Source: a virus
Lineage: Duplodnaviria; Heunggongvirae; Uroviricota; Caudoviricetes
DNA length: 64,000 bases
Virus record (IMG/VR): IMGVR_UViG_3300037312_000757
Reading direction: 5' to 3' (one strand)
The notes under the pieces: generated by a model
What the model was told of the DNA's origin: nothing
Seen by the model: the letters and a program-made list of their open reading frames with translations, nothing else
The model's database searches: none
Made by a program: the position numbers and the translations under genes
In this document: in pieces, positions 1-64,000 of the stretch
How positions within the stretch are numbered: the stretch's first letter is position 1
Layout: the number at the start of each line of letters is the position of its first letter

Positions 1-422
1 GCGTTTACACCATCATCGACTGAACTATTCACATCATCAGCGTCAATGCTTTGATCGTAGAAGTCGACGTCAGAATTGTTCATGCCGCCAAGCAACTTGC
101 GTGGAATCTCGATATCGAGAACCCAGCACAAGTGTTGATCGTCATTTTTAAGCTTTTCTACGGGGACTTTGTTGTACTTGACGTAGATACCGTGCTTGAG
201 TAGTCGAAGCGCGGCACGAGGATCAGGCATCCCTTCGTAGTCGTATCTGAGTGATACAGTCACCCAGAACTTACGGATCTTTGGGCCCTGCACTACTTCA
301 CCGTTGAACCAGTGCTTGAACACGTAGATGTCCAGTGAGTCAAGAATGTCCTCGACTTGGATGAGAATATCCAACAGGTGAGGTGTTTCTTCGATTGTTT
401 TGAGGTCTAGTTTGTAGTCCAT
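1..422 (-). CDS. hypothetical protein, 3' end outside window
   Basis: ATG at 422 opens MDYKLDLKTIEETPHLLDILIQVEDILDSLDIYVFKHWFNGEV..., which runs off the window edge; TAAATA element upstream (442-447). Confidence 0.75.
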   Translation of the reverse strand, partial: MDYKLDLKTIEETPHLLDILIQVEDILDSLDIYVFKHWFNGEVVQGPKIRKFWVTVSLRYDYEGMPDPRAALRLLKHGIYVKYNKVPVEKLKNDDQHLCWVLDIEIPRKLLGGMNNSDVDFYDQSIDADDVNSSVDDGVN

Positions 423-522
423 ATTAATTTCCCGCTTCAGCTATTTATGTATGCCGGAAATGAAAAGGAGGGTTGGCCCCTCCTGTTAAGCCAACCCTCG
501 GTCCACCTTAGTGGAGTGAAAC

Positions 523-1362
523 TTACTTAGCGAACTTCTCGAATGCTCGTTGGAAACGAGCAGCCTTCTCGTCAACAACTTCTTCGCCTTCGTCGTATAG
601 CGCCAAGATCTCTTCGATAATTGGGTGACGTTCAACATCACCTGCATCGAACTCGAGAACTGAAATGTGGTCTGACTTCTTGTCAGCAAAGCGACCGATG
701 AAGTCCTTGAGACCGTTCTTTTCAAAACCACGATCGTGCTGGTTAACGTCACCAGTAATGATCATCTTGCTGTTTTCACCAATACGGGTAAGAACCATCT
801 TCATCTGATTTGGTGTTGAGTTTTGGCACTCGTCGAACAGAACCACAGCGTTTTTCAGTGTACGACCGCGCATGTAAGCCAGAGGAGCGATTTCGATCAT
901 TTCGTCTTCGATCATCTTCTCAATTTGCTGTGGTGTGTAGTATTCCTTGAACACATCCATGATTGGAATCACCCATGGGGCCATCTTTTCAATCAGTGTG
1001 CCTGGAAGGAAACCATGTTCTTCATCAACCGAAACTGCTGGGCGTGTGATGATAATCTTGTCTACTTGCCCTTCCTTCAATGCCTTGATCGCGTACATTG
1101 TGGCGAGGAGTGTCTTACCAGAACCAGCTGGGCCGGTTGCGAACACGATGTATTGTTGTTCGTCTTCGAGAGCTTTGATGTATTTTTCCTGTGTGAGGCT
1201 TCTTGGGATGAGGTCAACGCGACGTTTGCGTGGGACATAGCGTTCGGTTTCTTGGACATCGTAACCAGGTTTGTACTGTTGGGTGTTACGATTTGCATTG
1301 CGTTCAGCGCGTGGGTTTGGTTTATCAGCGCGTTTAGCTCTTTTGGTCACTCCAGCCTCCAA
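523..1362 (-). CDS. phoH: PhoH-family ATPase
   Basis: Motifs GPAGSGKT, ITRPAV, GFLPG, YMRGRT, DECQN, GDVNQHD, RHP. Confidence 0.95.
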   Translation of the reverse strand: MEAGVTKRAKRADKPNPRAERNANRNTQQYKPGYDVQETERYVPRKRRVDLIPRSLTQEKYIKALEDEQQYIVFATGPAGSGKTLLATMYAIKALKEGQVDKIIITRPAVSVDEEHGFLPGTLIEKMAPWVIPIMDVFKEYYTPQQIEKMIEDEMIEIAPLAYMRGRTLKNAVVLFDECQNSTPNQMKMVLTRIGENSKMIITGDVNQHDRGFEKNGLKDFIGRFADKKSDHISVLEFDAGDVERHPIIEEILALYDEGEEVVDEKAARFQRAFEKFAK

Positions 1363-1577
1363 ATGCTTTAGGATGTGAATTTGTTTAAAACTACTAACTT
1401 AATTGGCTGTTCTTCGTTATTTATGTACGCAGTTAACGACTTTTGTATAGCTTTATCTCAGCCAATTTCGTTATAAATGGAACCCTTGGTGGTTTCCACT
1501 TGGCAAAAAGCCAGCACCAACAGGGTTTCTGTCAGTTGCTGGCTTTTGTTTTACTGCTCGATTCTTCAAAGTATTGC

Positions 1578-1802
1578 TTATGTTACGTCTGCTACTGTTT
1601 CATGTTCATACTCCCAATCATCACCTAGGAGTACATTTACGGCATCGAAAAAGCCTTCTGCTCTTTGCCTGCCTTTTTCGTGATAATGATCACCGTATTG
1701 TGCGACTAGCTCATCATCTTGAAATATTTCAATGTAACAGTAGTCGCCATTACAATCTGGGTCACTTTCCAGATAATGCACTACTTCTCTGAATACTGTC
1801 AT
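1578..1802 (-). CDS. hypothetical protein
   Basis: 74 aa ORF coupled to the upstream gene (TAATG overlap). Confidence 0.65.
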   Translation of the reverse strand: MTVFREVVHYLESDPDCNGDYCYIEIFQDDELVAQYGDHYHEKGRQRAEGFFDAVNVLLGDDWEYEHETVADVT

Positions 1803-2362
1803 TATTCAGCCTTTGCTTTTGCCTTGCGCTTTGGCTTTGCTTCGGCAATAGGTTCTGCTTCAACTACTTGGGCAACTTCAGCAGTTGTGCCCAGAGCGCG
1901 TTCAACCGTTTCGTCGGTGCCGCCTGTTTGCTTGATTACGGCTGCTACAGACTGCGCCAAATCCTCTGGTGCAATTTCCACAGCAGGGGCGTCAGACGTG
2001 AGATCGAGAGCTGGCAGGCCCTTTCTGGCGCGTTCCTGAGCTTGTTGCTCAACCCAGATACCAACAGCCTCGGTGGTCTCTTTGCGGTACTTTGACAGGT
2101 AATGCTTCATCAGGTCGTCAGCCTTGATATCTGGGAAACCGTTCTTGACGACCGTTGCTTCCATAACGTCGATAACAACCACTGCGCGGATCAGGTCCTT
2201 TTCCTTTACGCGATCAACGAAGTTGATGCTTTCATAAACTGACCATTGCCCGCCGTTCAGATCGGCCCAACCCGGTTTTGCAGTGTTAGCACCTTGTGCT
2301 GGGCGGTACGAGTTGTACACCAGCATGAAGGGGCGCTTCGAGAGATATTTCTTGTTGTACAT
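1802..2362 (-). CDS. hypothetical protein
   Basis: 186 aa ORF in the - strand operon; basic C-terminus. Confidence 0.75.
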   Translation of the reverse strand: MYNKKYLSKRPFMLVYNSYRPAQGANTAKPGWADLNGGQWSVYESINFVDRVKEKDLIRAVVVIDVMEATVVKNGFPDIKADDLMKHYLSKYRKETTEAVGIWVEQQAQERARKGLPALDLTSDAPAVEIAPEDLAQSVAAVIKQTGGTDETVERALGTTAEVAQVVEAEPIAEAKPKRKAKAKAE

Positions 2363-2375
2363 TGTTCTTTTTCTT

Positions 2376-2771
2376 TTAAAAGTCTTCGGTCACTTCGGAG
2401 AGGTCTTCGATATGAATGTCTTTCTCGAATCCTACCGAGCCGCCATAATAGCCATTGTGCGAGTTGCGGACTTCAATGTCAATATAACCATACGTCGTCA
2501 TCAAAGTCCAAAACGCCGCTTCTTCGACTTCTTGGCGAGTTGATTCGCATGGCGTCCAATCTTTCTCTTCGATAAAGAGAACCACACAACCATTCATCCC
2601 ATCATTAACAGGCAATGACACATGATTAAACCAAACGTCATTGCAGCAGGAATTCAAGGCCGTGAACACATAGTCGCCATCAGTAGTCGCAAAGACTAGG
2701 TGATAGTTATTTGGATCAGTGTAGATACCAGTGATAGTACGGCCGATGATGGGATCAAATGCTGTTGCCAT
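2376..2771 (-). CDS. hypothetical phage protein
   Basis: 131 aa; CCxDVWF and HNGYYGG motifs; abuts clamp loader gene. Confidence 0.75.
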   Translation of the reverse strand: MATAFDPIIGRTITGIYTDPNNYHLVFATTDGDYVFTALNSCCNDVWFNHVSLPVNDGMNGCVVLFIEEKDWTPCESTRQEVEEAAFWTLMTTYGYIDIEVRNSHNGYYGGSVGFEKDIHIEDLSEVTEDF

Positions 2772-3698
2772 TTATTGCTTAGTGATGTTGATCAATTCAA
2801 CAATTGTTGCCGCCAAGTTGATCTCAATGTCTGCAACCAAGCTATGGTTCACCAGACCCTTGCGGATAACCAGCAGTGCATCGTTTTGTTGTTCTTCCGT
2901 GTTGCCCCAGAATTGCAGATTCTGGTACATGAAACGGTAGATATCGTTGTACTCTTCAGGCTGCGCTTGTGCGACTACCAACTTACGTGCTTCAGTGTAT
3001 TTGCCTGATGCAAACAAGTTAGCCATTTCCAGCATGTAGTCTTTGCCGCCACTATCAGCTTTCTGCGGCGATTGCAGCTTACCGTCACGCACGTTTTGCT
3101 GAAGCAGGTTGATACACTTGCGCAAATCTGGGTGCGTCATATCAACGTATTCTTCCATCGTTTCGATGTCAAACTCAATATTTTCTGTTGCCAGAATTGT
3201 GCCAATGCGCACCATGAATTCGCTCACATCGAGCGCTTCAAAGTGGAAACCTTGGCAACGGCTATGAATAGCCGGGATGATTTTGTTTGGGTAGTTGCAC
3301 GTAAGAATGAAGCGCGCCGTGTCGTGATACTTTTCCATTTCACCACGCAGAATACGTTGCGCAAGTGGTGACATTGAATCAGCTTCGTCAAGCAATACAT
3401 ACTTGAAGTCGCCAAGCGGCCATGTGCTAACAAAGTTGACAATCTTGTCTTGCACCACGTCGGCATTACGTTCGCGCGACGCGTTGATCTCAAGAATGTC
3501 ACCCTTGTTCACGTTCAACAACTTTAGCATCATCAACGCAAGTGACGTCTTACCGGAGCCTTGGACTCCACTCAGCAGCAAGTGTGGCAGTGCGCCATTC
3601 TTGAGCCATTGTTCAACTTGTTCACGTTGTGCGGGATCACGCCACACATACTCTTCGAGTGTTTGCGGGCGATAGGCCTCAGTCCAAAGCTTTGTCAT
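2772..3698 (-). CDS. clamp loader (RFC/gp44-like AAA+) subunit
   Basis: WTEAYRP, GVQGSGKTS, EINAS, LLDEAD, SRC motifs. Confidence 0.93.
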   Translation of the reverse strand: MTKLWTEAYRPQTLEEYVWRDPAQREQVEQWLKNGALPHLLLSGVQGSGKTSLALMMLKLLNVNKGDILEINASRERNADVVQDKIVNFVSTWPLGDFKYVLLDEADSMSPLAQRILRGEMEKYHDTARFILTCNYPNKIIPAIHSRCQGFHFEALDVSEFMVRIGTILATENIEFDIETMEEYVDMTHPDLRKCINLLQQNVRDGKLQSPQKADSGGKDYMLEMANLFASGKYTEARKLVVAQAQPEEYNDIYRFMYQNLQFWGNTEEQQNDALLVIRKGLVNHSLVADIEINLAATIVELINITKQ

Positions 3699-3711
3699 TT
3701 TTTTGTTCTTG

Positions 3712-4068
3712 TTATTTGATCAGTTCAGATGTGTCAAGCGGGCAAGTATCTGTGACAACTTCTACGCTGTCTGGATACTCAACTTGCCATAGTGTAATGG
3801 TTTCCCCTTCCGGAGTCACATATTCAAAACCATTAGTCCAACGGCCATGCTTGACGTAAATCCACTGACCGGCTTGCAGATCGTCAACTTGTGGTCCAAC
3901 GAGATAAACTTGGCACCAGCGTGGGCGAATGCCGTGTTCTTTCATATTGTCGTCACGCAGAATAATACCACCTGTTGAAACGCGAGCGCCCTTTTCCATG
4001 TTTGTGACATAGACAACATTGCGAAGGGGACGAAGTGTGCCTGTAACGGCTGATGAATGGGTTGCCAT
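3712..4068 (-). CDS. co-chaperonin GroES-like protein
   Basis: LRPLRNVV, STGGIIL, VYLVGP pattern of Cpn10. Confidence 0.8.
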   Translation of the reverse strand: MATHSSAVTGTLRPLRNVVYVTNMEKGARVSTGGIILRDDNMKEHGIRPRWCQVYLVGPQVDDLQAGQWIYVKHGRWTNGFEYVTPEGETITLWQVEYPDSVEVVTDTCPLDTSELIK

Positions 4069-4196
4069 CTTGTTATTTCTCCTAATCCCGCTATTTTATG
4101 CCACATGTAATGGCATGTCAAAATTCGTGCCAGAAAAAGGATGGGTCGGTAATTGCTTACCGACCCCTAGGAGAGAAAGAACAATGGCCTTACTGC

Positions 4197-4559
4197 TTAA
4201 TCGTTGAAGTCATCCTTCAAGATCTTCTTGCCGCTCTTCGGTGCAGTATTAACCGGAGCGGCAGTTTGTGACTCAGCTGACTTCTGGGCTAGAGCCTTAG
4301 CTTGGGCCATGACTTCAGCTGGGGTCAAAAAGGTATCGGGTGTAACTTCCTTCAGGCTGACGCGGCGGACAGCCTTCGGGTTCTGATTGTGATATTCCTG
4401 TGCCACTTCTTCACGACGTTTCAGAATCTTACCACCAGGGCCGAGAATATCGCCACGGGCATTCATATTTGCGTTGCCGATCGCGATTTTTGTCTCGTTC
4501 TTGGTCAAGATTGGTGTGACATCAAGACTCTTACCTTTCATCGTTTTCACGCGGTTCAT
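4197..4559 (-). CDS. hypothetical protein
   Basis: 120 aa; GNANMNARGDILGPGG; AGGAG upstream. Confidence 0.75.
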   Translation of the reverse strand: MNRVKTMKGKSLDVTPILTKNETKIAIGNANMNARGDILGPGGKILKRREEVAQEYHNQNPKAVRRVSLKEVTPDTFLTPAEVMAQAKALAQKSAESQTAAPVNTAPKSGKKILKDDFND

Positions 4560-4606
4560 AGGAATCTCCTAAAGTAATCTACTGTTTTATTTATAAAGGT
4601 GATTCT

Positions 4607-5143
4607 TCAGTCTCTGATGAATTCCTTGATATCCAGCTCATACAGGATGGAGTCAACCTTGTGTACACCGATCAAATAAAGAGCATAGCTGGCAACTGAG
4701 GAGCCACGCCCTACACCCCACCACACGCCTTCCTCACGCAGGGTAGAGGTCATGTAGATCAAGAAGCTTAGAACGTCTTCCATGGCATGCTTGCGAAACA
4801 GGTCCATTTCCTCAGCGATCCTCGCTCGTTCAATGTCAGTTTTGCAGCGTTCCAGCAGCCAGGCTTCTACATCAACAACTTTTTCATCTTCTGGCATCAG
4901 CCAATGCCGTTGCCGTGCTTTGTGAAAGTCCTCGGGTGAGATATCAAGTGGTTGCGCAAAACTCATGCTCTTTTCGGGAGCGTCAAATGTTTTGCACCAC
5001 TTGTTATAAGTCTCGATTTTCTCGGACTGTTCAGCTAGGGCGTCTGGTGTTTGGAAATGTCCGTTGTAGAACATTTCCAAAACGCCTTGTTCGTTTAGAA
5101 CAACTCTACCCCAGTCATCAATCTTCTGTGTCGCTATTGTCAT
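4607..5143 (-). CDS. DNA polymerase III alpha (DnaE)-like fragment
   Basis: WGVGRGSSVASYALYLIGVHKVD matches the DnaE GxGRGS region; only 178 aa. Confidence 0.8.
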   Translation of the reverse strand: MTIATQKIDDWGRVVLNEQGVLEMFYNGHFQTPDALAEQSEKIETYNKWCKTFDAPEKSMSFAQPLDISPEDFHKARQRHWLMPEDEKVVDVEAWLLERCKTDIERARIAEEMDLFRKHAMEDVLSFLIYMTSTLREEGVWWGVGRGSSVASYALYLIGVHKVDSILYELDIKEFIRD

Positions 5144-5834
5144 CTAGTCCGCCACTAATGATACGTGGTTTAAATTCAGGTCTGATGATAATAGCAGCTT
5201 CTGAGTCTGTCTTCAAAAATTGCTTTTCGATAAAGCTCATATCGTAGCCAAAGCTTGGTGCCTTGGACAAGTCGGCATTCTCGCCAGGAATGACGTCAAA
5301 GGTGGTACCATCATTGCGTTCCCACCATGGCTGTGGATGGAATGAACGAGGTCCCACCCATTCAACCATAGACGGCAAATACATTGATGCGTGACCCGCG
5401 AAACCACAGGTCAGATTCTCACGCGAGTCGCTGTTGATTTCGACAAAACTGAACATAACGTAGCCACCACCAAGCGCATTCAGCTTACTTTGGAAGATCA
5501 CAGCAAGGAAATCCTCTGTTGGATCTTCAGGCATAACCATTGGGAAATTGCCAGTACGTTGACGACCTTCATCATCGAACATCATGTCGAGTGCGAACTC
5601 GTTGTCACGGCTAAACATGATAGAACTGCTAACAATGTGGTCGAACCAGAAATGGATTTTCTCGAGTGCGACTGATAGTTGCTGCTCATTGCAGCTTTCT
5701 TTGACATGCACTTCGGTTTTGAGTGAGTGCATATGGGCTGACAAAACATTGTCAATTACTCGAAGAGTCTTGAACTTGAATGTCATCCAACTAAAAGAGT
5801 CTGGGAGTAAATCGTCGTCATCAAATCCGCTCAT
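5118..5834 (-). CDS. hypothetical protein
   Basis: 238 aa ORF overlapping the DnaE-fragment start. Confidence 0.75.
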   Translation of the reverse strand: MSGFDDDDLLPDSFSWMTFKFKTLRVIDNVLSAHMHSLKTEVHVKESCNEQQLSVALEKIHFWFDHIVSSSIMFSRDNEFALDMMFDDEGRQRTGNFPMVMPEDPTEDFLAVIFQSKLNALGGGYVMFSFVEINSDSRENLTCGFAGHASMYLPSMVEWVGPRSFHPQPWWERNDGTTFDVIPGENADLSKAPSFGYDMSFIEKQFLKTDSEAAIIIRPEFKPRIISGGLDDNSDTED

Positions 5835-5954
5835 AACATTCCTTTGTGCGGGGCAATCCCCAGATTGAAAGATAAACTTGATGACCGCCGCTGTGGTTGA
5901 ACAGCCAATGGGGCAACGGTCATCAAGTTTATTTATTAACTACTCAGTTAAATC

Positions 5955-6338
5955 TTACTGCTTTTTGCCAGTAAGCGGATCGATTTGGTCGCCTGGTGTT
6001 TCAGCAGGCTTCTTGGTCTTCGGTGGGAAGAATGAGGCAAACTTACCACTATTGACACCTGACTTCTTCTTTGTCGTTGTCTCCACTTCCTTCTTTGGAC
6101 GGAGATCAGGTTCCGTTTCGATGATGTCTGGAAACATGCGATCACGCATTTCATGCAAGCGAATCAACATGCGTTCTTGCTGTTCATGCTGAAGAGCTTC
6201 CAACATGGCTTGCATTTGTTCAACAATTTGATAGCTGCCCATACCGTAGGCAAACACCAATTTTCCTTGGAGATTCGTGATTTTCTTCACGATCTCGTCA
6301 TCACTCATCTTTTTAGGTTCAAAGCCAGGTACGATCAT
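5955..6338 (-). CDS. hypothetical protein
   Basis: 127 aa helical ORF in operon. Confidence 0.7.
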   Translation of the reverse strand: MIVPGFEPKKMSDDEIVKKITNLQGKLVFAYGMGSYQIVEQMQAMLEALQHEQQERMLIRLHEMRDRMFPDIIETEPDLRPKKEVETTTKKKSGVNSGKFASFFPPKTKKPAETPGDQIDPLTGKKQ

Positions 6339-6347
6339 TTCATGCGA

Positions 6348-6806
6348 TTACTTTTTGCCGGTCGAGCCAAAGCCGCCGGTGCCACGATCGCTCTTAGCAA
6401 AATTATCAACAACGTTAAATTCAACTTGTTGAACTGGAACGATAACCAGTTGTGCTAAACGATCAAGCGGGTTAAGTGTAAATGCTTCCTCAACGCCACC
6501 AGTCTTGCGGTTCCAAACTGAAACCATCAGTTGACCTTGATAGTCAGCATCAATCAGGCCAACCAAGTTGCCAAGAACGATACCGTTCTTGTGACCTAGA
6601 CCTGAACGAGGCAGGATCATAGCAGCGAAACTTGGGTCACCAATATGAATTGCCAAGCCTGTTGGGACAAGCACGGTCTCACCAGGTTGAATTGTTATTG
6701 GAGCGTCAATGCAAGCACGCAGATCAAGACCAGCGCTACCAGGAGTTGCGTAAGTTGGCAGCATGTCGTTCATGCGTGCATCTAATACTTTCAGATCGAT
6801 TTTCAT
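6348..6806 (-). CDS. dut: trimeric dUTPase
   Basis: [36 protein letters not shown]; resembles betaproteobacterial Dut. Confidence 0.97.
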
Positions 6807-6932
6807 AATTCTTATAGTTGATTGATCGCTGACAGCATCAGCGAGTATTTATTCTGGTAACCAGAAATGAGGATGGTTACAGTATTGCCACATCAAACAA
6901 TACTGTAACCAGGGAGACGTGTCAAAATGCGC

Positions 6933-7208
6933 TTAACGCTTGTTTGACTTAGGCGGAGTTGAAGGTGCTGGTGTGAATGCCGGATTTGTGATACGATGAT
7001 ATACACCGCATTTAGGGCAGTAAAAATCTATACTGCGGAAAATCAAGTTCTGAGGTTCGAACGATGACTTGTTACCGCAAGGGCATGTATAGGTGAATGG
7101 ACCCAAATAGAGCTTGCCAAGATTGGTTGACGGACGCTCTTCAGTTTTGCGTCGGTCAACGTCTTGAGGGAACTTGATTACTTTCACGATGTGTCTCCGC
7201 GTGCTCAA
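6933..7208 (-). CDS. Zn-ribbon hypothetical protein
   Basis: CPCG...CPKCG; exact start uncertain. Confidence 0.6.
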   Translation of the reverse strand: MSTRRHIVKVIKFPQDVDRRKTEERPSTNLGKLYLGPFTYTCPCGNKSSFEPQNLIFRSIDFYCPKCGVYHRITNPAFTPAPSTPPKSNKR

Positions 7209-7273
7209 ATATTTATTTGTGATTCCACGGAGACAAAATGCAGTTTTAACCTCCAGGTGAATCTTGCTATACC

Positions 7274-7636
7274 CTAAAAGTTGAAACTCTTACCACACCC
7301 GCATGAACCTTTCGCAGCGGGTAGATCATATGTCAGTTTGTAGTTGAGGCCATCGCGCACGTAGTCAACGGTGCCACCATCAAGATAGACGGCAGTCAAG
7401 CTGTCATTGACGTGCAACCAATAAATTGGTCCATCAGGTTCTGCTTGTGGAACGCTCATTTCTACAGCGATCAAGCACCCATTACCATTGGTTGCGTTCC
7501 GCTTGAACACGTAGTCGATTTCGTAGCCGTTACAGCCAGACGATTTTGCTTTCAATTCGATGACGTTCTCGCCTGCTGCTTTCAATAGGCGAATAAAGTG
7601 TGAACGCGCTGCTGGAGTTACTGTCAAGTGTTTCAT
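7274..7636 (-). CDS. HesB/IscA-type Fe-S carrier
   Basis: SSGCNG, C-terminal GSCGCGKSF. Confidence 0.88.
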   Translation of the reverse strand: MKHLTVTPAARSHFIRLLKAAGENVIELKAKSSGCNGYEIDYVFKRNATNGNGCLIAVEMSVPQAEPDGPIYWLHVNDSLTAVYLDGGTVDYVRDGLNYKLTYDLPAAKGSCGCGKSFNF

Positions 7637-7709
7637 GCGGGTATTTAGTATGAAAAAGTGAAGCCCGCCATTATGATATGGCGGGCCCCAGTTGTAAGCA
7701 AGTGCCTAC

Positions 7710-8078
7710 TTAGATGAAGCTGTTGTTTTCGGTGTCGTCCTTGCGCACTTTACCGCTGAACTTTGCCAGCGTGAACTGCTTCTCGATGTAGTCAAGCAAG
7801 CCTTCCTGTATGGCGTCATAACCACGCGCACAGTGCGGGCCGTATTCGACGTAACCCTTCTTGTTAGCTTTCTCGCGTTGGCGACCTTCCAGCTCGTCCT
7901 TGCCCCACCATCCGAAGTGACGCTCGAATGTCAGAGTGCCACCGCGCTTGCCCCAAAAGTTATACAGAGAGCCGCGCTGCCCGTTGGCGCCGTTGTCGAA
8001 CTCGATGAAGCCCCAGATCTTGTCGTTGTTCGTCGCTGGCCTGTAGCACCAACCGACGAAATGCACTTTGTACCCCAT
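7710..8078 (-). CDS. WGR-like domain protein
   Basis: DKIWG, FWGKRG, KKGY pattern. Confidence 0.6.
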   Translation of the reverse strand: MGYKVHFVGWCYRPATNNDKIWGFIEFDNGANGQRGSLYNFWGKRGGTLTFERHFGWWGKDELEGRQREKANKKGYVEYGPHCARGYDAIQEGLLDYIEKQFTLAKFSGKVRKDDTENNSFI

Positions 8079-8596
8079 ATCAAGACCTCCCTTAAAAAGA
8101 AGTGTTGTTTATCAGCAACATCATTCTAAATGTTTTTGAGTTCATTCGCAAGTGAATACTGACGAAAGTAACGTTACAAGATTGCAACATTTTGGTCGCC
8201 AATGCTTGACGTAGCAATACTTATTTTGTACATACGTTAAAAAACTGGTGGTCTACACGCTTACACCAAAGCAAGATGCCACAAGGTTTTATATGAATCG
8301 ATTGTAAAACTGCACACCAGTCTTGTAATTATGCAGATTGCAACTATATTAAAAGTGCGAGCTGTTCTCGCATGATGGTTGCAAGATCTTTACACTTTGA
8401 ACTACTGTATGGCTATACATATTTTCAATAAAATCCTGTACTTACGTGACGTTGAGAGTGTGATTGCTATAACTTTATAGCTAGTTTGTGTTGACGCTGA
8501 TGCCTGTTGTTCATAACATTGCTACACCTAACGAAGAAAACGCAGCAACACGTTAGCAAGCTTAGTCAAATTAAACCAGTTAAAGGAGTGTTTGAA

Positions 8597-9130
8597 ATGA
8601 AATTTGCTCTCACGTTCAACAAGCCGGCAGTGGCTAACTTCATCGACACGGACGTATATGAAGGCATGCGTGTCAAGATCGAAGGCGGTCAAGTGTTTTT
8701 CAAGCCGACCAAGTCGGCGCGCGGTAACGGCGTGTTCGCCATCGTGACACGTACTCGCGGGGGTACGGGAATCGAAATCAGCGGCAAGTTTGCTGAAGAC
8801 TTCCTGAAGAAGACGGGCATGGAACGCGGCACTCACATGGTGCTGCACGCAACCAGCTACGGCTGGATGGTCGCAGAGCCGGTCGGCGCCCCTGGTGAAA
8901 AGCCCTCGAAGATCCACCCGTGCGCTCGCTTGTGGCGCTCGATCGAAGAAATGGGCGAAAAGTCCGAGAAGGCGCCGGCGAAAGCTGCACGCGCTCCGCG
9001 GGCGAAGAAGGCTGCTCCCGCAAAGGCTGCGCGAACCCCGCGCAAGGCGAAGGCCGAAACGGAAGCTGCACCGAAGCGTACTCGCAAGGCGAAGGCTGCA
9101 TCAACTGAAGCTGCTGCGAACGCGGCATAA
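8597..9130 (+). CDS. putative DNA-binding protein with histone-H1-like Lys/Ala/Pro tail
   Basis: AAGGAG RBS before ATG 8597; tail KAPAKAARAPRAKKAAPAKAARTPRKAKA. Confidence 0.7.
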   Translation: MKFALTFNKPAVANFIDTDVYEGMRVKIEGGQVFFKPTKSARGNGVFAIVTRTRGGTGIEISGKFAEDFLKKTGMERGTHMVLHATSYGWMVAEPVGAPGEKPSKIHPCARLWRSIEEMGEKSEKAPAKAARAPRAKKAAPAKAARTPRKAKAETEAAPKRTRKAKAASTEAAANAA

Positions 9131-9218
9131 CTTCAACGGTGCGGTAGTGGTCCTTCGATGGGGAGCCTGTGAGCTCCCCACTCTTACGTCTGGTGAAAAT
9201 GAATACAAAAGTCAAACG

Positions 9219-9242
9219 AAAGGGGAGCTATAGCTCCCCTTT
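9219..9242. terminator. bidirectional intrinsic terminator
   Basis: AAAGGGGAGC-TATA-GCTCCCCTTT between convergent genes. Confidence 0.8.
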
Positions 9243-9263
9243 ATACTGCGTTAAACGAACGCA

Positions 9264-9917
9264 CTAGCCTTTCTTGTAGAACACGTGGTCGCCAATAACG
9301 GTCACTTTGTCGAGCTCTTTGCGCCATTTAGGTGCAACCTCTTGTGTATGGTACCACTTGATGTCGTTGTTTGCTTGGCCACCGGCCATCACAATGAGGT
9401 TTACATCTGTTGACTTTGCTTTGCCATACTCAGTCATGACAAGATGTGCAACTTCCAACGCACGACGCCATGAGTCAAGCTCTTTTACTGGTTTTTTCCC
9501 CAATGGGAAATTGGTCCAACTGAACTGTTTGTGCCGCCAGACCGTTTTGCAGACGCTGTCGCCCGTTGCTTTGGCACGGTTCATCGTAGTCTTAGCAACC
9601 AAAATTTGCCCTGCCAGAGGCTGATCTCGTGATTCCTCGTAGATGTTGCACGTAAGGCAGATGAGATCGTCTTTCCGCACAGTCCCACAATCGAGATTGT
9701 GCGCGGTAACTTGCCGGCCGCCAATGTTGACATCGCGATACTGCACGACTTCAACTGGCTCGATCACCTCAGTGTGTTCGACTGTAGGCTTGAACGAAAT
9801 AAACCCGCAAGCTGCCAGACCTACGAGGATCGGAGTGGGTGCTATCAGCGCTACCCTCGCCGCGGTTCTTGACGTCTTAGACGTCAGTAACGCGTTGACA
9901 AGCTTTGCTTTTATCAT
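9264..9917 (-). CDS. SleB/Hydrolase_2-type cell wall hydrolase with N-terminal membrane anchor
   Basis: CLTCNIYEESR, QFSW, WYH...PKW, IGDHVFY. Confidence 0.88.
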   Translation of the reverse strand: MIKAKLVNALLTSKTSRTAARVALIAPTPILVGLAACGFISFKPTVEHTEVIEPVEVVQYRDVNIGGRQVTAHNLDCGTVRKDDLICLTCNIYEESRDQPLAGQILVAKTTMNRAKATGDSVCKTVWRHKQFSWTNFPLGKKPVKELDSWRRALEVAHLVMTEYGKAKSTDVNLIVMAGGQANNDIKWYHTQEVAPKWRKELDKVTVIGDHVFYKKG

Positions 9918-9995
9918 TTGCCAACCTATCTCAGTAGTTAAGATAGGCGCATGGTAAATGAACTGGCGTTGCCAGTCAACACCTACATCATACTA

Positions 9996-10226
9996 TTACG
10001 TTCGTTTACCAAATCGTGCCCACAAAATCAGTGTGGCCGCCATCAGGTTTACGATTGGCAAGCATCCAGCAACAATGAACCAGAACAAGCTTGACCGGTG
10101 ATTGTAGCCAAACTTGGTGCAAGGGCCATGCACGGCATCGTCGTAAAACCCGCCAAGCATGATGCAGAATGTAAGCACCATGCTCAGCACTACATACCAA
10201 TGAAATATATGACCAGCTAGGCTCAT
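9996..10226 (-). CDS. small membrane protein
   Basis: two hydrophobic segments; ATGA overlap. Confidence 0.6.
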   Translation of the reverse strand: MSLAGHIFHWYVVLSMVLTFCIMLGGFYDDAVHGPCTKFGYNHRSSLFWFIVAGCLPIVNLMAATLILWARFGKRT

Positions 10227-11548
10227 GCTGTTGCGGTGAGAGTTGCAAGCTTGGCATTGATCGTATCGTAATACTTTTGATCACCGCCAGGACCAGTAAT
10301 TGTCAGCGTTGGCTTGCGCGCGAGAATACGCTTGAATGCTGCGCGTACATCATCTGCTGTCACTGCTTCGATCTTTGCTAGTGTCTCGTGCGTTTCTGGG
10401 TGATAGCCATAGATGAACAGATTCTCGATCATGCTTTGCATCAAGCCGAAGCCACGCTCACCAGATCTGATCAACGAGACACGAAGTTGGTTCTTGGCAC
10501 GTTGCAGTTCACGCGCATCAACAGCATCAATCAACTTCATCATTTCGTCGATCGAAACGCTCAGCACTTCTTCGAAGTTTTCAGGTGTTGTGCCAGCTGA
10601 CACGTAAAACGAGCCGGTGTCTTCTTGCAAGTAGGTGAATGCGCCGATCGAATACACGAGGCCACGCTTATTGCGCACTTCGTTGAACAGCGGTGATGAC
10701 ATACCGTCGCCTAGCACTGTCGCTGCCACTGCTTCGGCATAATGCAGCGGATCGAGTGAGTCTGAGCAAGGGAACGACAGCATCAGCGAGCTTTGTTCGA
10801 ATGGCAGGTCGTCATGGGCATAGCCACCAACGTATTGGGCACGGTTGAACGTGTTGACTGTGCCTTCTTCGATGTTACCGAAATATTTTTCGATCATCTG
10901 TGCTGCTTCATCGTGATCGACATTGCCGACCATGCCGACAATCATGTTTGATGCCGTGTAATACTTCTTCATGTACCCCATCAGATCATCGCGCGTGAAC
11001 GCTTTGACGTTGTCTTCCGTGCCGATGATTGGTCGGCCAAGTTCTTGATTGGGATACAAGATCGAATCGTGCAGGTGGTGTGCCATGCGATTGCGCGAGT
11101 CACGACCTTGTGCAATTTCTTGCAGGATCACACCACGTTCACGCTCGATTTCTTCTTCCGGGAAAATGCTGTTCTGCAGGACGTCGCTGATCAGATCAAC
11201 GAATGTTTCCGCGTTTTCTGCGAGACCTGAAATGTAATAGGCAGTACGGTCCTTGCCAGTGTAAGCATTCATGTCGGCACCGAGGAACTCGATCTCACTG
11301 TCGATTTGTTCGCCAGTGCGGGTTGGCGTTCCCTTGAATGCCATGTGTTCAAGGTAATGCGAGATGCCGTTCAGCTCAGGTGTTTCGTTGCGTGAACCAA
11401 CATTTACGAATGCTGCTACCGTAACGCTTGCAACGTGTGGCAAATTGATGCTTACAACTCGCAAACCGTTCTTGAGACGGGTGATGCGTGAATCCAAACT
11501 GCTTCTCCTAAAACTTCTGTTTGGTACTACCTTGAGCGCGTTGGTCAT
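10223..11548 (-). CDS. M16-family zinc peptidase
   Basis: GISHYLEHMAFKGT, NAYT, SSPLFNEVRNKRGLVY. Confidence 0.95.
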   Translation of the reverse strand: MTNALKVVPNRSFRRSSLDSRITRLKNGLRVVSINLPHVASVTVAAFVNVGSRNETPELNGISHYLEHMAFKGTPTRTGEQIDSEIEFLGADMNAYTGKDRTAYYISGLAENAETFVDLISDVLQNSIFPEEEIERERGVILQEIAQGRDSRNRMAHHLHDSILYPNQELGRPIIGTEDNVKAFTRDDLMGYMKKYYTASNMIVGMVGNVDHDEAAQMIEKYFGNIEEGTVNTFNRAQYVGGYAHDDLPFEQSSLMLSFPCSDSLDPLHYAEAVAATVLGDGMSSPLFNEVRNKRGLVYSIGAFTYLQEDTGSFYVSAGTTPENFEEVLSVSIDEMMKLIDAVDARELQRAKNQLRVSLIRSGERGFGLMQSMIENLFIYGYHPETHETLAKIEAVTADDVRAAFKRILARKPTLTITGPGGDQKYYDTINAKLATLTATA

Positions 11549-12109
11549 TTACACCCCCGCCTTAACAGGCACAGGGTAAAGATCAGCGCTCAACAGCGTG
11601 AACATGGCTGCATTGTTTTCCAGATCGTGCATGTCACCCTGCGGGTCAAATTCACCCAAGAGTGCATACTGATTCATGTAGCGCGAAAGATCGCCATTCG
11701 CCCACATCGTGGCCGAAATTTGCTGTTGTACTAGTCGAAACTGCACGGACCACGTATCAGTCTGCAACTTGAACACTTCAAAGTTTGCGCGAGATGCGAA
11801 CCCTGGATGACCAGGTTGCACAAGCTCTAGCATGTATTCGGTGCCTGCAATCTCCATGAACCAACCGCACGTTAACACCTTCCTGATGCCAAGTGCATAG
11901 TCATCAACCTCAAACAGCTTGCCGTCATATTTTGTGACAGTGCAGCCCATATTCACGCTTGCCGTGTTGTAACGAACTACTTCAGCGATGCGCAAGGTTT
12001 GCACCAAACCCTTTAGGTACGGTGTGAGCATGCCATAGCCAGGGAGAGCATAACGTACGGCAAGAGTCTTCCTTGCGCGTTCATAAAACGTCATATTCGA
12101 AATTGTCAT
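11549..12109 (-). CDS. hypothetical protein
   Basis: 186 aa; GGAGG RBS; C-terminal ENNAAMFTL may be a divergent paralog-family motif. Confidence 0.7.
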   Translation of the reverse strand: MTISNMTFYERARKTLAVRYALPGYGMLTPYLKGLVQTLRIAEVVRYNTASVNMGCTVTKYDGKLFEVDDYALGIRKVLTCGWFMEIAGTEYMLELVQPGHPGFASRANFEVFKLQTDTWSVQFRLVQQQISATMWANGDLSRYMNQYALLGEFDPQGDMHDLENNAAMFTLLSADLYPVPVKAGV

Positions 12110-12266
12110 GCTTGCCTCCCATCAAAGTCATTACAAATTAATTATAACACCATTGTGCCAATTGCATTAGAACTGGCATGCCATATTACAACAGTATTAC
12201 CACCTTTTCTAATTATGCAAAAGCAAACGGCCTCCGCATTGGAGGCCGTTCACTCAGTCGTCTTGC

Positions 12267-13463
12267 TTATACAACCTTGCAGCGCGTCAGCACCGTGGAC
12301 TTGGTGCCCTTGTATTCATCGTGCGACTTGACCGAACCCTTCAGCTTCAAGCTTGCGCCAGTGTTGAGACCCAGTGCCTTGCCCGTCATCCACGTGAACA
12401 CGTTACCAGCGTCATCCTTAAAGCGGTAGATGAAGTACACGCCTGCATCGTTGTCACGTTCCCACTGGCCAACCAGCGTCACATTCACTTCCAGCTTGTC
12501 ACCGACTGCACCGACGTGATTGCTGACTTGCTTTGCTTCACGCTTCGGAAACAAGTCCATCGCACGCATGTAAGCGCCAACAATGCTGCTTGCGTAGCCG
12601 ATCGAACGCAGTTCGATCATACCGCTTGCTGCCAGTACCTTGATGTTGTGCTGATAGTCGTTCAGCGGGATGCCGTTTTCACCCAGGTTTGCTGCCCATT
12701 CGATCGCTTCTGCTGCGCGAGCAAAGTTAGTATCGCTAGGTACCGGTGCTTCATCTCGATACTTGGGGTTGGGGAACATCGTATTCAACGCGTATGAGCT
12801 AGTCGGCGTCACCATCTCTTTCGGATCGATGATCGATGCGTTGATCTCTTTCGCACGGCTTTGCGACATGTAACCGTACTTGTCGATGTGCATTGCAACA
12901 TGCGCCAAGTATTCTTCCAGGTCGATCCAGCGACGGTCAACACCAACTTCCATCGCACCACGCGCATATTCATTTGCGTAGCCAAGCAACTCGGCCATCT
13001 TGGCGATCTTTTCAGGATGTTGGTGGCCCAGGAAGTCTTTCAGGCAAGTGCTGCCGATCTGCTTGATCTCGCCCGTTTCTTCGTGCTGCACTAAGTACGT
13101 ATCGCGCCGATAGCGCTTGATGCGGCAGTGATCGCAAACACTGCCGCGATCACGGTACATTTCAGGGACGATGAAACCGGGCACTGGGCGAACAATGTTG
13201 CCGACTTCGTTCGCGTGATCGAGACGTGCAACAAACGACCAGCCGTTGAGCTTGGGAGCGTCGAAGCCGCTCAGCAAAACTTCAACGTACTCCTGCATAT
13301 ACCCGTCACCAAGCTTCTCAGTGATAGTGTTGAAGGGCACGAAGTAGATTTTCTCGCCCGTCAGCTTCTGGGCTTTCTTGCTGAGCTTCTCGAGGTTCTT
13401 GGTGAACTTGGCGAGATTCTGCTTGGGGATCTTGTAGATGCCGCGCTCGTGATTCTCGTTCAT
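12267..13463 (-). CDS. hypothetical phage protein with Cys motif and C-terminal OB-like fold
   Basis: Start MNENH after AGGAGG; CDHC...GSTC; C-terminal LKGSVKSHDEYKGTKSTVLTRCK. Confidence 0.75.
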   Translation of the reverse strand: MNENHERGIYKIPKQNLAKFTKNLEKLSKKAQKLTGEKIYFVPFNTITEKLGDGYMQEYVEVLLSGFDAPKLNGWSFVARLDHANEVGNIVRPVPGFIVPEMYRDRGSVCDHCRIKRYRRDTYLVQHEETGEIKQIGSTCLKDFLGHQHPEKIAKMAELLGYANEYARGAMEVGVDRRWIDLEEYLAHVAMHIDKYGYMSQSRAKEINASIIDPKEMVTPTSSYALNTMFPNPKYRDEAPVPSDTNFARAAEAIEWAANLGENGIPLNDYQHNIKVLAASGMIELRSIGYASSIVGAYMRAMDLFPKREAKQVSNHVGAVGDKLEVNVTLVGQWERDNDAGVYFIYRFKDDAGNVFTWMTGKALGLNTGASLKLKGSVKSHDEYKGTKSTVLTRCKVV

Positions 13464-13469
13464 CGCTTC

Positions 13470-13522
13470 CTCCTGTTGTCTACCATAGTCATATGGTATG
13501 TTCAAATGAACAGGCAGTCAAC
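13470..13522 (-). promoter_or_regulatory. sigma70-like promoter with GTTCAWWTGAAC spacer palindrome and conserved leader
   Basis: TTGACT-17-TACCAT then ATGGTAGACAACAGGAGG. Confidence 0.75.
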
Positions 13523-13531
13523 AGATGAATT

Positions 13532-14149
13532 TCACCTACGCTTAACTTTCTTCACCACATATTTGTTGAGGCGATTCTTCATGCGATTCTTTGCATTGTT
13601 CAGTTCACGACCCTTGTCTTTTTGCGCCGCACGATACGATTCAATCGCCGCCAGGTAATCCTTTTCAAAGTCCGTGAATTTCGTTTTAAACTCTGGGGGC
13701 AACGAACGCAAGGAGGGCAGCAACTCAGACTTGAATTTGTCAAACTTCCGCTTAGATGAATTGACGTGGCTGTTTGCACCGTCGCTCACCGCTGTGCTTG
13801 CATTGCGTTCCAGCTCACGGATCGTCTCAGCTTCGGCCATGATGTCATCCCAATCGGGATTCTCGAGAATCATCATGAGCTTCAGTTCATCTTTGTTCTG
13901 TTTGATAAAGGTGTCCTGAATCATCATAAACGCAAGCGCTTCACCATCGTCTTCGATATAGATGGTGAACGGATGCCACAATGTTTCCATCATCGCGACA
14001 TTACAAAATGCGTCAAGCCGGTTTTTATCAACTTCCCGTTGCCACTTTGCATCCGGACACAAGCTCTTGAGCGCATCTAGATCGAACGAGCTTGACGATG
14101 GAGTCGACCATCTCGAATACTGGTAATTGTAGATGAAAAGATGAGACAT
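13532..14149 (-). CDS. paralog-family domain plus coiled coil
   Basis: IEDDGEALAFMM motif followed by a helical tail. Confidence 0.7.
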   Translation of the reverse strand: MSHLFIYNYQYSRWSTPSSSSFDLDALKSLCPDAKWQREVDKNRLDAFCNVAMMETLWHPFTIYIEDDGEALAFMMIQDTFIKQNKDELKLMMILENPDWDDIMAEAETIRELERNASTAVSDGANSHVNSSKRKFDKFKSELLPSLRSLPPEFKTKFTDFEKDYLAAIESYRAAQKDKGRELNNAKNRMKNRLNKYVVKKVKRR

Positions 14150-14754
14150 TATTTCTTGTTATATTTGTCGAGATACTTCAGCAACTCTTTGCGCTCTTTG
14201 TTGAGCTTAGCCAAAGATGGCTTCAAATTGTCATGGTGTGCTTTCAATCTTGCTTGAAGCACACCATTGAATTCTTTCCACAGCACATCAAGATCATCAC
14301 CCAAACCGCCGTTCAATCGGTTCATGGCTTGCGTAAAGTCGTATTCTTTGTTGCGAAGCTTAGACACTGCCATAGTTGCTTCGGTACGGCTAGTGTCGTG
14401 ATCAATCAGCCACTTTAGTTCGGTACCTTCCTTGAGCGGTGTGACCAAGTCCATATCTTGAATTAGCCATGCCAACGAGGCGGATTCATCACGAATGAAT
14501 TTGTCAGAACACAAACGAAAAGCCAACGCTTCCATGTCATCATCAATTTCTATGATGAAAGAGCCTTCCAGGATTTCATCATTACATGCGCGGCCGATTG
14601 CATGAAGAGTATGCCGGGGATATTTGGTTGTGGCATGATACCAATTATATTGGCTGAAGATACGGAAACTACTCGCATACTCACCAATCAGATTGATATC
14701 ATACGCTTTGTTGACGTCGTATTCTTTACCGCGCTTGTAAACGAAGGTGTACAT
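14149..14754 (-). CDS. paralog-family domain plus coiled coil
   Basis: IEIDDDMEALAFRL motif followed by a helical tail. Confidence 0.7.
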   Translation of the reverse strand: MYTFVYKRGKEYDVNKAYDINLIGEYASSFRIFSQYNWYHATTKYPRHTLHAIGRACNDEILEGSFIIEIDDDMEALAFRLCSDKFIRDESASLAWLIQDMDLVTPLKEGTELKWLIDHDTSRTEATMAVSKLRNKEYDFTQAMNRLNGGLGDDLDVLWKEFNGVLQARLKAHHDNLKPSLAKLNKERKELLKYLDKYNKK

Positions 14755-15318
14755 TTATTTGAATATTGTTTTTCTTATTATGGAATTGTACTCATCCGCC
14801 AACGCCATACTCTCACCAACCATTTCCATAAAATAGGTGAGTATGTCTGCTTCATCCAGCTGAAGCGTTGCTTCTGAAGCGCCGCACTCACTTACAATTT
14901 TCATATTGTGAGTTTTGGCTATTTTCATCATAAACCCGTTTCTCGTCAAGCAGTAGCTCATTAGAATTTTCACTCGACGATTACGGCATACAACCATTGC
15001 GCGTTCAAACAACTCGGTACCAAGACCTTTGCCACGGTGCCCTTCTTCAACACTTAGACCAATCTCGGCACGTTCTGCGAAGAATGAATGTGCGTCCCCT
15101 AGGAACGCAATCTCGCAAGCGGCAACAACATTATGATACTCGTCAAACGCTGCCAATACAAGACGCTGAATGCCATCTTTAGTATTGACATGGTTTAAAA
15201 TCGCATCATCGGTTTGCTGACACCCAAAACGAAGATAGCGATCATCTGCATTTAATCTACACAAATGATCGCTATAATGTTTGAGCTCATGTGCATAGAG
15301 CCTTCTTATAGTATTCAT
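14755..15318 (-). CDS. GNAT-family acetyltransferase
   Basis: RYLRF, AEIGLSVEEGHRGKGLGTELF, N..MMKIA. Confidence 0.88.
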   Translation of the reverse strand: MNTIRRLYAHELKHYSDHLCRLNADDRYLRFGCQQTDDAILNHVNTKDGIQRLVLAAFDEYHNVVAACEIAFLGDAHSFFAERAEIGLSVEEGHRGKGLGTELFERAMVVCRNRRVKILMSYCLTRNGFMMKIAKTHNMKIVSECGASEATLQLDEADILTYFMEMVGESMALADEYNSIIRKTIFK

Positions 15319-15321
15319 CGT

Positions 15322-15773
15322 AATTCTCAGGTAATGCTTACCGCTGAGAGTAGGCGGCTATCTGTTGCTGGCCTTTTGTTGGATTATGCGCCACCAACTC
15401 CCTATTTGGTGGGGTTCCCAACGTGTCCACTAGCAGCGCTCACTCCGCTAGTATCCAGCGCGACTGCCTTTTTAGACTGCGAGCAATGCAGTAATGCTAC
15501 GGCTACTAACCACTGATCATGTGGTGGAAACAAGGTGACAGCTTGCTTCCGTTAAGTCGCTTTATCGCCATAACACCGAGTAAATGTCTAGCCGCAATCT
15601 ATGCAGCGCGTTCCATGGTTTGGCGTGGGCGGCCGAAACCAAGGGGATGAACGCTAGGTCACTGGGACCAAAGACCTTATGGTTTACTCTCGTGCTCCGC
15701 CCCTTATATGACGGAATACACTTGCCATATTAGTTGCGCCTTTGTTTCGGCGCGTCGTCTACATCACAGACTC
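15322..15773 (-). ncRNA. large (~450 nt) structured non-coding RNA or 5' leader
   Basis: No convincing ORF; more than 10 complementary stems including a pseudoknot; TTGACG...TAGAAT promoter immediately upstream (15775-15802). Confidence 0.7.
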
Positions 15774-15804
15774 TATTCTATACAACTGGCAACCTACGTC
15801 AAGC

Positions 15805-16491
15805 TTACTTTTTAGAACGTGAGTTATAGATGGCAAACTTAGACAGCTTCTGGCGAATCGAGACTTTGTTCTTGTTGGCTTCTTTACGCTCAGCTTTCAC
15901 TTCATCTTTAATTGAATCATGAGTGGCGGTGAAGTCAACTGCCATTTGCTTCACGGTTTTCTTGAACTCATCTGTCACAAGATCACCATACGAATTGAAT
16001 GCGTTTTCAAAACGATCAAGTTCGCGTTTCAGAGAAGCAAGACGCTTCAACTTTCGCTTCTGTTCAAGTTTCTCTTTTTCCTTGTCTTCTGACTTGGACA
16101 GGATTTCGAAGATGGCTTGCGTTGACATGCGATCGTAATCAATGTCCTTGAACACATAACGCAATTGTGATTCGTAGCTTGACCAGTAGTATGAATAACC
16201 ACGGGTGGTTTGTTGATTTATCTTGAAATTGCCACCAGCATTTACAATAGCCATCAATGCTTCAGCTTCTTTATCGTCGGAGACTTCAAAGATCATCGCA
16301 TCTTTCATTTCATTTTCGATTGACTCGCACAGCTTGGCAAACTTATGTCGCTGACCATCTTCCCAGATGCAATGATATGTGCTAGTTGGTGCAAGCTTCT
16401 TGAACTTTTCAAAGTCAAAACGCTTTTTCAGCTCAGGGTAATTCCAGTTGGAAAGATCGCCGCGTTCCGGCAGGAAAACAAACAAATGCAT
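15805..16491 (-). CDS. paralog-family-like domain plus coiled coil
   Basis: FEVSDDKEAEALM; same layout as 13532 and 14149 (MHLFVF start, coiled-coil end). Confidence 0.7.
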   Translation of the reverse strand: MHLFVFLPERGDLSNWNYPELKKRFDFEKFKKLAPTSTYHCIWEDGQRHKFAKLCESIENEMKDAMIFEVSDDKEAEALMAIVNAGGNFKINQQTTRGYSYYWSSYESQLRYVFKDIDYDRMSTQAIFEILSKSEDKEKEKLEQKRKLKRLASLKRELDRFENAFNSYGDLVTDEFKKTVKQMAVDFTATHDSIKDEVKAERKEANKNKVSIRQKLSKFAIYNSRSKK

Positions 16492-16545
16492 TTTCTAATT
16501 ATTATTTTCAGCATGTTATAGCCCAGGTCTTGGCCTGGGCACCCA

Positions 16546-16977
16546 TCAGTTTTGCACTTGAGGGAAGAACTTCGGTACCAACGTGATCGGTACAAACGGC
16601 TCAATCAACTTGAAACCGTGCGCCGCAATGCAGGCGTTACTGTGAAAGGGCTTTGCACCCTTCTCACGATCGATACTCCACGTGATGTGGAAAGTACCAT
16701 TATCAGGTCGATACAGCACGCCATCAACACGGACAACCAAGCATTGCACGCGATTATCGTCACAGGACACGCCTACAACTTCACCACGCGTCTCGGTCGG
16801 GAGCGGATAGTCCGCAGTGACGCCCGCTTTGAGCGTCACGTGGTGAGCTATTACGTCAGTATAAACAGGAGGGATGAGTTCCAGCAATTTATCGCGGTCG
16901 TAAGCTGGTAATTCCCATCCAACGTAACCACGTTGGGGTTTATCAGCCGTTACCGTTTGATCCATTGCTTCTCCCAT
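16546..16977 (-). CDS. 2H phosphoesterase-like protein
   Basis: two HxT motifs (HHVTL, FHITW). Confidence 0.7.
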   Translation of the reverse strand: MGEAMDQTVTADKPQRGYVGWELPAYDRDKLLELIPPVYTDVIAHHVTLKAGVTADYPLPTETRGEVVGVSCDDNRVQCLVVRVDGVLYRPDNGTFHITWSIDREKGAKPFHSNACIAAHGFKLIEPFVPITLVPKFFPQVQN

Positions 16978-17563
16978 TCACATTGAAGTCCGCGTCATAC
17001 AACCCCATCTCTTGATTGATGGCAGTCATCTCTTTCAGCGGTGTATAGTCTTGCACAGCCAAGTGAGCATTGTCAAGGTCTTCTTGCGAACGGCAGTACA
17101 CAACTGGCTGGATCTTATCGCCAGTCACTTCTTCGATGATCTTGGCGATGATACCCCAGTCACCGTTAGCCAAACCTGCACCAATCAAGGGCAGACCAAC
17201 TTCCATTGGTCCCACACTTAGGTATTCATCCAGCGCTTTGATCGTGTTTTCAAAAGCCTCACGAATGCCGAGGTATTTGACGTACACTACGTTCGGATCA
17301 CGACCGTAGAACTCTTGCGTGATTGCGTTTAGCACGAGACGATCACCGCCAGAAATTGTATCTTTGCCAAGAGCAGATACAACTTCACCAACTTTCAGAC
17401 CATTAAGTTGGTGATATTTGACGTAAGCTTCGTAAGCAAATGGGCAACGAACACGCATAGTTGCCGCAACGCCTGAGCCCATCACACCTTGAGCATTACA
17501 GCCATGCATGATTGCAAGCCCAGAATGCTCGAACAAGTCTCCGATTCTGTATTCAATTTTCAT
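16943..17563 (-). CDS. Macro domain (ADP-ribose processing) protein
   Basis: GDLF, HGCNAQGVMGSGVA, PLIGAGLANGDW. Confidence 0.92.
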   Translation of the reverse strand: MKIEYRIGDLFEHSGLAIMHGCNAQGVMGSGVAATMRVRCPFAYEAYVKYHQLNGLKVGEVVSALGKDTISGGDRLVLNAITQEFYGRDPNVVYVKYLGIREAFENTIKALDEYLSVGPMEVGLPLIGAGLANGDWGIIAKIIEEVTGDKIQPVVYCRSQEDLDNAHLAVQDYTPLKEMTAINQEMGLYDADFNVNGRSNGSNGNG

Positions 17564-17802
17564 TTGATGAGTTTCCCAATAGATGGTATCAATGCGATAT
17601 AGTCAGCTTCTTCGTAGCATCCCACGGTTTCGACCGCATCCTCATTGACGAATTCGTTGCCGATCATTATAGCACTACTTAGGTTTCGTACACGAATGAG
17701 TCCATGCACAACCCTGCCCGATTTTAGGTAGGCGATTGCAAACTGTTTGTTTGAATACTCCGCAAAATTGCAAGCGGTGACTAAGGCGCTGTCGCGGGCC
17801 AT
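17560..17802 (-). CDS. hypothetical protein
   Basis: 80 aa; ATGA overlap. Confidence 0.6.
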   Translation of the reverse strand: MARDSALVTACNFAEYSNKQFAIAYLKSGRVVHGLIRVRNLSSAIMIGNEFVNEDAVETVGCYEEADYIALIPSIGKLIK

Positions 17803-17803
17803 A

Positions 17804-18199
17804 TTATAGGCAGGTTAATTTGAATTGAACTGCTTCTGCATCTGACACGTTTTCAAGTACAGTCAGAAATTCGAAACAATGAGTATCTTCGTAGAAGATC
17901 AAAGCAGATAGAAACCGCCAATCACCACCAGTCGCAACACCCATCTCGCTGTAATATCGACCAGCTTCCATTTCGACAGTGTCAACTGCCAGTATTTCTT
18001 GCTGCAAAGTAATGAACGTATCGATATACCCAGTTGAGTCTTTCATTAAGACATTGGGTATGTTAATCGTAGAACGAATGGCCTCAGATGTACTCACGTT
18101 TTCTGACAACCAATCAACACAATTCATGAAATATGCATACCAATCCGCCCATGATGCTTCAACACCACAGATCACTTTCAAAGATGCCATTGCATTCAC
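17804..18199 (-). CDS. paralog-family protein
   Basis: DWL near N-terminus; C-terminal VSDAEAVQFKL. Confidence 0.75.
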   Translation of the reverse strand: MNAMASLKVICGVEASWADWYAYFMNCVDWLSENVSTSEAIRSTINIPNVLMKDSTGYIDTFITLQQEILAVDTVEMEAGRYYSEMGVATGGDWRFLSALIFYEDTHCFEFLTVLENVSDAEAVQFKLTCL

Positions 18200-18243
18200 A
18201 ACTCTAGTTCAAGAATGCAACATTGTAACATAGAACTGGCAAC

Positions 18244-18621
18244 CTAACTGACACTCAAAACCATTTCAGTTGCCACATAGTCATCAGGCATAACTGCCAA
18301 TACCCACCAATAATGTGCAATCTCAGGGCATAGGCTTTTGTCATCAGGTGCAGTATAAATCTCTGCGCTCTCGGCTAGATATAAATCCATGCCAGAATTC
18401 CGAAATCCCAAATGAAATATCGTTACACCATTCAATGCACTATCTGAAAGATCTACGTGTTCAGATATTGTTTCTGCTATTGTTTGACATTCATGCACTG
18501 GTTTATTCAGTGTATTTGAATAATACTCATATTCGTAATTGGCATCAATCCATTTGCTATATCCAACAAATGTTTGTCGAGCAACAGTCATGCCAGTAAA
18601 CTTTTTCTTTACGATAGCCAT
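18244..18621 (-). CDS. paralog-family protein
   Basis: C-terminal MPDDYVATEMVL. Confidence 0.72.
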   Translation of the reverse strand: MAIVKKKFTGMTVARQTFVGYSKWIDANYEYEYYSNTLNKPVHECQTIAETISEHVDLSDSALNGVTIFHLGFRNSGMDLYLAESAEIYTAPDDKSLCPEIAHYWWVLAVMPDDYVATEMVLSVS

Positions 18622-18622
18622 C

Positions 18623-18976
18623 TTAGTCTTCAGTCAAACGAAATTGCACGGCAGTAGTAGCATCCGGAAAACCGATATACACTTCACGATGCCATAAATT
18701 GTCTTGAGTGTATGACATGTGAAACACAAACCAATCATCACCACATGCAAAAACAGAAGACCAAAGATCATACCGATTAGTATACAAATCTGGTAGATGC
18801 TTTTGAATCAACGCCTCCAACCTGTCCCATTCATTGCTGCTAAAGGTATGAACTCTACAGTCAAATTCAGCACGTTCACGAACCGAACCAGCAGTCGCTT
18901 CTAACCATTCAATAGCATCTCGAACGTATTGATAACTCTCGTAATGATGGAACTCACGGTGCAGAATTTCGCTCAT
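18623..18976 (-). CDS. paralog-family protein
   Basis: EWL; C-terminal FPDATTAVQFRL. Confidence 0.78.
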   Translation of the reverse strand: MSEILHREFHHYESYQYVRDAIEWLEATAGSVRERAEFDCRVHTFSSNEWDRLEALIQKHLPDLYTNRYDLWSSVFACGDDWFVFHMSYTQDNLWHREVYIGFPDATTAVQFRLTED

Positions 18977-19353
18977 ATCGAACTAGCCACCAATTTCAAC
19001 TCAAGAGCAATATACTCATCTGGCACATTCAAGAACATTCGTATCCAAGAACCACCAGTCCATTGTGACGAAGTCAGAACAACCACTGAATAACCATGTG
19101 TCGAGCAATCAATTGAATGAATGAAGTGAGCTATCTCCCAATCCTTTTTCTTTAGACCAACATTGGTAAGAACCCTAACCAATGACGAATCAAGATTTTT
19201 CGAGACCAAAACATTATGGTCTTGAATAAAATGGCATCCTTCGTTACCAGTTTGTTCTTTATGTTTATGATATAACCACCCACGAACTCGTTGGTAATAC
19301 CCCTTGCCAGATGGATGGTTCTCACCCATAGGATAGTGCAATTCAAATATCAT
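18973..19353 (-). CDS. paralog-family protein
   Basis: GWL; C-terminal VPDEYIALELKL. Confidence 0.78.
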   Translation of the reverse strand: MIFELHYPMGENHPSGKGYYQRVRGWLYHKHKEQTGNEGCHFIQDHNVLVSKNLDSSLVRVLTNVGLKKKDWEIAHFIHSIDCSTHGYSVVVLTSSQWTGGSWIRMFLNVPDEYIALELKLVASSI

Positions 19354-19369
19354 TTCATCATTTCCATAA

Positions 19370-19449
19370 TCAACGATTATTCATGGAGGTTATTCACTAT
19401 GTCGCCCCTTCGTGGGCTCTGATGGATAGCATTGAAACCCAGGTAGAAG
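19370..19449. repeat. intergenic structured element, copy 1
   Basis: Shares TCAACGA.TA.TTCATG.AGGTTA...ATGGA...AACCCAGG.AGAAG with 21662-21732. Confidence 0.7.
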
Positions 19450-19452
19450 GCC

Positions 19453-19845
19453 TCAATAATCGCAGTCGTCATCTGGTTCATAATTTGCAAATGCTAACTT
19501 AGCCTGCACTGCTAACGTATCATCTTCAATGAACACGTAGACGGTACGATTGTGTATCTCGTAGAAATCATATGATTTGGAGGCGTCCTCATCCGGAATC
19601 ATAGATCGCACCAGCGCCCATCCATCACCAACTTGTATGCAAAACGACGCGGGTGGTTTACCAGGGCCCATCAAGTGTCCATAGTAGATCAACCCTTCTT
19701 CGCGAGCTCTATTACCATGGTGGCTGTAATCTGACTTCAGAAGCAACTTCTGGGGACTAACATTGTTGCACAGCCATTTATTCACGTCGCTTGCTGTGAG
19801 CATAAGCTTCCACGCAGTTTTGGCTTGAATTTCAAATCTGTTCAT
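19453..19845 (-). CDS. paralog-family protein
   Basis: KWL; FIEDDTLAVQAKL. Confidence 0.78.
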   Translation of the reverse strand: MNRFEIQAKTAWKLMLTASDVNKWLCNNVSPQKLLLKSDYSHHGNRAREEGLIYYGHLMGPGKPPASFCIQVGDGWALVRSMIPDEDASKSYDFYEIHNRTVYVFIEDDTLAVQAKLAFANYEPDDDCDY

Positions 19846-20248
19846 CTATTCTGTCCATCCATACCAATTTGCATTCCACCGCAATCACATCATCAGGAAT
19901 ATGAATGAAAATCTGATGCAAATGCTTTATTCTGTGACCTTTAGGCAACGTTAGGTCGATATCAAAATGTGAAGTCTCGATAATGTAATAGCCAAATCTC
20001 GTGCTCTTGACCCACTGAAATGTGCTGATGTTCCCAAGATCCAGATTGAACCGATTGATAACTGATTCCATTCGGTCTTTACTGGCAGTATAGAAAATGT
20101 CATATTCCTGGAAGTCAGGAATGTTGCCATATTTTCTCGCTTGTTCCTCAATATCAACTTCCATGAAGTAACGATCACGTAGCCATTCTTTTATTTCTTG
20201 ATAGCGCTTTATACTAACGCGGCCATCATCGTAGTTGATCGTAATCAT
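19832..20248 (-). CDS. paralog-family protein
   Basis: EWL; IPDDVIAVECKL; start MITINY by ATGA overlap. Confidence 0.78.
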   Translation of the reverse strand: MITINYDDGRVSIKRYQEIKEWLRDRYFMEVDIEEQARKYGNIPDFQEYDIFYTASKDRMESVINRFNLDLGNISTFQWVKSTRFGYYIIETSHFDIDLTLPKGHRIKHLHQIFIHIPDDVIAVECKLVWMDRIDEQI

Positions 20249-20595
20249 GAATACATTAACCTGCATTGAACAGCCAAAGACGGATCAGCAATGAAAACTT
20301 CAGTCTTGTATATAAGCTGTTCCGTCATATCAACACTTGATATCACGCAAATCATCCACTGATCACCCGCGACTACGTCGATTCTACCAAGCTTGAGTGG
20401 CAACGACGGCAAAGGCATACCTGTATGGTGTCTATAAATTTTGCTGGCTTCCACGTAATCAGATGCCTTTCGGTGAGAATACACATGATAATCATGCAGG
20501 CAATAACCAACATTATCAGTCAACCAACTAAGCAATTCTTGTTTCTTGCTGAACTGATCTTCATACGATTGCTGAATGATTGTGAATTTATTCAT
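20245..20595 (-). CDS. paralog-family protein
   Basis: SWL; IADPSLAVQCRL. Confidence 0.78.
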   Translation of the reverse strand: MNKFTIIQQSYEDQFSKKQELLSWLTDNVGYCLHDYHVYSHRKASDYVEASKIYRHHTGMPLPSLPLKLGRIDVVAGDQWMICVISSVDMTEQLIYKTEVFIADPSLAVQCRLMYS

Positions 20596-20933
20596 GTCAA
20601 TGACAATCTCATCTGAACCTGAATTACATCACTGGCAACGACAAAGATCGAATACGCACTCCCCCGACTATGTAATACTTTGAATACATCCCACTCGTCA
20701 CCAGAATAAATGGCATATGACTCGACTTCTGGAATGGGTGCCATCCGCACCTTGTCGTGAAACAGCGATTCACAATGCTCCCACGCTAATGGATCATGCG
20801 CAGCACGCATAGGACCAACCGCTTTATTCAACTCAATACGCGGTCCAATTTCCTGCTCCAACCAGTCAATAATACCATTCGCAACCGTTACCCATCCACA
20901 CGGTTCGTGATATAAAAATTCTTGAACACTCAT
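20592..20933 (-). CDS. paralog-family protein
   Basis: DWL; ASDVIQVQMRL. Confidence 0.75.
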   Translation of the reverse strand: MSVQEFLYHEPCGWVTVANGIIDWLEQEIGPRIELNKAVGPMRAAHDPLAWEHCESLFHDKVRMAPIPEVESYAIYSGDEWDVFKVLHSRGSAYSIFVVASDVIQVQMRLSLT

Positions 20934-21268
20934 GAAAATAACAACCTGAACGCTACAGCATGAACAACTTCATCAATCTGAACATGAAGACTGTACGAAT
21001 GCTTGGTCTCATAGAACGAACCACACACCCAGATTGACCATCCAGGACCACTCTCAACTTCAACTACATCAGGTCGATAACTCAATTTGAGTGTGGACTC
21101 AGCACGGCCATTTAGTCTCTGAGTAGCAAGCGCATATTGAGAATCACCACGATTGGATAGAACGCCATGAGAACAACTAACATTCTCCATCACCCAATAC
21201 CGCATAGCGTCAATACGTTCTATTAACCATTCAACATTGTATTGCTCAGACCAATAATCAATCTGCAT
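20930..21268 (-). CDS. paralog-family protein
   Basis: YWV; IDEVVHAVAFRL; GAGGTGG RBS. Confidence 0.78.
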   Translation of the reverse strand: MQIDYWSEQYNVEWLIERIDAMRYWVMENVSCSHGVLSNRGDSQYALATQRLNGRAESTLKLSYRPDVVEVESGPGWSIWVCGSFYETKHSYSLHVQIDEVVHAVAFRLLFS

Positions 21269-21277
21269 CTCACCACC

Positions 21278-21637
21278 TCAAAATAACAACGCACACTGAA
21301 CAGCTATTAACGGATCAGCAATAGCTACGTCAATGATAGAAAACCCTTCCCGATCACCATGAGAATAGAACACAGAACCAGCTAAACACCACTCCAAACC
21401 TCGAACCACTTCGAATCGATAATTCTTGCTAACATACTTCCTGATACAAGACCTACGACCAAATACTTCCTCATAGACTTCAAAGATACGGTGCCATGCT
21501 CTATGAGCACTATCATCAGTCTCGTATATGACACTGGCGTACTGTGAAAGGCCAATAATCGTATTCAACCAATTTTCCATCTGATCACACTGGAGATTGT
21601 ATTGGCCTATAGGAACAACTCTCGTAAATGTTTCCAT
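21278..21637 (-). CDS. paralog-family protein
   Basis: NWL; IADPLIAVQCAL. Confidence 0.78.
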   Translation of the reverse strand: METFTRVVPIGQYNLQCDQMENWLNTIIGLSQYASVIYETDDSAHRAWHRIFEVYEEVFGRRSCIRKYVSKNYRFEVVRGLEWCLAGSVFYSHGDREGFSIIDVAIADPLIAVQCALLF

Positions 21638-21661
21638 CTCTTCTTCTCTATCGCCAATTCT

Positions 21662-21732
21662 TCAACGAATAATTCATGAAGGTTATGATCGATGGCTGCG
21701 CCTTTATGGACGATGTGGAACCCAGGCAGAAG
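21662..21732. repeat. intergenic structured element, copy 2
   Basis: see 19370-19449. Confidence 0.7.
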
Positions 21733-22116
21733 TCATTGATTTTCCCACTCGAAAACCAATTTGAATTCGACTGCTACGGCTGTGTCCTTGATATCGATTA
21801 CGATGAAGTCATCCCAGTTGTCTGTTTCATATGCAATTTGCGCAACAAAGAATTCATCACCATAACTGTAATGGTTGATATACGCGAGTTCATTTGCAAA
21901 TGCCTTATGCTCATCTGGCAACTGCCATCCAAATGATTCTGCAAATTCATATACACTGCGCAGTTCTTCCTTTTGTGAATCCAGATCGTATTCTTTGAAG
22001 ATTAAGTCATCAAGCGTTATTTCAAATTTGGTTGCGAGCCAATCACGAACTTTGTAAACACGTTCTAATATGTCATCGGCACGACTGCCGTTCGTGTAAT
22101 CAATGATCCGATTCAC
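21733..22116 (-). CDS. paralog-family protein
   Basis: probable GTG start; DWL; IKDTAVAVEFKL. Confidence 0.75.
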   Translation of the reverse strand: MNRIIDYTNGSRADDILERVYKVRDWLATKFEITLDDLIFKEYDLDSQKEELRSVYEFAESFGWQLPDEHKAFANELAYINHYSYGDEFFVAQIAYETDNWDDFIVIDIKDTAVAVEFKLVFEWENQ

Positions 22117-22297
22117 GTTGCTGCCTCGCGATTGTTTCCAGATAGTTGATCTTCCAGTGAGCATGCTTCACGGCGTCAACCACAGAGGGATGGTTAGCTT
22201 GGTCTATGAAAAGAGGGTCGGTGTGTAGCTCGTCTAGCCAAGCTCGCCAATCGTCTATATTGCAGCTATCTTCAGGGGCGCGTGTGATGATATTCAT
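22100..22297 (-). CDS. hypothetical protein
   Basis: 65 aa ORF leading the array. Confidence 0.55.
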   Translation of the reverse strand: MNIITRAPEDSCNIDDWRAWLDELHTDPLFIDQANHPSVVDAVKHAHWKINYLETIARQQRESDH

Positions 22298-22372
22298 ATG
22301 AATCTTCCAGCCATAGAAATGGCACCTTTGTTTGGTGCCAGTTTAACATGTGTGTCTGGAAGAGTTGTTGGC

Positions 22373-22780
22373 TTATTGCCACTCTTCCAAGTGGTCTTCT
22401 TGCCATTCGTGCATGATGAGTTTGAAGAATACCGCTAGATTTTCATCTGTGAAGTGAAAATACGAATAATACATTGAAGTGCTGCGAGCGTGCCAGTCAA
22501 TGGTTATCTCGAACCGCTCCTCATACTGCCACCCAGGCCCGCCCGTGTAACGAATATGCTCGTACAGACCGACCTCTTTGATCTTATATTCGGGAAGGTC
22601 CAGATAAGAATGAGTGCATAGCCGTTCGACTTTAGTGTAGCCATCAGGCTTCTGCACATACTTGAACAGCCGATACTTCGTTTCGCTTGGTACTCCGGTC
22701 TGCTCTTCGAGCCAAGCGATCAGGTGTTTCATATGCCAATGTGACGGGTGATCGACGCTGTGATAGTCAATGTCAATCAT
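22373..22780 (-). CDS. paralog-family protein
   Basis: AWL; FTDENLAVFFKL. Confidence 0.78.
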   Translation of the reverse strand: MIDIDYHSVDHPSHWHMKHLIAWLEEQTGVPSETKYRLFKYVQKPDGYTKVERLCTHSYLDLPEYKIKEVGLYEHIRYTGGPGWQYEERFEITIDWHARSTSMYYSYFHFTDENLAVFFKLIMHEWQEDHLEEWQ

Positions 22781-22815
22781 GACTGGCCTCTGTTGAAAAG
22801 TGCCAGTCTAGCACA

Positions 22816-23283
22816 TTATGCCAATTTGGCATGCACTTCCCGCGTGAGCGCTTGGATGCTTTCGGTGAGTGTTTTTACCGTCTGGGTCAGCTCTGTATTC
22901 TGCTTCAACAGGTCCATCATCTCACTCTGCAACTTGATGTTCTGTTGTGCCAATTCTTCACGATGCTGTGCGTCAGCATCAGCATGAGCTTTGTCACGGT
23001 CTGACTGGCGAGTTTGTGCCAACAGGATGAGCGGTGCTGCATAAGCTGATTGCAGACTGAATGCTAGGTTCAACAAGATGAATGGATAAGGGTCGAACTT
23101 GACGACCCCTAATACGTTGAGTATCACCCAGAACAGCACGATTAGAGTCTGCGTGATGAGGAAAGTTGGTGTTCCGAAGAAACGGGCGAATGCTTCAGCT
23201 TTCAGCGCAAACCAGTCGTCACCAAATACTGATGACAGATGCAAGTGTGGAAGATGGAAACGGAAATGGTGTTTGTCAGACAT
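22816..23283 (-). CDS. DUF1003-family membrane protein (host-like)
   Basis: FDPYPFILLNLAFSLQSAYAAPLILLAQTRQ. Confidence 0.88.
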   Translation of the reverse strand: MSDKHHFRFHLPHLHLSSVFGDDWFALKAEAFARFFGTPTFLITQTLIVLFWVILNVLGVVKFDPYPFILLNLAFSLQSAYAAPLILLAQTRQSDRDKAHADADAQHREELAQQNIKLQSEMMDLLKQNTELTQTVKTLTESIQALTREVHAKLA

Positions 23284-23347
23284 GGTGGTCCCCTGTTCAT
23301 TTACCACTATTTATGGCAGATGAACAGGGGATTAAAACTTCAACAAC

Positions 23348-23743
23348 TTAGAACACTTTGCGCATGGCGATTGCACGGTCAAACGTGCTGTCTTGCGTGC
23401 CATCCGCGTACATTACGACGAGCTTACGGCCAATTTTGCCTTTTTCGTCGTTCCAAACTTGCTCCTTTACGAGCATGACTGCAATGTTCCCGCGGACGTC
23501 GTTTTTCTTGTAGAATACTTGGTTGATCTTGTAGCCATTCGACTCGAGTTGCGAGATTTTGTTGGCTTGCTTGTCGGTCATTTGCGTGAGCAAACGGTCG
23601 TATTTTGCGTTGTTACGTGCAATACGTTCGCGGCGACGTTGCATTTCTGCGCGAGCAATTTCCATCAGCGCAGCATCAAGACCATCCGGGTGATTCAGCA
23701 GCATGTCGATGAGTGCTTGCAGTTGACGTTGTTCGCTAACCAT
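23348..23743 (-). CDS. hypothetical protein
   Basis: Start after ATGGTAGATAACACGGAG leader and TTGACT-17-TAGAAT promoter. Confidence 0.75.
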   Translation of the reverse strand: MVSEQRQLQALIDMLLNHPDGLDAALMEIARAEMQRRRERIARNNAKYDRLLTQMTDKQANKISQLESNGYKINQVFYKKNDVRGNIAVMLVKEQVWNDEKGKIGRKLVVMYADGTQDSTFDRAIAMRKVF

Positions 23744-23808
23744 TTGCTTCTCCGTGTTATCTACCATGTATCACATTCTACATTCATATGGCAGGCAGTC
23801 AACACTTT

Positions 23809-24147
23809 TCACATGGTGCTGATAATTAATTTTGCTGCGACTGCGAGTGAATCGTCCTCAATGTGTAGCTCGTAGAAGCTCCAATTTGCTTCATACGTGT
23901 CACGCCGAATCAAGCGCCATGAATTGGCAATCAAATGCACTTCCGAATACCACGCTTGTAGTTCGTTCGGAACTGAAGTCAAGGGTATAGGCTGACGTCC
24001 TTCATGAATTAATTTCATGAATCCGAACGGTTCATCCGACGCGCCAAATCGATAGATGGTATCATTTTGTGGATCGTATTCGTCCAGCATCGAATACAGT
24101 TTGTTGGACATCTCCGCGTCCATGCTGCCAATTTTGATAATGTTCAT
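23809..24147 (-). CDS. paralog-family protein
   Basis: IEDDSLAVAAKL. Confidence 0.75.
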   Translation of the reverse strand: MNIIKIGSMDAEMSNKLYSMLDEYDPQNDTIYRFGASDEPFGFMKLIHEGRQPIPLTSVPNELQAWYSEVHLIANSWRLIRRDTYEANWSFYELHIEDDSLAVAAKLIISTM

Positions 24148-24530
24148 GGCATGTTCAACCTGAATAGAACAGCCTCGGCATCATCGTTAAAAACCATCTT
24201 TGCTCCGTGTGCTATGTGCGTTGTTGACGTAATCGATGCATTTTTCTTCTCTTTAATGTGCTCGATGGTTTTTATGTACGTGATATTGTCACCAACAATT
24301 TTGAGTTCGTAGAAGTAATGGCCCTCATCATAATTAATCAAGCGCTCATCGATTGGTAACAGCGTTGATGACTTAATTATCGTACTTCTGTACCCAAAGT
24401 CGTCAATCTCGAAAAGCGTGTGAGTGGTCTCACAGCTAGTAGAATTGTTCTTGATCCACTCTTTGGCGAAATGATGACGCTTCATGACGTCACGTGCCAA
24501 GCCAGTTGTTGGTATTTCGTATTCAATCAC
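24144..24530 (-). CDS. paralog-family protein
   Basis: EWI; FNDDAEAVLFRL. Confidence 0.78.
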   Translation of the reverse strand: MIEYEIPTTGLARDVMKRHHFAKEWIKNNSTSCETTHTLFEIDDFGYRSTIIKSSTLLPIDERLINYDEGHYFYELKIVGDNITYIKTIEHIKEKKNASITSTTHIAHGAKMVFNDDAEAVLFRLNMP

Positions 24531-24894
24531 AAAACATCTCCAACTTCAACTGAACGGCATCGTTCACATGCGTATCATGAAAAATAACACTGATTTCGTA
24601 AAACCCAAGATAATCGACTTTGGCGAGATACCATTCTCGGCAACGCAAAACATCGATACGACGCATCATCCAATGGCGCATTGCGATATCCCATTCATTG
24701 AAACCATCTGGCACCAAACGTAAGTATTCACTTACAAAATGATTCATGTTATTGTAATCCTTGTAGTCAGGCAGCAGTACAACATCATGTTTGCTGTCTG
24801 TCATACCAGAATTCGTCATGAGCCATGATGTTACTTCATCATAGAAGTGCATGCGTTCAACTGGGCCAGTGAACATCTTCCGTATCGCTTTCAT
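24523..24894 (-). CDS. paralog-family protein
   Basis: SWL; FHDTHVNDAVQLKL. Confidence 0.78.
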   Translation of the reverse strand: MKAIRKMFTGPVERMHFYDEVTSWLMTNSGMTDSKHDVVLLPDYKDYNNMNHFVSEYLRLVPDGFNEWDIAMRHWMMRRIDVLRCREWYLAKVDYLGFYEISVIFHDTHVNDAVQLKLEMFCD

Positions 24895-25553
24895 AGCGTG
24901 CTGAGCTCTAGTATTGTCATTTTTCTACCATAGACTGCGCCGGTGTCGATATAAAGCATATTGCCAAGTGCCAATACGTCGGTAACAGGAGTATGGCCTA
25001 CAATCATCTTGTACAGTCCTGCAACTGGCGTGTCATCCTTATACTGAATTCTAGCACGATCCCACATACAAAACTCAGCATTGTCCTTGGTGCAAACACC
25101 AGATTGAAGTTCAGTAGCAAACGCGTCCCAGTCATTATACGGGCAGTCAGCGTGGACAATGCCGATCATGCCCTTGTCTGTTTGTATTTGCATTGCGACA
25201 GGAAGCTGTTCCAGCTTCTTTGCGATGCGTTCGCGCGTGTTCTTATCTGAACGAATGAACCAGCCACCACCATTCGACTTGTAAAGGTTCACATTGCATC
25301 GACCCTTTGCGTAGTCGATTGCCATTTGGTCGTGATTGCCACGCACGGCATGGAACCACGGTTCATCTAAAATGGTCTCCACATATTCGTTCTGTGGTCC
25401 ACGATCAACCAAATCACCGACTGAAAATAGCCGATCGTTTTCAACATTGAAGTTGATATTTTTCAGGTGTGCGAGCAATAGGTTATAGCAGCCGTGAATG
25501 TCACCGACCACATAATCCCTGCCCTTTTCATTCTTCTCGTAATACTTGAACAT
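24891..25553 (-). CDS. Ser/Thr metallophosphatase (lambda NinI/PrpA-like)
   Basis: GDIHG, GDLVDRGP, RGNHD, GHTP, IDTG. Confidence 0.93.
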   Translation of the reverse strand: MFKYYEKNEKGRDYVVGDIHGCYNLLLAHLKNINFNVENDRLFSVGDLVDRGPQNEYVETILDEPWFHAVRGNHDQMAIDYAKGRCNVNLYKSNGGGWFIRSDKNTRERIAKKLEQLPVAMQIQTDKGMIGIVHADCPYNDWDAFATELQSGVCTKDNAEFCMWDRARIQYKDDTPVAGLYKMIVGHTPVTDVLALGNMLYIDTGAVYGRKMTILELSTL

Positions 25554-25716
25554 GGTTGAGCCTTCTATTTTTATTGTTGTGCCCCGTCTCAGTAACCAAT
25601 ACTTGATGCGAGGAAACCTATTTAGAATTCGTTTGTATGATTTCCACATTTTGTACTTCCAATGGCACGAAGCCTGATACTAAACGTATCAGGCTTATGG
25701 CAGCAAATAAAGCTGG

Positions 25717-25941
25717 TTATGCTTGCTTTGCTTCCATCTGGCGCGCGTATTGCTGAAGCTTAGTACCCTTCAGCATACTGACCGGGTAGCGGAGCAAGAA
25801 CCACCAGAATACGAGCAAGTTAGGTCGTTTCTTGAGGTCGATGGAATAACCATCTTCATCAATGAAGATCCAGTTGCCGTAGATTGCAACTGCTGCGATT
25901 GCGATGAAAAACAGAGATAGCAGAATGCTGAATACTTCCAA
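25717..25941 (-). CDS. small membrane protein
   Basis: GGAGG RBS, hydrophobic N-terminus. Confidence 0.6.
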   Translation of the reverse strand: MEVFSILLSLFFIAIAAVAIYGNWIFIDEDGYSIDLKKRPNLLVFWWFLLRYPVSMLKGTKLQQYARQMEAKQA

Positions 25942-25950
25942 ATGAACCTC

Positions 25951-26214
25951 CTACACGACAATGTGACGGACGATGCGGTAATGATTCCAGGCACATTCAC
26001 CCACCAGCTCTTTGCCGCCAGTGACAACTGCCATCGCTTGGCTGAACCAGCAGTCGCGTATCTGGTTGACCGTCATCGATTCCATGCCAAAACTGGCAAG
26101 ATGCGCCGCGTTGGTTTTGAGAAACGTTTCAACCTTCTGTGCCTCGACTTGCGACAAGATGCAGAAGCGTTGATACCCGTCCTTTACGATCGTGACTACT
26201 GTGACGTCCTGCAT
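25951..26214 (-). CDS. hypothetical protein
   Basis: TAATG coupling; start MQDV. Confidence 0.6.
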   Translation of the reverse strand: MQDVTVVTIVKDGYQRFCILSQVEAQKVETFLKTNAAHLASFGMESMTVNQIRDCWFSQAMAVVTGGKELVGECAWNHYRIVRHIVV

Positions 26215-26417
26215 TACATCAGCCCTCGGATGCTTGCGGCACGGAGGCGGTCGAGCCGGTCCATCGCCCGCAGTACCGTACAACCAGCAGCAATAACAGC
26301 CGCGTCGTGCAGATCTGGATTCGCACCGGCCGTCATCACAACCCCTAAGTCAACGAGGTTGCTGAGAAACGACAGGTACGAGATGTCGTCCATCATTTGT
26401 TGATCGAGGTTATCCAT
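26214..26417 (-). CDS. hypothetical protein
   Basis: Follows ATGGTAGACAACAGGAG leader and TTGATT-17-TACCAT promoter. Confidence 0.65.
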   Translation of the reverse strand: MDNLDQQMMDDISYLSFLSNLVDLGVVMTAGANPDLHDAAVIAAGCTVLRAMDRLDRLRAASIRGLM

Positions 26418-26471
26418 TCGGTTCTCCTGTTGTCTACCATATTCACATGGTAGCTTCAACTGGCAAATGAA

Positions 26472-28034
26472 TCAAGCCTTGCTGTCATCCTCGACCATAT
26501 CAAGCACGCGTTTGATTGCTGATGGTGTAACTGGCTTAGTCAGATGGTCATCGAAACCTGTGCTCAGCGAGCGCTGTCTCGCTTCTTCGCCACCAAAACC
26601 TGTCATTGCTGATATAACTGTGTGCGCAAGCTCGGGCATGTTTTTCAAGTACTCACGCACTTGAAAACCGTCTAAACCCGGCATAGCCAAGTCTAACAGA
26701 ACTATGTCAGGTATAAAGGCTTTTGCGACAGCAATAGCAGTCCTGCCATCATATACAGCCCGCGTCTCATGCCCCATCATACCCAAGTAAAGAGCCATGC
26801 TGTCAGCCGAGTCCTTGCTGTCATCGACAACTAAGACCTTGTAGACAGGATGCTCTGAGACCTTACCGTTGCTATCTACAAAGGGGCCAGCAGCTTTTGG
26901 AATGTACTTAGGTAAGCGGATAGTGAACGTACTACCACGGCCCCTGCCAGGGCTCATTGCGTCAATAGCACCACCATGCATTTCAACTAGCGATCGGCAC
27001 AACGTAAGACCAATCCCCAGACCACTTTCACTTGGATTGATCTGAGCGTCTTCTTGCACGAATAGGTTGAATATTTCTTTCAACGCATCGACAGTCATAC
27101 CACGCCCGTTATCAGTCACTTTGATGATAATACTACGCTCATCATCGTGTACAGTCAGGATGATATGACCCCCGTTTGCGGTGAATTTGCTTGCATTATT
27201 GAGCAAATTGCTGATAACCTGAACCAATCGCGTCAGGTCACCATTAACAATGAAGTCACGCTCAGGCACGTCAACGTCGAATTGCTGTCCTTTTGCGCTA
27301 AAGTAATGACGTGTGGATTCGACGCTTCGTGCAACAGCTTCACGCACGTCAAGCACCTTGCGGTTCAACGTAATTTTGCCGGTAGTGATGCGACCTACAT
27401 CAAGCAAATCATCGACCAATCGCGTCATGTGCGAGAGTTGACGGTCGATTATATCACGACAGTTTCGAGTCGTTTGAGACAACGACGGCTCGATTTGCAT
27501 GATACTGATTGCATTACGTATTGGTGCTAAGGGGTTGCGCAGCTCGTGCGCGAGCATGGCGAGAAACTCGTTCATGCGAGCACCAGAAGCCTCGAGCTCT
27601 TCGAGGCGTTTTCGCTCACTCATGTCGCGTTCGATCTTCGCATAGCCCACCAACTCACGCTGGGAGTTGTGAATGGCGGTTATTGTTATCCCGGCCCAGA
27701 ACATGGTACCATCACTTCTGACGCGCCACCCCTCGTCAGTAAAATAGCCCGTTTCAGCGGCTATTTTCAATTCATGTTCGGGCCACCCATCTTTTACATC
27801 GGTACTAGTGAAGAAAACTGAGAAATGCTTGCCGATAATCTCATCGGAGGTGTAACCGTTAATCTTCTGAGCACCGGCATTCCACGATGACACTATGCCA
27901 TCAGCATCTAGCATGAAGATTGCATACTCTTCAACAGTTTCCACAAGTAACCGATAACGATCTTCTAACGGTACTTGCATAACTTCTTGATTTACTTCAG
28001 TGGGCGAGTTCTCGCGCTTGTCGGGAATCTCCAT
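26472..28034 (-). CDS. PAS-domain hybrid sensor histidine kinase with receiver domain
   Basis: PAS (SWNAGAQKINGY), H-box LAHELRNPL, N-box NLLNNASKF, DNGRG, GLGIGL, receiver VVDD...LLDLAMP...KP. Confidence 0.95.
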   Translation of the reverse strand: MEIPDKRENSPTEVNQEVMQVPLEDRYRLLVETVEEYAIFMLDADGIVSSWNAGAQKINGYTSDEIIGKHFSVFFTSTDVKDGWPEHELKIAAETGYFTDEGWRVRSDGTMFWAGITITAIHNSQRELVGYAKIERDMSERKRLEELEASGARMNEFLAMLAHELRNPLAPIRNAISIMQIEPSLSQTTRNCRDIIDRQLSHMTRLVDDLLDVGRITTGKITLNRKVLDVREAVARSVESTRHYFSAKGQQFDVDVPERDFIVNGDLTRLVQVISNLLNNASKFTANGGHIILTVHDDERSIIIKVTDNGRGMTVDALKEIFNLFVQEDAQINPSESGLGIGLTLCRSLVEMHGGAIDAMSPGRGRGSTFTIRLPKYIPKAAGPFVDSNGKVSEHPVYKVLVVDDSKDSADSMALYLGMMGHETRAVYDGRTAIAVAKAFIPDIVLLDLAMPGLDGFQVREYLKNMPELAHTVISAMTGFGGEEARQRSLSTGFDDHLTKPVTPSAIKRVLDMVEDDSKA

Positions 28035-28138
28035 CAGAGGCCCTCAGTAGCTATTCTTTTACAAAATAACACCGAATGCATTTTAACAGCGTACCAAATG
28101 AGTGTGCCTTGCGTAACACTTAGCAACAAAAAGCACGG

Positions 28139-28561
28139 TTATGCGTCCTGCTTAATGGAGTAGATGTGCTCAGTGAACAAGAGCTTGAGTTGCACCGCAA
28201 CAGCAAAATCATCTATGGTAAAAGCGGTGAACAACGGTTCGAGATCCTGGTTTGTATCGCCAACCTCGTACCTATACCACCCTTTTCCTTTGTACTCCTT
28301 AATTACTGACCAACCATAATCAAGTGCGCCATATTCCTCTTTCATCAGCTCACGATTGAAATGATTATTGAGTGCGCGGTAGACGGCTTTGTCAGTATGT
28401 TCGTATTCTAATGCATAACTGGTGAAAATAACGGTGTTTCCAACCATGTATTTCAAGGTACGCTCGTGCGTTTCCGGGCTAATTGACGATATTAGCCATT
28501 GCATGATTTCATCGACTACTTCATAGCTGCTGAAGCCGTCTATAATGATTTGATATGCCAT
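28139..28561 (-). CDS. paralog-family protein
   Basis: QWL; IDDFAVAVQLKL. Confidence 0.78.
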   Translation of the reverse strand: MAYQIIIDGFSSYEVVDEIMQWLISSISPETHERTLKYMVGNTVIFTSYALEYEHTDKAVYRALNNHFNRELMKEEYGALDYGWSVIKEYKGKGWYRYEVGDTNQDLEPLFTAFTIDDFAVAVQLKLLFTEHIYSIKQDA

Positions 28562-28948
28562 TTACATGAAACGTAACTTGAAATCCACAGCCATAGTGTC
28601 ATCGTCAATATGAATGGTGAGACGGCGATGAACAGTGGCAGTGAATATTTTGTCCTTTGAACTTGGACCCTTATTCACATAGCAGTTGACCCCCAGGTTT
28701 TCGAACGACCACTTCTTGCCCTTATACGTGACTGTTTCACCAACATATACCGCTGTAGCATAGCTAGGCACCTGATCAAGTAGATCGTACAACGTCTTGT
28801 ATTCTACTGTGTCAGTAGCGCTGGAGACATAATACTTCTTGTAGTCGAAGAACGGACCGTGATTCAATTGAAGCCACTCTTCAATGTCCTCAATCAGGTT
28901 TTCTGTTCGATCTAAGTCTGCACCGTCAAGTTGGAAAGTATGGCCCAT
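28562..28948 (-). CDS. paralog-family protein
   Basis: EWL; IDDDTMAVDFKL. Confidence 0.78.
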   Translation of the reverse strand: MGHTFQLDGADLDRTENLIEDIEEWLQLNHGPFFDYKKYYVSSATDTVEYKTLYDLLDQVPSYATAVYVGETVTYKGKKWSFENLGVNCYVNKGPSSKDKIFTATVHRRLTIHIDDDTMAVDFKLRFM

Positions 28949-29312
28949 AAGTAACCTGGCTCAATGTTAATTTTAGTTCTATGGCTAGGTACTTATCTTC
29001 CACTTCTAGAACGTGACTTGCGATAATGTTTTCGCCATCGATCGAATGCTCATATCGATAGTCCATGCACCAGCCATCTCCACTATAGCGCAATGCACGG
29101 TAAAAACAATTTACACCACGTTTTTGTGCTTCATTCCTGACCAGTACGACCTTTCGAGTAAAATCAAAATCACAAGCAGGCACGAAAGGCTTTCCATCAA
29201 TCAGCCACAAACGCTCGCGCCTGAGTTCAGGAAAGCCTTTCTTAGTGAACCAGTCTATGATTTCGAAAAACTGGTCGCCTTCGAAATCACATGAGAAGCC
29301 TAGCGTATGCAT
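28926..29312 (-). CDS. paralog-family protein
   Basis: DWF; VEDKYLAIELKL. Confidence 0.78.
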   Translation of the reverse strand: MHTLGFSCDFEGDQFFEIIDWFTKKGFPELRRERLWLIDGKPFVPACDFDFTRKVVLVRNEAQKRGVNCFYRALRYSGDGWCMDYRYEHSIDGENIIASHVLEVEDKYLAIELKLTLSQVTYGPYFPT

Positions 29313-29623
29313 CGATAATGCAGCGGAAGATGATACGCTACCACGCGTTCAAGCAGCGATTGTTTGGAGTCAGGCGTGTTGGCAACTGAATGATTCCAGA
29401 TCCAAGCACCATTCACTGCGAGGTTCATGGTCGCGATGGTGCGGTTTTTGACTACCACACGCAGGTAGGGCTTCTCTGTGCTCTTGGTGAGGCTCTGGAC
29501 AAACCCGCGACGTGCGATTTGCATGGACAGCTCATGCGGCTTGCATCGTTCCGTGCCATGCTCGATGGCCGGAATCACTTGCACGTCAAGCTCACCAATT
29601 TTGAATGTTTCGGGTTTCATCAT
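29300..29623 (-). CDS. hypothetical protein
   Basis: 107 aa; GGGG RBS-like element. Confidence 0.65.
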   Translation of the reverse strand: MMKPETFKIGELDVQVIPAIEHGTERCKPHELSMQIARRGFVQSLTKSTEKPYLRVVVKNRTIATMNLAVNGAWIWNHSVANTPDSKQSLLERVVAYHLPLHYRCIR

Positions 29624-29677
29624 GTCCCCGCAAATAATGTTTCACTTAGTGTAACACCATCTGAACGGGGATGCTAG

Positions 29678-30220
29678 TTAAGCATGAACGCTGTGGCGAA
29701 CGTCGGCAATCTTGCGCCGTGCTGGGCGTTCGGCTGATCCGACACCATCAACAGCGTCTCGTGCTCGCTTCGTGTTTTGCGCAAGTGCATCAGCGTACTT
29801 CATCATCTTGCGATACACAGGCGATTGCTTTGCTTGTTCATCCGGCACAAGCAGAATGGGACGATACTCTTCGACTAGCTTTTGCCAGCCAATGCTTTTC
29901 TTCATGCCCTTCGCACCAAGCGAAATATGCCGATCACGAATCGCGTACTTCACGACCGCAAGCGTCATTTCGACAGGCAAGTTTTCACTAGTCCACTCGA
30001 CAAAGTTGTCGAAGTAGCGCACAAATTCATCAGCTTCTACCTTGCCCTGTTCTGAACGCAGTAGCTCAACCATAATGAGCGCGCTTTTCAGACCATCCAG
30101 CCGGCGAATACGCATGCCCGTCTTCAGTGTGTCCATAAGACGGTCGTTGAACGAGTACCCCTCAGGCCGATGAGGAGAAGCACCATTTACTAAAATGTTG
30201 AAGCAGTGATCGATAATCAT
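29678..30220 (-). CDS. hypothetical protein
   Basis: 180 aa ORF. Confidence 0.7.
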   Translation of the reverse strand: MIIDHCFNILVNGASPHRPEGYSFNDRLMDTLKTGMRIRRLDGLKSALIMVELLRSEQGKVEADEFVRYFDNFVEWTSENLPVEMTLAVVKYAIRDRHISLGAKGMKKSIGWQKLVEEYRPILLVPDEQAKQSPVYRKMMKYADALAQNTKRARDAVDGVGSAERPARRKIADVRHSVHA

Positions 30221-30725
30221 CTCAAGTTGCGCAGCTACGCGCGTTCCTCGTGTAATTAGCGAATTCCTTCCGCGTTACGTTGCCTTCGCGTTGCATGCAA
30301 CTGTACAGACGTTTCATTAACTGTGCAATGCAACAAATGAGCTAAAACCTTCGTCCTGCTTTAGTATTACAAATCTGCAAGCGTTTGCGAGCCGACCACT
30401 TTTGGCGAAAAAAGCCTTTAAAATCAAGCACTTATGATCCAAATGATCCTTGAATCAACTTCTTGATCTTTGTACGCCTATACAGTGTTGCTAGAACCAT
30501 ACGAATTTGCTACGTTTTGTAACTGGTTCACCAACTTGCTGAAAACTGTGTGCCTTATGCGAACTGTAAGCTTACCGCTCATTTGATATGTGTGCGCTAC
30601 CGCACATAACTTCAAGAGTTGCTACCATACAACATTACACGATTTGCTTTACGATTCAGCATGCTTCCGCCAGTCAGCAAAAGAGCCCCAAGCGGGGCTC
30701 TAGCTGTTCTAGCTACCTACCTAGC

Positions 30726-30962
30726 TTAGACGCTTGTCTTAGCCTTGGCGATATCGTAAAATTTTATGCGATTGACACGGCCGTACTTTGTAACAGCACC
30801 CTTCAGTGCAAGATTGGTGATGTGCTCGTTTACTGTGTGTGCCTTGACGCCCAGAACTTCGGCGATTTTCGCTTGTGTTGGAGCACGACGCGATGAACGT
30901 TGCAAGTCGCGCATCGTGCGCAGAACTTCTGATTGACGTGCGGTGAGTGTTGCCTTTGCCAT
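30726..30962 (-). CDS. LexA-type winged-HTH DNA-binding domain only (78 aa)
   Basis: LTARQSEVL...APTQAKIAEVLG...VNEHITNLALKG; AAGGA RBS; no peptidase domain. Confidence 0.8.
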   Translation of the reverse strand: MAKATLTARQSEVLRTMRDLQRSSRRAPTQAKIAEVLGVKAHTVNEHITNLALKGAVTKYGRVNRIKFYDIAKAKTSV

Positions 30963-31271
30963 AATGATTCCTTTATTGTTGTAATTGTTTAAATGAACTA
31001 CTTTCGGAACTCTGCTATTTGTTAATGTTCCGCAATAGTGCCATTTTGCAACCACAAAGAAATCACGTCAAAATTAATTTATGACATGGCGACAAGTTTT
31101 TTCAGCATCAAGCCTTCAAGATAATCTGTTTCAACTTATCGAACTTCCTTACCATCTCGGCAAAAATACCAGCGCATCTGGGTGAACGCATATGGACGAT
31201 ATTCTAGCGTGTTACGGTAACCCAGTTCATCAACACCGAGATCGACTACTGTGGGCATATCCTTCTCACCC

Positions 31272-31901
31272 TTACGCTTCTTGCTCATCCTCAGCTCCAA
31301 CAAATACACCGTTCACATATTCGTAGATGACTGGCATAGAATTCTTCGCGTCAAGGAACGGCATTTTTACAGCAGAACCAACTGCGATATGTGACATGAG
31401 CGCACGCATCACATAAAAGTGATTGACGCACAGCACGTTCTTGTCTTCTTCAAGATAAGGAACAATCAGTTGGTCAAACAGCGCCGAAGCTCGGTCGTAC
31501 ACTTGCTGTTGTGTTTCACCCAGAGCTGGATCACCAGGTACTGTATCCAGATGATCGTCCCAGCCTTGAATGACGCCACCACCATACATTTCCTTCAATG
31601 TACTTGATGGCACGTACTTTGTGAATCCGTATTGGCGTTCACGGAAGTCGTGAAACTGATGCAATTCAATTGGTGGGTGATTGGCACCACTCAGAAATGT
31701 CGCAGCAGTCAGGAAGGTGCGTGGATACGTTGAGCAGCAAGCGTAATCGAACACGATGCCGTGCTGCTGAAAGTCGATACCTGCTTGAATCGTGTCATGC
31801 AACCCTTTCTGGGTTAGAAAGTTAGCTTCGTTTGGTGCAGAACGATGGGCTTTTGCATTCGTGTAGCTTTGCCCGTGACGCATGAGAACTAGTTTTGCCA
31901 T
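31272..31901 (-). CDS. histidine phosphatase (phosphoglycerate mutase family)
   Basis: LVLMRHGQS, LTQKG, RERQYG, NVLCVNH. Confidence 0.88.
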   Translation of the reverse strand: MAKLVLMRHGQSYTNAKAHRSAPNEANFLTQKGLHDTIQAGIDFQQHGIVFDYACCSTYPRTFLTAATFLSGANHPPIELHQFHDFRERQYGFTKYVPSSTLKEMYGGGVIQGWDDHLDTVPGDPALGETQQQVYDRASALFDQLIVPYLEEDKNVLCVNHFYVMRALMSHIAVGSAVKMPFLDAKNSMPVIYEYVNGVFVGAEDEQEA

Positions 31902-32082
31902 ATGTATTCCTTTTTATGTGGCAAGTATAAAGCCATTCTGCATACGAATGCAACATTCATAAAGAAAGGCACGGTTTACGTGCCTTTCATTAAAGCATAA
32001 AAAGCGGGTATGCCTTGGCTTGGAGGAGTGAAACAGGCACACCCCGAACGGATGACTCGAGTATCATCCGGAGGAGACGTGG

Positions 32083-32307
32083 TTAGTGACCCTTAAAAAT
32101 ATTAGGGTCAGCCATTCGATAACCTGATTGCGTAGCGCCCTGTGTACTGGGGCCGTATCCTGTTTGATCTATCGGCGCAGTCTGCGAAGGCTGCGGCGGC
32201 GTGGTTGTTTTGGTGGCGATCGGCGGAGAATAATCATTCTCATGATCACCTTGTTCTGCGAGTGCGGGAACTGCTACCAATGCTGCCACCAAGAGGACGT
32301 ATTTCAT
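32083..32307 (-). CDS. small secreted protein
   Basis: signal peptide MKYVLLVAALVAVPALA; GGAGG RBS. Confidence 0.65.
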   Translation of the reverse strand: MKYVLLVAALVAVPALAEQGDHENDYSPPIATKTTTPPQPSQTAPIDQTGYGPSTQGATQSGYRMADPNIFKGH

Positions 32308-32443
32308 ATGCCCTCCATTTAAGTACAGTTGGGATTCGTTCCGCTATCGAAACGAGACGTAAACGATGGTGAACCGGTCCTTAAAAATGTAGGCTGGTTT
32401 AGTTTAGTGCGTTGCAGGGATTATGCAAGGTAAATTTTGCGCA

Positions 32444-32539
32444 TTACAACATATCAGCAAAATTTACTTTTGCTTGTAGAGCCAGCGGTTCATCTCCGAT
32501 GTGAATTGTGCATAAATATTCAAAATAGGAGACGGCCAT
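32444..32539 (-). pseudogene. C-terminal remnant of a paralog-family gene
   Basis: Encodes ...TIHIGDEPLALQAKVNFADML, matching the family motif. Confidence 0.45.
32511..32518 (+). promoter_or_regulatory. late-type promoter (CATAAATA)
   Basis: T4 late-like element about 20 nt upstream of AGGAG-ATG of the tail fibre. Confidence 0.65.
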
Positions 32540-35500
32540 GCCTACAATGTCAAGCGGCAACATCACACCGGGTACGGGAAAGATCACATTCCCGGACAAC
32601 AATACACCAACTTCAATCTCGGATTCATCCACTAGCGAATCAGGAACAGATGCATCTGGAAATGCATCCGGAGGGAATGGTTCCGGCTCATTTATCAAAA
32701 GCGTAACTGGCCACAACATTTCTATCAACAACAGTAGTGCGGTTGGGATTTTGCAGGGTGTGACGACTGGTGAAGATATCAACTTTGCATTCAAGGCAAT
32801 TATACCAGGTGATGGTATTCAACTTGCCTCTGATGGCCAGTCAATCACAATTACAGCGACTCACACCGACGATACGTTGGCGCGTGTTGCTTACACTGGT
32901 TCATATCAAGATCTGATCGATCTACCAAATCTTGCGAAAGTCGCAACGTCAGGCAACTATCTCGATCTGATTAACCAACCACAATTGTCAACCGTTGCAT
33001 TCACTGGTCGGTATACAGATTTGTTGAATCTCCCAACAATTCTGCCACAAGTGAATTCAGACTGGCTCGCGACAACAGGCACAGCCCAAATCCTCAATAA
33101 GCCGATCTTGGCTGCGGTTGCCACATCAGGTGCATACAATGATTTGACTGGCCGCCCAAACCTGGCCACCGTTGCAACCACTGGCTCCTATAACGATCTT
33201 AGCGATACGCCGCCAATTATTCCACAAGTAAACTCAGACTGGAATGCAACAACAGGTATTGCGAAAATCCTTAACAAACCAAACCTGGCTACGGTTGCAA
33301 CCACTGGTTCTTATGCCGATCTAACAAACACACCAGCTCCATACGAACTGCCTATCGCATCAACCACTCAACTGGGTGGCGTGATGCTGAGCAATCAATT
33401 TGCGGTCGATGAGACTGGCGTCATCACGATTGCTGCTGGTTTTGGTAGTGTGAAGTCTGTTGCGATGGCAATGCCATCAATCTTCTCAGTACAAGGTTCA
33501 CCAGTCACATCAACTGGTACTTTGACCGCAGTTCTATTGGGTCAGCCAGCTAATACGGTTTTTGCTGGGCCAGCTTCTGGTTCGGCAGATATTCCAGCAT
33601 TCCGCCAGTTGACTGGTGCAGATTTGCCTGCCGCAACAAAGACGAGTTTGGGTACTGTTTACGTTCCTGCAAGTTCTGGTTTGACTATTGGTACAGATGG
33701 TGCAATTGGCTTCAATGTTAACTCATTGGTAAGCTCAACGACTGGTTACTTCGTTGTTGATTCGCCAGTCTTTAATGGTACTCCAACGGCCGTCAATACG
33801 CCAGCGACAAGCGATAATTCAAATGCATTGGCAACAACTGCATTTGTTAAGAGTGCTCTGACTGCATTCAACCTTCCACCAGCAACAGCAACATCTATTG
33901 GTGGGGTTATTGTTGCCAACCCAGATTTTTCTGGTTTGACCGTTGATGCAAGTGGTAACTTGGCCGCGAACGTTATTTCGTTCATGGATCGAACTGGCAA
34001 AGTCAGGGTGCAAGGCTCTGATCTAGTCAACCCAGGTAATGGTCTTTTCATTGTTGATTCGCCAGTGTTTAATGGCACTCCATCAGCAGTCAACACACCA
34101 ATTATCACTGACAATTCTGGTAATCTGGCGACTACCGCCTTTGTCCACAATCTGGTTAATGCTTCAGGCGTTGCTACATTCAACGGACGTACGGGCCAAG
34201 TAACGTTGGGATGGGGTGATCTTACCCCTCTTGGTGTTGCTCCACTGGACAGCCCAGTGTTCACTGGTAATGCATCAGCAGTAACACAAGCGAATGCTGA
34301 TAGTTCAACATTGTTGGCAACAACTGCATTCGTGCATAACCTAGTTAATGCTTCTGGTGTTGCTACATTCAATGGCCGTAATGGCGTTGTCACGCTACAA
34401 GCTTCAGACTTGGTTGATGGTACTGGGCGATTCCTGCTTCAATCGCCAAACATTGTTGGTACCGCTACTGTAGCAACACCCACAACCGGTGATAATTCTA
34501 ATGCGATTGCAAACACCGCATTCGTTCAGAACACATTGAACAGTGTGGCCGTTACCAGTGTGGCTGGTAAGACCGGCGCAGTGACGTTGGATTACACCAA
34601 CATTAGCGGTGCTGCTCCTATCAACAGCCCAGTGTTTACTGGTTTGCCATCAACTGACGGTGTGACGCCATTCCTTCTTGATCAAATCGATCATACTCTA
34701 GCAACAACACAATGGGTCTATGAGGCTTTGTCAAGTGCTCAAACAGTTGATGTTCATACTTGGAACCCAATTCCAGCAAAGTATTACAACTCACCAATCT
34801 TGAATTTGGTTGGTAACCTTGTAGTAGATACTACGGTGACTTTGCCATCTTCAGGTCGATGGGTAATCGTAAACAACGCGGGGCCAAGCAATCTGACATT
34901 GAGCTGTGGTACTGGTCCAACATTGCAGATGGTTCCAGGTGCGTTCTATGACATCGTTGCTGATGGTGGTATCTACATTGCTGGCCAGATGGGTGTAACT
35001 CGTCCATTCAATGACAATACCACATATTTGGCGACAACTGAATTTGTGCAAACTGCACTGGGTAATCTGCAGACCGGCGTTACATCATTCAATACACGTA
35101 CTGGTATCATCGTTCTGCAACCAAGCGACCTGCAGAAAACGGACGGTAGTGGTGACTTCCTATTGGATTCAGCGTCATTCAAGGGTGTTCCAACAGCACC
35201 AACAGCCACATTTGGTACGAACACAACGCAAATCGCCACCACACAGTTTGTGACAACTAACTTCGCTCCACTTGCTAGTCCAGCACTGACAGGTGTGCCA
35301 ACAGCACCTACACCAGCCCGTGGTGATGATTCTACTACGTTGGCGACTACTCACTTCCTGCAACGCTACATGAGCAGTATTGTGACCGTTGACGTCTCCG
35401 ATGTATCTCATGGAACAACGTTCACATTGACACCAGCGCAGTACGGTACTGAGATCATACAGTTTATTGGTGTGATGACTGCTTCAGTCATCATCAACAT

Positions 35501-37118
35501 GCCAGCTTCTGGCCAGTGGATCATGTACAACAACACTAACGGTGATTTCACCGTTACGTTGTCAAACGGCGGCGGAGCCACATATGTAGTACCGCAGAAC
35601 GAATCCGCTTCCGTGTTGTCACAAACTGGCCTTGGTATTATCAATAGCAACGTTGCTGGTGCGGTGTTTACGCCTGCTACTGTGTCTACACTCGGTGGCG
35701 TTATTGTTCCAAACGGTGGCGGAATCACAGTCGATGCAAATGGTAATATCGGTGTGGCTGCTGGTAGCGCTTCTAATCTTGGTGGTGTAAAGCAAGGTGC
35801 TGGCGTAACTATTGCTGCTGATGGTTCATTGAGTGCAAATGTCACAACCGTTGCTGGCCGAACAGGTGACGTGGTCTTGGCTGTCGCTGATGTGACAGGT
35901 GCTGCCCCTCTTGCCTCACCCGCGCTAACCGGTACACCAACAGCACCTACGCAAGCTGCAAACGACAATTCGACAAACATTGCCACAACCGCGTTTGTGA
36001 AATCTGCTATCAGCGGCGCGTCAGTCACATCATTCAATACTCGTACTGGTGCCATCACTCTACAAGCATCTGACATCACAAGTGCTGGTGGTGCATTGAC
36101 TGCCTCACCAACATTTACCGGTGCAGTGACGTTGCCCGTTCCACCAACCTATACTGCAAGTGACTTGCATGCGGCAACCACATCATTCGCATACCAGGCA
36201 GGTCAGGGTGTTACCCAAGTTTCAATCGCAGGATTGGTTGGTACACAGTCGTTCGCTTTGACACCAGAGCAATATCGTTTCCCTGTTATTGAAATTACTG
36301 GGGCTCCAAACGATACAAACGTGGTTGTTACTTTCCCGGCAAGCGGTCATTGGTGGGTATATAGCACAGTCGATACCCGTACTCTTGGTTATTACGTTAC
36401 AGTCAAGGGCCAAACTAGCACATCATACGCATTGACCGCTGGTCAATGGTATGAATTTGTTGCTGACGGTGCGGCAAATACAGGTCTGCTCTTGGTTAAC
36501 CAATCTGGTGGTAACGGCATCAACGCTGTCACATCATTCAACGCACGCCAAGGTGCTGTCACATTGACAGCATCAGATGTGAACACCGCATTGACTTACA
36601 CTGCGGCAAATGCTGCGACAACTGCACCGCTCGCTTCACCTGCATTTACTGGTACGCCAACTGCACCTACAGCAACAGCGGGAACGAACACTACACAAGT
36701 AGCAACCACAGCGTTTGTTCAAGCTGCGTTGCCAAATACAAGCATATTTGCACCAAAGGCTTCTCCAACATTCACAGGTGTTGCGACTATCCCTGCGGCA
36801 GTTTACGGTGTGACGAGCTTGGGTAATGTGTCAGGTACTGTGACCATGGATTTGACTACATCGTCCCAGTGGACGATGACTATTACTGGTGCAACCACAT
36901 TTGCGTTCAGCAATCCACCAGCATCAGGCTCATGGGAAGTTGCATATCTGCGTTTGACTAATGCTGGTTCGGCTACGATTACGTGGCCAACATCTACGAA
37001 GTTCTCTGCTGGCACTGCACCAACATTGACTGCGGCGGGTGTTGACTTGCTTGGTGTATTCTATGATACCGTAACTTCAACCTACATGATCTTTGTGATT
37101 GGCTTGAACATCCAGTAA
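32538..37118 (+). CDS. long tail fibre protein
   Basis: 1526 aa T/G/A/N-rich; repeats LAxVAxxGxYxDL, VNSDWxATTG, SPxFTGxPTAPT...ATTAFV, VxSFNxRTGxVxL. Confidence 0.9.
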   Translation: MPTMSSGNITPGTGKITFPDNNTPTSISDSSTSESGTDASGNASGGNGSGSFIKSVTGHNISINNSSAVGILQGVTTGEDINFAFKAIIPGDGIQLASDGQSITITATHTDDTLARVAYTGSYQDLIDLPNLAKVATSGNYLDLINQPQLSTVAFTGRYTDLLNLPTILPQVNSDWLATTGTAQILNKPILAAVATSGAYNDLTGRPNLATVATTGSYNDLSDTPPIIPQVNSDWNATTGIAKILNKPNLATVATTGSYADLTNTPAPYELPIASTTQLGGVMLSNQFAVDETGVITIAAGFGSVKSVAMAMPSIFSVQGSPVTSTGTLTAVLLGQPANTVFAGPASGSADIPAFRQLTGADLPAATKTSLGTVYVPASSGLTIGTDGAIGFNVNSLVSSTTGYFVVDSPVFNGTPTAVNTPATSDNSNALATTAFVKSALTAFNLPPATATSIGGVIVANPDFSGLTVDASGNLAANVISFMDRTGKVRVQGSDLVNPGNGLFIVDSPVFNGTPSAVNTPIITDNSGNLATTAFVHNLVNASGVATFNGRTGQVTLGWGDLTPLGVAPLDSPVFTGNASAVTQANADSSTLLATTAFVHNLVNASGVATFNGRNGVVTLQASDLVDGTGRFLLQSPNIVGTATVATPTTGDNSNAIANTAFVQNTLNSVAVTSVAGKTGAVTLDYTNISGAAPINSPVFTGLPSTDGVTPFLLDQIDHTLATTQWVYEALSSAQTVDVHTWNPIPAKYYNSPILNLVGNLVVDTTVTLPSSGRWVIVNNAGPSNLTLSCGTGPTLQMVPGAFYDIVADGGIYIAGQMGVTRPFNDNTTYLATTEFVQTALGNLQTGVTSFNTRTGIIVLQPSDLQKTDGSGDFLLDSASFKGVPTAPTATFGTNTTQIATTQFVTTNFAPLASPALTGVPTAPTPARGDDSTTLATTHFLQRYMSSIVTVDVSDVSHGTTFTLTPAQYGTEIIQFIGVMTASVIINMPASGQWIMYNNTNGDFTVTLSNGGGATYVVPQNESASVLSQTGLGIINSNVAGAVFTPATVSTLGGVIVPNGGGITVDANGNIGVAAGSASNLGGVKQGAGVTIAADGSLSANVTTVAGRTGDVVLAVADVTGAAPLASPALTGTPTAPTQAANDNSTNIATTAFVKSAISGASVTSFNTRTGAITLQASDITSAGGALTASPTFTGAVTLPVPPTYTASDLHAATTSFAYQAGQGVTQVSIAGLVGTQSFALTPEQYRFPVIEITGAPNDTNVVVTFPASGHWWVYSTVDTRTLGYYVTVKGQTSTSYALTAGQWYEFVADGAANTGLLLVNQSGGNGINAVTSFNARQGAVTLTASDVNTALTYTAANAATTAPLASPAFTGTPTAPTATAGTNTTQVATTAFVQAALPNTSIFAPKASPTFTGVATIPAAVYGVTSLGNVSGTVTMDLTTSSQWTMTITGATTFAFSNPPASGSWEVAYLRLTNAGSATITWPTSTKFSAGTAPTLTAAGVDLLGVFYDTVTSTYMIFVIGLNIQ

Positions 37119-37234
37119 TGAAAAAAGGCGCGAGTGAGAAGTGGCCACAACCCACTCGCGCTTAACATAAAGGACCGGGGAGTCCTTTGAGAGACCAGCA
37201 ATTACTCTAACAAAAATAGAATGAAAAACAAGAG

Positions 37235-37288
37235 TTGACACCAGGTTCATTTGATCATAGAATGTGAAACATGGTAGACGACAAAGGA
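37235..37288 (+). promoter_or_regulatory. sigma70-like promoter with spacer palindrome and conserved leader
   Basis: TTGACA-ccagGTTCATTTGATCa-TAGAAT then ATGGTAGACGACAAAGGAG. Confidence 0.8.
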
Positions 37289-37297
37289 GAAACGAAC

Positions 37298-37513
37298 ATG
37301 GCAACGACTAATCTGCTCAATAAGGTTCTCGAACGTGCAGCAGCTAAGGGTTACGATCGGTTCGATGCTCTGGTTTTGATCGCAAAGCTTACGGATACGA
37401 AGGGACTATATCAAATGGCCAAGCACTGGGGCGTCCTGGTGCAAAATTCGGCAGCTGATTTTGCTTGCGAGTTTTATTCAACATACAATCGCGAGATCGC
37501 AGTTCGCTATTGA
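37298..37513 (+). CDS. hypothetical protein
   Basis: AAGGAG RBS, promoter upstream, terminator downstream. Confidence 0.7.
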   Translation: MATTNLLNKVLERAAAKGYDRFDALVLIAKLTDTKGLYQMAKHWGVLVQNSAADFACEFYSTYNREIAVRY

Positions 37514-37531
37514 ACGAAAACGTTCTAAACT

Positions 37532-37556
37532 AAAGGGGAGCATTTGCTCCCCTTTT
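37532..37556. terminator. intrinsic terminator
   Basis: AAAGGGGAGCA-TT-TGCTCCCCTTTT. Confidence 0.8.
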
Positions 37557-37613
37557 CGCCACCAGATTCAAATACAGTCATAAATAGTAGGTATTTAATT
37601 CTTTGGGATTTTT

Positions 37614-38288
37614 ATGCATAATTCAACTAGTAGCATGCGCCTGCTGATGAAGCTCTGTGAGGCACCTAGCGCAATGAAGAAGGGCGACAAAATACAACCA
37701 GATCAGATGGTGGAAGGCGATTTGGTTGAATTGAACGGCAAAACTCTTGTTGTAGTCGCAAAGAAAATGGGTCGAAAGTTCTACGAGATTTCTCTCTCAG
37801 AACCAAGCACTGGCAAGACCTTTACTTGGAAGCCATTTATTGGCAAGGATACCCAGCAAAAGCTGATTTTCTTGGGCAAAGCAGCAGATGGTGATATGCA
37901 GGCTGGTGTGCAAAAGCGCAACGACCGTGCAGATGCAAAGTACGATCAATTGCGCCAGAACCAGGATGCGCTGGACAAAATGGATCTGAAACCAGGCATG
38001 GAAGTCCTGATTAAGTTCCGTCAAGGTAACTACTGGAAGACAGTTGATGGCGTTGACTACAAGTCAGGCCAAGTATCCGTCGTTGATGATCACACACTGA
38101 ACGCAAACCCAGATCTGTATCGCAATCCACATCGCCAGAAACGAAAGCTGATTCCTGCAAACTTCATTCTTGATAAGCGTGAAGGTTCAGAACACACATC
38201 ACAACGAGCGGCTGATTACGCTGACAAGTTGGATCAAAACCGTGATCAGGCTGCTATGAAGCGAGAACTGCGTAAACGCATGTGGTAA
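37614..38288 (+). CDS. hypothetical late protein (possible SH3/KOW-like beta domains)
   Basis: CATAAATA upstream; N-terminal MRLLMKLCE. Confidence 0.7.
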   Translation: MHNSTSSMRLLMKLCEAPSAMKKGDKIQPDQMVEGDLVELNGKTLVVVAKKMGRKFYEISLSEPSTGKTFTWKPFIGKDTQQKLIFLGKAADGDMQAGVQKRNDRADAKYDQLRQNQDALDKMDLKPGMEVLIKFRQGNYWKTVDGVDYKSGQVSVVDDHTLNANPDLYRNPHRQKRKLIPANFILDKREGSEHTSQRAADYADKLDQNRDQAAMKRELRKRMW

Positions 38289-38291
38289 AAC

Positions 38292-38318
38292 ATGATGGGG
38301 AGCAAAGCTCCCCATCAT
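38292..38318. terminator. bidirectional terminator
   Basis: ATGATGGGGAGC-AAA-GCTCCCCATCAT between convergent genes. Confidence 0.8.
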
Positions 38319-38362
38319 TTTGGGCTTGATTTGCAACCAAGTGAATGTAGACCCGCAAACGA

Positions 38363-39034
38363 TTACCACAACAAGTTGAAATTACCCGCCATCACTTTAT
38401 CGACGGATGCCGACTTGCCACTATTGTGATCCTTCACAATATCATCTTGAAAACGATACGTGCGGATCTTGTCACCACGCATACCAGAACCCGTTTGCGC
38501 TTTGCGTTCGGCTGACTGCGCTGCATTGTGCTCCGCAGTAGCTTTACCGTTCAAACGATCGATGATTGCGACCTTTGCTTCATCAAGTGAGTTCTCACGA
38601 CTACGGCATTGCGCGGTAGCAACGGTGCCTGTTGGAATGTGTGTGATGCGACACGAGTTCTGATGCTTATTGCGGTGTTGGCCCCCTGCACCAGTACCAG
38701 AGTACCACTCAATGCGGAAGTCACGCTCGTTCCAGGAGACGCTTGGTGCGTCTTGTGGGTCAATTACGGCTACAGTAACGGTCGAAGTGTGAACACGTCC
38801 GCGCCGTTCGGTTGGTGGAACGCGCTGGATTCTATGTCCGCCTGCTTCGTTTATGAGTTGGGAAAGATCGGTGCCTTCTACGGTAATGCTGACACCAGAG
38901 TCGCCGTTATCGGCGTATTGAGTGAGTCAGCCGACTCGTGTGAAGTGCTTGATGTATGCGTTTGCCAGGTCTTTAGCAAACAGCTTTGAATCTTGGCCGC
39001 CTTCGGCCCCTTTGATTTCGATGATGCGTTTCAT
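38363..39034 (-). CDS. class-I peptide chain release factor (RF1-type PxT, lacking domain 1) with in-frame UGA at codon 36
   Basis: AAAGGAG RBS; MKRIIEIKGAEGGQDSKLFAKDLANAY...RVG*LTQ...EAGGHRIQRVPPTERRGRVHTST...GAGGQHRNK...KIRTYRF all in one frame; TGA at 38927-38929. Confidence 0.9.
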
Positions 39035-39086
39035 CATGTTCTCCTTTAAGTGAGGACCTACATTCTATTGCCATCTTAACTGGTAG

Positions 39087-39488
39087 TCAATAGCGTGTAA
39101 GCCCGGGATATTTATTGCTGTGAAACTCAGGTGACAGTGGACGCGCCCGCCATGACGTCTTGTTACTCACATCGTTGAAATAACGATCATCGCGAAACTG
39201 GCTGTTCACAATCTGGTTGAGCTCACGCGTTGATTGTGGGATCAAGCCATTTCCATCTTTGCCATCAAACGTCATTCCATGTTCGACGACATATTTTTCC
39301 AGCGCTTTCCATTTGCGAACGTTTGATCGTCGTGGAGCGCGGAAATGATGACCAACGTTTACCATCTCTTTGCCACATTCAGGGCAAGGACGTTCGGCAG
39401 TTTTGACATGTGCATCATGAAAAACGATGCGGCACTTGAAACATGCACATCGGAATGAGAATGCAGTTCGCCTACGTTTCATGAACAT
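39087..39488 (-). CDS. Zn-finger hypothetical protein
   Basis: CFKC...CPEC; own promoter TTGACT-17-TATGCT. Confidence 0.7.
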   Translation of the reverse strand: MFMKRRRTAFSFRCACFKCRIVFHDAHVKTAERPCPECGKEMVNVGHHFRAPRRSNVRKWKALEKYVVEHGMTFDGKDGNGLIPQSTRELNQIVNSQFRDDRYFNDVSNKTSWRARPLSPEFHSNKYPGLTRY

Positions 39489-39557
39489 GACTGTACTCCA
39501 AGCCTAAAAGCTCAGCATACAGTCATATGAACTACGAGTCAACAGATGAATCAGGTA

Positions 39558-39791
39558 TTACGTACCGATCAGCGTCAGTTTACCCATGATCATCATCGGG
39601 AATTCGTTTTCGCCACCAGCTTTGTACACCGCATCTTGCATGACTGCTTCGGGCAGTTGCATCTCGGTGACCTTCATCAACACTGCTTGATCGAACTTGA
39701 GACGCAGATCTTCTGGCAGTCGATCGGTCTCGATGATGTCCGACCATGCGTCATTGCCCAGCTTGTAGAAATGTGTGACTGCAACTTTCAC
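39558..39791 (-). CDS. hypothetical protein
   Basis: GTGA overlap. Confidence 0.6.
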   Translation of the reverse strand: MKVAVTHFYKLGNDAWSDIIETDRLPEDLRLKFDQAVLMKVTEMQLPEAVMQDAVYKAGGENEFPMMIMGKLTLIGT

Positions 39792-40123
39792 TTGATTTTC
39801 CCCTCTGCGTTTGCCTGTTTGATTTTCTCAATCCATTTGTCCAGCTTGGGCTGAGCAATGGCAACCAATTCTTGCTCGTTCAAGGTATCGCCATTGTTCT
39901 TGAACAACAGGTCGAGACCCGAACAGATGAGGTCAATTGCCTCACCGTTGACACCATCAGGGCCAGGCGTCTTATAGCTATCACCGCTTGCAATAGCAAT
40001 CTCTTCGGCCACTTCGCCCAATTCAGCTTGCATAGCTGAACCGATCGAATACAGGGATCGCGTGCTGTGATATTGGTTGGCTTTCTGGCATGCCGCCAAT
40101 ACAGTTTCTACTAGCGACTTCAT
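39788..40123 (-). CDS. MazG-like nucleotide pyrophosphohydrolase
   Basis: AELGEVAEE...GEAIDL (ExxE...ExxD). Confidence 0.7.
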   Translation of the reverse strand: MKSLVETVLAACQKANQYHSTRSLYSIGSAMQAELGEVAEEIAIASGDSYKTPGPDGVNGEAIDLICSGLDLLFKNNGDTLNEQELVAIAQPKLDKWIEKIKQANAEGKIK

Positions 40124-40336
40124 TTAGTTCTCCACATCAAATTCCAAAAGTTCTTCGATCAACAGCTGGTAATGACACTTGACAGCATGTAATTGATCGA
40201 GCAACTTCTGCGTGATTTTTCCTGTCTTGCGACAAACGTCCAAAGCCTTTTGTAATTCGGCATCTAGCGCTTCGGACCGCAGATGGAACCATGTTTCAGT
40301 TCCATCTGCATGATAGCCTACAACAGAAACGACCAT
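40124..40336 (-). CDS. hypothetical protein
   Basis: TGATG coupling. Confidence 0.6.
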   Translation of the reverse strand: MVVSVVGYHADGTETWFHLRSEALDAELQKALDVCRKTGKITQKLLDQLHAVKCHYQLLIEELLEFDVEN

Positions 40337-40806
40337 CAGCCGATCAGTTTCCCCAGCACGTCGCTTGCCAGCTTGCCGTCATACTGGCCGTTGTAGTTGG
40401 CCTTCAGAATGGCCATTGCTTTGCCGCGTTCCTTGGCCGTAATGCCATCCGGGAATTCGGCGCGGAAGATCTGTTCCAGTTGATCTGCCGTCAGTTGTTG
40501 TGGCAGATAGCCGTTCAGGATCTCGGCTTCCTTGCGTGCATCCGCGAGTGCCTGTTCGTCCTTGACATTCGCCTGCACTTCGGCGTTGCCCTTCAGGAAC
40601 TTGCGCACAGTTGCGATGATTTCATCGCTCGTCGGATCGCGCTTGATCACGCGGCCGTCAGCATCACGTTGTTCCTTTTCGGCGGCAGCATCAGCGAGCG
40701 TTTTTGCTTCGCCGATCAGTGTCGTCAGCAGCGAAGCGACGATAGTGTTTTTGTCCTTGCGGGCCTGCAATTGGTCCGCTTTAATCTGTTCTAGCGTTAC
40801 CGCCAT
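40336..40806 (-). CDS. GatB/YqeY-domain protein
   Basis: LEQIKADQLQARKDK, EAEILNGYLPQQLT, GKAMAILK...DGK. Confidence 0.88.
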   Translation of the reverse strand: MAVTLEQIKADQLQARKDKNTIVASLLTTLIGEAKTLADAAAEKEQRDADGRVIKRDPTSDEIIATVRKFLKGNAEVQANVKDEQALADARKEAEILNGYLPQQLTADQLEQIFRAEFPDGITAKERGKAMAILKANYNGQYDGKLASDVLGKLIG

Positions 40807-40885
40807 CACGTTCTCCTTTTTCTTCACTAATGGTCTTAGATGATACATTCATATAGGACCATCAGCAATGTTTATTGCTTATTGT

Positions 40886-41941
40886 TTATTGGGTCCCGCA
40901 CGTATCTTTGCCTCCCAATTGATTGGGAACAATCGGCTTGCCGTGCATCCAATGCTTGACCGTTTGCACATGATTGGGGCGAACATACTTGGCTACACTG
41001 TGGCGGAAGTCCGCATACGAGAAGCCGTCAGCAATACGCAGCACGTAACCTTCTTCGGTTACGGTGTCAAGATCAGTAGCCAGCTTACGCAGCTTTTGTT
41101 CATCGTAGATGCCATCGTAAATGACTTCTACGGGCGTGATGCTCATCAGCTCAAAATACTCTAGCGTGAGGTTCCAGGGCAAACAGAAGTTCTTGTCATC
41201 CCAGATCGAGAAGCCATAGAAGTACGACTTCAAGTCAGGATAAAAGATCGAATGCTCAGCGAACAAGTTTTCACCGCAGACGCGCCATCCCTCTGGAATG
41301 TCACCACAGATCTGACCCCAGAAGTTCTTCACCCAGTTGCGGCTAGGGTGATTACGACTGTCCACGCTACGTGCATGGATGTAGTCAGGATACATGGTTG
41401 TATTCTCGCCATCCATTTTCTTGGTGGCAATCACACGCTTGCCTGCGAAGTTGGCATTGCAAACATTCGGCGGCAGAACACGGTCATCGCTCGATGGCGT
41501 TGGTGACCAGGGCAGATGATATGTGCGCTGATACTTGACGTAGTGGGAGAACAACCCCAACACGCCACCTTGGGTAAGAATCTTCTGCACGCTTTCATCG
41601 TTGAACAGTTCGCCCTTCAGCCGTGTACCGTTCGGCTGAACCGGGTTGCCCCACTTGTCGTAGACTTGATCGTCGTACAAATGCGGCGGAATGATCACCT
41701 TGGTGATACCGCAAGCATGACGCACGTCTTCGACACTGATCTCAGTGGTCTCACACTTGATGTGATGTTCACTACAGACCGAGGCTCCATTGTCCAAATA
41801 ATAGCCACCGTCCGGCCATAGCCGACGTTCGAGAATGTGATGTGCGTCCTGCGCAGGTTTGTCGCAGAACACGCATTTGTTATTGTCACGCGCAAAAACT
41901 CCTTCGCGAAATTGATCACGCGTCAATAGCTTTTGACTCAT
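40886..41941 (-). CDS. HNH-like Zn domain fused to ATP-dependent RNA ligase
   Basis: CVFC...DAHHILER...VCSEHH; ligase motifs KMDGEN, CGEN, FYGF, EGYV, KYVR. Confidence 0.85.
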   Translation of the reverse strand: MSQKLLTRDQFREGVFARDNNKCVFCDKPAQDAHHILERRLWPDGGYYLDNGASVCSEHHIKCETTEISVEDVRHACGITKVIIPPHLYDDQVYDKWGNPVQPNGTRLKGELFNDESVQKILTQGGVLGLFSHYVKYQRTYHLPWSPTPSSDDRVLPPNVCNANFAGKRVIATKKMDGENTTMYPDYIHARSVDSRNHPSRNWVKNFWGQICGDIPEGWRVCGENLFAEHSIFYPDLKSYFYGFSIWDDKNFCLPWNLTLEYFELMSITPVEVIYDGIYDEQKLRKLATDLDTVTEEGYVLRIADGFSYADFRHSVAKYVRPNHVQTVKHWMHGKPIVPNQLGGKDTCGTQ

Positions 41942-42332
41942 TTTCTTTTCTCCATTCACGTGTGAGACCCAGCAGATATTTGGCCTCATCACGCATAACA
42001 CCCCAGATTGGTGTGCAGTTATGTTGTTCAACGTGCTTGATGAAGTTTTCGAGCTCGCAAATCAAGACTTCATTTGATGGATTCTGGTGAGCACGATCGA
42101 GAACTGCGCTGTAAGTTGACAGCACGGCAGCACAATCAAGATGACCGTCACGATGATTTGTCGCACTGACTTCTTGCTGTTTGTTGCGAATCAGGAAGTA
42201 CACAGGAAACTTGGCATAAAGAACTACCTTCCGTGAATCCTGATTCGCCAACTTTTCAGGGTTGTACCACAGCTTGAAGCGGCGCAACTTGATGTCGTTC
42301 AGCCTATTGTCGATGTCTTTGAATGTGGTCAT
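41916..42332 (-). CDS. hypothetical protein
   Basis: GGAG RBS before MTTF. Confidence 0.65.
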   Translation of the reverse strand: MTTFKDIDNRLNDIKLRRFKLWYNPEKLANQDSRKVVLYAKFPVYFLIRNKQQEVSATNHRDGHLDCAAVLSTYSAVLDRAHQNPSNEVLICELENFIKHVEQHNCTPIWGVMRDEAKYLLGLTREWRKENESKAIDA

Positions 42333-42351
42333 GATATTCTCACCAGTTACT

Positions 42352-42669
42352 TCATGCTTGAAGCAACGCGGCTTTCGGCTCATATACTTTCTCTAACGTC
42401 ACGATGATGTGATCGAGCTGCGACAGCGCCATCGCCATATGAGACGGCAACGTAAACAGACCATTCACGTGCGAGTACGCGCTCTTTGCGGCACGAAGCA
42501 GCGCTTCATCTGTGTGCTTTGCTTTGTTCCGGTCCATCTCGCCGAAGAGCATGCTGAGCGCGGTGTAGCGCGCAAACAGCAGAGGATTGCCGGCCATGTA
42601 GCCACGAATAACTTGTGCGTCCAGTGCATCGAATTCAGCTTGCAACAGCTTAACAAGTTCGTTCTTCAT
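42352..42669 (-). CDS. hypothetical protein
   Basis: GGAG RBS; promoter TTGACG-17-TAGACT with palindromic spacer. Confidence 0.7.
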   Translation of the reverse strand: MKNELVKLLQAEFDALDAQVIRGYMAGNPLLFARYTALSMLFGEMDRNKAKHTDEALLRAAKSAYSHVNGLFTLPSHMAMALSQLDHIIVTLEKVYEPKAALLQA

Positions 42670-42732
42670 GAAAATGGCTCCAACGTGTTTAGTTGAAGCC
42701 AGTCTACGTTCATTTGAACGGCACGTCAAGCA

Positions 42733-42948
42733 TCATGAATGATTGATATTCCTCGGCGAGCCGTCATCGTTGTAATAACGAGCTGAGATTGGAACCTTTT
42801 GATGCAAGCGCACATCATCCCGTATGAATTCCTCAGCACGTTCCAATGATCCAAAAGTTGGCGCATTCATAGGCCAATATATGCCCAGCTTCTTCTTTAG
42901 CACCTGAAAGGTACCAGGTGCGATCTCATCAATCCTGTACATGATCAA
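42733..42948 (-). CDS. hypothetical protein
   Basis: 71 aa; similar YRI..G..W..F/Y.TLE.A pattern to 42945 neighbour. Confidence 0.6.
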   Translation of the reverse strand: MIMYRIDEIAPGTFQVLKKKLGIYWPMNAPTFGSLERAEEFIRDDVRLHQKVPISARYYNDDGSPRNINHS

Positions 42949-43226
42949 TAATCAAGTGGTTTGCCATTTTCTTGAAACCAGTACTCACGTTTCTTAAACT
43001 TGGCCTTTTCCTGCTGTTCAGCCTTTTGTGCTAAACGCATTTCAGCATGATTTCGCAATGCTTCTCGTGCGTCCTCTAATGTTGAATAGACAATCACATG
43101 TTCGCCGGCGTACGAGTTTTCTGTCACCTTGAACCAAAGGCCAAACAAACCCCTCTCTTTAATGTAGTAGCGATTGGGTTCAAATTCAACAATACGATAT
43201 TCGACGCGACTGTAGCTTCCTGGCAT
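42945..43226 (-). CDS. hypothetical protein
   Basis: 93 aa; TGATG coupling. Confidence 0.65.
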   Translation of the reverse strand: MPGSYSRVEYRIVEFEPNRYYIKERGLFGLWFKVTENSYAGEHVIVYSTLEDAREALRNHAEMRLAQKAEQQEKAKFKKREYWFQENGKPLDY

Positions 43227-43627
43227 CAGTAGAGCCTCAAGTGTGACGTGATGCCTTCAAACTCTTCGTTGAAAGCAGGACCGATCGCAAGGCAGGTTAC
43301 GGTTGGTTGACCGTTAAACACAGTCTTACCACTGTCGGTGATGCGACATACTGGCAAACCCGCTGCAATCGCTTTTGCTTCGATCGCCTCGAGCTCAGCC
43401 AAGTCCTTGCAACCCAGAACAGGCTTGGTGAAAATACCTTCCCACCATTCGGCCAACGCAGTGTCGTTTTCCACGACAAGCGTGTATTCACGCTGTTCTT
43501 CGGTAGCCGTTACCAGCATTTGAGACTTGATTGCGCCCATTGCGGCGTGGGCAACTTGCGCAGCCAATTTACCTGGCGGCATGTTGAGGTCGCGACGTGC
43601 GACGATTACTTGTTTTGTTGGCATCAC
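43226..43627 (-). CDS. pth2: peptidyl-tRNA hydrolase, Pth2 type
   Basis: KQVIVARRDLNMPPGKLAAQVAHAA, DSGKT, TCLAIGP, ITSHLRLY. Confidence 0.93.
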   Translation of the reverse strand: MMPTKQVIVARRDLNMPPGKLAAQVAHAAMGAIKSQMLVTATEEQREYTLVVENDTALAEWWEGIFTKPVLGCKDLAELEAIEAKAIAAGLPVCRITDSGKTVFNGQPTVTCLAIGPAFNEEFEGITSHLRLY

Positions 43628-43860
43628 TTTGCTCCGAAATACGTTTCCAGCTGATGGCGCAGCTTGCAGATGTTGTCTGTTTCACGATACGTGCTGATAT
43701 ACCCCTTACTGTCATGAAGGGACCATTGCATCACGATCTTCTTGCGTGGCTTCCACCACTTGCGAAAATGCAGAGTGAAAATAGTCTGAATGCCAAAATA
43801 GTGACGTTCAGTCTCAGTGTAATACTTGACTTCTTTGAGAAGTTCTTGTGAGAGGATCAT
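43624..43860 (-). CDS. hypothetical protein
   Basis: overlapping start/stop coupling. Confidence 0.6.
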   Translation of the reverse strand: MILSQELLKEVKYYTETERHYFGIQTIFTLHFRKWWKPRKKIVMQWSLHDSKGYISTYRETDNICKLRHQLETYFGAK

Positions 43861-44153
43861 TGTAGTTCTTTCAACAGAAAGTCGCGAAGCTTGGCTGCTT
43901 TCTCGACGGTGTCCTTGTACATTTTCTCGATGGCTTCAGCATCAAGCTTCTTCGTGCGATAGTCGCTCGCAGTATCAGCAGGACGTGTTTTGATAACACC
44001 ACCACGCCCATCGACAATGCGTTCGGAACGATACGTGAACCATCCGTAATTACCAGCGTCTGTCCACGTCACATTTGTAACCTTGTGAATCTGGTGTCGA
44101 TGATTGATAACCAGATCACCTGCTTGATACATTTGTTTATCGCGTTGCCTCAC
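43857..44153 (-). CDS. hypothetical protein
   Basis: overlapping start/stop coupling. Confidence 0.6.
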   Translation of the reverse strand: MRQRDKQMYQAGDLVINHRHQIHKVTNVTWTDAGNYGWFTYRSERIVDGRGGVIKTRPADTASDYRTKKLDAEAIEKMYKDTVEKAAKLRDFLLKELQ

Positions 44154-44734
44154 TTGATACCCCGCACCAGGTTGAATGCATGTTGATGCACTTGAAGAAT
44201 ACGTTCAAGCATTTCATCCTGCGTCATGCGCTTTAGCGTCTGTCGATGGAACTGTTCATCTGGGAGAATGATGTCCAAAGCATTGCTGATGTCTTGCGGT
44301 GTGCATGCCATTTCGTGAATGATCTCGAAACGGAATGCGGCCAGTCCTTCACCCAGGTAATTTACAGCGCAATACGTGTCCAAGTCCACGATTTCTTTGT
44401 TCATCGTGGTCCAATAAGAACTTTGTGTTCCAGTCTGGCCGTGTGCAGCTGGCGTGATCTTTCGGTCAGCCATCAAGTCGAGCAGGATGCCCGAATGTTT
44501 GTGTTCGTCTTCACCGATGTTTGCAAATACGCGACGAATGCGATCATCTATCACGAACTGATCAGGAGCGGCCATTTGCTGTTCATACGTGTGGTTGAGC
44601 AGCATGTCGTAGTCCAAACCACCTTCGATCTCAGTGATCTGAAGCTTTTGAAGCCAACGAGCCATCTTCACCGGATCTGCGCAGCACTTTTTCCACCATT
44701 CCTTGGTGAATTCAATATCGTCGTTCGAGTACAT
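44150..44734 (-). CDS. ferritin-like di-iron protein
   Basis: E...DEHKH...E...DEQFH ligand pattern. Confidence 0.75.
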   Translation of the reverse strand: MYSNDDIEFTKEWWKKCCADPVKMARWLQKLQITEIEGGLDYDMLLNHTYEQQMAAPDQFVIDDRIRRVFANIGEDEHKHSGILLDLMADRKITPAAHGQTGTQSSYWTTMNKEIVDLDTYCAVNYLGEGLAAFRFEIIHEMACTPQDISNALDIILPDEQFHRQTLKRMTQDEMLERILQVHQHAFNLVRGIK

Positions 44735-45234
44735 CAGCTTGCGGCCTCTTCGTAGTCATCAGAATCGTCTATAAAGCGACCGCGTGGTGTCGGTGTACGC
44801 TTTACCTTCTTGCGTGATTGCTCAGGGTCCACAGTCGTTACCGTGACCACTGCATGATTCTTTACCACTGCAAACGCACCGTTACCGAGTGGCACCTTTG
44901 CATCACCCAGAGTGGCAACAACGTTTTCAACCTTCTCACTTGCAATCAGCTGGCGAATTGCATCAACATCCACACCCATAACGCGCTCGATGTAACGCAA
45001 AATGGCATGATCAGAAACGGTAAGCTTCTTGGGAATCAGCGTCTCGATCAGATCCTCAAGTCGTTTCTTCTCCTCAAGCAGCTCGTTCATACGAGCGGTG
45101 AGCTGACGTTGTTCTGCCTTCATTTCGTCAAGACTCACGTCGATCTTTGCGAGTCTTTTCTTCAGCGAGGTGATTTGTTCACCTTTATCAACGTATGCCA
45201 TTTTTGTAGGTGTAATTTTTGCAGTGCTTGCCAT
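44734..45234 (-). CDS. coiled-coil protein with SDHAILRYIER domain
   Basis: N-terminal heptads; start uncertain. Confidence 0.7.
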   Translation of the reverse strand: MASTAKITPTKMAYVDKGEQITSLKKRLAKIDVSLDEMKAEQRQLTARMNELLEEKKRLEDLIETLIPKKLTVSDHAILRYIERVMGVDVDAIRQLIASEKVENVVATLGDAKVPLGNGAFAVVKNHAVVTVTTVDPEQSRKKVKRTPTPRGRFIDDSDDYEEAAS

Positions 45235-45299
45235 TATACACAAATGGCAAAGGCCGGGAACGCTAATTCCCGGCCTTTTTACCAGTTTGAAGTGGTGAT

Positions 45300-45521
45300 T
45301 TACCGCTTTTTCTTCTTCTTTTTCTTCTCATGCTCCCATTCACCAAACAAAACAAGCGCCAATACGGCAACGCCAATCCAAATTTCTTCGGTCGTTGTTA
45401 GATGAATCGAGATAGGATGAACGGCAGGCGTTGCTGCAGAGTTAGGGGCATTCGCTGCTTGATGCTGCGCAAACGCTGAAAATGAAAGAACTAGGAGTAG
45501 TGTGGCGAAGAGCGTTTTCAT
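45300..45521 (-). CDS. small membrane/secreted protein with poly-Lys tail
   Basis: signal peptide MKTLFATLLLVLSFSAFA, TM helix, KKKKKKKR. Confidence 0.6.
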   Translation of the reverse strand: MKTLFATLLLVLSFSAFAQHQAANAPNSAATPAVHPISIHLTTTEEIWIGVAVLALVLFGEWEHEKKKKKKKR

Positions 45522-45694
45522 ACCACTATTTACGATTTCGCCTACGAAGGTACGTGTCAAGCACGACCCATGCCACTAATACCGCAGTGACAGCGAACCA
45601 CAAAATAATAACATCTCGTGCGTTGTCTGGCATGTTGGCCTCGTATTCAGTTGCCACATGTTACTGCATCGCAACATGCCAGTCAAGCAAATGC

Positions 45695-45883
45695 CTACAG
45701 CTTTATAATCACGCGTTTGCCGATGTGACCCACTTTCTCTACGCCGACTTTGCTGATCTCGTCGAGATAGTTTGTGCGCTGACCCTGAACATACACGACG
45801 GTATCACCGTCAATGCGTCCTTCGGTAATACCCTTCAGCAGCTTGTTGATTAGATCGTTGACTGTCATTTTATTTTTGTTCAT
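45695..45883 (-). CDS. hypothetical protein
   Basis: MTVNDLINKL pattern. Confidence 0.6.
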   Translation of the reverse strand: MNKNKMTVNDLINKLLKGITEGRIDGDTVVYVQGQRTNYLDEISKVGVEKVGHIGKRVIIKL

Positions 45884-45973
45884 ATTTCTTCATCAAGCGA
45901 TCAACTTCGATTGATGCATGTACGGTGAGAACGATACAACCTACTATCACGATCAAACCCAGACAAACCCACA

Positions 45974-46300
45974 TTACGTATTCTCCAGATCTTTCTGGGT
46001 GATCTTGATTGCTGGCGGAGTTGGGAAGTCACTGACGTCGTACTCTTCGCCATTTTCATCCAAGTATTCCTTGAATGCCTTGACGTAGTCAACTTTGCGA
46101 TAAGCCTTGACGAAGTTCACAACGGTCGTTGGATGGCCGAAATGCTTCGACAGGTGCTCGATTGCATCAGCAGCCGCTTCCATACGATGCATGCTTTCAG
46201 TGCAGTCATGCACATAAAATGGAATAGCGTTGGAGATCCATTGTGTAGCCAGCGCGTCAATCACTTCATGCAGAGTGACCGTTTTATCTTGTAGTGCCAT
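45974..46300 (-). CDS. hypothetical protein
   Basis: follows 46302 stop directly. Confidence 0.65.
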   Translation of the reverse strand: MALQDKTVTLHEVIDALATQWISNAIPFYVHDCTESMHRMEAAADAIEHLSKHFGHPTTVVNFVKAYRKVDYVKAFKEYLDENGEEYDVSDFPTPPAIKITQKDLENT

Positions 46301-46301
46301 G

Positions 46302-46574
46302 TTATTTTGTGAGAGCAGTGAATGCGCGAGAAATTTCATCACGTGCTACTTCAATTGCACGATCGGTCTTGCGCGTCCATTCGGAGTCGTTGTAACCAAG
46401 AGCTTCGCCCAGCGCATTATTTGCACGGCGGAGGGCACCGCAAACTTCCTGCTTGGTCTGACTAAAATCAATGGAGCCAGCCTTCTTGCCAAGATCGAGA
46501 GCGAGTTGCGCTTCCGCATTGCCAGCAGCGGCAAGACGCTCTAAGACGCTCTTGTAGATGAGCTCTGCGTTCAT
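46302..46574 (-). CDS. hypothetical protein
   Basis: ATGA overlap. Confidence 0.65.
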   Translation of the reverse strand: MNAELIYKSVLERLAAAGNAEAQLALDLGKKAGSIDFSQTKQEVCGALRRANNALGEALGYNDSEWTRKTDRAIEVARDEISRAFTALTK

Positions 46575-46750
46575 TGCTCTTCTTTCCCGTTGAAAATACA
46601 GGTGGCTTCTACACGATCTGACCTTTCACGTTTGCTGATCCACGACGCAACAGCTTGGCATCGCTCTTGTGTTTTGAACTCTTGGAACGAATATAGGTGA
46701 TCATACGCTGCATGATTGTAGAGCGTACTCATTACGATTAGAAGCCACAT
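46571..46750 (-). CDS. small hypothetical protein
   Basis: MWLLIV...QEFKTQERC...ATC. Confidence 0.55.
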   Translation of the reverse strand: MWLLIVMSTLYNHAAYDHLYSFQEFKTQERCQAVASWISKRERSDRVEATCIFNGKEEQ

Positions 46751-46801
46751 TTTCTTGTTCTTATTGTGAATGAGCCGCAAAACGCGGCTCATTGGGCTAT
46801 T

Positions 46802-46886
46802 TGGTGCCCCGGGACGGACTCGAACCGTCAAGCCTTTCGGCGGCAGATTTTGAGTCTGCTGTGTTTTCCAGTTTCACCACCGGGGC
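46802..46886 (-). tRNA. tRNA-Leu(CAA)
   Basis: GCCCCGG acceptor, GCAGA-CT-CAA-AA-TCTGC, long variable arm, TTCGAG, ACCA end. Confidence 0.95.
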
Positions 46887-46893
46887 ATACAGC

Positions 46894-47073
46894 TTACTTC
46901 GCTGCGTCTTCCTTCTTGTCCTTGCCGCGCGAACGAGCACGAACTTCGTTCGCGTGAATCGCTGCCGCTTCCGAGCGGATGACCGACTTCTCTGCCGTGC
47001 GATCGGTCGGGTGGCGCAGTGCTGCCATGATCTTCACCGACGTCGGAACCTTGATACCTTTTGCGAGCTTCAT
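46894..47073 (-). CDS. small basic protein
   Basis: AGGA RBS; TTGACA-17-TAGAAT promoter. Confidence 0.6.
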   Translation of the reverse strand: MKLAKGIKVPTSVKIMAALRHPTDRTAEKSVIRSEAAAIHANEVRARSRGKDKKEDAAK

Positions 47074-47151
47074 GTGTCTTTCCTGTAGAACAGTTTGTTT
47101 CGAGAGTTCGTATTCTACATTTGGCATGCCAGTTGTCAACAAAAATATGGC

Positions 47152-47177
47152 AAAAAGGGGAGCAATGCTCCCCTTTT
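47152..47177. terminator. intrinsic terminator
   Basis: AAAAAGGGGAGC-AAT-GCTCCCCTTTT. Confidence 0.8.
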
Positions 47178-47195
47178 CATTTAGCCAATTGAAAC

Positions 47196-47513
47196 TTAGG
47201 CGATTGTGTGCTGGTCGAACATTGCGACATTGTACTGGCCAACGTACTGTGTCTTGTATGCATCCCATGAGTCGATGTCTGCCTTGTTGGCATTGTAGAA
47301 TGCCATGTAGTCAGCTTCTGAATCCCATGTTGAGATGTATGACAGTTGCAGGTTGTCTGATGATGTTGATGTTGTCTCACCACGGAAACCTGTTGCTGAA
47401 GAACGCAGACCTTCAATCTTGTCGTGCAGTGTCTTCATGTCTGCTGTGATAACGTCCATGATGAATGGAACAGTTGTGTGACGACGCTTGTATGTCAATG
47501 TGCGTGTAAACAT
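47196..47513 (-). CDS. hypothetical late protein, probable paralog of 57037
   Basis: GGAG RBS, TAAATA upstream; TYKRRHTTVPF vs VHTRPSTDVLF. Confidence 0.7.
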   Translation of the reverse strand: MFTRTLTYKRRHTTVPFIMDVITADMKTLHDKIEGLRSSATGFRGETTSTSSDNLQLSYISTWDSEADYMAFYNANKADIDSWDAYKTQYVGQYNVAMFDQHTIA

Positions 47514-47558
47514 TTCTTTTCTCTCCAAATGAACCAGAGATGATCCCTGGCTCAATAT

Positions 47559-47885
47559 TTATCTGTAGAGATCGCGATTTGAAGTGCCTACTTTTGGCGT
47601 TTCCTCATCCAAACTCGACCAATCGTTCTTGATTAGTTCTTGGAGCAGCACATACTTGCCATCAATTTCCGTCACCAATTCATAAATTCGGCCATCAATC
47701 CAGTACATGTGAGAACAAACATGAGTTCCACAGCTCGCTTCGTTTGGCCGAATGTGCTTGATTAATTCTCGAATGAATTCTTCTTCCTTACCTTCAAGCT
47801 TTCGAGTTGAATATGGCACAATTTTCTCCATCAAAGCAGCAGATGGCCTGAAATCTTTGTAGGGATTATCGCTCAGTTTAGTCAT
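47559..47885 (-). CDS. hypothetical protein
   Basis: overlaps DUF3307 stop. Confidence 0.6.
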   Translation of the reverse strand: MTKLSDNPYKDFRPSAALMEKIVPYSTRKLEGKEEEFIRELIKHIRPNEASCGTHVCSHMYWIDGRIYELVTEIDGKYVLLQELIKNDWSSLDEETPKVGTSNRDLYR

Positions 47886-48255
47886 AGCAGATGAGGACGT
47901 AGACACCATAGGTGATGGTCACATAAGTTAGTTGATGCACAAGCTGGTCCATACCCATCTCATGCCAGAAGCGTTGTTCGCCAGGATTCTTCGAACCGTA
48001 CTTCATTTTGACGAAGTCACAGTGATAATGAACGACACCGTCAAACAACGCCAGAAGCAAAAGGCCGACCGGATATTCGATGAAAAGGAAGGGCAACAGA
48101 ACAACCATCGTTCCTAGCACATGCTCAAGTGTATGCCCAAGTCCCACCAAGTTACCATAGCATCCCTTCGTCTGCACTTGCGCGGTAGTCTGCAAGTAGA
48201 AGTCAGCAAAGAAATGCTTCACCTGCATGAGCAGCATGAGAAAAATGAGGCTCAT
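47878..48255 (-). CDS. DUF3307-family membrane protein
   Basis: KHFFADFYLQ, H..EH, HYHCD..K, DQLVH. Confidence 0.8.
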   Translation of the reverse strand: MSLIFLMLLMQVKHFFADFYLQTTAQVQTKGCYGNLVGLGHTLEHVLGTMVVLLPFLFIEYPVGLLLLALFDGVVHYHCDFVKMKYGSKNPGEQRFWHEMGMDQLVHQLTYVTITYGVYVLICYD

Positions 48256-48545
48256 GACAGCACCATGTACAACCCTTTCTGCAGGTAGCCCATAGCTGCC
48301 AAATCATCCATAATGATTTGAATACTGTCTTCCTTCGTATCTGCTTCGCCACGTTGAACTAACTCTTCAACGTCTGCTGGTACCGCATGGCCAGTCACAT
48401 TGATCGGAAATGCCATGTGGCGAATAGTACTCGTTACACCGAATTCATCCACATCGTAAACTTCTTGAATGAGCTGGCAGAGATCATAAATGCGAATCAC
48501 CAATGCCTGTTCAGTTGGCACTTTCGGGTCTTCGATGATGTTCAT
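48252..48545 (-). CDS. hypothetical protein
   Basis: AGGA RBS before MNII. Confidence 0.6.
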   Translation of the reverse strand: MNIIEDPKVPTEQALVIRIYDLCQLIQEVYDVDEFGVTSTIRHMAFPINVTGHAVPADVEELVQRGEADTKEDSIQIIMDDLAAMGYLQKGLYMVLS

Positions 48546-48639
48546 TTGCTTCCTAGAATTGTTATTGTTGTGTTGCCAATTATTGCATTGGCGCACCAAT
48601 CTGTAAATAGAGGGAATAACCACTGTTTTAATCAACGAT

Positions 48640-50043
48640 ATGCGTTACAACGAAATTTTAAATGAACTGAAGATGAACCCGGGCCATTTGGCAAAGTTTG
48701 CAGCCAAATCAGGTGATGAAATCGTAGGTGGCTTCGAAGCAGAATGTATTTTGGCTGACGTCCGTGATGCGGAAAGTGGACCAGATTATTCTGTGGATGG
48801 ACGCTTTGGCTACCGAGTTGACATGAGTGACATGGAATCATTCTTTGAGCTAGATTCACGCACTGATGCTGGTATGCGTAAACTTGAGCAAAGTTACGAC
48901 GAATGGAAAGAATCATCGGTCAAAAACTTCATCGACGAACACGTTGAAGATTTGGCTACGGAAATGGCTGAGGATCACAACCATCGTCATGATGAAGAAG
49001 ATCACATGGATCCCAAGGAGTTCGAATATGAAGCTCGTGAAGAGCTCAAAGATCGTGCAGAAAACAAGTTGGATTTGAGCTTGCATCAGTTCCTTTGGGA
49101 ACATGGCCATATCACTGATTGGCGTGAAGTATCAGATGAATTCGATATTCCTTGGCCGCATATGCTTGAAGCTCCTGATGGTTCTGCGTGGGATGAAGAC
49201 ATTGCTTTGGATGCCGCAGAACAGTTGAAACGATATCTGAGTAAACCAATCAAAGTCAATAACGAGTATCATGGTGAACGCAAGGCTGGTTCCTACCACA
49301 TTGAACCAGACACCAGTTTGACACCAGAAGATGGGACCGATATGGGCATCGAAATCGTTAGTCCCCCTATGAAATTGGACGAGATGATCGAAGATCTCGA
49401 GAACGTCATGCAGTTCATCGACTTCAACGCGTACACGAACGATTCCACTGGTTTGCACATCAACCTAAGTATTCCTAACACCGAGGTTGATTACACTAAG
49501 CTGGTTTTGTTCATGGGTGATGCTCATGTTCTCCAAACTTTTGGACGTCAAGCGAACACATATGCTCAGAGTTCATTACGTGACTTGAATGGATTAGTGC
49601 AGCGAGGTGAAGCGAGTCGTGCGTTTGATCTGTTAAAACAGGGGTTGCTTGATACTGCTGGTAAAACGTTGCGCGATAGAAATTTGGGCAAATATTTCAG
49701 CGTCAACATGCAATCTGGTTATGTTGAATTCCGTAGTATTGGTGGTGACTACATTATCATGTGGAACGATATCAAGAACACAATTCTTCGATTTGCTCAG
49801 GCATTGAAGGTGGCTACTGATCCAATGGCAGAACGTAAAGAGTACGCATTAAAGCTCTACAAGCTTCTGTCACAAGGCGGAAAGTATGATGGATACAAGG
49901 ACGCAGTCCAGGTATTCTCAATGTATGGAAGTGGAGTGCTGTCGAAAGACAAGATGCGCGAATACTTGCGTACCCGCGCACAGGATAGAAATACTATGAA
50001 GCAGACGTTGTTGAGTCCTGACCAGCAGCAGTTGAAGCAGTAG
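48640..50043 (+). CDS. putative amidoligase (COOH-NH2 ligase-like)
   Basis: GFEAE, IEPDTSL, EIVSPP, TGLHIN, VEFR; TAAATA upstream. Confidence 0.8.
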   Translation: MRYNEILNELKMNPGHLAKFAAKSGDEIVGGFEAECILADVRDAESGPDYSVDGRFGYRVDMSDMESFFELDSRTDAGMRKLEQSYDEWKESSVKNFIDEHVEDLATEMAEDHNHRHDEEDHMDPKEFEYEAREELKDRAENKLDLSLHQFLWEHGHITDWREVSDEFDIPWPHMLEAPDGSAWDEDIALDAAEQLKRYLSKPIKVNNEYHGERKAGSYHIEPDTSLTPEDGTDMGIEIVSPPMKLDEMIEDLENVMQFIDFNAYTNDSTGLHINLSIPNTEVDYTKLVLFMGDAHVLQTFGRQANTYAQSSLRDLNGLVQRGEASRAFDLLKQGLLDTAGKTLRDRNLGKYFSVNMQSGYVEFRSIGGDYIIMWNDIKNTILRFAQALKVATDPMAERKEYALKLYKLLSQGGKYDGYKDAVQVFSMYGSGVLSKDKMREYLRTRAQDRNTMKQTLLSPDQQQLKQ

Positions 50044-50506
50044 TCGTATCAGTAGTCGAAGCAGCCGTTGTTGAATCAGCGGCTGTCGTCGTTTCTGGCG
50101 GGGTTGTGGTGCCTTCAGATGTGACAGTAGAGGTCGTACCGTCATCCTTTGTCACAGTACCGGTAATAGTAGGCTGAACAATCGTACTGGCTTGCGCAGC
50201 AGCCATTTGGCCGGCTGATACGGTTTGAGACGTGATCGTTGGTATTTGTGTCTTCAGCACTGGGGTAACAGCAACGGTGCAATCCTTGCTTACAAAGGTG
50301 GCCATACTGATAGGTGAATCCTTTGGATCAACATAGGTATAGTCAGCCAATGCGGTAGTCAGGGCATCCAAGTCTGTCAGTGAACCGCTCGACATTTCAC
50401 ACTTGGTACCACCATTACCATCACTTTCATAGAGCATGAAATAAATGGTTGCAACACCAACTTCAATCTGTGATGCGAAAATTGTTTGGAGATCAGTCTT
50501 TGTCAT
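49994..50506 (-). CDS. hypothetical protein with Thr/Ser-rich tail
   Basis: GAGG RBS; low-complexity C-terminus. Confidence 0.65.
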   Translation of the reverse strand: MTKTDLQTIFASQIEVGVATIYFMLYESDGNGGTKCEMSSGSLTDLDALTTALADYTYVDPKDSPISMATFVSKDCTVAVTPVLKTQIPTITSQTVSAGQMAAAQASTIVQPTITGTVTKDDGTTSTVTSEGTTTPPETTTAADSTTAASTTDTTTASTAAGQDSTTSAS

Positions 50507-50530
50507 ATCAACCTCAAATTGTATGATTAT

Positions 50531-51874
50531 TTAGCGACCGATTGCCATGTACATAAAGCCAAGATCAGTAAGCATTTCAGGCTCAAACAAGTTCCGACCA
50601 TCGAAGATCGCCGCTTCGCGCATACGTTCCTTCAGAACCTTGAAATCTGGTGACTTGAATTCCTTCCACTCTGTCACAATAAACAGACCACACACATCGT
50701 ACGCCGCATCATTTGCATAGCTGCAGAAGTCGATACGTGTGAGCTCTTCGGCAGTCAGATCGAGTGCCAACACACGTTTTGCTTCATCAGTGGCCACAGG
50801 ATCGTAGACACGGACCTTACAACCAAGATCCAACAAGTCCTTGATGATTGTGCGACTTGGTGCTTCGCGCATGTCATCTGTGCCTGGCTTGAAGGCAAGA
50901 CCCCAGATTGCCAACGTCTTACCGGCAATCGACTCGCCATAATAACGCTTTGCCTTCTCAACCAGGATATGCTTCTGTTCCTCGTTGACTTGCTCAACGG
51001 CCTGCAGAATGCGTAGATCGACGCCATTGCTGTCTGCCGTTCGAATCAATGCCTGGACGTCCTTTGGGAAACAAGAGCCTCCATACCCGCATCCAGCGTA
51101 CAGGAAGTGATATCCAATGCGAGGGTCGGATCCAATTCCACGACGTACTGATTCAATGTCAACATCAGTAGCCTCAGCCAAACGTGACAATTCGTTCATA
51201 AACGAAATACGTGTGGCGAGCATGGAATTTGCTGCGTACTTTGTGAATTCGGCCGAGCGAATGTCCATCGTGATGATGCGGTCGTGGTTGCGGTTGAATG
51301 GTGCATACAACTGCTTCATCATGTCAAGCGCTTTGGTCGCATTGGGGTTGGCACCAAGAATGATGCGATCAGGACGCATGCAGTCATCAATAGCCGCACC
51401 TTCTTTCAGGAATTCCGGGTTGGACACAACATCGTAGTCAACCGAGAAGTTGCGCCTCAGCAGTTCACCCATAATCGCGTCCTTGACTCTGTCACCTGTA
51501 CCAACTGGCACGGTCGACTTGTTGACAACCACTTTGTATCCGAGCATGTGTTTGCCAATGTTCTTTGCCGCGTGCAAGACATACTTCAAATCAGCTGAGC
51601 CGTCTTCATCTGGTGGGGTACCAACTGCGATGAATTGAACGTCGCCGTGTTCAACGCTTTCTTCGATGTTGGTTGTAAACCGGAGCTTACCACGTTCAAC
51701 GTTGCTCTTGATCAGTGCATCAAGCCCTGGTTCGAAAATTGGTACACCACCGTTGTTTAGGATATCGATCTTTCGATGGTCAAGATCAAGACACAATACG
51801 TCGTTGCCAACTTCAGCCAAACATACGCCAGTCACGAGGCCAACGTAGCCCGTTCCAATCACTGTTACTTTCAT
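50531..51874 (-). CDS. ugd: UDP-glucose 6-dehydrogenase
   Basis: [42 protein letters not shown]. Confidence 0.97.
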
Positions 51875-52036
51875 TGTTATTCTCTTGGGATGGAGAGGTT
51901 AAGTGCTTGTATGGTAACGCATTTATGCCAGAAAGAATATTATAAAAATGTTACAGAGGGTGGCAACCGTGTAATAAAACCGTAACATGCCATTCATAAA
52001 ATACGGTTGCCAATTCGTAATGGCTACCGGACCCAT

Positions 52037-52882
52037 ATGAAACCAAAACTTAATCACTTCCGTTCGATCTTTGTATCGGACATACACCTTGGCACACGCG
52101 GCTGTCAGGCAGAACTACTAAATGATTTCCTCAAGAATCATAGCTGCGACAATCTCTATTTGATCGGCGACATCATTGATGGCTGGCGCATGAAGAAGAA
52201 ATTCTTCTGGGCGGAGTCACACAACCTTGTCATCCGTCAAGTCATCAACAAGCAACGTCACGGTTCAAACATCATCTACGTGGCGGGTAACCATGACGAG
52301 TTCCTGCGCCCGTGGCTTAACCACATTGCCATCGAAGGCATTGAGATCGTCGATGATTATGAGCATATCGGTGTTGATGGTAAGCGTTACCTTGTCACAC
52401 ACGGTGACTTGTTTGATGGCGTCACAAAGCTCGCCCCGTGGTTGTCCAAACTGGGCGACAGCGCATATGACTTCCTGATCTGGTTGAATCGCCACTTCAA
52501 CAAGGCGCGCAACTTGTTCGGTCTGCGTTACTGGTCGTTGAGCGCGTATCTGAAAAAGAACGTGAAGAAGTCGCTTGAATTTATTTTTGATTTTGAAAAG
52601 AATTTGGCCGATTACTGCAAAGCACAAGGCTACGATGGAGTTCTGTGTGGGCACATTCACACTGGGGACATCAAGCATATAAACGGAATTGTTTATATGA
52701 ACGATTCTGATTGGGTTGAAAGCTGTGGCTGTATTGTTGAAGATATGAATGGTAACTTCATTTATCATTCATATGCAAATGGCAAATTAGAACCTATAAA
52801 GTTACTAGACATCCAGACGAATCAAATACTAGAAGGCGATGCTTTAACCCTTTTTCTTGAACAGCGGCAAGCTTCGTATTAA
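52037..52882 (+). CDS. metallophosphoesterase, PlcP / UDP-2,3-diacylglucosamine hydrolase-like
   Basis: SDIHLG, GDIIDGW, GNHDE, HGDLFD, WSLS.YLK, CGHIH, DWVES. Confidence 0.88.
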   Translation: MKPKLNHFRSIFVSDIHLGTRGCQAELLNDFLKNHSCDNLYLIGDIIDGWRMKKKFFWAESHNLVIRQVINKQRHGSNIIYVAGNHDEFLRPWLNHIAIEGIEIVDDYEHIGVDGKRYLVTHGDLFDGVTKLAPWLSKLGDSAYDFLIWLNRHFNKARNLFGLRYWSLSAYLKKNVKKSLEFIFDFEKNLADYCKAQGYDGVLCGHIHTGDIKHINGIVYMNDSDWVESCGCIVEDMNGNFIYHSYANGKLEPIKLLDIQTNQILEGDALTLFLEQRQASY

Positions 52883-53755
52883 TGCGATATACGTCGACTT
52901 CGTGGGTATATGTGCTTTTGATTTCTATTACCAAATTATCTTTTGGAATGAAGAAATCGGGATAATATCTATGAGTCGATGTTTCAAATTCATAATAAAT
53001 TTCTGGTATGTCTTTCTTAGCAACCAATATCTCGTTTTCATGATATTCAGCTAACAAATACGCCATACCAAACCAAACGGCTCATATCCTTGCAATTCTA
53101 TTACTTGACCGGAAGGTAATGTGAATTTATGACGTTTCTTGTAACGGTTATAACACATAGTTTCGGCGATTTCTGGTATATGCGAATTATGCCTTACTCC
53201 ATATTTTGCTAACATGAAATGTGAATTGTTGCCAAAATTATGTGATCTACCATAATTTTCAAGCATTGTTCGTTCTTTCTGAACTTTCACATCCTCTCGT
53301 TGACTCACAAATTCTACACCGTAATTCTCCAACATGAAATCTTTTATCTTTTCTTTTGTTGAATTCAGTTGGAATGGATTTGTAACACCATACTTTTGCA
53401 AACAGGTATTTTTCGCCAGCTTCGGAATCTGTTGTTGGCTAACAGCAAAGCTTGAATAAACGGTGTAACCACTCGCGAAACCAGGTAGCCATTCAATTAT
53501 TTCTAGCCTCCCTGATTCTTTGAATTGCCTTGGTAGACCTGATACTGGGCATAGTGGAACAATTTTTGTTCCCTTGCAGAAATGCCAAAGTTTACGATTA
53601 AATGTCCAATCTTCCGGTAAATCATCCAATTTAAAATATTGGTGAAGTTCATTGATCCAAGTTTGTCTTGACAGAGCAAAAGCTTTTCTTCGTTTAAGGT
53701 TGGTTCCAAACCAGAATTCTTTTATCAGTTCTTTGACTTCTTCTCGTGATTTCAT
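52794..53755 (-). pseudogene. frameshifted PD-(D/E)xK homing-endonuclease-like gene
   Basis: AT-rich; YGV repeats, QGYEPF, then YYPDFFIPKDNLVIEIKS in another frame; 5-nt duplication at 53068-53077. Confidence 0.75.
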
Positions 53756-53795
53756 AATATAATTGGCGAGCAAAACACAAATATAACATATAACA

Positions 53796-54818
53796 ATGAC
53801 ATACAAAAATCGACTGACGATCGTCAGTGACGCGTGGGATATTGAAGTAAACGGTGTAAAGCAAGTCAACGGTGTTATCACAACACTGAAGAATTGTATT
53901 CGTGAAGCTGAACAGGAAGGGTGGATTGTCACGGTGATCCATCCCGGAATGTTCAAACACTTCACCGCGCCTGGCTATCAAGATGTTATCATCTCGTTGC
54001 CGTTCGGTATTGGTAAGATGATTGAAGAAAGCTTGCCGGATCATATCCACATTGCAGTGGAAGGACCACTCGGTCTTGCTGCTCGTAACTGGTGCCGCAA
54101 GCATCAACGGCCGTACACAACGGCGTACCACACTAAATGGCCTGAGTTCCTCCAACACCTGTATGGTATCAAGCCTGACGTCACTGCCAAGGTGCTAAGA
54201 TGGTTCCATAAGGGGAGCGTGAGTGTCCTTACGACTACGGACACGATGGCACGAGAATTAAAGCAGAGCGGTATTACTGACCAGGCGGTGGCGTGGACTC
54301 GTGGTGTGGATGCAATCAACTTCACCAATCCACGTTATGAAAATACGATCGGCGAAAAGATCAAACTCGTTAGTGTTGGGCGAGTTAGCAAAGAGAAGAA
54401 TCTCGATGTGTTCTGCGGACTCAGCCCAGAAAGGTATGAGTTGACAGTTGTTGGTGACGGACCATACCGTGCAGAATTGCAAGCCAAATATCCTCACGTC
54501 AACTTTGTTGGTATGAAGAAAGGTGCTGAGCTTGCTGATGAATATCGCAATGCTGATGTGATGGTGTTCACCAGCCTTGCAGATACGTTTGGCTTGGTCA
54601 TGATCGAGGCCATGTACTTGGGCACACCCGTTGCAGCGTTTGGCGTCACTGGTCCGGTTGACGTTATCACCCCGGGTGTTACAGGTTGCATGAGCAATGA
54701 CATCGAACTTGCTATCTACGGTGCGACCAAACTTGATCGCAAAATATGCGCTGATTATGCACGAGAACAGTGGACTTGGAATAACGCATGGCACATCATG
54801 CGAGATAATCTGGTTTGA
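53796..54818 (+). CDS. GT4 glycosyltransferase (Agt-like)
   Basis: DAW...QVNGV..TL, HIAVEGPLG, YHTKWPE, WTRGVD, VGRVSKEKN, DTFGLVMIEA. Confidence 0.92.
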   Translation: MTYKNRLTIVSDAWDIEVNGVKQVNGVITTLKNCIREAEQEGWIVTVIHPGMFKHFTAPGYQDVIISLPFGIGKMIEESLPDHIHIAVEGPLGLAARNWCRKHQRPYTTAYHTKWPEFLQHLYGIKPDVTAKVLRWFHKGSVSVLTTTDTMARELKQSGITDQAVAWTRGVDAINFTNPRYENTIGEKIKLVSVGRVSKEKNLDVFCGLSPERYELTVVGDGPYRAELQAKYPHVNFVGMKKGAELADEYRNADVMVFTSLADTFGLVMIEAMYLGTPVAAFGVTGPVDVITPGVTGCMSNDIELAIYGATKLDRKICADYAREQWTWNNAWHIMRDNLV

Positions 54819-54846
54819 AAAAGGCGGAGCAAACGCTCCGCCTTTT
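54818..54846. terminator. bidirectional terminator
   Basis: AAAAAGGCGGAGC-AAAC-GCTCCGCCTTTT. Confidence 0.8.
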
Positions 54847-54849
54847 ATT

Positions 54850-54926
54850 TGGTGCCTCGAGAGGGAATTGAACCCCCGACCTCACGGTTTCGGAAACCGG
54901 CGCTCTATCCACTGAGCTACCGAGGC
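54850..54926 (-). tRNA. tRNA-Arg(CCG)
   Basis: GCCTCGG acceptor, GGA with A20, TT-CCG-AA loop, TTCAATT, ACCA end. Confidence 0.9.
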
Positions 54927-55195
54927 TTTGATGTTCTGAAAAACTTCCACCACACAATCAGCGTAGCTTGAGCAAGCTGCAGGTGCGTCATGTACATCAA
55001 CGCTATCTTGCTTGGTGCATATGAGTCAAAAGGCGGAGATGACAATTCAGTTATCAACGTCGTCAACTGCTCAGGCTGAAACTCCATATTACCTTCTGCT
55101 ACGTTGCGCACCACACGCTCTTGCGGATCACAAGGACACAAACCATTCGTGCCCTCGCACACGCAACCGCACGGTGTATCCCAGATGGAGTTCAT
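54917..55195 (-). CDS. hypothetical Cys-cluster protein
   Basis: CGCVC...CPC; ATGA overlap. Confidence 0.55.
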   Translation of the reverse strand: MNSIWDTPCGCVCEGTNGLCPCDPQERVVRNVAEGNMEFQPEQLTTLITELSSPPFDSYAPSKIALMYMTHLQLAQATLIVWWKFFRTSKPR

Positions 55196-55488
55196 ACTTT
55201 CCGATCATTCTCGGTGTTGTAGAATCCCATAGTCCAGACCACTTCGTCGGGCTTCAGGTCATCGAAATCGTCCGTCGTTTCTTCGATGTACGTGATGATG
55301 TATGGCAGCTTGATATACTTGCTGTCGATACAACGCTGCTTCAACTCCTTGATCTTTTCGAACTTGGGTTGAGTGGCGAACTGAAAGTGCAGCATTTCAG
55401 AATCGTACGTCACATCGACCGGATCGAGACCAACCGCAATTGCTTGCGCGTGGCCCCATTTCTGCATGTCTGAATGCGGATCGCTCAT
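55192..55488 (-). CDS. hypothetical protein
   Basis: GGAGG RBS; promoter with CGTTCATATGAACG palindrome. Confidence 0.7.
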   Translation of the reverse strand: MSDPHSDMQKWGHAQAIAVGLDPVDVTYDSEMLHFQFATQPKFEKIKELKQRCIDSKYIKLPYIITYIEETTDDFDDLKPDEVVWTMGFYNTENDRKV

Positions 55489-55548
55489 ACGAACCTCCGT
55501 TGTTTACCGTGCAACTATAGTACGTTCATATGAACGAAAACGCAAGCG

Positions 55549-56202
55549 TTAAGGTTGCACGTAACCACGCCACGTGAGGCTGATACGCGGCCCGCAGTTG
55601 TGACGGTCGCTCTTCGGGATACGATGGAAGTGCGTGTCCTGCATACCCGGAAGCATCAAGCACAGACTGCCGTGCCCCAGTCGCAGCTTGTAGGGCTCGC
55701 TGTAACGCAGTCGCAAAGCGGCGAGCTCGGTTGCATCCATCACGTCGCCGCGCAGCTTGAAGGCAGGATCTGCTTTCATTGCTTCATCGACCAATTCGGG
55801 ACGACGCTTGAACCAGATTTCGCGTTCCGCACCCAAGCTGATGATCGCAATTGAACGCGTATCATCCATTTCGGGACTGTCATCAGCATGGTAGCCGAGT
55901 TGATCGCTGCCATCCTCGTAACCGTTGAGGAAGCAAACTTCGTATGGTCCATGACCGTCTGCGTGCAGCTTCTCACGCATTTCCAGTACCTTGGGATGCC
56001 ACGGTGCGGGCTCGTAGGTACGAGCAAAGTCCTTCACGCCGTACGTGTAGGACGCTTCCACGAGGTTGTGATAGCATTCACGACGGGGCACTTTGTCATG
56101 CCGTACCCATTGCTCTTCAGCCCAGAGCGTCTGAAAGAGTTGGTCCGGCTCCGAAATATAGTTCGGAATGTAGACGATTGGCGTCCCGTTGAATGCTTCC
56201 AC
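55549..56202 (-). CDS. AlkB-family 2OG-Fe(II) dioxygenase
   Basis: N.YEDG.D.LGYHADD, IISLGAER, HRIPK, RISLTWR. Confidence 0.9.
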   Translation of the reverse strand: MEAFNGTPIVYIPNYISEPDQLFQTLWAEEQWVRHDKVPRRECYHNLVEASYTYGVKDFARTYEPAPWHPKVLEMREKLHADGHGPYEVCFLNGYEDGSDQLGYHADDSPEMDDTRSIAIISLGAEREIWFKRRPELVDEAMKADPAFKLRGDVMDATELAALRLRYSEPYKLRLGHGSLCLMLPGMQDTHFHRIPKSDRHNCGPRISLTWRGYVQP

Positions 56203-56321
56203 TTTTCACTCCTTTTTCAATTTGAAAGCGCTTTCCCTGACACTAAAGATCAGGCATGCAAACACAATCAGGCCAATGACTGGCAAGACCCGATTGACAA
56301 ACAATTCACTCATGAGGAAAA

Positions 56322-56624
56322 TCATTTGAAATGCCTCAATAGTTGATCCATCTTCGATCGAATGTTCTCAACGCCGACCGGGTTCTGGCTGTGAACGCTG
56401 TACTTGAAGTCAGCAGGAAACTTTAGTCTGCCCTCGACCAGCCCGTCTGTCATCCAGTTGATGACAAGAATTGAAGTGTCAGTGCCACCAAGATCGTGGT
56501 CGAATGCGATCTCATTTGGGATACCATTGTTCCAAATGAAATTTATTGCGTCTTCGCTCGTGCGAACAACCACCCAGTCGTCGGTGACAGGATCTCGTTC
56601 GTCGTCAATGAATAGTTTGCTCAT
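56322..56624 (-). CDS. cyclic-phosphate-processing receiver-like domain protein
   Basis: LFIDDERDP, VVRT, FDHDLG, VHSQNPVG. Confidence 0.8.
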   Translation of the reverse strand: MSKLFIDDERDPVTDDWVVVRTSEDAINFIWNNGIPNEIAFDHDLGGTDTSILVINWMTDGLVEGRLKFPADFKYSVHSQNPVGVENIRSKMDQLLRHFK

Positions 56625-56700
56625 AATGATCCGATGATAGCTTCATCTACCTCACAAATCAATAGAATGAACGAAGGACCCACGTAGGGTCCTTGTAAGT

Positions 56701-56980
56701 TGGCTCTGCAGGTGGGATTCGAACCCACAGCGAGAACGTTTCGCGAGGAATGAGCGCTCCCAGTGTTACCACGTACTCATGCATCACCCGCCGTTCCGGT
56801 CTTGCAAGACTTGCCAGGCTTCACCAACACAGCTTCGCACTTGGCCTAGAGGGAGTTTCACCCTCATCCTGTTACCTCTTTCGCGATAAGCCCCATGCTA
56901 CTAGGCGATGGCATACTTCGCTGGCGTTAGAGCAAGTGTACTGAGGCGAGCTACCGTACTTTCCTTTACACCACTGCAGA
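56701..56980 (-). ncRNA. 280-nt tRNA-like RNA with ~225-nt insert in place of the anticodon arm
   Basis: TCTGCAG/CTGCAGA acceptor + G-CCA, D arm with GG, GTGGG-TTCGAAT-CCCAC T arm; followed by a terminator-like hairpin. Confidence 0.8.
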
Positions 56981-57036
56981 ATAGAGTATTGATTATTGCG
57001 TAGATTCACACCGCAATCAATGCCTATTCACATAAG

Positions 57037-57360
57037 TTAAGCAGCAGGTGTAGATGATGTGGTACTGCTTGACAGGTCAGTCACAGAAACGGTGATACCA
57101 GCCTTGGTGCGACGGTCACTTTCAGTCTGCAACTGAGCAGCATACTTCGTGTTAATCGCGTCAATTTGTGGCTTGATTGAATCATCGTACCACTCAACGC
57201 GTGTACGAGTCAAACCATCAGCTGACCAATCGCAGGTGAAGTTGATTGGTAGATCGTTAAATTCAGTAATGTACGCTGCAAGGTCTGAACCTTGCCAGTC
57301 ACCGAACAGAACGTCAGTTGACGGACGTGTGTGAACGATTTGTGTCTTGATTGTAGCCAT
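57037..57360 (-). CDS. hypothetical late protein, probable paralog of 47196
   Basis: TAAATA upstream; RPSTDVLF...SADGLTRT. Confidence 0.7.
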   Translation of the reverse strand: MATIKTQIVHTRPSTDVLFGDWQGSDLAAYITEFNDLPINFTCDWSADGLTRTRVEWYDDSIKPQIDAINTKYAAQLQTESDRRTKAGITVSVTDLSSSTTSSTPAA

Positions 57361-57391
57361 GATATTTCCAGTGAGTTATTACGTTATTTAG

Positions 57392-58753
57392 TTATACGTT
57401 CCAGTATGATCTGGTTTTTGCAATGTATTCGGCCAGTTTGGCTGGCTGGTTGTCAGTGAGAATCTTGTACTCTGGTGTGTACATTGACATCTTGCGGGCT
57501 TTCGCAACAGGAACACCCATACCGATAGCCCAGAACATGTTGGTTGTCACCATACGCTCGCTACATGCAGGATCGGCATTCAATTCCCATTCCAGCTTCA
57601 GAGCATCATAGTAATCCATGATGTCCGTTTGCCAGTGGTTAGGTTTGTCTGCGTATGGAAAGCGATATCCATACTCTTCAGCTGACTTATCAAACTCGCT
57701 AGGCCAGTCGCGGCCGTCACGTGCAATAGTCAACGCACAGAATTTCCACGATACTGTGGTAAAATTGTCCTTAATCCATTGATGTGTGCGACGATTGCTT
57801 TCCAGCGGCTCACCAGGTAATCCAATTATTAGAGAGAACGCGGCAGATATCTGCTTTCCCCACGTATCATTATACAGCTTTGGTAACCACTCTTCAGCAT
57901 GTTTTCCACTCCAACCCTTACCAATGCTCTTGCTTCCTGTTTCATGTAATGATTCAATACCATGAAAACCCGTTAACAATCCTGAATTTGGCAAACGTGT
58001 GATCTGATCTTCTTTTGACCATATCAAATCAGCACGGAGGTATCCACCCCAGCCAAAGTCATTGTCATGTTTTTTCATTGCTTCAAGTAGCTCAATGCGA
58101 GCATCACTCTCATTGATCGTGTCATCAATAATTGCAGTTACACTTGATGCACCAAGCTTCTTGCGTGCATCCCAATCGAGCATCAAATTGTCAATCGTTC
58201 GCTCATATGTGCCAGCTTTGCGACCAATAAGTGGATAACCACAGAACTTGCAACTGAATCTGCAACCACGACCAAGGGCTAAAGGTAGAACTTCACCAGG
58301 AAGAATCGCGTCACCCTCCCAGAATTGTTCCTGCTCGAGTGATGGATGCCATATTTGCCCAATACCGTGATTGAACGCCTTGATTGCCGCGTCTTCGCCG
58401 AAGCTTTTGATTGTAATATCGTAGTCGCCCGGTTTTACGATGTAATGACGAGCACCACCAATCACCCATTTGATGTCAGGACGCATTTGCTTTAGCAATA
58501 GTCGTGCGTTGGTTACGGCTTCAGGTTCAGCGTTCCCCCAGAAGGTACTACTGACTCCCACGTATCCGTTTTGGATCACTAACTTACTAGTGACTTCTAC
58601 TAGTTCGTTGATGTCCCAACGATCAATCCACTCCAGGACCTGAGCTTTACAACCAGCTTTGCGCAACCAACTTGCAACAGAATAAGGACCCAGAGTTCGC
58701 ATCAACCAATGATTGCGGTTGATGCTGGGGTTCCAAATCACTAATTTGTTCAT
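57392..58753 (-). CDS. radical SAM protein (B12-binding-like N-terminus)
   Basis: GRGCRFSCKFC, DDTIN, YLRADL, GIES, IIGLPGE. Confidence 0.88.
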   Translation of the reverse strand: MNKLVIWNPSINRNHWLMRTLGPYSVASWLRKAGCKAQVLEWIDRWDINELVEVTSKLVIQNGYVGVSSTFWGNAEPEAVTNARLLLKQMRPDIKWVIGGARHYIVKPGDYDITIKSFGEDAAIKAFNHGIGQIWHPSLEQEQFWEGDAILPGEVLPLALGRGCRFSCKFCGYPLIGRKAGTYERTIDNLMLDWDARKKLGASSVTAIIDDTINESDARIELLEAMKKHDNDFGWGGYLRADLIWSKEDQITRLPNSGLLTGFHGIESLHETGSKSIGKGWSGKHAEEWLPKLYNDTWGKQISAAFSLIIGLPGEPLESNRRTHQWIKDNFTTVSWKFCALTIARDGRDWPSEFDKSAEEYGYRFPYADKPNHWQTDIMDYYDALKLEWELNADPACSERMVTTNMFWAIGMGVPVAKARKMSMYTPEYKILTDNQPAKLAEYIAKTRSYWNV

Positions 58754-59505
58754 ACCACTCCTTTAACCAAGATACCGTAGTGTGGTTCCTTGTTCTCAAA
58801 ATAATGAACGTAATTCATGCTGTCGATCAAAAATGCTTGGCCGGTGTCAGCTTGTGTGAAGTACATGTCATCAGGTAAGCAGGTGGTTGGAACAGAATCA
58901 TTTACTTCATTCCATTTCCCCATCCATGTCATGTCACGAAGCATAACCTTGCATTCTGGTTTCACTTCACGGAATTTCAATTTCCAGTCAGTACCACCAG
59001 CAAATAGACGGAAGCCGTAAAAGCCGTCAACATCCATATGCCATGCTAGATCACGATCGACCTTAAACACCAGAATCTTCCAGACATCAACACCAAACTT
59101 GTCGATGAAGTTGTCGCACACGTCGACCAAGCTTGGTACCGCTTCCTTGATTTCTGGGAACCAGCCAGCAACTTTATTGTATACGGTGAAATTAAGGTTT
59201 TGACCAGTTTGAATGCGTTCACGACGAGCAAAGTGGTAACCTGATACACCAAAAGCATCTTCGATTGGTGTGTATAGATTCTTGCATTGTTGCAGGTTGT
59301 TTACCACTCGATCATTGTGCAAGTAGTCATAGTCCTCGTACTTGAACAGATTGCCCGAGTCGATCATTGCTTCGTATGCTGGTAGGAAGTTTGAGAAGTC
59401 AGGCTTCTCAAATGAATAGTCCAGCTTTGAAATAGGACCGTCTTGCATGAGCTCCTTGATGCGATTGCTCGCTTCAAAGAAGTTTGGCATCACATTATAC
59501 TTCAT
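58750..59505 (-). CDS. putative 2OG-Fe(II)/cupin oxygenase
   Basis: LAWHMD...IDSMNYVH (HxD...H). Confidence 0.55.
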   Translation of the reverse strand: MKYNVMPNFFEASNRIKELMQDGPISKLDYSFEKPDFSNFLPAYEAMIDSGNLFKYEDYDYLHNDRVVNNLQQCKNLYTPIEDAFGVSGYHFARRERIQTGQNLNFTVYNKVAGWFPEIKEAVPSLVDVCDNFIDKFGVDVWKILVFKVDRDLAWHMDVDGFYGFRLFAGGTDWKLKFREVKPECKVMLRDMTWMGKWNEVNDSVPTTCLPDDMYFTQADTGQAFLIDSMNYVHYFENKEPHYGILVKGVV

Positions 59506-60106
59506 ATTCCACCACATCTTGAATGTTTAGTGCGTCAAATGCCCACTGGCGTTCCCTACAAGCAAAACAAGTTCCACATGACAACGATCCTTGTGGACGC
59601 TCTGTGCATGTATGTGTCAATGGGAGCAACGATTGCCGTCCAGTCTTGACCATAAGCTCAACCACATCGCGTTTGGTCGACAAACCGAAAGGCATGAACA
59701 TGTTTTGGTATTGAACCTTGTTGAAGCGATGCGGTTTTTGACCGTCGGGAATCGCATCAGCCCAAGGTGGATTCATTGTGATGCCCGTGTAGAAATAATC
59801 CTCCGTCTTACATACTTCAAGGAACGATGGTGACAGGGCACCGTTAGGATTCTTCGGATCTGGCAGCACAACATGCTGAGCAGGAAAATCTAAAGCTTTC
59901 AAGATCTCAGCCACAGTGCTGACACTTGTTTTCAAGTCGACCGTGTAAACTGTGACCTTGGATGGATCAAGTTGGGTCGCAAGCTCAGACATGAGCACCA
60001 TGCTATCCATTCCACCACTCATTGCCACACCGATACGAGTGTAATCCACTGGTACCGGAATGCGAATCATGGAATTGGTTAGCTGTGTTTCAATGTATAG
60101 AATCAT
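59495..60106 (-). CDS. QueC-like PP-loop ATPase
   Basis: MSGGMDS; THTC...SCGTCFACRER. Confidence 0.8.
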   Translation of the reverse strand: MILYIETQLTNSMIRIPVPVDYTRIGVAMSGGMDSMVLMSELATQLDPSKVTVYTVDLKTSVSTVAEILKALDFPAQHVVLPDPKNPNGALSPSFLEVCKTEDYFYTGITMNPPWADAIPDGQKPHRFNKVQYQNMFMPFGLSTKRDVVELMVKTGRQSLLPLTHTCTERPQGSLSCGTCFACRERQWAFDALNIQDVVEYEV

Positions 60107-60933
60107 TTGAACAATAGTCCTTTCCTCAGCAGATCAAATGGATGTGTGCCGAAGAATTGGTTTTTCGTGAACGCGTCACCATCTACATTGATCCATGGCA
60201 TCACGCCAAGCACGATGTGAATGCGTGGTAACAGCGATTGCGGTGGCCCTTTTGCATAGACACGATGTGGAATGCGTGTATTCCATACGTAGAACTTGCC
60301 TACTTCAAGATGCTTCTCAAGTTCAAGCGCGTTGCCAAACTCATCACTACCAGTAATCTCCAACACGTATTCTGGCGACGTCTGCAATGGAATGTTCACA
60401 CGCAGATTCTGGAATGGAAACTCGTCACGATGATAGTTGTAATTGTAAATGGTATCATCAACTGGATCTATATATGCAACACGGCTACGAGTAAGCTGGC
60501 AGTTCAATCTGTCAAGCAACGGTGCATAATGTTTGGCCACCGCAGGATGAATAACAGAGAAGCGATATGTGTCGTGATATGAATTCTTCAGCGTGTCAAT
60601 ATTGCCTGTGCCTTCCGCACGGCTGAAGTTCTGTGTGAGACGAGGATCACCCCATGTTTGATATGCATCATCACCATTTGCTGGGTTATACGTGAGGCTG
60701 AACCCTTTGTAAGTATCGCTAATTTTGTTGTTTGAACGCCAACCCTGCAATCGACCCAGATCCTTCTCAATTGCAAAGGTCGCATTCAGCAATTCATCGG
60801 CAGTTGGTAGATCAAAGTCAGCCAGGTCGAACTCAAAGAATTGCTGCTGATAATGCGGATCGTACAAACCATGAATGTCGAATGCATCCTGCACTTCTTC
60901 AAGCAACGTCTTATCGCTTGATGTGTTTGACAT
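60103..60933 (-). CDS. putative 2OG-Fe(II) oxygenase (Asp/Asn beta-hydroxylase-like)
   Basis: RSRV, YHRD, RVNIPL, WNTRIPH, RIHIV. Confidence 0.7.
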   Translation of the reverse strand: MSNTSSDKTLLEEVQDAFDIHGLYDPHYQQQFFEFDLADFDLPTADELLNATFAIEKDLGRLQGWRSNNKISDTYKGFSLTYNPANGDDAYQTWGDPRLTQNFSRAEGTGNIDTLKNSYHDTYRFSVIHPAVAKHYAPLLDRLNCQLTRSRVAYIDPVDDTIYNYNYHRDEFPFQNLRVNIPLQTSPEYVLEITGSDEFGNALELEKHLEVGKFYVWNTRIPHRVYAKGPPQSLLPRIHIVLGVMPWINVDGDAFTKNQFFGTHPFDLLRKGLLFK

Positions 60934-61372
60934 AGTGATTAACCTTGTTTTCAACCTCGTCCTTCAATGGACCCAGGTAATATTCAAACCCAGCTTTCAA
61001 GTAAACAGGCAGGGCATTATCTTTAGGATAGGACCAGACCGTAAAACCCTCAGGAGCACGTCTAATAACCTCACCAAGCAGTTGGCCGGCGATGCCTTTA
61101 CCCCGATGTGAATCACACACGTAGAGGCCCCTTGAGCGTATGGTGATGCCAATACGATGAAAGCTGTTAACACCAACCAACAGGTCACCATCGTAGAAGC
61201 CCATGAATGTAGCTAGTCCGACATCGTTTGAGTAAAGACGAGTTATTCCAGCATTTAGTTCTTCTGGTGTGATAAGCACCATAGCCGACGTTTGTTCGAT
61301 GGGAGACACTCGATCCTTCCAGAGATCTTTCCATAACGTCATACATTCTTCAAATGAGATGTCTTTGATCAT
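60911..61372 (-). CDS. GNAT acetyltransferase
   Basis: RGLYV..SHRGKGIA..LL, A.PVYLKAGF. Confidence 0.85.
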   Translation of the reverse strand: MIKDISFEECMTLWKDLWKDRVSPIEQTSAMVLITPEELNAGITRLYSNDVGLATFMGFYDGDLLVGVNSFHRIGITIRSRGLYVCDSHRGKGIAGQLLGEVIRRAPEGFTVWSYPKDNALPVYLKAGFEYYLGPLKDEVENKVNHYVKHIKR

Positions 61373-61863
61373 TTCATCCGGCTACAGAAAGGGGTCAACC
61401 ACAATGTTGGATCAGGACGCGCCTTCACATAGTGAGGCAGCTTCACATTCAACAGAATGTGGTTATGACCTGTCATATCATATGCTACTTCGTTGACCAT
61501 AACGTCCTTGATGTCATTGTTTGGTGACAAGCCAACGATTGACTGATAGTGAGCTTCCATCTCACCTGGGTACTTATGCACGTGATCCAACACGGGTACG
61601 TTTGCATCGACCGCAAAAACGATCATCAGCTTGATATAGTCGAGTTGCATGAGGTCAACTGCGCGAGTAAACAAGTCAGTCTTCAGTTCTTCAGGAGTGA
61701 ATACGTCTCGATGAGCAGCGCCAATACCAAGATCACCACCAGAAAAATTGACGATGATGATATTGGATTTGTTGTTGGGATTACGTGATCGTACAAGACT
61801 CTTAACATAGTCGAAGTCCTCTTGCTTGTATTCAAGCGGAAGGTTATTTTTGATCCACAACAT
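61369..61863 (-). CDS. putative cupin/oxygenase-like protein
   Basis: DHVH...LNVKLPH; start MLWIK. Confidence 0.55.
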   Translation of the reverse strand: MLWIKNNLPLEYKQEDFDYVKSLVRSRNPNNKSNIIIVNFSGGDLGIGAAHRDVFTPEELKTDLFTRAVDLMQLDYIKLMIVFAVDANVPVLDHVHKYPGEMEAHYQSIVGLSPNNDIKDVMVNEVAYDMTGHNHILLNVKLPHYVKARPDPTLWLTPFCSRMK

Positions 61864-62140
61864 TCTCAGCAGACTCCGTGTATGAAATACCAAGCGTTTC
61901 CCAACGTAACTGTTCAGCATCATATACCTTTTGCCAAGCCGCCTGCAGCTTAGGAAACAATGCATCAGGTACCACCTCTACAATGTAGAGGACACCCTTG
62001 TTGGCACCATGATATGTGACTGAACGATCAATGAATGCGGTGTCGATAAAGCTCAACAGTCCTTTGTATGCGTCTGAAGTGAAGTACGCCATCGCATGTT
62101 CGAAATTGTGTTTCAGTGTACGAGTAATGAGTATCACCAT
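61844..62140 (-). CDS. hypothetical protein
   Basis: 98 aa; overlaps both neighbours. Confidence 0.6.
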   Translation of the reverse strand: MVILITRTLKHNFEHAMAYFTSDAYKGLLSFIDTAFIDRSVTYHGANKGVLYIVEVVPDALFPKLQAAWQKVYDAEQLRWETLGISYTESAENVVDQK

Positions 62141-63027
62141 TTCTCCAATTTGTGAAAGTTTGTTCTTATGTACGGTATATGTGTCTGTGTCGAATACACC
62201 GTTTCCTTCGTCTTAAAATTCTCTAGCATCTCATCAGCAGGAATGAACATCCAACTTTCGCTATAACCATGTTTGAGAAAAATGCGTTCACGCATTTCGT
62301 TGTCGATATGCTCGTAACCTTCAAAACCATGAAACTTCTGGCGTTGCTTAATGTCAATGTCAAACCACTGTTTGTATTGCAGATGCTTTCTATCCCGTCC
62401 GTCACTGACACCAAACGTATGGAAATCAGTAAACTCTGGGCTACTAATTAACGATGCAATCATTTCGGGTGTCGAACGTAATGGCGACACCGCTCCGTTG
62501 AAACCTTGCAAGTAGGCTAAGATAGAATAATCTTTTTCGCGCTCTTGAATGTGAGTTGCACCGTTGACAATCTTAGGCTCAGGATGGATTGCGGGAAGGA
62601 TTGTGAATCGTTCCATGCTCTCAACCATAGCCATGTATGCCTGGATGGGCAGTTGTGGGCTAGTGCATTTGTATGCAGCAACAAAATCCCAGAACCACTT
62701 TGACTCCCAGAAGACATCGAGATTGATGTCCTTGTAGACAAGCTTGCAGTGCGAGTCAAGCTCAGGCACATAGGCAAGGTCGTGTTCATTTACACATTTG
62801 CCTTCGTACAGGAATCGATACGCAACACCAGTCACATCTTTGCCATGTCCAGCCATCCACTTGGCCATCACTTCACTATCAGCTCCACCACTCACAAGAA
62901 CGGTAATACTTTGCGGATACTGATCGGCGATCCTTGCCAACTCTTCGTTGGGTGTACCGAAATCTTCAGCTTTACCCAACGTGATTGCGAAATGATCGTT
63001 GTCAATCTGGTGGTATATGTTGTGCAT
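62134..63027 (-). CDS. PP-loop (adenine nucleotide alpha hydrolase) family protein
   Basis: VLVSGGADSE; SPQ; RQKFHGFE. Confidence 0.75.
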   Translation of the reverse strand: MHNIYHQIDNDHFAITLGKAEDFGTPNEELARIADQYPQSITVLVSGGADSEVMAKWMAGHGKDVTGVAYRFLYEGKCVNEHDLAYVPELDSHCKLVYKDINLDVFWESKWFWDFVAAYKCTSPQLPIQAYMAMVESMERFTILPAIHPEPKIVNGATHIQEREKDYSILAYLQGFNGAVSPLRSTPEMIASLISSPEFTDFHTFGVSDGRDRKHLQYKQWFDIDIKQRQKFHGFEGYEHIDNEMRERIFLKHGYSESWMFIPADEMLENFKTKETVYSTQTHIPYIRTNFHKLEKW

Positions 63028-63043
63028 GTCGATATTTACTATT

Positions 63044-64000
63044 CTATTTCAGGATTAAACCGTGCGGAGCGTGAACACCAGAAAATGGAAAGTCTTCAAT
63101 CTTTATAATCAAACCAGATGTGGCTGTTGGATCAATAATGAATTCGTTGCATTGCCAATCATATTTTTGGTCTGCGTTATTCAGCAGATTGTCAAAGTAG
63201 GCAAGGAAGAAATTAGGACAAATATATCGATGAAGCGTAGTCCAAAATGCGCCAGCTCTTACATTGAAGTCAAACACACGTGGTAAAGGTTCAGCGGGAA
63301 ATGCCTGGAAACTACCAAATGTTCCTCGTGGAAAATGCCGTGCGAAGTCAAACTCATCAACGTTGGTGATTGTGTTGTGAGTCGGTGCGTTTGCGTTGGC
63401 GTGTGCTCGACAGAACGTTGTCATCCAGTGTTGCGCGATACCGTCATTCATGTAGTGGTGATACATGAATCCTTCGTTCTCAATAAACTCTTGAAACACG
63501 TAACGACCAAGTACGCCAGTGTGGTTTTGTGCCCATTCGAACCGATGTTCACCATCAGCCAGCTCTTTGCGCAAATAATCTCGGAAGTGTCCAATTGAAT
63601 CATACCGTTGATATGCCCAAGGATCTCCACCCAGGCTGCCCGAACCGTTTGCTGGTTTGATGATGATTGGAAGACCATCAGGGACTTCGTTCAGCTCACT
63701 CCAGGTCGGAATGTCTTGCAGCTTGTCACTGAGACGGCCAAGGTTTGACTTGTGCGTTGATTCAAGCGGAATGCACTCGTGCCCCAGTTCAGTGTTGAGC
63801 GCTGATACAGCGTCACCAAGCGCGTCCGTGCAACCGATAAAGAAGTCGATGTCTCGACCCTTCGCAAGCGCTACGAGGTCAGGAACCGCAGCCGCAACGA
63901 ACGTATTAGGCACGTCACGATGCAGTGGCCCGCGAGAGAAGATTAGAGGGTGGTGACCGACGGCTTGAATAGCGTCGTAATAGTCAAGAGCCTTTGACTG
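63044..64000 (-). CDS. ATP-grasp-fold protein, 5' end outside window
   Basis: IIIKPANGSGS.G, VFQEFI, FDFNVR; frame stays open to 64000. Confidence 0.7.
   Translation of the reverse strand, partial: QSKALDYYDAIQAVGHHPLIFSRGPLHRDVPNTFVAAAVPDLVALAKGRDIDFFIGCTDALGDAVSALNTELGHECIPLESTHKSNLGRLSDKLQDIPTWSELNEVPDGLPIIIKPANGSGSLGGDPWAYQRYDSIGHFRDYLRKELADGEHRFEWAQNHTGVLGRYVFQEFIENEGFMYHHYMNDGIAQHWMTTFCRAHANANAPTHNTITNVDEFDFARHFPRGTFGSFQAFPAEPLPRVFDFNVRAGAFWTTLHRYICPNFFLAYFDNLLNNADQKYDWQCNEFIIDPTATSGLIIKIEDFPFSGVHAPHGLILK

Follow-up and report, generated by a model that had tools for sequence, protein, structure and literature searches.

A compact, divergent RNA of probable GOLLD lineage upstream of an acetyltransferase gene in a megaphage

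The window analyzed here is a stretch of 64,000 nucleotides from a virus record of 523,836 bp with direct terminal repeats (a 524-kb megaphage). The stretch is present in three public DNA sequencing runs from rhizosphere or soil metagenomes, and no RNA run carrying it is listed among the public sequencing runs. On its minus strand, a gap of 486 nt (15319-15804) with no gene inside precedes a gene for a GNAT acetyltransferase, the product of which matches Pfam Acetyltransf_1 (E 7e-7); Pfam and NCBIfam give generic acetyltransferase matches only, and PHROGs yielded nothing on its function. The nearest tRNA genes (46805-46886 and 54853-54926) are 31 kb away. The principal features of the locus are the following.

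14755-15318, minus strand: GNAT acetyltransferase gene, 187 aa, starting 22 nt after the last RNA helix
15225-15275, minus strand: 17-bp hairpin (15275-15235) with the tail CUUCGUUUUG (15234-25), in GNAT codons 15-31; candidate terminator or processing site
15341-15772, minus strand: whole RNA, about 430 nt, with putative ends
15775-15802, minus strand: sigma-70-type promoter, TTGACG 15802-15797, 16-nt spacer, TAGAAT 15780-15775 (10 of 12 positions match)

This promoter, already proposed in the first-pass annotation, is borne out by the relatives described below: all of those that extend to it share TAGAAT, and TTGAC, where present, is unchanged. The 5' end of the RNA was set a few nucleotides past the -10 box and the 3' end at the last conserved helix (15341), which gives about 430 nt from the promoter to that helix (P27), compared with about 530 nt in long-type relatives. 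A terminator scan detected no terminator between the RNA and the GNAT start codon, and the RNA may in fact extend to about 15225.

The gap is retained 5' of the same GNAT gene in every examined relative with a GNAT protein 59-64% identical. The homolog search named as a check in the first-pass annotation yielded seven other distinct versions of the RNA, all metagenomic, each directly upstream of the same GNAT gene and with covariation in the 3' domain. The RNA family therefore consists of eight distinct sequences with two 5'-domain subtypes, many of them possibly from one sampling campaign; the spacing between RNA and GNAT is about 20-35 nt in all eight loci, and the association of the two is conserved. 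A blastn comparison of the gap with 50,697 GenBank phages gave no match, and a GNAT-based locus search of IMG/VR returned no relatives.

The family was aligned using MAFFT and folded segment by segment. The first-pass expectation that the gap folds better than shuffled controls stands, by a modest margin for the single sequence (z = -2.34). In the 3' half of the family alignment, 96.9% of the cells pair and compensatory double changes occur in 15 of 37 pairs, compared with 25-52% paired and 0-3 compensatory pairs in slid controls; none of 500 shuffles reached the observed values. Because the gap is conserved upstream of the same gene and the covariation of its 3' half exceeds that of the controls, the presence of a folded RNA goes beyond chance. 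RNAalifold, applied to the full-length alignment, also proposed two long-range pairs, GUCUUU/AAAGRC, which is invariant in the alignment and so carries no covariation signal, and UGCUC/GGGCA, which we rejected since the window does not preserve it and retains GAGUA/UACUC instead. The gap is no protein gene; it encodes a real, promoter-driven structured RNA that is non-coding, has several domains and contains a pseudoknotted core. Covariation, the promoter and the conserved gap all agree with the first-pass proposal of a stand-alone type of structured RNA with such a core.

The 3' domain is described below with helix numbers P17-P27, which are inferred from the junction names in the literature on GOLLD RNA.

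15494-15576, minus strand: P17-equivalent long-range stem, GUGUUAUGGC 15576-67 with GCCGUAGCAU 15503-494, enclosing J17/18, P18 and P19
15552-15566, minus strand: J17/18 block GAUAAAGCGACUUAA, which matches the GOLLD consensus GAAAGgugaCUAAU and includes the 5' half of the pseudoknot, GCGACU 15560-55
15550-26, minus strand: P18 hairpin GGAAGCAAG/CUUGUUUCC, within a two-hairpin block (15509-15550)
15525-09, minus strand: hairpin ACCAC/GUGGU at the P19/20 position, adjoining P18
15507-03, minus strand: invariant AGUAG, after the P19/20-position hairpin
15476-15492, minus strand: P22-equivalent hairpin ACUGC-AUUGCUC-GCAGU
15460-15468, minus strand: block GGCAGUCGC, of which GGCAGUCG is invariant in the family, with the 3' half of the pseudoknot, AGUCGC 15465-60
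15367-15459, minus strand: P23, GCUGG 15459-55 / CCAGC 15371-67, enclosing P24 and P26; one pair is G-C in five sequences and A-U in three
15424-15452, minus strand: P24 hairpin ACUAGC...GCUAGU 15452-29 with a UAC flank, then GUGGACA 15430-24
15378-15422, minus strand: P26, GUUGG 15422-18 / CCAAC 15382-78, with GGGAA 15419-15 and AUAAUCC 15387-81
15412-15391, minus strand: extra hairpin CCACCAA/UUGGUGG in the P26 loop, present in short-type relatives and not in L095 and L103
15341-15378, minus strand: CAAAAGG 15378-72, the P23 3' strand, a linker and P27, matching GOLLD AAAAG and GguGUAaUCUCAgcC
15357-15341, minus strand: P27, CCGC/GCGG, loop CUACUCUCA; one pair is G-C in five sequences and A-U in three

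Every element listed in the first-pass annotation, including the hairpins GUCUGU/GUAGAC and GCGCC/GGCGC and the segment UAUGGC 15729-24, is present on the minus strand where it had been placed; one of the two long-range pairings, between UAUGGC 15729-24 and GCCGUA 15503-498, takes the wrong copy, as GCCGUA pairs with the UAUGGC copy in GUGUUAUGGC (15576-15567). In the relative L100, a G-to-A change in AUGG 15728-25 is compensated in the local partner CCAU and not in the distal one. The resulting P17 stem has 10-11 bp, six compensatory pairs and 95.5% pairing, and in the cmscan alignment of the relative L095 its counterpart falls on the enclosing stem of the GOLLD model. The other pairing, GCGACU/AGUCGC, is real (six pairs, 100% paired), and since it crosses the corrected stem, so is the pseudoknot. 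In the family its first pair varies among G-C, G-U and A-U; the helix reads GCGGC/GCCGU in the related locus L105 and gugaC/Gucac or GUGUC/GACAC in canonical GOLLDs, and the complementarity is thus kept in five sequence versions. The 63 nt enclosed by P17 (15566-15504) are filled by J17/18 and two hairpins, and the latter region (15509-15550) forms two hairpins in all eight distinct family sequences, though the sequences differ; P18, P19 and P22 fold in all eight. The P22 stem occurs among the relatives as ACUGC/GCAGU, AACGC/GCGUU, AAGGC/GCCUU and ACUGA/UCAGU. P24 (eight pairs, four compensatory) matches GOLLD UACuuccg...cggaaGUGGAuA, and P26, with compensatory changes in three of four pairs, matches agaggGGAA...AUAAUCccucu.

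The 5' domain, the multibranch closure of which stops 1 nt (G 15577) before P17, is far more variable.

15578-15774, minus strand: variable 5' domain, for which RNAalifold gives 35 pairs, 14 of them compensatory, in the four short-type members
15774-66, minus strand: conserved start AGAGUCUGU
15771-57 and 15753-36, minus strand: two 5' hairpins
15728-25 with 15682-79, minus strand: local pairing of AUGG with CCAU
15715-15696, minus strand: hairpin UCCGUC/GGCGGA, loop AUAUAAGG
15689-83 with 15584-78, minus strand: closure GAGUAAA/UUUACUC of a three-arm multibranch

The closure reads GAGUA/UACUC in the window versus GAGCA/UGCUC in relatives, neither the sequence nor the shape of the 5'-most hairpins is conserved, and L095, L103 and L253 have a different, longer 5' domain. 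Profile HMMs revealed no detectable similarity between the 5' domain and canonical GOLLD 5' regions, and the 5' half resembles nothing in Rfam, the GenBank phages or the HMMs searched. The Rfam model of GOLLD covers the 3' domain only, so that GOLLD P1-P12 are outside its reach.

In a scan of Rfam, GOLLD (RF02032) was the sole significant family match, with 44.7 bits and E 2.3e-10 over 901 nt, and in a search of the 524-kb record itself the E-value was 3.1e-11. That score does not reach a third of the Rfam gathering cut-off of 150 bits, so that the RNA does not count as a GOLLD under the Rfam rule, and the relatives, at 43.7-80.4 bits, are also below it; the E-value falls within the inclusion rule of Kretsch et al. 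for GOLLD, E < 1e-5 (PMC12286853). The confident known-family match that the first-pass annotation took as speaking against its proposal thus exists by E-value and is lacking by bit score. At E <= 10 the only other matches were at chance level (snR93, mir-890 and Histone3); two of these three coincide with the hairpin in GNAT. Searches based on primary sequence connect the same two groups in both directions: out of about 250 loci the family HMM retrieves canonical GOLLDs alone (E 1e-12 to 2e-4), and an HMM of canonical GOLLDs retrieves every family member (E 2e-13 to 2e-6). In IMG/VR, 11 loci contain the motif GTGGANANNNNGGGAA..ATAATCCNNCAAAAG, all of them canonical or near-threshold GOLLDs (143-307 bits, nine of the 11 above 150), and 91 contain a looser form, GGGAA..ATAATCCNNCAAAAG. 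Among these 91 the HMM recognizes as GOLLD just the 11 already known; the remainder are probably chance occurrences of an 18-base pattern with a variable gap. The family motif GGCAGTCGNNCTGNATAC gave 25 IMG/VR loci, none a family member, and at least 120 rows in the metagenome collection; among the matches listed are the full-size GOLLDs L156, L161, L200, L226, L228, L246 and L210, and no further reduced member.

Over 15576-15341 (about 235 nt) the RNA is colinear with the conserved 3' domain of GOLLD, in both the consensus and the structure line. The shared elements follow in the same order: P17, J17/18 (GA(U)AAAG-5 nt-CUUAA), P18, P19, AGUA, P22, the pseudoknot of J17/18 with the segment before P23 (J22/23), and the conserved 3'-terminal core, in which P23 encloses UAC-P24-GUGGA and P26 with GGAA...AUAAUC, followed by AAAAG and P27 with its UCUCA loop. 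The significant, sub-threshold match together with this element-wise colinearity contradicts the first-pass assignment to an unrecognized class. Also as in GOLLD, a variable 5' domain is joined to a conserved 3' domain, and the RNA is phage-encoded (the source is a virus record), in keeping with the phage or prophage origin expected of GOLLD. The differences are substantial. The RNA measures about 430 nt as against GOLLD lengths of about 700-830 nt or more; the first long hairpin and the disordered, variable A/U-rich linker, which can hold a tRNA (model positions 1 to about 130), have no counterpart in the window and are aligned in L095 at low posterior probability only. The P20/P21 multistem with the kissing loops L20, L21a and L21b (model positions about 213-285) is absent, since the 63-nt region enclosed by P17 leaves no space for it, and is deleted in the cmscan alignment of L095. 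The conserved gaAAA is missing from the P24 loop, the P26 loop holds an extra hairpin, and GNAT follows directly 3' with a terminator-like hairpin within it. A tRNA island, the usual though not obligatory location of GOLLD, is not where this RNA lies. Sub-cut-off score, roughly half size, missing modules, absence of a tRNA island and a dissimilar 5' domain are the points that count against GOLLD membership. The family's GGCAGUCGNNCUGNAUAC block is common to full-size GOLLDs; this block and the intermediate form in L105 (about 830 nt) point to reduction from a full-size ancestor. In sum, it is likely that the gap encodes a compact, divergent and strongly reduced member of the GOLLD lineage, the transcripts of which probably run into GNAT.

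The solved structures of GOLLD include a 14-mer cage of env-38 (833 nt; PDB 9MEE), which revealed the split into 5' and 3' domains and the L27 hub (PMC12286853), and a 12-mer of the 700-nt Streptococcus agalactiae RNA (9L0R; PMC12990946). The interfaces of the 3' domain are L14-P21', L15-L20', L24-P21'' and L21-L21'' (PMC12990946). Removal of P21b and other stems changes the stoichiometry, and a 375-nt construct of the S. agalactiae 3' domain, P14-P27, forms mainly a decamer (PDB 9LMF; PMC12990946). That construct folds and assembles alone, and the 3' domain in the window is a still smaller natural version; unlike the construct, which keeps P14, L15, P20 and P21, used by all four interfaces, it lacks P21, has no recognizable P14 or L15 and carries a non-conserved hairpin at the P19/20 position. 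ROOL RNA, another large ornate phage or prophage RNA (8-mer or 6-mer cages) that phage genomes express, has an unrelated secondary structure, and Rfam gave no ROOL match to the window RNA at E <= 10.

The terminator scan also located the hairpin with a U-tract inside the GNAT coding sequence. It is found in all eight family loci and is missing from the GNAT genes of L105 and L252. At invariant residues, frozen codons make up 10 of 15 within codons 15-31 compared with 5 of 60 elsewhere (Fisher p 7.5e-6). Transcripts probably continue beyond the GNAT start codon and would end or be cut at this conserved hairpin and U-tract, with GNAT expressed via read-through.

Three other explanations deserve consideration. 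The order of the helices had led the first-pass annotation to compare the RNA with group IA introns, while conceding that exons and a G-binding site are lacking. The helices do cross in a real pseudoknot, and a long-range stem crossed by a second helix is all that the RNA shares with that subgroup. Rfam yields no Intron_gpI match even at E <= 10, whereas the same tool finds a genuine group I intron in L105 (56 bits); the proposed P3 partner is wrong and finds no support in the relatives, no gene is interrupted, and the helices that cross are P17 and the pseudoknot of GOLLD. As far as family membership goes, a group-I-like ribozyme or degenerate group I intron is already refuted, and we give this idea almost no chance of being correct. 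The low Rfam score and a 5' half unlike anything searched could instead indicate an independent class of RNA having just a short convergent motif in common with GOLLD. What the two share, however, is no single motif: some ten elements follow one another in one order in both, and their helices, junction sequences and pseudoknot agree. The reciprocal HMM matches and the intermediates L095 and L103 (79-80 bits against the GOLLD model) and L105 (77 bits) also speak against this idea; independent origin is largely refuted and highly improbable.

The RNA could also act mainly in cis, as the 5' leader of the GNAT mRNA, in which a GOLLD-derived fold was co-opted for attenuation with the embedded hairpin and U-tract. 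Its position next to GNAT in all eight family loci, without an intervening terminator, is compatible with such a role, as is the conservation of the embedded hairpin only where the RNA abuts GNAT; near remoter GNAT homologues (47-50% identity), moreover, the RNA or a large gene-free gap is still found. In L105 and L106, however, the homologous RNA is bounded by a promoter and a terminator of its own and lies two ORFs away from GNAT, and this separate unit shows that the RNA need not serve as a GNAT leader. Canonical GOLLDs, too, stand alone (PMC12286853), and a fold of 430 nt that has several domains and holds a conserved tertiary hub far exceeds what an attenuator needs. A predominantly leader function is therefore unlikely, and it and GOLLD ancestry are compatible with each other.

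Under the preferred reading of a reduced GOLLD, transcription from a host-type sigma-70 promoter would produce an RNA whose 5' domain (about 190 nt) is lineage-specific and whose 3' domain (about 235 nt) is that of GOLLD minus its peripheral modules. The elements that are kept (P17, J17/18, P18, the P19-position hairpin, P22, the J17/18:J22/23 pseudoknot, P23, P24, the GUGGA junction, P26, AAAAG and P27) are those tied together by loop L27 in the solved GOLLD structure (PMC12286853), and the lost P20/P21 multistem provides three of the four inter-chain contacts of the 3' domain in the solved cages (PMC12990946). We infer that the RNA adopts the GOLLD core fold and has a structural role during infection like that of GOLLD; its assembly state would then not be that of the 10-, 12- or 14-mer cages, and the RNA would either remain a monomer or assemble through new contacts. 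A more specific proposal, which we consider possible rather than probable, is that of a natural minimal GOLLD that keeps only the L27 hub and has lost P21, exists as a monomer or small oligomer or in a new assembly, and has its 3' end fixed by a terminator that responds to translation and lies within GNAT codons 1-31.

GOLLD RNAs are among the very few natural RNAs that build closed cages without protein. GOLLD as a kind of RNA is already known; what is new is the half-size form, which extends the family to megaphages of more than 500 kb found in rhizosphere metagenome runs. The Rfam cut-off hides real GOLLD relatives, those found here scoring 44-80 bits. The pairing with GNAT and the terminator-like hairpin within its codons offer the first genetic handle on function, and a translation-sensitive terminator, if real, would link RNA output to GNAT expression. 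At about 430 nt, the RNA is small enough for probing and mutagenesis and allows the need for a cage to be tested. If it proves to be a monomer or small oligomer, the cage would be dispensable for the core function of the family; alternatively, a new type of assembly could form through its own 5' domain and the C-run and G-run loops. The reduced relative marks the part that evolution treats as indispensable, the L27-centered hub of P17, P18 and P22-P27, and the modules that make the cage contacts appear optional.

All motifs listed in the first-pass annotation, which proposed a group-I-like pseudoknotted RNA of an unrecognised class, are present where it placed them, as is its sigma-70-type promoter (TTGACG-16 nt-TAGAAT, 15802-15775). 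The single-sequence fold is better than shuffled controls, but modestly (z = -2.34), so that the case for an RNA depends on its relatives. Homologues of the GNAT protein show 59–68% identity, and every fetched contig with a 59–64% homologue that reaches far enough upstream has a gene-free gap of 470–600 nt directly before this gene; for the 68% homologue the gap is 459 nt, from the gene map alone. The gaps of the relatives align, with TAGAAT invariant and invariant blocks alternating with variable stretches. The family set comprises eight distinct sequences, that of the window and those of the fetched loci L095, L096, L100, L102, L103, L253 and, in part, L101.

The source virus is a megaphage (record of 523,836 bp, direct terminal repeats), and no close GenBank phage to the window was found. 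The stretch is present in rhizosphere metagenome runs (fractions of 1.00 and 0.94 of its sampled words), and a third of its words occur in a soil run. The minus-strand genes around the gap are densely packed, 15319-15804 being the sole large gene-free gap of its neighbourhood.

Features around the gap
14755-15318, minus strand: GNAT acetyltransferase gene (Pfam Acetyltransf_1)
15225-15275, minus strand: perfect 17-bp hairpin (15275-15235), then CUUCGUUUUG U-tract, within GNAT codons 15-31
15805-16491: unknown ORF, 228 aa, on the gap's other flank, opposite GNAT
16546-16977: ORF beside the macro-domain gene, matching only an unnamed PHROG (phage family of unknown function)
16943-17563: macro-domain protein gene, farther upstream, matching a DarG-like family weakly (NCBIfam E 7e-9) and also PHROG 335 'phosphatase'

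Other megaphage genes in the window code for a hybrid PAS histidine kinase with receiver domain (26472-28034), an RNA ligase (40886-42031), a UDP-glucose dehydrogenase (50531-51874), a radical-SAM protein (57392-58753) and a protein whose HUP domain is of the tRNA methyltransferase type (62134-63027).

No Rfam family is matched in the gap at curated thresholds. At E-value thresholds GOLLD (RF02032), a large cage-forming phage RNA, stands out, and the class is thus not an unrecognised one. The match scores 44.7 bits (cut-off 150), with an E-value of 2.3e-10 locally and 3.1e-11 when the genome record of the window itself was searched, and the aligned portion carries the most conserved strings of GOLLD (UAC-stem-GUGGA, GGGAA...AUAAUCC, CAAAAG and the UCUCA loop). 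A DNA pattern made from these strings retrieved 11 IMG/VR loci, all canonical or near-threshold GOLLDs (143–307 bits, nine exceeding the cut-off), and the family relatives all match GOLLD too (43.7–80.4 bits). Searched against ~250 fetched loci, a family HMM, which uses sequence only, found canonical GOLLDs and nothing else; reciprocally, an HMM from 18 canonical GOLLDs matches every family member (E 2e-13 to 2e-6). On the basis of the pattern, the relatives' scores and the two-way HMMs, the GOLLD match is no chance motif.

Side-by-side comparison of the GOLLD consensus and structure line with the family yielded a one-to-one map of 15576-15341.

The 3' domain of the window RNA
15576-67 / 15503-494, minus strand: enclosing stem (P17), GUGUUAUGGC / GCCGUAGCAU
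Junction, minus strand: GAUAAAGCGACUUAA, counterpart of GOLLD GAAAGgugaCUAAU
15550-26 and 15525-09, minus strand: two hairpins after the junction, then AGUAG
15492-76, minus strand: hairpin ACUGC/GCAGU
After this hairpin: block GGCAGUCGC, of which GGCAGUCG is family-invariant
15459-55 / 15371-67, minus strand: GCUGG/CCAGC, enclosing UAC-ACUAGC..GCUAGU-GUGGACA and GUUGG-GAA...AUAAU-CCAAC
15357-41, minus strand: CCGC-CUACUCUCA-GCGG hairpin, preceded by CAAAAGG, at the domain's 3' end

Judging from the junction names of Kretsch et al. (J17/18, J17/22, J24/26), the mapped helices should be P17, P18, P19, P22, P23, P24, P26 and P27. The P22 loop (15481-15487) always has GCY, complementary to an invariant GGC that follows the hairpin closely (15466-15468); in canonical GOLLD L22 pairs with an AGG located 5' of it (L22-J17/22), and the family's pairing may be this pseudoknot shifted to the other side.

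Covariation was counted on a MAFFT alignment of the eight sequences for P17, the pseudoknot, P23, P24, P26 and P27, a structure with which RNAalifold agrees. Pairing is found in 96.9% of cells, against 25–52% with slid partners; compensatory double changes occur in 15 of 37 pairs (0–3 with slid partners), and none of 500 shuffles reached the observed covariation values. P18, P19 and P22, misaligned by MAFFT, were folded sequence by sequence, and in all eight two adjacent hairpins and then one, with stems differing in sequence, occupy their places. Since the G-U pairs would be A-C on the opposite strand, the RNA strand is the minus strand. The long-range pairing GCGACU (15560-55) / AGUCGC (15465-60), suggested from the sequence alone, is kept in every sequence, with G-C, G-U or A-U as the first pair across the family. 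The more distant relative L105 has GCGGC/GCCGU and canonical GOLLDs have gugaC/Gucac (consensus) or GUGUC/GACAC (L004); with complementarity kept throughout, the pair represents GOLLD's own junction strands, crossing P17. The second long-range pair of the first-pass annotation is wrong: GCCGUA 15503-498 is a P17 strand and pairs with the second UAUGGC (15572-67), and AUGG 15728-25 pairs locally with CCAU 15682-79; L100 reads GUAG/CUAU there, a local compensation with no change in the distal strand.

P17 encloses 63 nt, all of it occupied by the junction and the pair of hairpins. The P20/P21 multistem with its kissing loops (GOLLD model positions about 213-285) is absent, deleted outright by cmscan, and the model's first long hairpin and A/U-rich variable linker lack a counterpart in the window RNA, whose GAGUAAA/UUUACUC-closed multibranch is separated from P17 by a single nucleotide (G 15577). 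The S. agalactiae 3'-domain decamer has four interfaces, L14-P21', L15-L20', L24-P21'' and L21-L21'', and the env-38 14-mer has additional L21a and L21b kissing loops (PMC12990946). Three of the four decamer interfaces require P21, which the window RNA lacks, and the fourth requires L20 and L15, whereas the window RNA has there a hairpin with a non-conserved loop and no recognisable L15. The consensus GOLLD P24 loop, gaAAA, is the tetraloop of L24-P21'', but the P24 loop is not conserved in the family. In env-38, P23 and J24/26 pair with L27, which also makes contacts to P18, P22 and J17/18 (PMC12286853). The elements that it ties are those left in the window RNA, which we therefore read as the GOLLD tertiary hub without the cage-contact periphery. 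Unpaired C-runs (CCCC or CCUC) and G-runs (AAGGGG or GGGAG) each occur at least once in all family members, in the window at 15642-15648, 15702-15709 and 15398-15405; the loops that hold them vary among the eight sequences (the window and L095-L253), as would be expected of a possible movable kissing contact.

The four short-type members have in common a 5' consensus of 35 pairs (14 compensatory), with variable 5' hairpin(s) with an A-rich loop, a conserved UCCGUC/GGCGGA hairpin and a three-arm multibranch closed by GAGUA/UACUC in the window and by GAGCA/UGCUC in the remaining short-type members. The 5' domain of L095, L103 and L253 is of another type and exceeds it by about 120–135 nt. At HMM sensitivity both types lack similarity to GOLLD 5' regions, which fits the conservation of the 3' domain and the variability of the 5' domain known for GOLLD (PMC12286853, PMC12990946). 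The family's extended block GGCAGUCGNNCUGNAUAC is common to the full-size metagenome GOLLDs L156, L161, L200, L226, L228 and L246 (152–214 bits) and the GC-rich L210, and is absent from other GOLLDs. L105, beside a 47%-identical GNAT, has an intermediate RNA of ~830 nt (77 bits) in which the first hairpin and some of the multistem are retained. The simplest reading is that the family RNA was reduced from a full-size GOLLD ancestor.

Among the fetched contigs, L161, L200 and L226 carry canonical GOLLDs as same-strand tandem pairs about 0.85–1 kb apart, followed in L200 by tRNA genes. L008, L010 and L012 have tRNA genes within the GOLLD linker (e.g. L012 4329-4401 in GOLLD 4255-4730), and a tmRNA gene and a long tRNA array are further features of L010. 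The L105 RNA (L105:1293-2168), on a 96-kb contig of an NCBI assembly, has its own promoter and terminator; a group I intron lies ~4 kb downstream (L105:6209-6413; 56 bits, Rfam cut-off 50).

No terminator was found between the end of P27 (15341) and the GNAT ATG (15318). The hairpin embedded in the GNAT gene is present in all eight family loci and absent from the GNATs of L105 and a further locus, L252, which retain the peptide DRYLRFG and do not have the RNA directly upstream. When counting is limited to invariant residues with degenerate codons, 10 of 15 codons are identical in all eight within codons 15-31, versus 5 of 60 elsewhere in the gene (Fisher p 7.5e-6); such frozen synonymous codons indicate selection on this stretch at the nucleic-acid level. 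The hairpin probably terminates the RNA, an effect that ribosomes translating GNAT might override, or else serves as a processing site. The main rival explanation makes the RNA, which lies directly before GNAT throughout the family, a cis-regulator of that gene; L105 argues against this as its sole role.

For GOLLD, expression during lysis, ribosome pull-down and encapsulation have been considered (PMC12286853), and described natural variation includes loss of P21b, P9 and P11a-c (PMC12990946). In the GOLLD literature searched we found no form without P20/P21 and the linker, and no mention of GOLLD together with jumbo or megaphages; the family appears to be a GOLLD variant not described there. 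Rather than solely a GNAT regulator, the window RNA is probably a structural RNA with the fold of the GOLLD hub, and its assembly state would be unlike the known cages.

Follow-up and report, generated by a model that had tools for sequence, protein, structure and literature searches.

An in-frame UGA near the start of an RF1-type release factor gene in a phage: a candidate stop-codon gate

A TGA at the 36th codon of a phage release factor gene raises the question of whether the interruption is a sequencing error, the mark of a decayed gene, or a signal that is read during translation. The locus lies in a 64,000-nt stretch of DNA (here called the window), which belongs to a complete phage genome in IMG/VR (523,836 bp) that has direct terminal repeats. 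The first-pass annotation had described a single frame that runs from a Shine-Dalgarno (SD) sequence and an ATG (39034) to a TAA (38363), contains one TGA, and appears in the ORF list only as its last 63 amino acids, and re-reading of the sequence bore this out. On the minus strand, 35 sense codons are followed by the TGA (38927 to 38929), 187 further sense codons, and the terminal TAA (38363 to 38365), with no other internal stop and no frameshift (Table 1). The TGA is embedded in CGA GTC GGC TGA CTC, and an extra in-frame ATG lies at 39037. Because no ATG, GTG, or TTG occurs in the first 124 codons after the TGA, the ORF list is limited to the C-terminal end of the frame (38363 to 38554, TTG start). 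Promoter-like sites, one of which is included in Table 1, were no more numerous in this region than in shuffled sequences.

Table 1. Features of the interrupted release factor gene and of its upstream neighbors (positions in the window)
Feature	Position	Strand	Remarks
Whole mini-RF1 gene	38363..39034	-	223 codons, counting the in-frame TGA, and a terminal TAA
Shine-Dalgarno sequence AAAGGAG	39041..39047	-	Spacer of 6 nt to the ATG (39034)
Codons 1 to 35, start of release factor domain 2 (EIKGAEGGQDSKLF...)	38930..39034	-	Aligned with RF1 residues ~107 to 140
In-frame TGA, codon 36	38927..38929	-	Context GGC TGA C; proposed readthrough site (Trp)
Codons 37 to 223, remainder of domain 2 and domains 3 and 4	38366..38926	-	Downstream of the TGA
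PPT tripeptide, residues 73 to 75, within QRVPPTERRGRVHTS	38810..38818	-	RF1-type PxT stop-codon-reading motif
GGQ peptidyl-tRNA hydrolysis motif, residues 117 to 119	38678..38686	-	Sequence motif, Pfam
Promoter-like site TTGACT-17-TAGAAT (10/12)	39062..39090	-	Just upstream of the SD sequence; weak evidence
YqeY	40336..40848	-	Pfam; upstream of mini-RF1
RNA ligase PF09414 (not RtcB)	40886..42031	-	Pfam; ~1.9 kb upstream of mini-RF1
Pth2	43226..43627	-	Pfam; upstream of mini-RF1

Identity and fold of the encoded protein

With Trp placed at the TGA, the 223-aa product matched the Pfam families PCRF (model positions 103 to 194 of 194 only) and RF-1. Its top match among the NCBIfam models was RF1 (188 bits), and since this match covers model positions 107 to 332 of 347 only, the protein lacks domain 1 of the four-domain RF1 architecture; we refer to it as mini-RF1. 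The scores against the RF1 models TIGR00019 and NF001859 (188 and 183 bits, below the equivalog cut-offs of 400 and 423) were far above those for RF2 (109 bits, likewise short of its equivalog cut-off) and PrfH (TIGR03072; 46.6 bits, cut-off 166.65). The PPT tripeptide sits in the canonical RF1 decoding segment, QRVPxTE...GR.HTS (here QRVPPTE...HTS), and both PPT and GGQ are invariant in the alignment (A4). In a phmmer comparison with PDB sequences, the TGA codon fell on the Trp of the "GW" motif of RF1 (1zbt and 2fvo). The AlphaFold2 model computed with Trp at position 36 (pLDDT 88.7) had the RF1 fold of domains 2 to 4, in which codons 1 to 35 provide the strand and helix that open domain 2, and its top Foldseek matches in the PDB were ribosome-bound RF1 structures (TMq 0.86; E = 1e-19). 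Upstream of the gene, stops lie just 5' of the ATG in both relatives that were read there (L002 and L005), and a Pfam search with the 133-aa ORF that precedes mini-RF1 in the phage returned no match. The gene product is therefore an RF1-derived class-I release factor without domain 1 and, judging from its motifs, we infer that it would release peptides at UAA and UAG.

An RF1-type protein without domain 1, with the TGA at a Trp-equivalent position, is what the first-pass annotation had proposed, and these points held. It had also likened the protein to PrfH, the class-I release factor homolog that is paired with RtcB2, and this comparison held no further than the absence of domain 1: the PrfH score was well below its cut-off, the decoding region is that of a canonical RF1, and no RtcB was found among the neighbors of mini-RF1, where Pfam matched YqeY, the RNA ligase PF09414, and Pth2. 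No gene neighborhood was conserved within 3 kb across the best 80 relatives (described below), the exception being Pth2, which adjoins the release factor gene in two of the 80.

Conservation and context of the TGA

A scan of IMG/VR returned 254 relatives, of which the best 80 (61 to 73% identity) were analyzed. The TGA site formed no part of the search patterns, and any bias of the confirmation step would have been toward TGG. The column was TGA in all 80 of these best relatives (81/81 with this phage), with exactly one internal stop in each of the 81 sequences, and so did not alternate with TGG, a possibility raised in the first-pass annotation. Columns 110 and 223 of the same 81 sequences, where Trp is invariant, were TGG in 81/81; in these genomes, TGA therefore does not stand in freely for TGG. 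The start codon was ATG in 75/80 and the stop TAA in 76/80 of the best relatives, and most of the relatives inspected (25 shown) carried an AGGAG-like motif upstream of the start. In 195 sequence pairs whose synonymous divergence was not saturated, dN/dS came to 0.10 before the TGA (35 codons) and to 0.14 after it, indicating purifying selection on both sides of the stop. The same column was TGA in six copies from bacterial genomes, three of them cultured isolates (Gemmobacter caeni DSM 21823, where the copy is flanked on both sides by the tRNAs of an array, Jiella sp. LLJ827, and Thalassospira xianhensis) and three of them metagenome-assembled genomes (MAGs; Sphingobium, Sphingomonas, and Pseudobdellovibrionaceae). 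Bacterial taxa bearing mini-RF1 copies, such as Gemmobacter, Jiella, and Thalassospira, use the standard code. A nucleotide search of GenBank phages found no match.

Given that the TGA is conserved and that selection is purifying on either side of it, codon 36 is a maintained signal rather than an error or the scar of a pseudogene, in agreement with the first-pass view. The one-base difference between TGA and TGG speaks for an error; however, the codon recurs in 81/81 independent assemblies and in the six bacterial copies, three of them from cultured isolates, and the low dN/dS on both sides and the lack of any other stop or frameshift argue against a pseudogene, such that we find either explanation hardly credible. 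Nor is it at all likely that the gene is split, or that a functional protein is made only from the part after the TGA by internal initiation. Such a protein is what gene callers report on long contigs, where the versions in a large protein database are 167 to 184 aa and have a predicted start after the TGA. Yet these predicted starts vary among relatives, and this phage offers no start codon over a long stretch past the TGA. The 35 codons before the TGA are homologous to RF1, show purifying selection, follow a conserved SD sequence and ATG, and open domain 2 in the model with a strand and a helix. Full-length proteins with a Trp at this site number 106 in the database; all come from contigs of <6 kb, mostly ~1 kb, and they may reflect gene callers that switched to code 4. 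Two further readings of the UGA, as selenocysteine or as a codon with a sense meaning everywhere in the phage or its host (table 4 or 25), are also hardly credible. The phage does have a tRNA with the anticodon UCA, labeled SeC by ARAGORN on the anticodon only; against this stand the use of TGA as the stop of 235 of the 726 called genes, without a coding excess beyond it, the TGG at the other Trp codons of the gene, the standard code of the bacterial carriers, which include the Gemmobacter, Jiella, and Thalassospira isolates, a UCA tRNA that is not of the Sec type, and a search that found no conserved SECIS-like hairpin.

In the mini-RF1 clade, the codon before the TGA is GGC, GGT, or GGA. The +4 base was A in 48, G in 20, C in 7, and T in none of 75 unique clade sequences, and A in 29, C in 28, and T in none of 57 in-frame TGA sites of distant mini-RF1 genes; at the terminal TGA codons of this genome, T was the commonest +4 base (91/235). 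A U at +4 is a known strong termination context (PMC5289835), and the sites, which never have T at this position, therefore lie in leaky contexts. RNAalifold predicted 0 conserved pairs near the TGA in 33 diverse clade sequences, the local hairpin in this genome was not significant (z = -1.5), and no SD-like stimulator was found near the TGA in this clade. With neither an RNA structure nor an SD-like stimulator, readthrough efficiency may be low. Of the sequence marks of programmed readthrough, a conserved in-frame stop, downstream purifying selection, and a weak termination context were all found.

Genetic code and the UCA tRNA of the phage

Our own simple, codon-usage-based gene call placed 726 genes on the phage genome at a coding density of 83%, with 441 ending in TAA, 235 in TGA, and 50 in TAG. 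Coding potential extended past the stop at 9/235 TGA versus 32/441 TAA codons, with no TGA excess, and the best TGA junctions proved to be normal gene ends, with a spacer and then a start codon behind them. Screens of the whole genome for startless coding stretches after a TGA left only the release factor gene standing, and genes ending in TGA showed no enrichment of back-up stops in this genome. A looser, noisy screen brought up a plus-strand candidate at genome position 294200, which looks like a non-coding shadow frame and was set aside. The many in-frame TGA codons in late genes that characterize a recoded phage were not found, as only the release factor gene passed the screens. The phage uses the standard code (code 11), and mini-RF1 holds the only convincing in-frame TGA found; genome-wide code 4 is ruled out by the screens for stop usage, extension past the stop, and startless stretches.

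ARAGORN identified 59 tRNAs and a tmRNA in the whole genome. None is a tRNA-Trp(CCA), and the sole Trp-like tRNA has the anticodon UCA (genome positions 190515 to 190591). It is not of the Sec type, since it folds into an ordinary cloverleaf, in which the acceptor stem has 7 bp and the variable loop is short, and matches the general Rfam tRNA model (63.4 bits); its CCA end is encoded. The anticodon arm is that of a relative's tRNA-Trp(CCA) except for C34 to U and a C27.A43 mismatch, the latter leaving a 4-bp anticodon stem, and the two tRNAs have the G73 discriminator in common. A tRNA-Trp with a 4-bp anticodon stem has been linked to UGA reading and tested in Escherichia coli (PMC13092985). 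A tryptophanyl-tRNA synthetase (TrpRS) was sought in the phage and is absent. The first-pass annotation had allowed for expression of the factor when a suppressor is present, a clause that fits the presence of this Trp-like UCA tRNA in the genome.

In five complete relatives (whole genomes of 350 to 424 kb), the UCA tRNA was present in 0/5 and tRNA-Trp(CCA) in 4/5, and each of the five had either one CUA (amber) tRNA or two, in most cases close to the tmRNA gene. A pattern search for the UCA tRNA in five GenBank huge phages and five bacterial genomes, with a pattern that is not exhaustive, found none. Missing from the five relatives, the UCA tRNA cannot be the general decoder, this cognate opal decoder being lineage specific, and a role as conserved partner of the gate is ruled out. 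The conserved element is the TGA itself, not the UCA tRNA. A tRNA that reads UGA should also read through the roughly one-third of the phage genes that end in TGA; together with the missing enrichment of back-up stops after these genes, this counts against the readthrough proposed below.

Interruptions across the family and the proposed gate

The GenBank huge phages LR756501, LR756502, LR756504, and LR745206 of Al-Shayeb et al. (GC 27 to 32%) carry a domain-1-less gene with 34 to 39% identity that contains one or two in-frame TGA codons in its first 60 codons, at partly different positions; the ORFs beside these genes are intact in code 11. A profile-based scan supplied further distant loci, of which the best 80 were taken (69 unique). 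The interruption was a single in-frame TGA at 26 loci, two in-frame TGA codons at 19, a TGA plus a TAG at 3, and an in-frame TAG only at 2. In another 8 loci it took the form of a +1 frameshift at CTT TGA N, mostly after CGGAGG, which is the prfB motif (for example, CGGAGG GGT CTT TGA C), and in 8 more that of a +1 frameshift at CTT TAG C (one reading GGAGG CGT CTT TAG C). The prfB-type motif was found in the distant relatives L275, L286, L277, and L270. All interruptions in the distant genes fell at codons 32 to 55. Of the 80 distant genes, 9 to 11 were uninterrupted, and the gate is therefore not obligatory in the family. In a rough tree with a single outgroup, interruption types were interspersed, with the uninterrupted forms near the root.

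Because the frameshift mechanism is known to respond to the level of release factor, the reading that best suits these repeated interruptions is that of a sensor or gate on termination activity, and the prfB-like frameshift sites that stand in place of the TGA in distant relatives support a sensor of release factor activity. A broader reading, which is plausible and which we hold tentatively, is that mini-RF1 genes form a family-wide system that senses stop codons through early UGA or UAG recoding, whether by readthrough or by +1 frameshifting and including RF1-type genes with a prfB-like CUU-UAG-C. The second component in this phage would be the UCA tRNA-Trp with its 4-bp stem, whose sole evident target is codon 36; gene and tRNA together would enable the phage to retune termination in the infected cell.

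For the gene in the window, we consider it probable that the full product needs programmed readthrough of UGA-36, at a level set by the competition between decoding and RF2 termination. Ribosomes would start at the SD sequence and ATG, translate 35 codons, and reach UGA-36, where host RF2 would terminate translation and release a 35-aa peptide. If a Trp-tRNA were accepted instead, it would insert Trp as in cellular RF1, and the product would be the factor of 223 aa that bears the PPT and GGQ motifs. The decoder in this phage would probably be its own tRNA-Trp variant (UCA, 4-bp anticodon stem), and in relatives without the UCA tRNA it may be a near-cognate tRNA-Trp(CCA). Weak termination at UGA or an abundant UCA tRNA would raise the output. 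With the amount of factor depending on the balance of UGA decoding and RF2, the stop would serve as a gate or sensor, much as the UGA of prfB does. A possible benefit is that extra RF1-type activity would handle UAA (61% of the phage stops) and free RF2 for UGA (32%). Readthrough at UGA-36, insertion of Trp, and RF2-dependent expression are what we infer from sequence comparison. A "rescue" function for mini-RF1 would be speculation.

Two other readings accept that the stop is meaningful and explain it differently. The gate could be a timer opened as the phage tRNA-Trp(UCA) accumulates, with the level of host RF2 irrelevant. This fits the present genome, which has a canonical UCA tRNA, no tRNA-Trp(CCA), and the release factor codon as its only convincing in-frame TGA, and the TGA-recoded Jade phages provide known examples of modules for code change in which RF1 is joined to a Sup-tRNA(UCA). 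It does not fit the relatives: the five complete ones keep the TGA without a UCA tRNA, having CUA and/or CCA tRNAs instead, and those with SD and CTT TGA frameshift sites need no suppressor. The phage also lacks TrpRS, and we judge such a timer rather unlikely. Less probable again is a fixed attenuator that senses nothing and holds a potentially harmful release factor to a few percent of initiations. Overexpression of RF1 or RF2 lowers fitness in Bacillus subtilis (PMC12421855), no stimulatory structure accompanies the site, and a stop this early costs only a cheap abortive peptide of 35 aa. On the other hand, a weak SD sequence or promoter would suffice for attenuation, yet the SD sequence is strong, and the interruption is strictly a stop codon, replaced in relatives by prfB-type sites that respond to release factor.

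The preferred reading, an RF2-sensitive readthrough gate, is closest to prfB. There, too, an early in-frame UGA interrupts a class-I release factor gene (codon 26 versus codon 36 here), decoding of the UGA competes with RF2 termination, as proposed for mini-RF1, and the motif of an SD sequence and CTT TGA C is common to prfB and distant mini-RF1 relatives. The two differ in mechanism, in that prfB uses a +1 frameshift with an SD-like element and CUU, whereas the gene described here would be read in phase, with no SD-like element, no slippery CUU, and homology that continues in frame 0. They also differ in logic: prfB is autoregulated, but a PPT-type factor such as mini-RF1 is not expected to read UGA, and the loop would therefore be cross-regulation rather than simple autoregulation. 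Mini-RF1 is, in addition, a viral gene for a protein without domain 1. Recoding control of release factor genes is textbook knowledge for RF2; here the gene is of the RF1 type. Programmed frameshifting has been shown for prfB and not prfA, with TAG never in the prfB motif (Prince et al. 2025, PMC12421855), and recoding control of RF1 is absent according to that 2025 survey of >12,000 genomes (PMC12421855). The CUU-UAG-C frameshift sites, reported absent from bacterial prfA and prfB, occur here in natural RF1-type genes.

Viral precedents exist as well. The eRF1-like class-I release factor gene of Mimivirus and Megavirus is expressed by readthrough and frameshifting (Jeudy et al. 2012, PMC3521657); like mini-RF1, it is a viral gene with internal stops that call for recoding, one of them by readthrough, and its recoding was interpreted by those authors as autoregulation in the bacterial style (PMC3521657). 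The TGA-recoded Jade phages encode a module of Sup-tRNA(UCA), TrpRS, and RF1 in the standard code (Borges et al., 10.1101/2021.08.26.457843), and so combine a UGA-reading tRNA with an RF1-type factor, as this phage does. The Jade module serves many TGA-recoded late genes, whereas the release factor gene is the only TGA-containing gene found here, where TGA is the normal stop of about one-third of the genes, TrpRS is absent, and the release factor lacks domain 1. Al-Shayeb et al. listed RF1 and RF2 among the genes of huge phages, in code 11, and did not mention interruptions (PMC7162821). In the literature searched, RF1-type phage genes gated by a stop codon were nowhere described, and the phenomenon is new to that literature.

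The interrupted RF1-type gene is widespread in huge phages and occurs in the genomes of cultured alphaproteobacteria, with nearly every copy interrupted, and the ways around the interruption (UGA readthrough, UAG, and +1 frameshifting) are interchangeable. If the gate works as proposed, it would be a compact natural sensor of termination capacity and a simple experimental handle on bacterial UGA readthrough, and phages would tune translation termination in addition to tRNA supply. Annotation would also be affected, as standard gene callers truncate or split mini-RF1 genes. A final parallel is the leaky UGA between the coat and A1 proteins of Q-beta, where decoding as Trp competes with RF2, a scheme that the +4 context and the 4-bp-stem tRNA described here would fit. 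Readthrough in Q-beta extends a protein that is already complete, whereas mini-RF1 would need readthrough for any functional protein, and the inserted Trp would restore the ancestral residue.

A UCA-anticodon tRNA and its genomic setting

The sole Trp-like tRNA in the phage genome carries the anticodon UCA, and its C27.A43 mismatch leaves an anticodon stem of 4 bp. A distance of 7 kb separates it from the gene for tmRNA (genome positions 182959-183462), whereas the main tRNA cluster is far away, at 388-402 kb of the genome. Amber tRNAs (anticodon CUA) were found in all five complete related phages (G001-G005; 350-424 kb), at one or two per genome and mostly near the tmRNA gene; unlike these relatives, the present phage has no CUA tRNA in its genome. 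Separately, CAA-anticodon tRNAs of 74-77 nt that lack a long variable arm were observed in three different huge phages. This form is atypical for tRNA-Leu.

Neighborhood of the release factor gene

Upstream of the RF1-type release factor gene lacking domain 1 (mini-RF1), a cluster of translation and RNA genes occupies window positions 40336-43627 on the minus strand. In two relatives, a Pth2 homologue is located immediately upstream of mini-RF1 (L071:1660-2037 and L073:2608-2988). The inverted repeat on the other side of the gene looks, by eye, like a bidirectional terminator; the consensus scan made no terminator call at this position.

Features and their locations
Feature	Location	Strand	Remark
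YqeY-like	window 40336-40848	minus
RNA ligase, family PF09414	window 40886-42031	minus	N-terminal extension
Pth2 peptidyl-tRNA hydrolase	window 43226-43627	minus
tRNA-Leu(CAA)	window 46802-46886
tRNA-Arg(CCG)	window 54850-54926
Inverted repeat AAATGATGGGGAGC-TTTG-CTCCCCATCATGTTTT	window 38287-38321		between RF gene and convergent ORF 37614-38288
Trp-like tRNA (UCA)	G000:C1:190515-190591 = L082:101-177		outside window
CUA tRNA, example	L087:1474-1548		in G001
Short CAA-anticodon tRNAs	L102:1486-1562; L135:1469-1543; L150:1469-1542
CTT TAG C sites	L245-L247, L261, L262, L270, L272, L284		about 750-765 of each locus
Locus L161, with TGA-gated mini-RF1 copy	NZ_QBKP01000002.1, 380972-387646		Gemmobacter caeni DSM 21823

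Frameshift sites, tripeptide variants, and a bacterial copy

Some RF1-type mini-RF genes contain CTT TAG C, a +1 frameshift site resembling that of prfB but with an RF1-specific stop codon; in one of them (L270), GGAGG is additionally present upstream. In three further loci (L275, L277, and L286), the sequence is CGGAGG GGT CTT TGA with C or G as the next base. The stop codon-reading tripeptide PPT is also replaced in some mini-RF1 loci, by SPT (L279 and L281), PPN (L275), or PLG (L161).

The last of these, the TGA-gated copy from a cultured strain of Gemmobacter caeni, is surrounded by tRNA genes, 8 of them in a 6.7-kb stretch of a 446-kb contig, suggesting a large prophage or phage-plasmid. 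This strain could be usable as an experimental system.

Follow-up and report, generated by a model that had tools for sequence, protein, structure and literature searches.

The DNA analysed here is a 64,000-nt stretch (the window) of a phage genome of 523,836 bp (~524 kb), which has direct terminal repeats and 47% G+C. On the minus strand of the window, running from 56980 to 56701, lies a 280-nt gene with the outline of a tRNA. Positions within it are given in element numbering, in which position p corresponds to window position 56981-p. The tRNA frame and the signals on either side of it are as follows.

56701-56980, minus strand: whole tRNA-shaped RNA gene, 280 nt including the encoded CCA; direct reading and ARAGORN -i give exactly the same ends.
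56974-56980, minus strand: 5' strand of the acceptor stem, UCUGCAG/CUGCAGA, partner at 56705-56711, 7/7 pairs Watson-Crick (element 1-7/270-276).
56956-56971, minus strand: D arm, stem GUGU/GUAC with two wobble pairs (element 10-13/22-25), loop AAAGGAAA (ARAGORN).
56712-56728, minus strand: T arm, GUGGG-UUCGAAU-CCCAC (element 253-269), perfect (direct reading and ARAGORN).
56992-57020, minus strand: promoter-like site TTGATT-17-AATAAT, ending 11 nt upstream of RNA base 1 (consensus scan, pattern match only).
56674-56694, minus strand: terminator hairpin (consensus scan), followed by CGTTCATTC and the next TTGATT promoter.

All elements that assign the gene to the tRNAs (acceptor stem, D arm, T arm and N73-CCA) lie in cloverleaf register: G73 falls at 56704 and the encoded CCA at 56701-56703 by direct reading, U8 is present, the D loop supplies A14, G18/G19 and A21, G26 follows the D arm, and A15 and U48 could form a Levitt pair. 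The T arm is shared with several tRNAs of the same phage. Neither ARAGORN with default settings nor the Rfam tRNA model (RF00005) calls a gene at this site, and it is with introns allowed that ARAGORN recovers the frame at exactly 56701/56980. An earlier note on this DNA had described just such a frame (acceptor stem, G73-CCA, D arm with GG, T arm), and direct reading together with the intron mode of ARAGORN shows it to be real; the ~226 nt that the note had placed between the D and T arms can likewise be read directly on the minus strand.

The gap between the flanking genes, 412 nt, has the same length in an independent Logan assembly (SRR35144446). On its upstream side the RNA gene is neighboured by a 107-aa ORF and the gene of a radical SAM enzyme, on its downstream side by genes for a protein with a cyclic-phosphate receiver domain and for an AlkB-like dioxygenase. 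The terminator starts 6 nt past the CCA and consists of a GC-rich 8-bp hairpin trailed by U-rich sequence, and the cassette to which it belongs (the hairpin AAGGNCCC...GGGNCCTT, then CGTTCATTC and a TTGAYT promoter) occurs at four sites in the genome (window 56664-56694 and, in genome coordinates, C1:264412, 313035 and 417677). Because this cassette is found at four places, the 3' boundary of the RNA coincides with a real phage signal, which looks like a phage-specific stop-and-restart signal. The gene itself is present in a single copy, on which ground a MITE or other mobile element was rejected. The phage carries ~60 tRNA genes and a permuted tmRNA of its own with the tag ANDNVFAMAA, and all twenty amino acids are covered by tRNA genes other than the 280-nt gene provided that an unusual tRNA-Trp(CCA), at C1:394703-394794, is included.

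Searched against Rfam 15 at gathering thresholds, the whole window returned no family at the feature, and searches relaxed to an E value limit of 10, with 901 nt or just the insert (236 nt) as the query, gave noise only (tRNA-Sec at 15 bits, snoRNA, lncRNA). These searches exclude detectable group I and group II introns, tmRNA, RNase P, Y RNAs, riboswitches, GOLLD and ROOL for the insert, with group I introns being subject to the uneven coverage of their subgroups in Rfam (RF00028); the blank up to E = 10 agrees with the earlier statement that no group I intron can be recognised. RNase P RNA, suggested by GGCUUAUCG and GGUGAAAC-like strings, was dropped because no RNase P model matched and because the order of the motifs is wrong. 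As for coding content, a 64-aa plus-strand ORF and small minus-strand ORFs had no PHROG match, and six-frame tblastn against the genome and the collected loci recovered only the shared terminator cassette and T arms.

That the gene is not a canonical tmRNA, as had been proposed, is supported on three counts: position 3-70 is U-A; the tmRNA models (RF00023 and the permuted RF04321) and the tmRNA mode of ARAGORN return no match at the site; and the phage already owns its permuted tmRNA (C1:182959-183462). Some 7 kb from the latter is a tRNA with a UCA anticodon (C1:190515-190591), which ARAGORN labels 'SeC', yet which is of normal tRNA length. Inside the 280-nt RNA there is a 27-codon ORF (window 56784-56867, minus strand) with GAGGU 6 nt upstream of its AUG. 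A tmRNA- or mRNA-like rescue RNA, charged at its CCA and using this ORF (56867-56784), would accommodate the ORF with its Shine-Dalgarno-like site, a low folding stability of the kind seen in mRNAs, and a genome that, according to ARAGORN, is rich in rescue genes. However, such an ORF with such a site arises by chance in about one case in six by our own estimate, the ORF's AUG and Shine-Dalgarno-like site fall in poorly aligned stretches of the homologue described below, and the blocks shared with that homologue resemble RNA motifs, not codons. Together with the lack of G3-U70, the blank tmRNA searches and the tmRNA already in the genome, these points make a rescue RNA extremely improbable, and the ORF is probably a product of chance.

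A tRNA-like module is part of the YrlA RNAs of bacteria and phages, and the neighbouring cyclic-phosphate receiver-domain and AlkB-like proteins have an RNA-repair theme, both of which would suit a Y-RNA-type partner of the Ro60/Rsr ring protein. Against such a partner, the 524-kb genome has no TROVE/Ro60 gene, Rfam gives no match to any Y RNA model, that of YrlA (RF02553) included, and the topology differs in that both ends of the RNA lie in the acceptor stem, not in a Ro-binding stem; the YrlA-type candidate was therefore rejected, and we regard a Ro60 partner of this type as very unlikely.

If the insert were an intron, its removal should leave an anticodon arm. We evaluated every single-stretch deletion of the gene, requiring a 5-bp stem and a 7-nt loop with U33 and a purine at 37, all in the right register, and obtained zero solutions for a canonical arm. 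With the same script, a control gene of this phage (C1:399516-399633) gave a single clean answer upon removal of 43 nt, namely CGUCC-AUUCCAA-GGACG, the arm of a tRNA-Gly(UCC) with U73; U73 is a Gly identity element. The exhaustive test thus bears out the earlier remark that no splice junction restores an anticodon. Furthermore, a search for an anticodon-type hairpin throughout the RNA found none apart from the T arm, and inspection by eye for a bulge-helix-bulge found no two 3-nt bulges on opposite strands. An anticodon-nuclease decoy, one of three roles that had been offered for this RNA, loses its footing in a molecule that has no anticodon-like loop.

The intron reading holds that a middle portion of ~196-226 nt is cut out, with phage or host proteins acting first and the phage's Rnl1/Rnl2-type ligases joining the ends, or else by the action of an unrecognised ribozyme, leaving a non-canonical tRNA. 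In its favour, ARAGORN -i offers a 'tRNA-Met(CAU)' with a 196-nt intron, a clean insert of 43 nt is present in at least one tRNA gene of the phage, unexplained tRNA introns are reported from Lak megaphages (PMC6784885), and the phage encodes both an Rnl2-family ligase (window 40982-41437; C1:447080-447535) and a T4 Rnl1-like ligase (C1:54078-54683). However, the product proposed by ARAGORN pairs at only 3 of 5 positions of the anticodon stem, has a pyrimidine, U37, at position 37 and lacks nucleotide 26, and because the program accepts 359 different, arbitrarily chosen artificial deletion products of the gene, its Met(CAU) call is not evidence. There is no group I or group II signal in Rfam, RtcB (PF01139) and the archaeal splicing endonuclease EndA (PF01974) are, like Ro60/TROVE, absent from the 524-kb genome, and the homologue conserves blocks and helices within the supposed intron. 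No excision restores a canonical anticodon arm. The 'novel intron' is the weakest of the three roles mentioned above, and we consider an intron-bearing tRNA unlikely; if the RNA is spliced all the same, it would need a splicing route not known in bacteria.

By folding energy, the insert is unremarkable. Its minimum free energy is weaker than that of 194 of 200 dinucleotide shuffles (z = +1.9), a crude two-layer fold allowing one pseudoknot yields z = +1.3, and the whole RNA folds at z = +0.7; in contrast, a giant tRNA-like gene from a relative (L059:11670-11896) folds at z = -3.95. The 'structured domain' of the earlier note therefore does not rise above chance by this measure, and most of the helices listed there are also at chance level: in 226 nt, around half a dozen complementary pairs of 5-8 bp are to be expected, by our own estimate, by chance.

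These values would suit a relic, i.e., a tRNA gene that suffered an insertion and a partial deletion of its anticodon arm and is now transcribed but functionless. The distribution of the gene points in the same direction. In close relatives, with identities of 82% and 73% in the radical SAM neighbour protein, the flanking genes are kept and the 280-nt gene is absent, the syntenic spot holding three small ORFs or a bare terminator instead, and the gene is thus a lineage-specific addition at a variable intergenic site. There is only one copy in the genome. No homologue was found among GenBank phages by blastn; pattern scans of IMG/VR gave nothing or chance matches, those of JGI metagenomes four matches that were all due to chance, and those of GTDB genomes no homologue, with a looser second pattern producing chance matches in GC-rich genomes. 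In five large IMG/VR records, the likeness was confined to the T arm.

A different route did yield a relative. Within a tRNA array of the phage there is a SegB-like GIY-YIG/NUMOD homing nuclease gene (L057:8628-9347; C1:396627-397346), which has thousands of metagenome relatives, some of them in the tRNA arrays of other huge phages, and we gathered such arrays through this gene. Three further contigs reached via the nuclease held no homologue. All collected loci were scanned for an acceptor and T-arm pair accompanied by a D arm, 85-420 nt apart, which produced nine oversized tRNA-shaped genes, six of which were compared with the element. One of these, L060:2674-2980 (L060a), is a 307-nt gene in a tRNA array on a 481-kb ENA contig, 6 nt after a tRNA-Asp. 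In insert-to-insert alignments, L060a scored z = 3.9 and the other five candidates -0.4 to 1.9; no significant likeness to the element was seen for L059:11670-11896, L060:12697-12985, L027 or L022. L060a, too, has no match in Rfam, and nhmmer alone makes no link between it and the element.

The two RNAs follow a common plan: the acceptor and U8 lead to a D stem of 4 bp that includes wobble pairs, N26-GUAG comes after the D arm, the domain (188 nt in the element and 211 nt in L060a) is followed by a hairpin (Hx), and 2-3 nt further on come the T arm and N73-CCA. The D loop AAAGGAAA, at position 14 in either RNA, is identical, and eight blocks occur in the same order and with similar spacing. 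The features brought out by the comparison are as follows.

Element/L060a positions of shared blocks: GCAUGGG 83/106; GGUKAAAC 119/136; AGGCCRARUG 134/151; GGAACG 184/205.
Element/L060a positions of shared blocks, continued: AGUACGUGG 204/228; GCGAA 237/260; GGUUCRA 256/283.
56892-56898, 56838-56847 and 56792-56797, minus strand: the shared blocks GCAUGGG, AGGCCAAGUG and GGAACG, respectively (from the comparison with L060a).
56769-56777, minus strand: invariant 9-mer AGUACGUGG, in the same order and with similar spacing in L060a.
56763-56950, minus strand: cargo domain (element 31-218), in the place of the anticodon arm; no Rfam match.
56945-56951/56786-56792, minus strand: domain-closing helix of 7 bp (element 30-36/189-195); 92% of cells pair, 2 compensatory and 2 one-sided changes.
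56849-56865, minus strand: hairpin GAGGG-UGAAACU-CCCUC (element 116-120/128-132), kept by RNAalifold; 90% of cells pair.
56731-56762, minus strand: hairpin Hx (element 219-226/243-250), with a 16-nt loop containing GCGAA, 2 nt before the T stem; kept by RNAalifold.

A pattern that joins four of the blocks matches only these two RNAs among 275 loci. When the frame, the GUAG and Hx are left out, alignment of the domains alone still gives z = 3.45 against 1000 dinucleotide shuffles, with an empirical P of 0.003 and a Gumbel P of 0.013. Allowing for the six comparisons made, support for homology is moderate, not overwhelming, such that L060a is a probable homologue of the element, and the two can, with moderate confidence, be treated as a two-member family united by the same frame, the D loop plus GUAG, ordered blocks (GCAUGGG / GGUKAAAC-N7-AGGCC / GGAACG / AGUACGUGG) and Hx before the T arm. 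With one probable homologue now at hand, the 'new RNA class' proposed in the earlier note becomes plausible.

To examine the pairing pattern, a structure derived from the element, and chosen partly for being shared, was scored on an alignment made with MAFFT alone: pairing holds in 90% of cells, with 15 compensatory pairs, compared with 40-50% and 0-3 when the partners are slid by 1-3 columns. In the acceptor stem, 7/7 pairs hold in L060a and 3 are changed on both sides; in the D stem, all 4 pairs differ yet pair, 3 of them by compensatory change; and in the T stem, 5/5 pairs hold, 2 being compensatory. Within the insert, the GAGGG hairpin becomes CUGG-UUAAACG-CCAG in L060a, with two compensatory pairs and a loop consensus of U-K-AAAC-N, so that the GAGGG/CCCUC helix is one of the earlier proposals to be kept in a homologue. 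Hx reads UAGGGGA/UCCCCUA with a 22-nt loop in L060a, where 6/6 pairs of its core hold, 2 by compensatory and 3 by one-sided changes, and it corresponds to the variable arm of class II tRNAs.

Other pairings that had been listed fared less well. The helix involving the AGGCC..UG block stands in part, since the same sub-domain is closed in both RNAs, but its register differs. The 'P2-like' helix GCUCGCCUCAGU/ACUGGGAGC and a GCGA/UCGC hairpin are not conserved and compete with the conserved hairpin at 219-226/243-250, their 3' strands belonging to Hx, and with the former the analogy to P2 of tmRNA fails. The pairings CGCCAGCG/UGUUGGUG and CAUCGCC/GGUGAUG find no comparative support, nor does the set of pseudoknots in the form originally listed. 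One pseudoknot may exist: AGUACGUGG can pair, through element 207-212, with element 149-154 in both RNAs, but the register required is shifted and is not reproduced by MAFFT; this pairing, if real, crosses the closing helix. Over the insert as a whole, the number of co-located helices of at least 6 bp is at chance level (5 observed vs 4.3 +/- 2.4 expected), and the RNAalifold result is not significant (z = -0.95; SCI 0.27 vs 0.20).

The absence of significant conserved nested structure, the unremarkable folding, the single copy, the close relatives that do without the gene and the pattern scans of IMG/VR, JGI and GTDB without a homologue are all what a relic would predict, its likeness to L060a then being due to chance or to shared decay. 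However, every element of the frame is perfect despite the supposed loss of the anticodon arm; the stems of the acceptor, D arm and T arm contain compensatory changes with respect to L060a, which point to selection on the frame provided that homology extends over the whole of both genes; the gene has a promoter-like site of its own and a genuine terminator cassette; and the collinear blocks lie within the insert, not just in the frame. We therefore rate a relic as rather unlikely, although it is, together with a protein-spliced odd tRNA, one of the main rivals.

Taken together, a frame under selection (given homology), conserved blocks, the lack of an anticodon and the lack of a plausible splice give the best support to a tRNA-scaffolded RNA: as we read it, with about an even chance of being right, the gene encodes an unspliced, stable, non-decoding RNA of class-II-like form that carries a conserved cargo domain. 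With one probable relative in another giant phage, the locus most likely specifies such a stable non-decoding RNA, not a split tRNA or a tmRNA. The gene would be transcribed as a separate unit from its own promoter to its own terminator, and the ends of the transcript would be trimmed by host tRNA enzymes, by RNase P at the 5' end and by 3' trimming or CCA repair at the other. The molecule would stay whole, the tRNA frame providing processing and stability, and the active part would be the cargo domain, whose most plausible partner is a protein or RNA belonging to the machinery of translation or RNA repair. Laboratory chimeras built on a tRNA scaffold are processed and stabilised like tRNAs and escape degradation (PMC3401473).

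The acceptor features that would bear on any charging of these RNAs differ between the two members, the element having U1-A72/G73 and L060a G1-C72/A73, and a conserved charging identity is thus not evident. SerRS and LeuRS do not read the anticodon in charging, so that charging is possible in principle. A bolder version, which we regard as a long shot, would have the two RNAs found a family of chargeable, anticodon-less class II look-alikes, the G73 member being charged by SerRS and the A73 member by LeuRS, that enter the translation or RNA-repair machinery via their tRNA half, where a doubly knotted cargo would act. If true, they would represent a phage-made modulator of ribosomes, of EF-Tu or of defences that target tRNAs, unlike tmRNA.

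Giant phages carry dozens of tRNA genes, and oversized ones are silently lost in automatic annotation; at least six exist in the source phage alone. If the RNA is kept whole, such genes would be natural 'tRNA scaffolds', by which a virus makes stable, correctly trimmed structured RNAs with the help of host tRNA enzymes, and a two-member family with conserved blocks offers a concrete object for tests of expression, charging and pull-down.

The other oversized genes are heterogeneous. The control gene of the excision test (C1:399516-399633; L057:11517-11634) is 118 nt long and is called Trp by ARAGORN -i, although tRNA-Gly(UCC) is the better reading; its 43-nt insert, whose ends pair (AAGAA/UUCUU), interrupts the anticodon stem between positions 29 and 30 and is too small for self-splicing. 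The 92-nt gene at C1:394703-394794 (L057:6704-6795), missed by ARAGORN by default, has the canonical Trp anticodon arm CUGGU-CUCCAAA-ACCAG and G73, but its D region is aberrant and its variable region 30 nt long; it is the only candidate for tRNA-Trp(CCA) in the genome. In a 121-nt gene (C1:400042-400162; L057:12043-12163), the stem CGAAA/UUUCG encloses 52 nt, folded as a rod and two hairpins, instead of a 7-nt loop, and no excision yields a loop with U33. Two more such genes are found at C1:411469-411592 (L058:7469-7592) and C1:395409-395504 (L057:7410-7505), one of the two having two extra hairpins in the variable region and the loop CGCUGAG, which lacks U33, and the other being of class II form with the 9-nt loop AUUUAUAUC. 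The tRNA arrays of two other phages of ~0.5 Mb hold giant tRNA-shaped genes of 227 nt (L059:11670-11896) and 289 nt (L060:12697-12985), both with a hairpin loop containing GUAAUG and neither matching Rfam or the element; in the latter, an insert of 204 nt has a canonical-looking arm (CGAGA-GUAAUGA-UCUCG) on its 3' side.

Among known systems, tmRNA (RF00023, RF04321) resembles the element in having a tRNA-like acceptor and T-arm domain, with a large insert between and possibly a pseudoknot, but it has no D stem and has G3-U70 and a tag frame, whereas the element has a complete D arm and U-A at 3-70. Lak megaphages (~540 kb) contain 'enigmatic', unclassified inserts in tRNA genes that likewise match nothing in Rfam (PMC6784885); there, alleles with and without the insert define the splice point and an intact tRNA, whereas no excision restores a tRNA from the element. 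With class II tRNAs (Leu, Ser, Tyr), the element shares a hairpin directly 5' of the T stem, at the position of the variable arm, and differs in the lack of an anticodon arm, in a hairpin loop of 16-22 nt and in a D stem of 4 bp. The engineered tRNA scaffold (Ponchon and Dardel; PMC3401473) has the same mode of action as proposed here and, as a laboratory construct and not a natural family, speaks to feasibility only. The nearest natural precedents, in a likeness of kind with no sequence relation claimed, are species 1 (rnaC, 139 nt) and species 2 (rnaD, 119 nt) of phage T4, which are likewise phage-encoded and non-decoding, lie among or near tRNA genes and are annotated merely as 'small, stable RNA'; the 3' end of rnaC forms a canonical T arm (CCGGG-UUCGAAU-CCCGG) comparable to that of the element. 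The element has three features of this kind, which is a loose one and not a curated family: it is phage-encoded, has a tRNA-like 3' domain and is non-decoding. Compared with rnaC and rnaD, it is twice as long and combines a complete acceptor, D and T frame with an encoded CCA, a promoter and terminator of its own, and a domain of ~190 nt.
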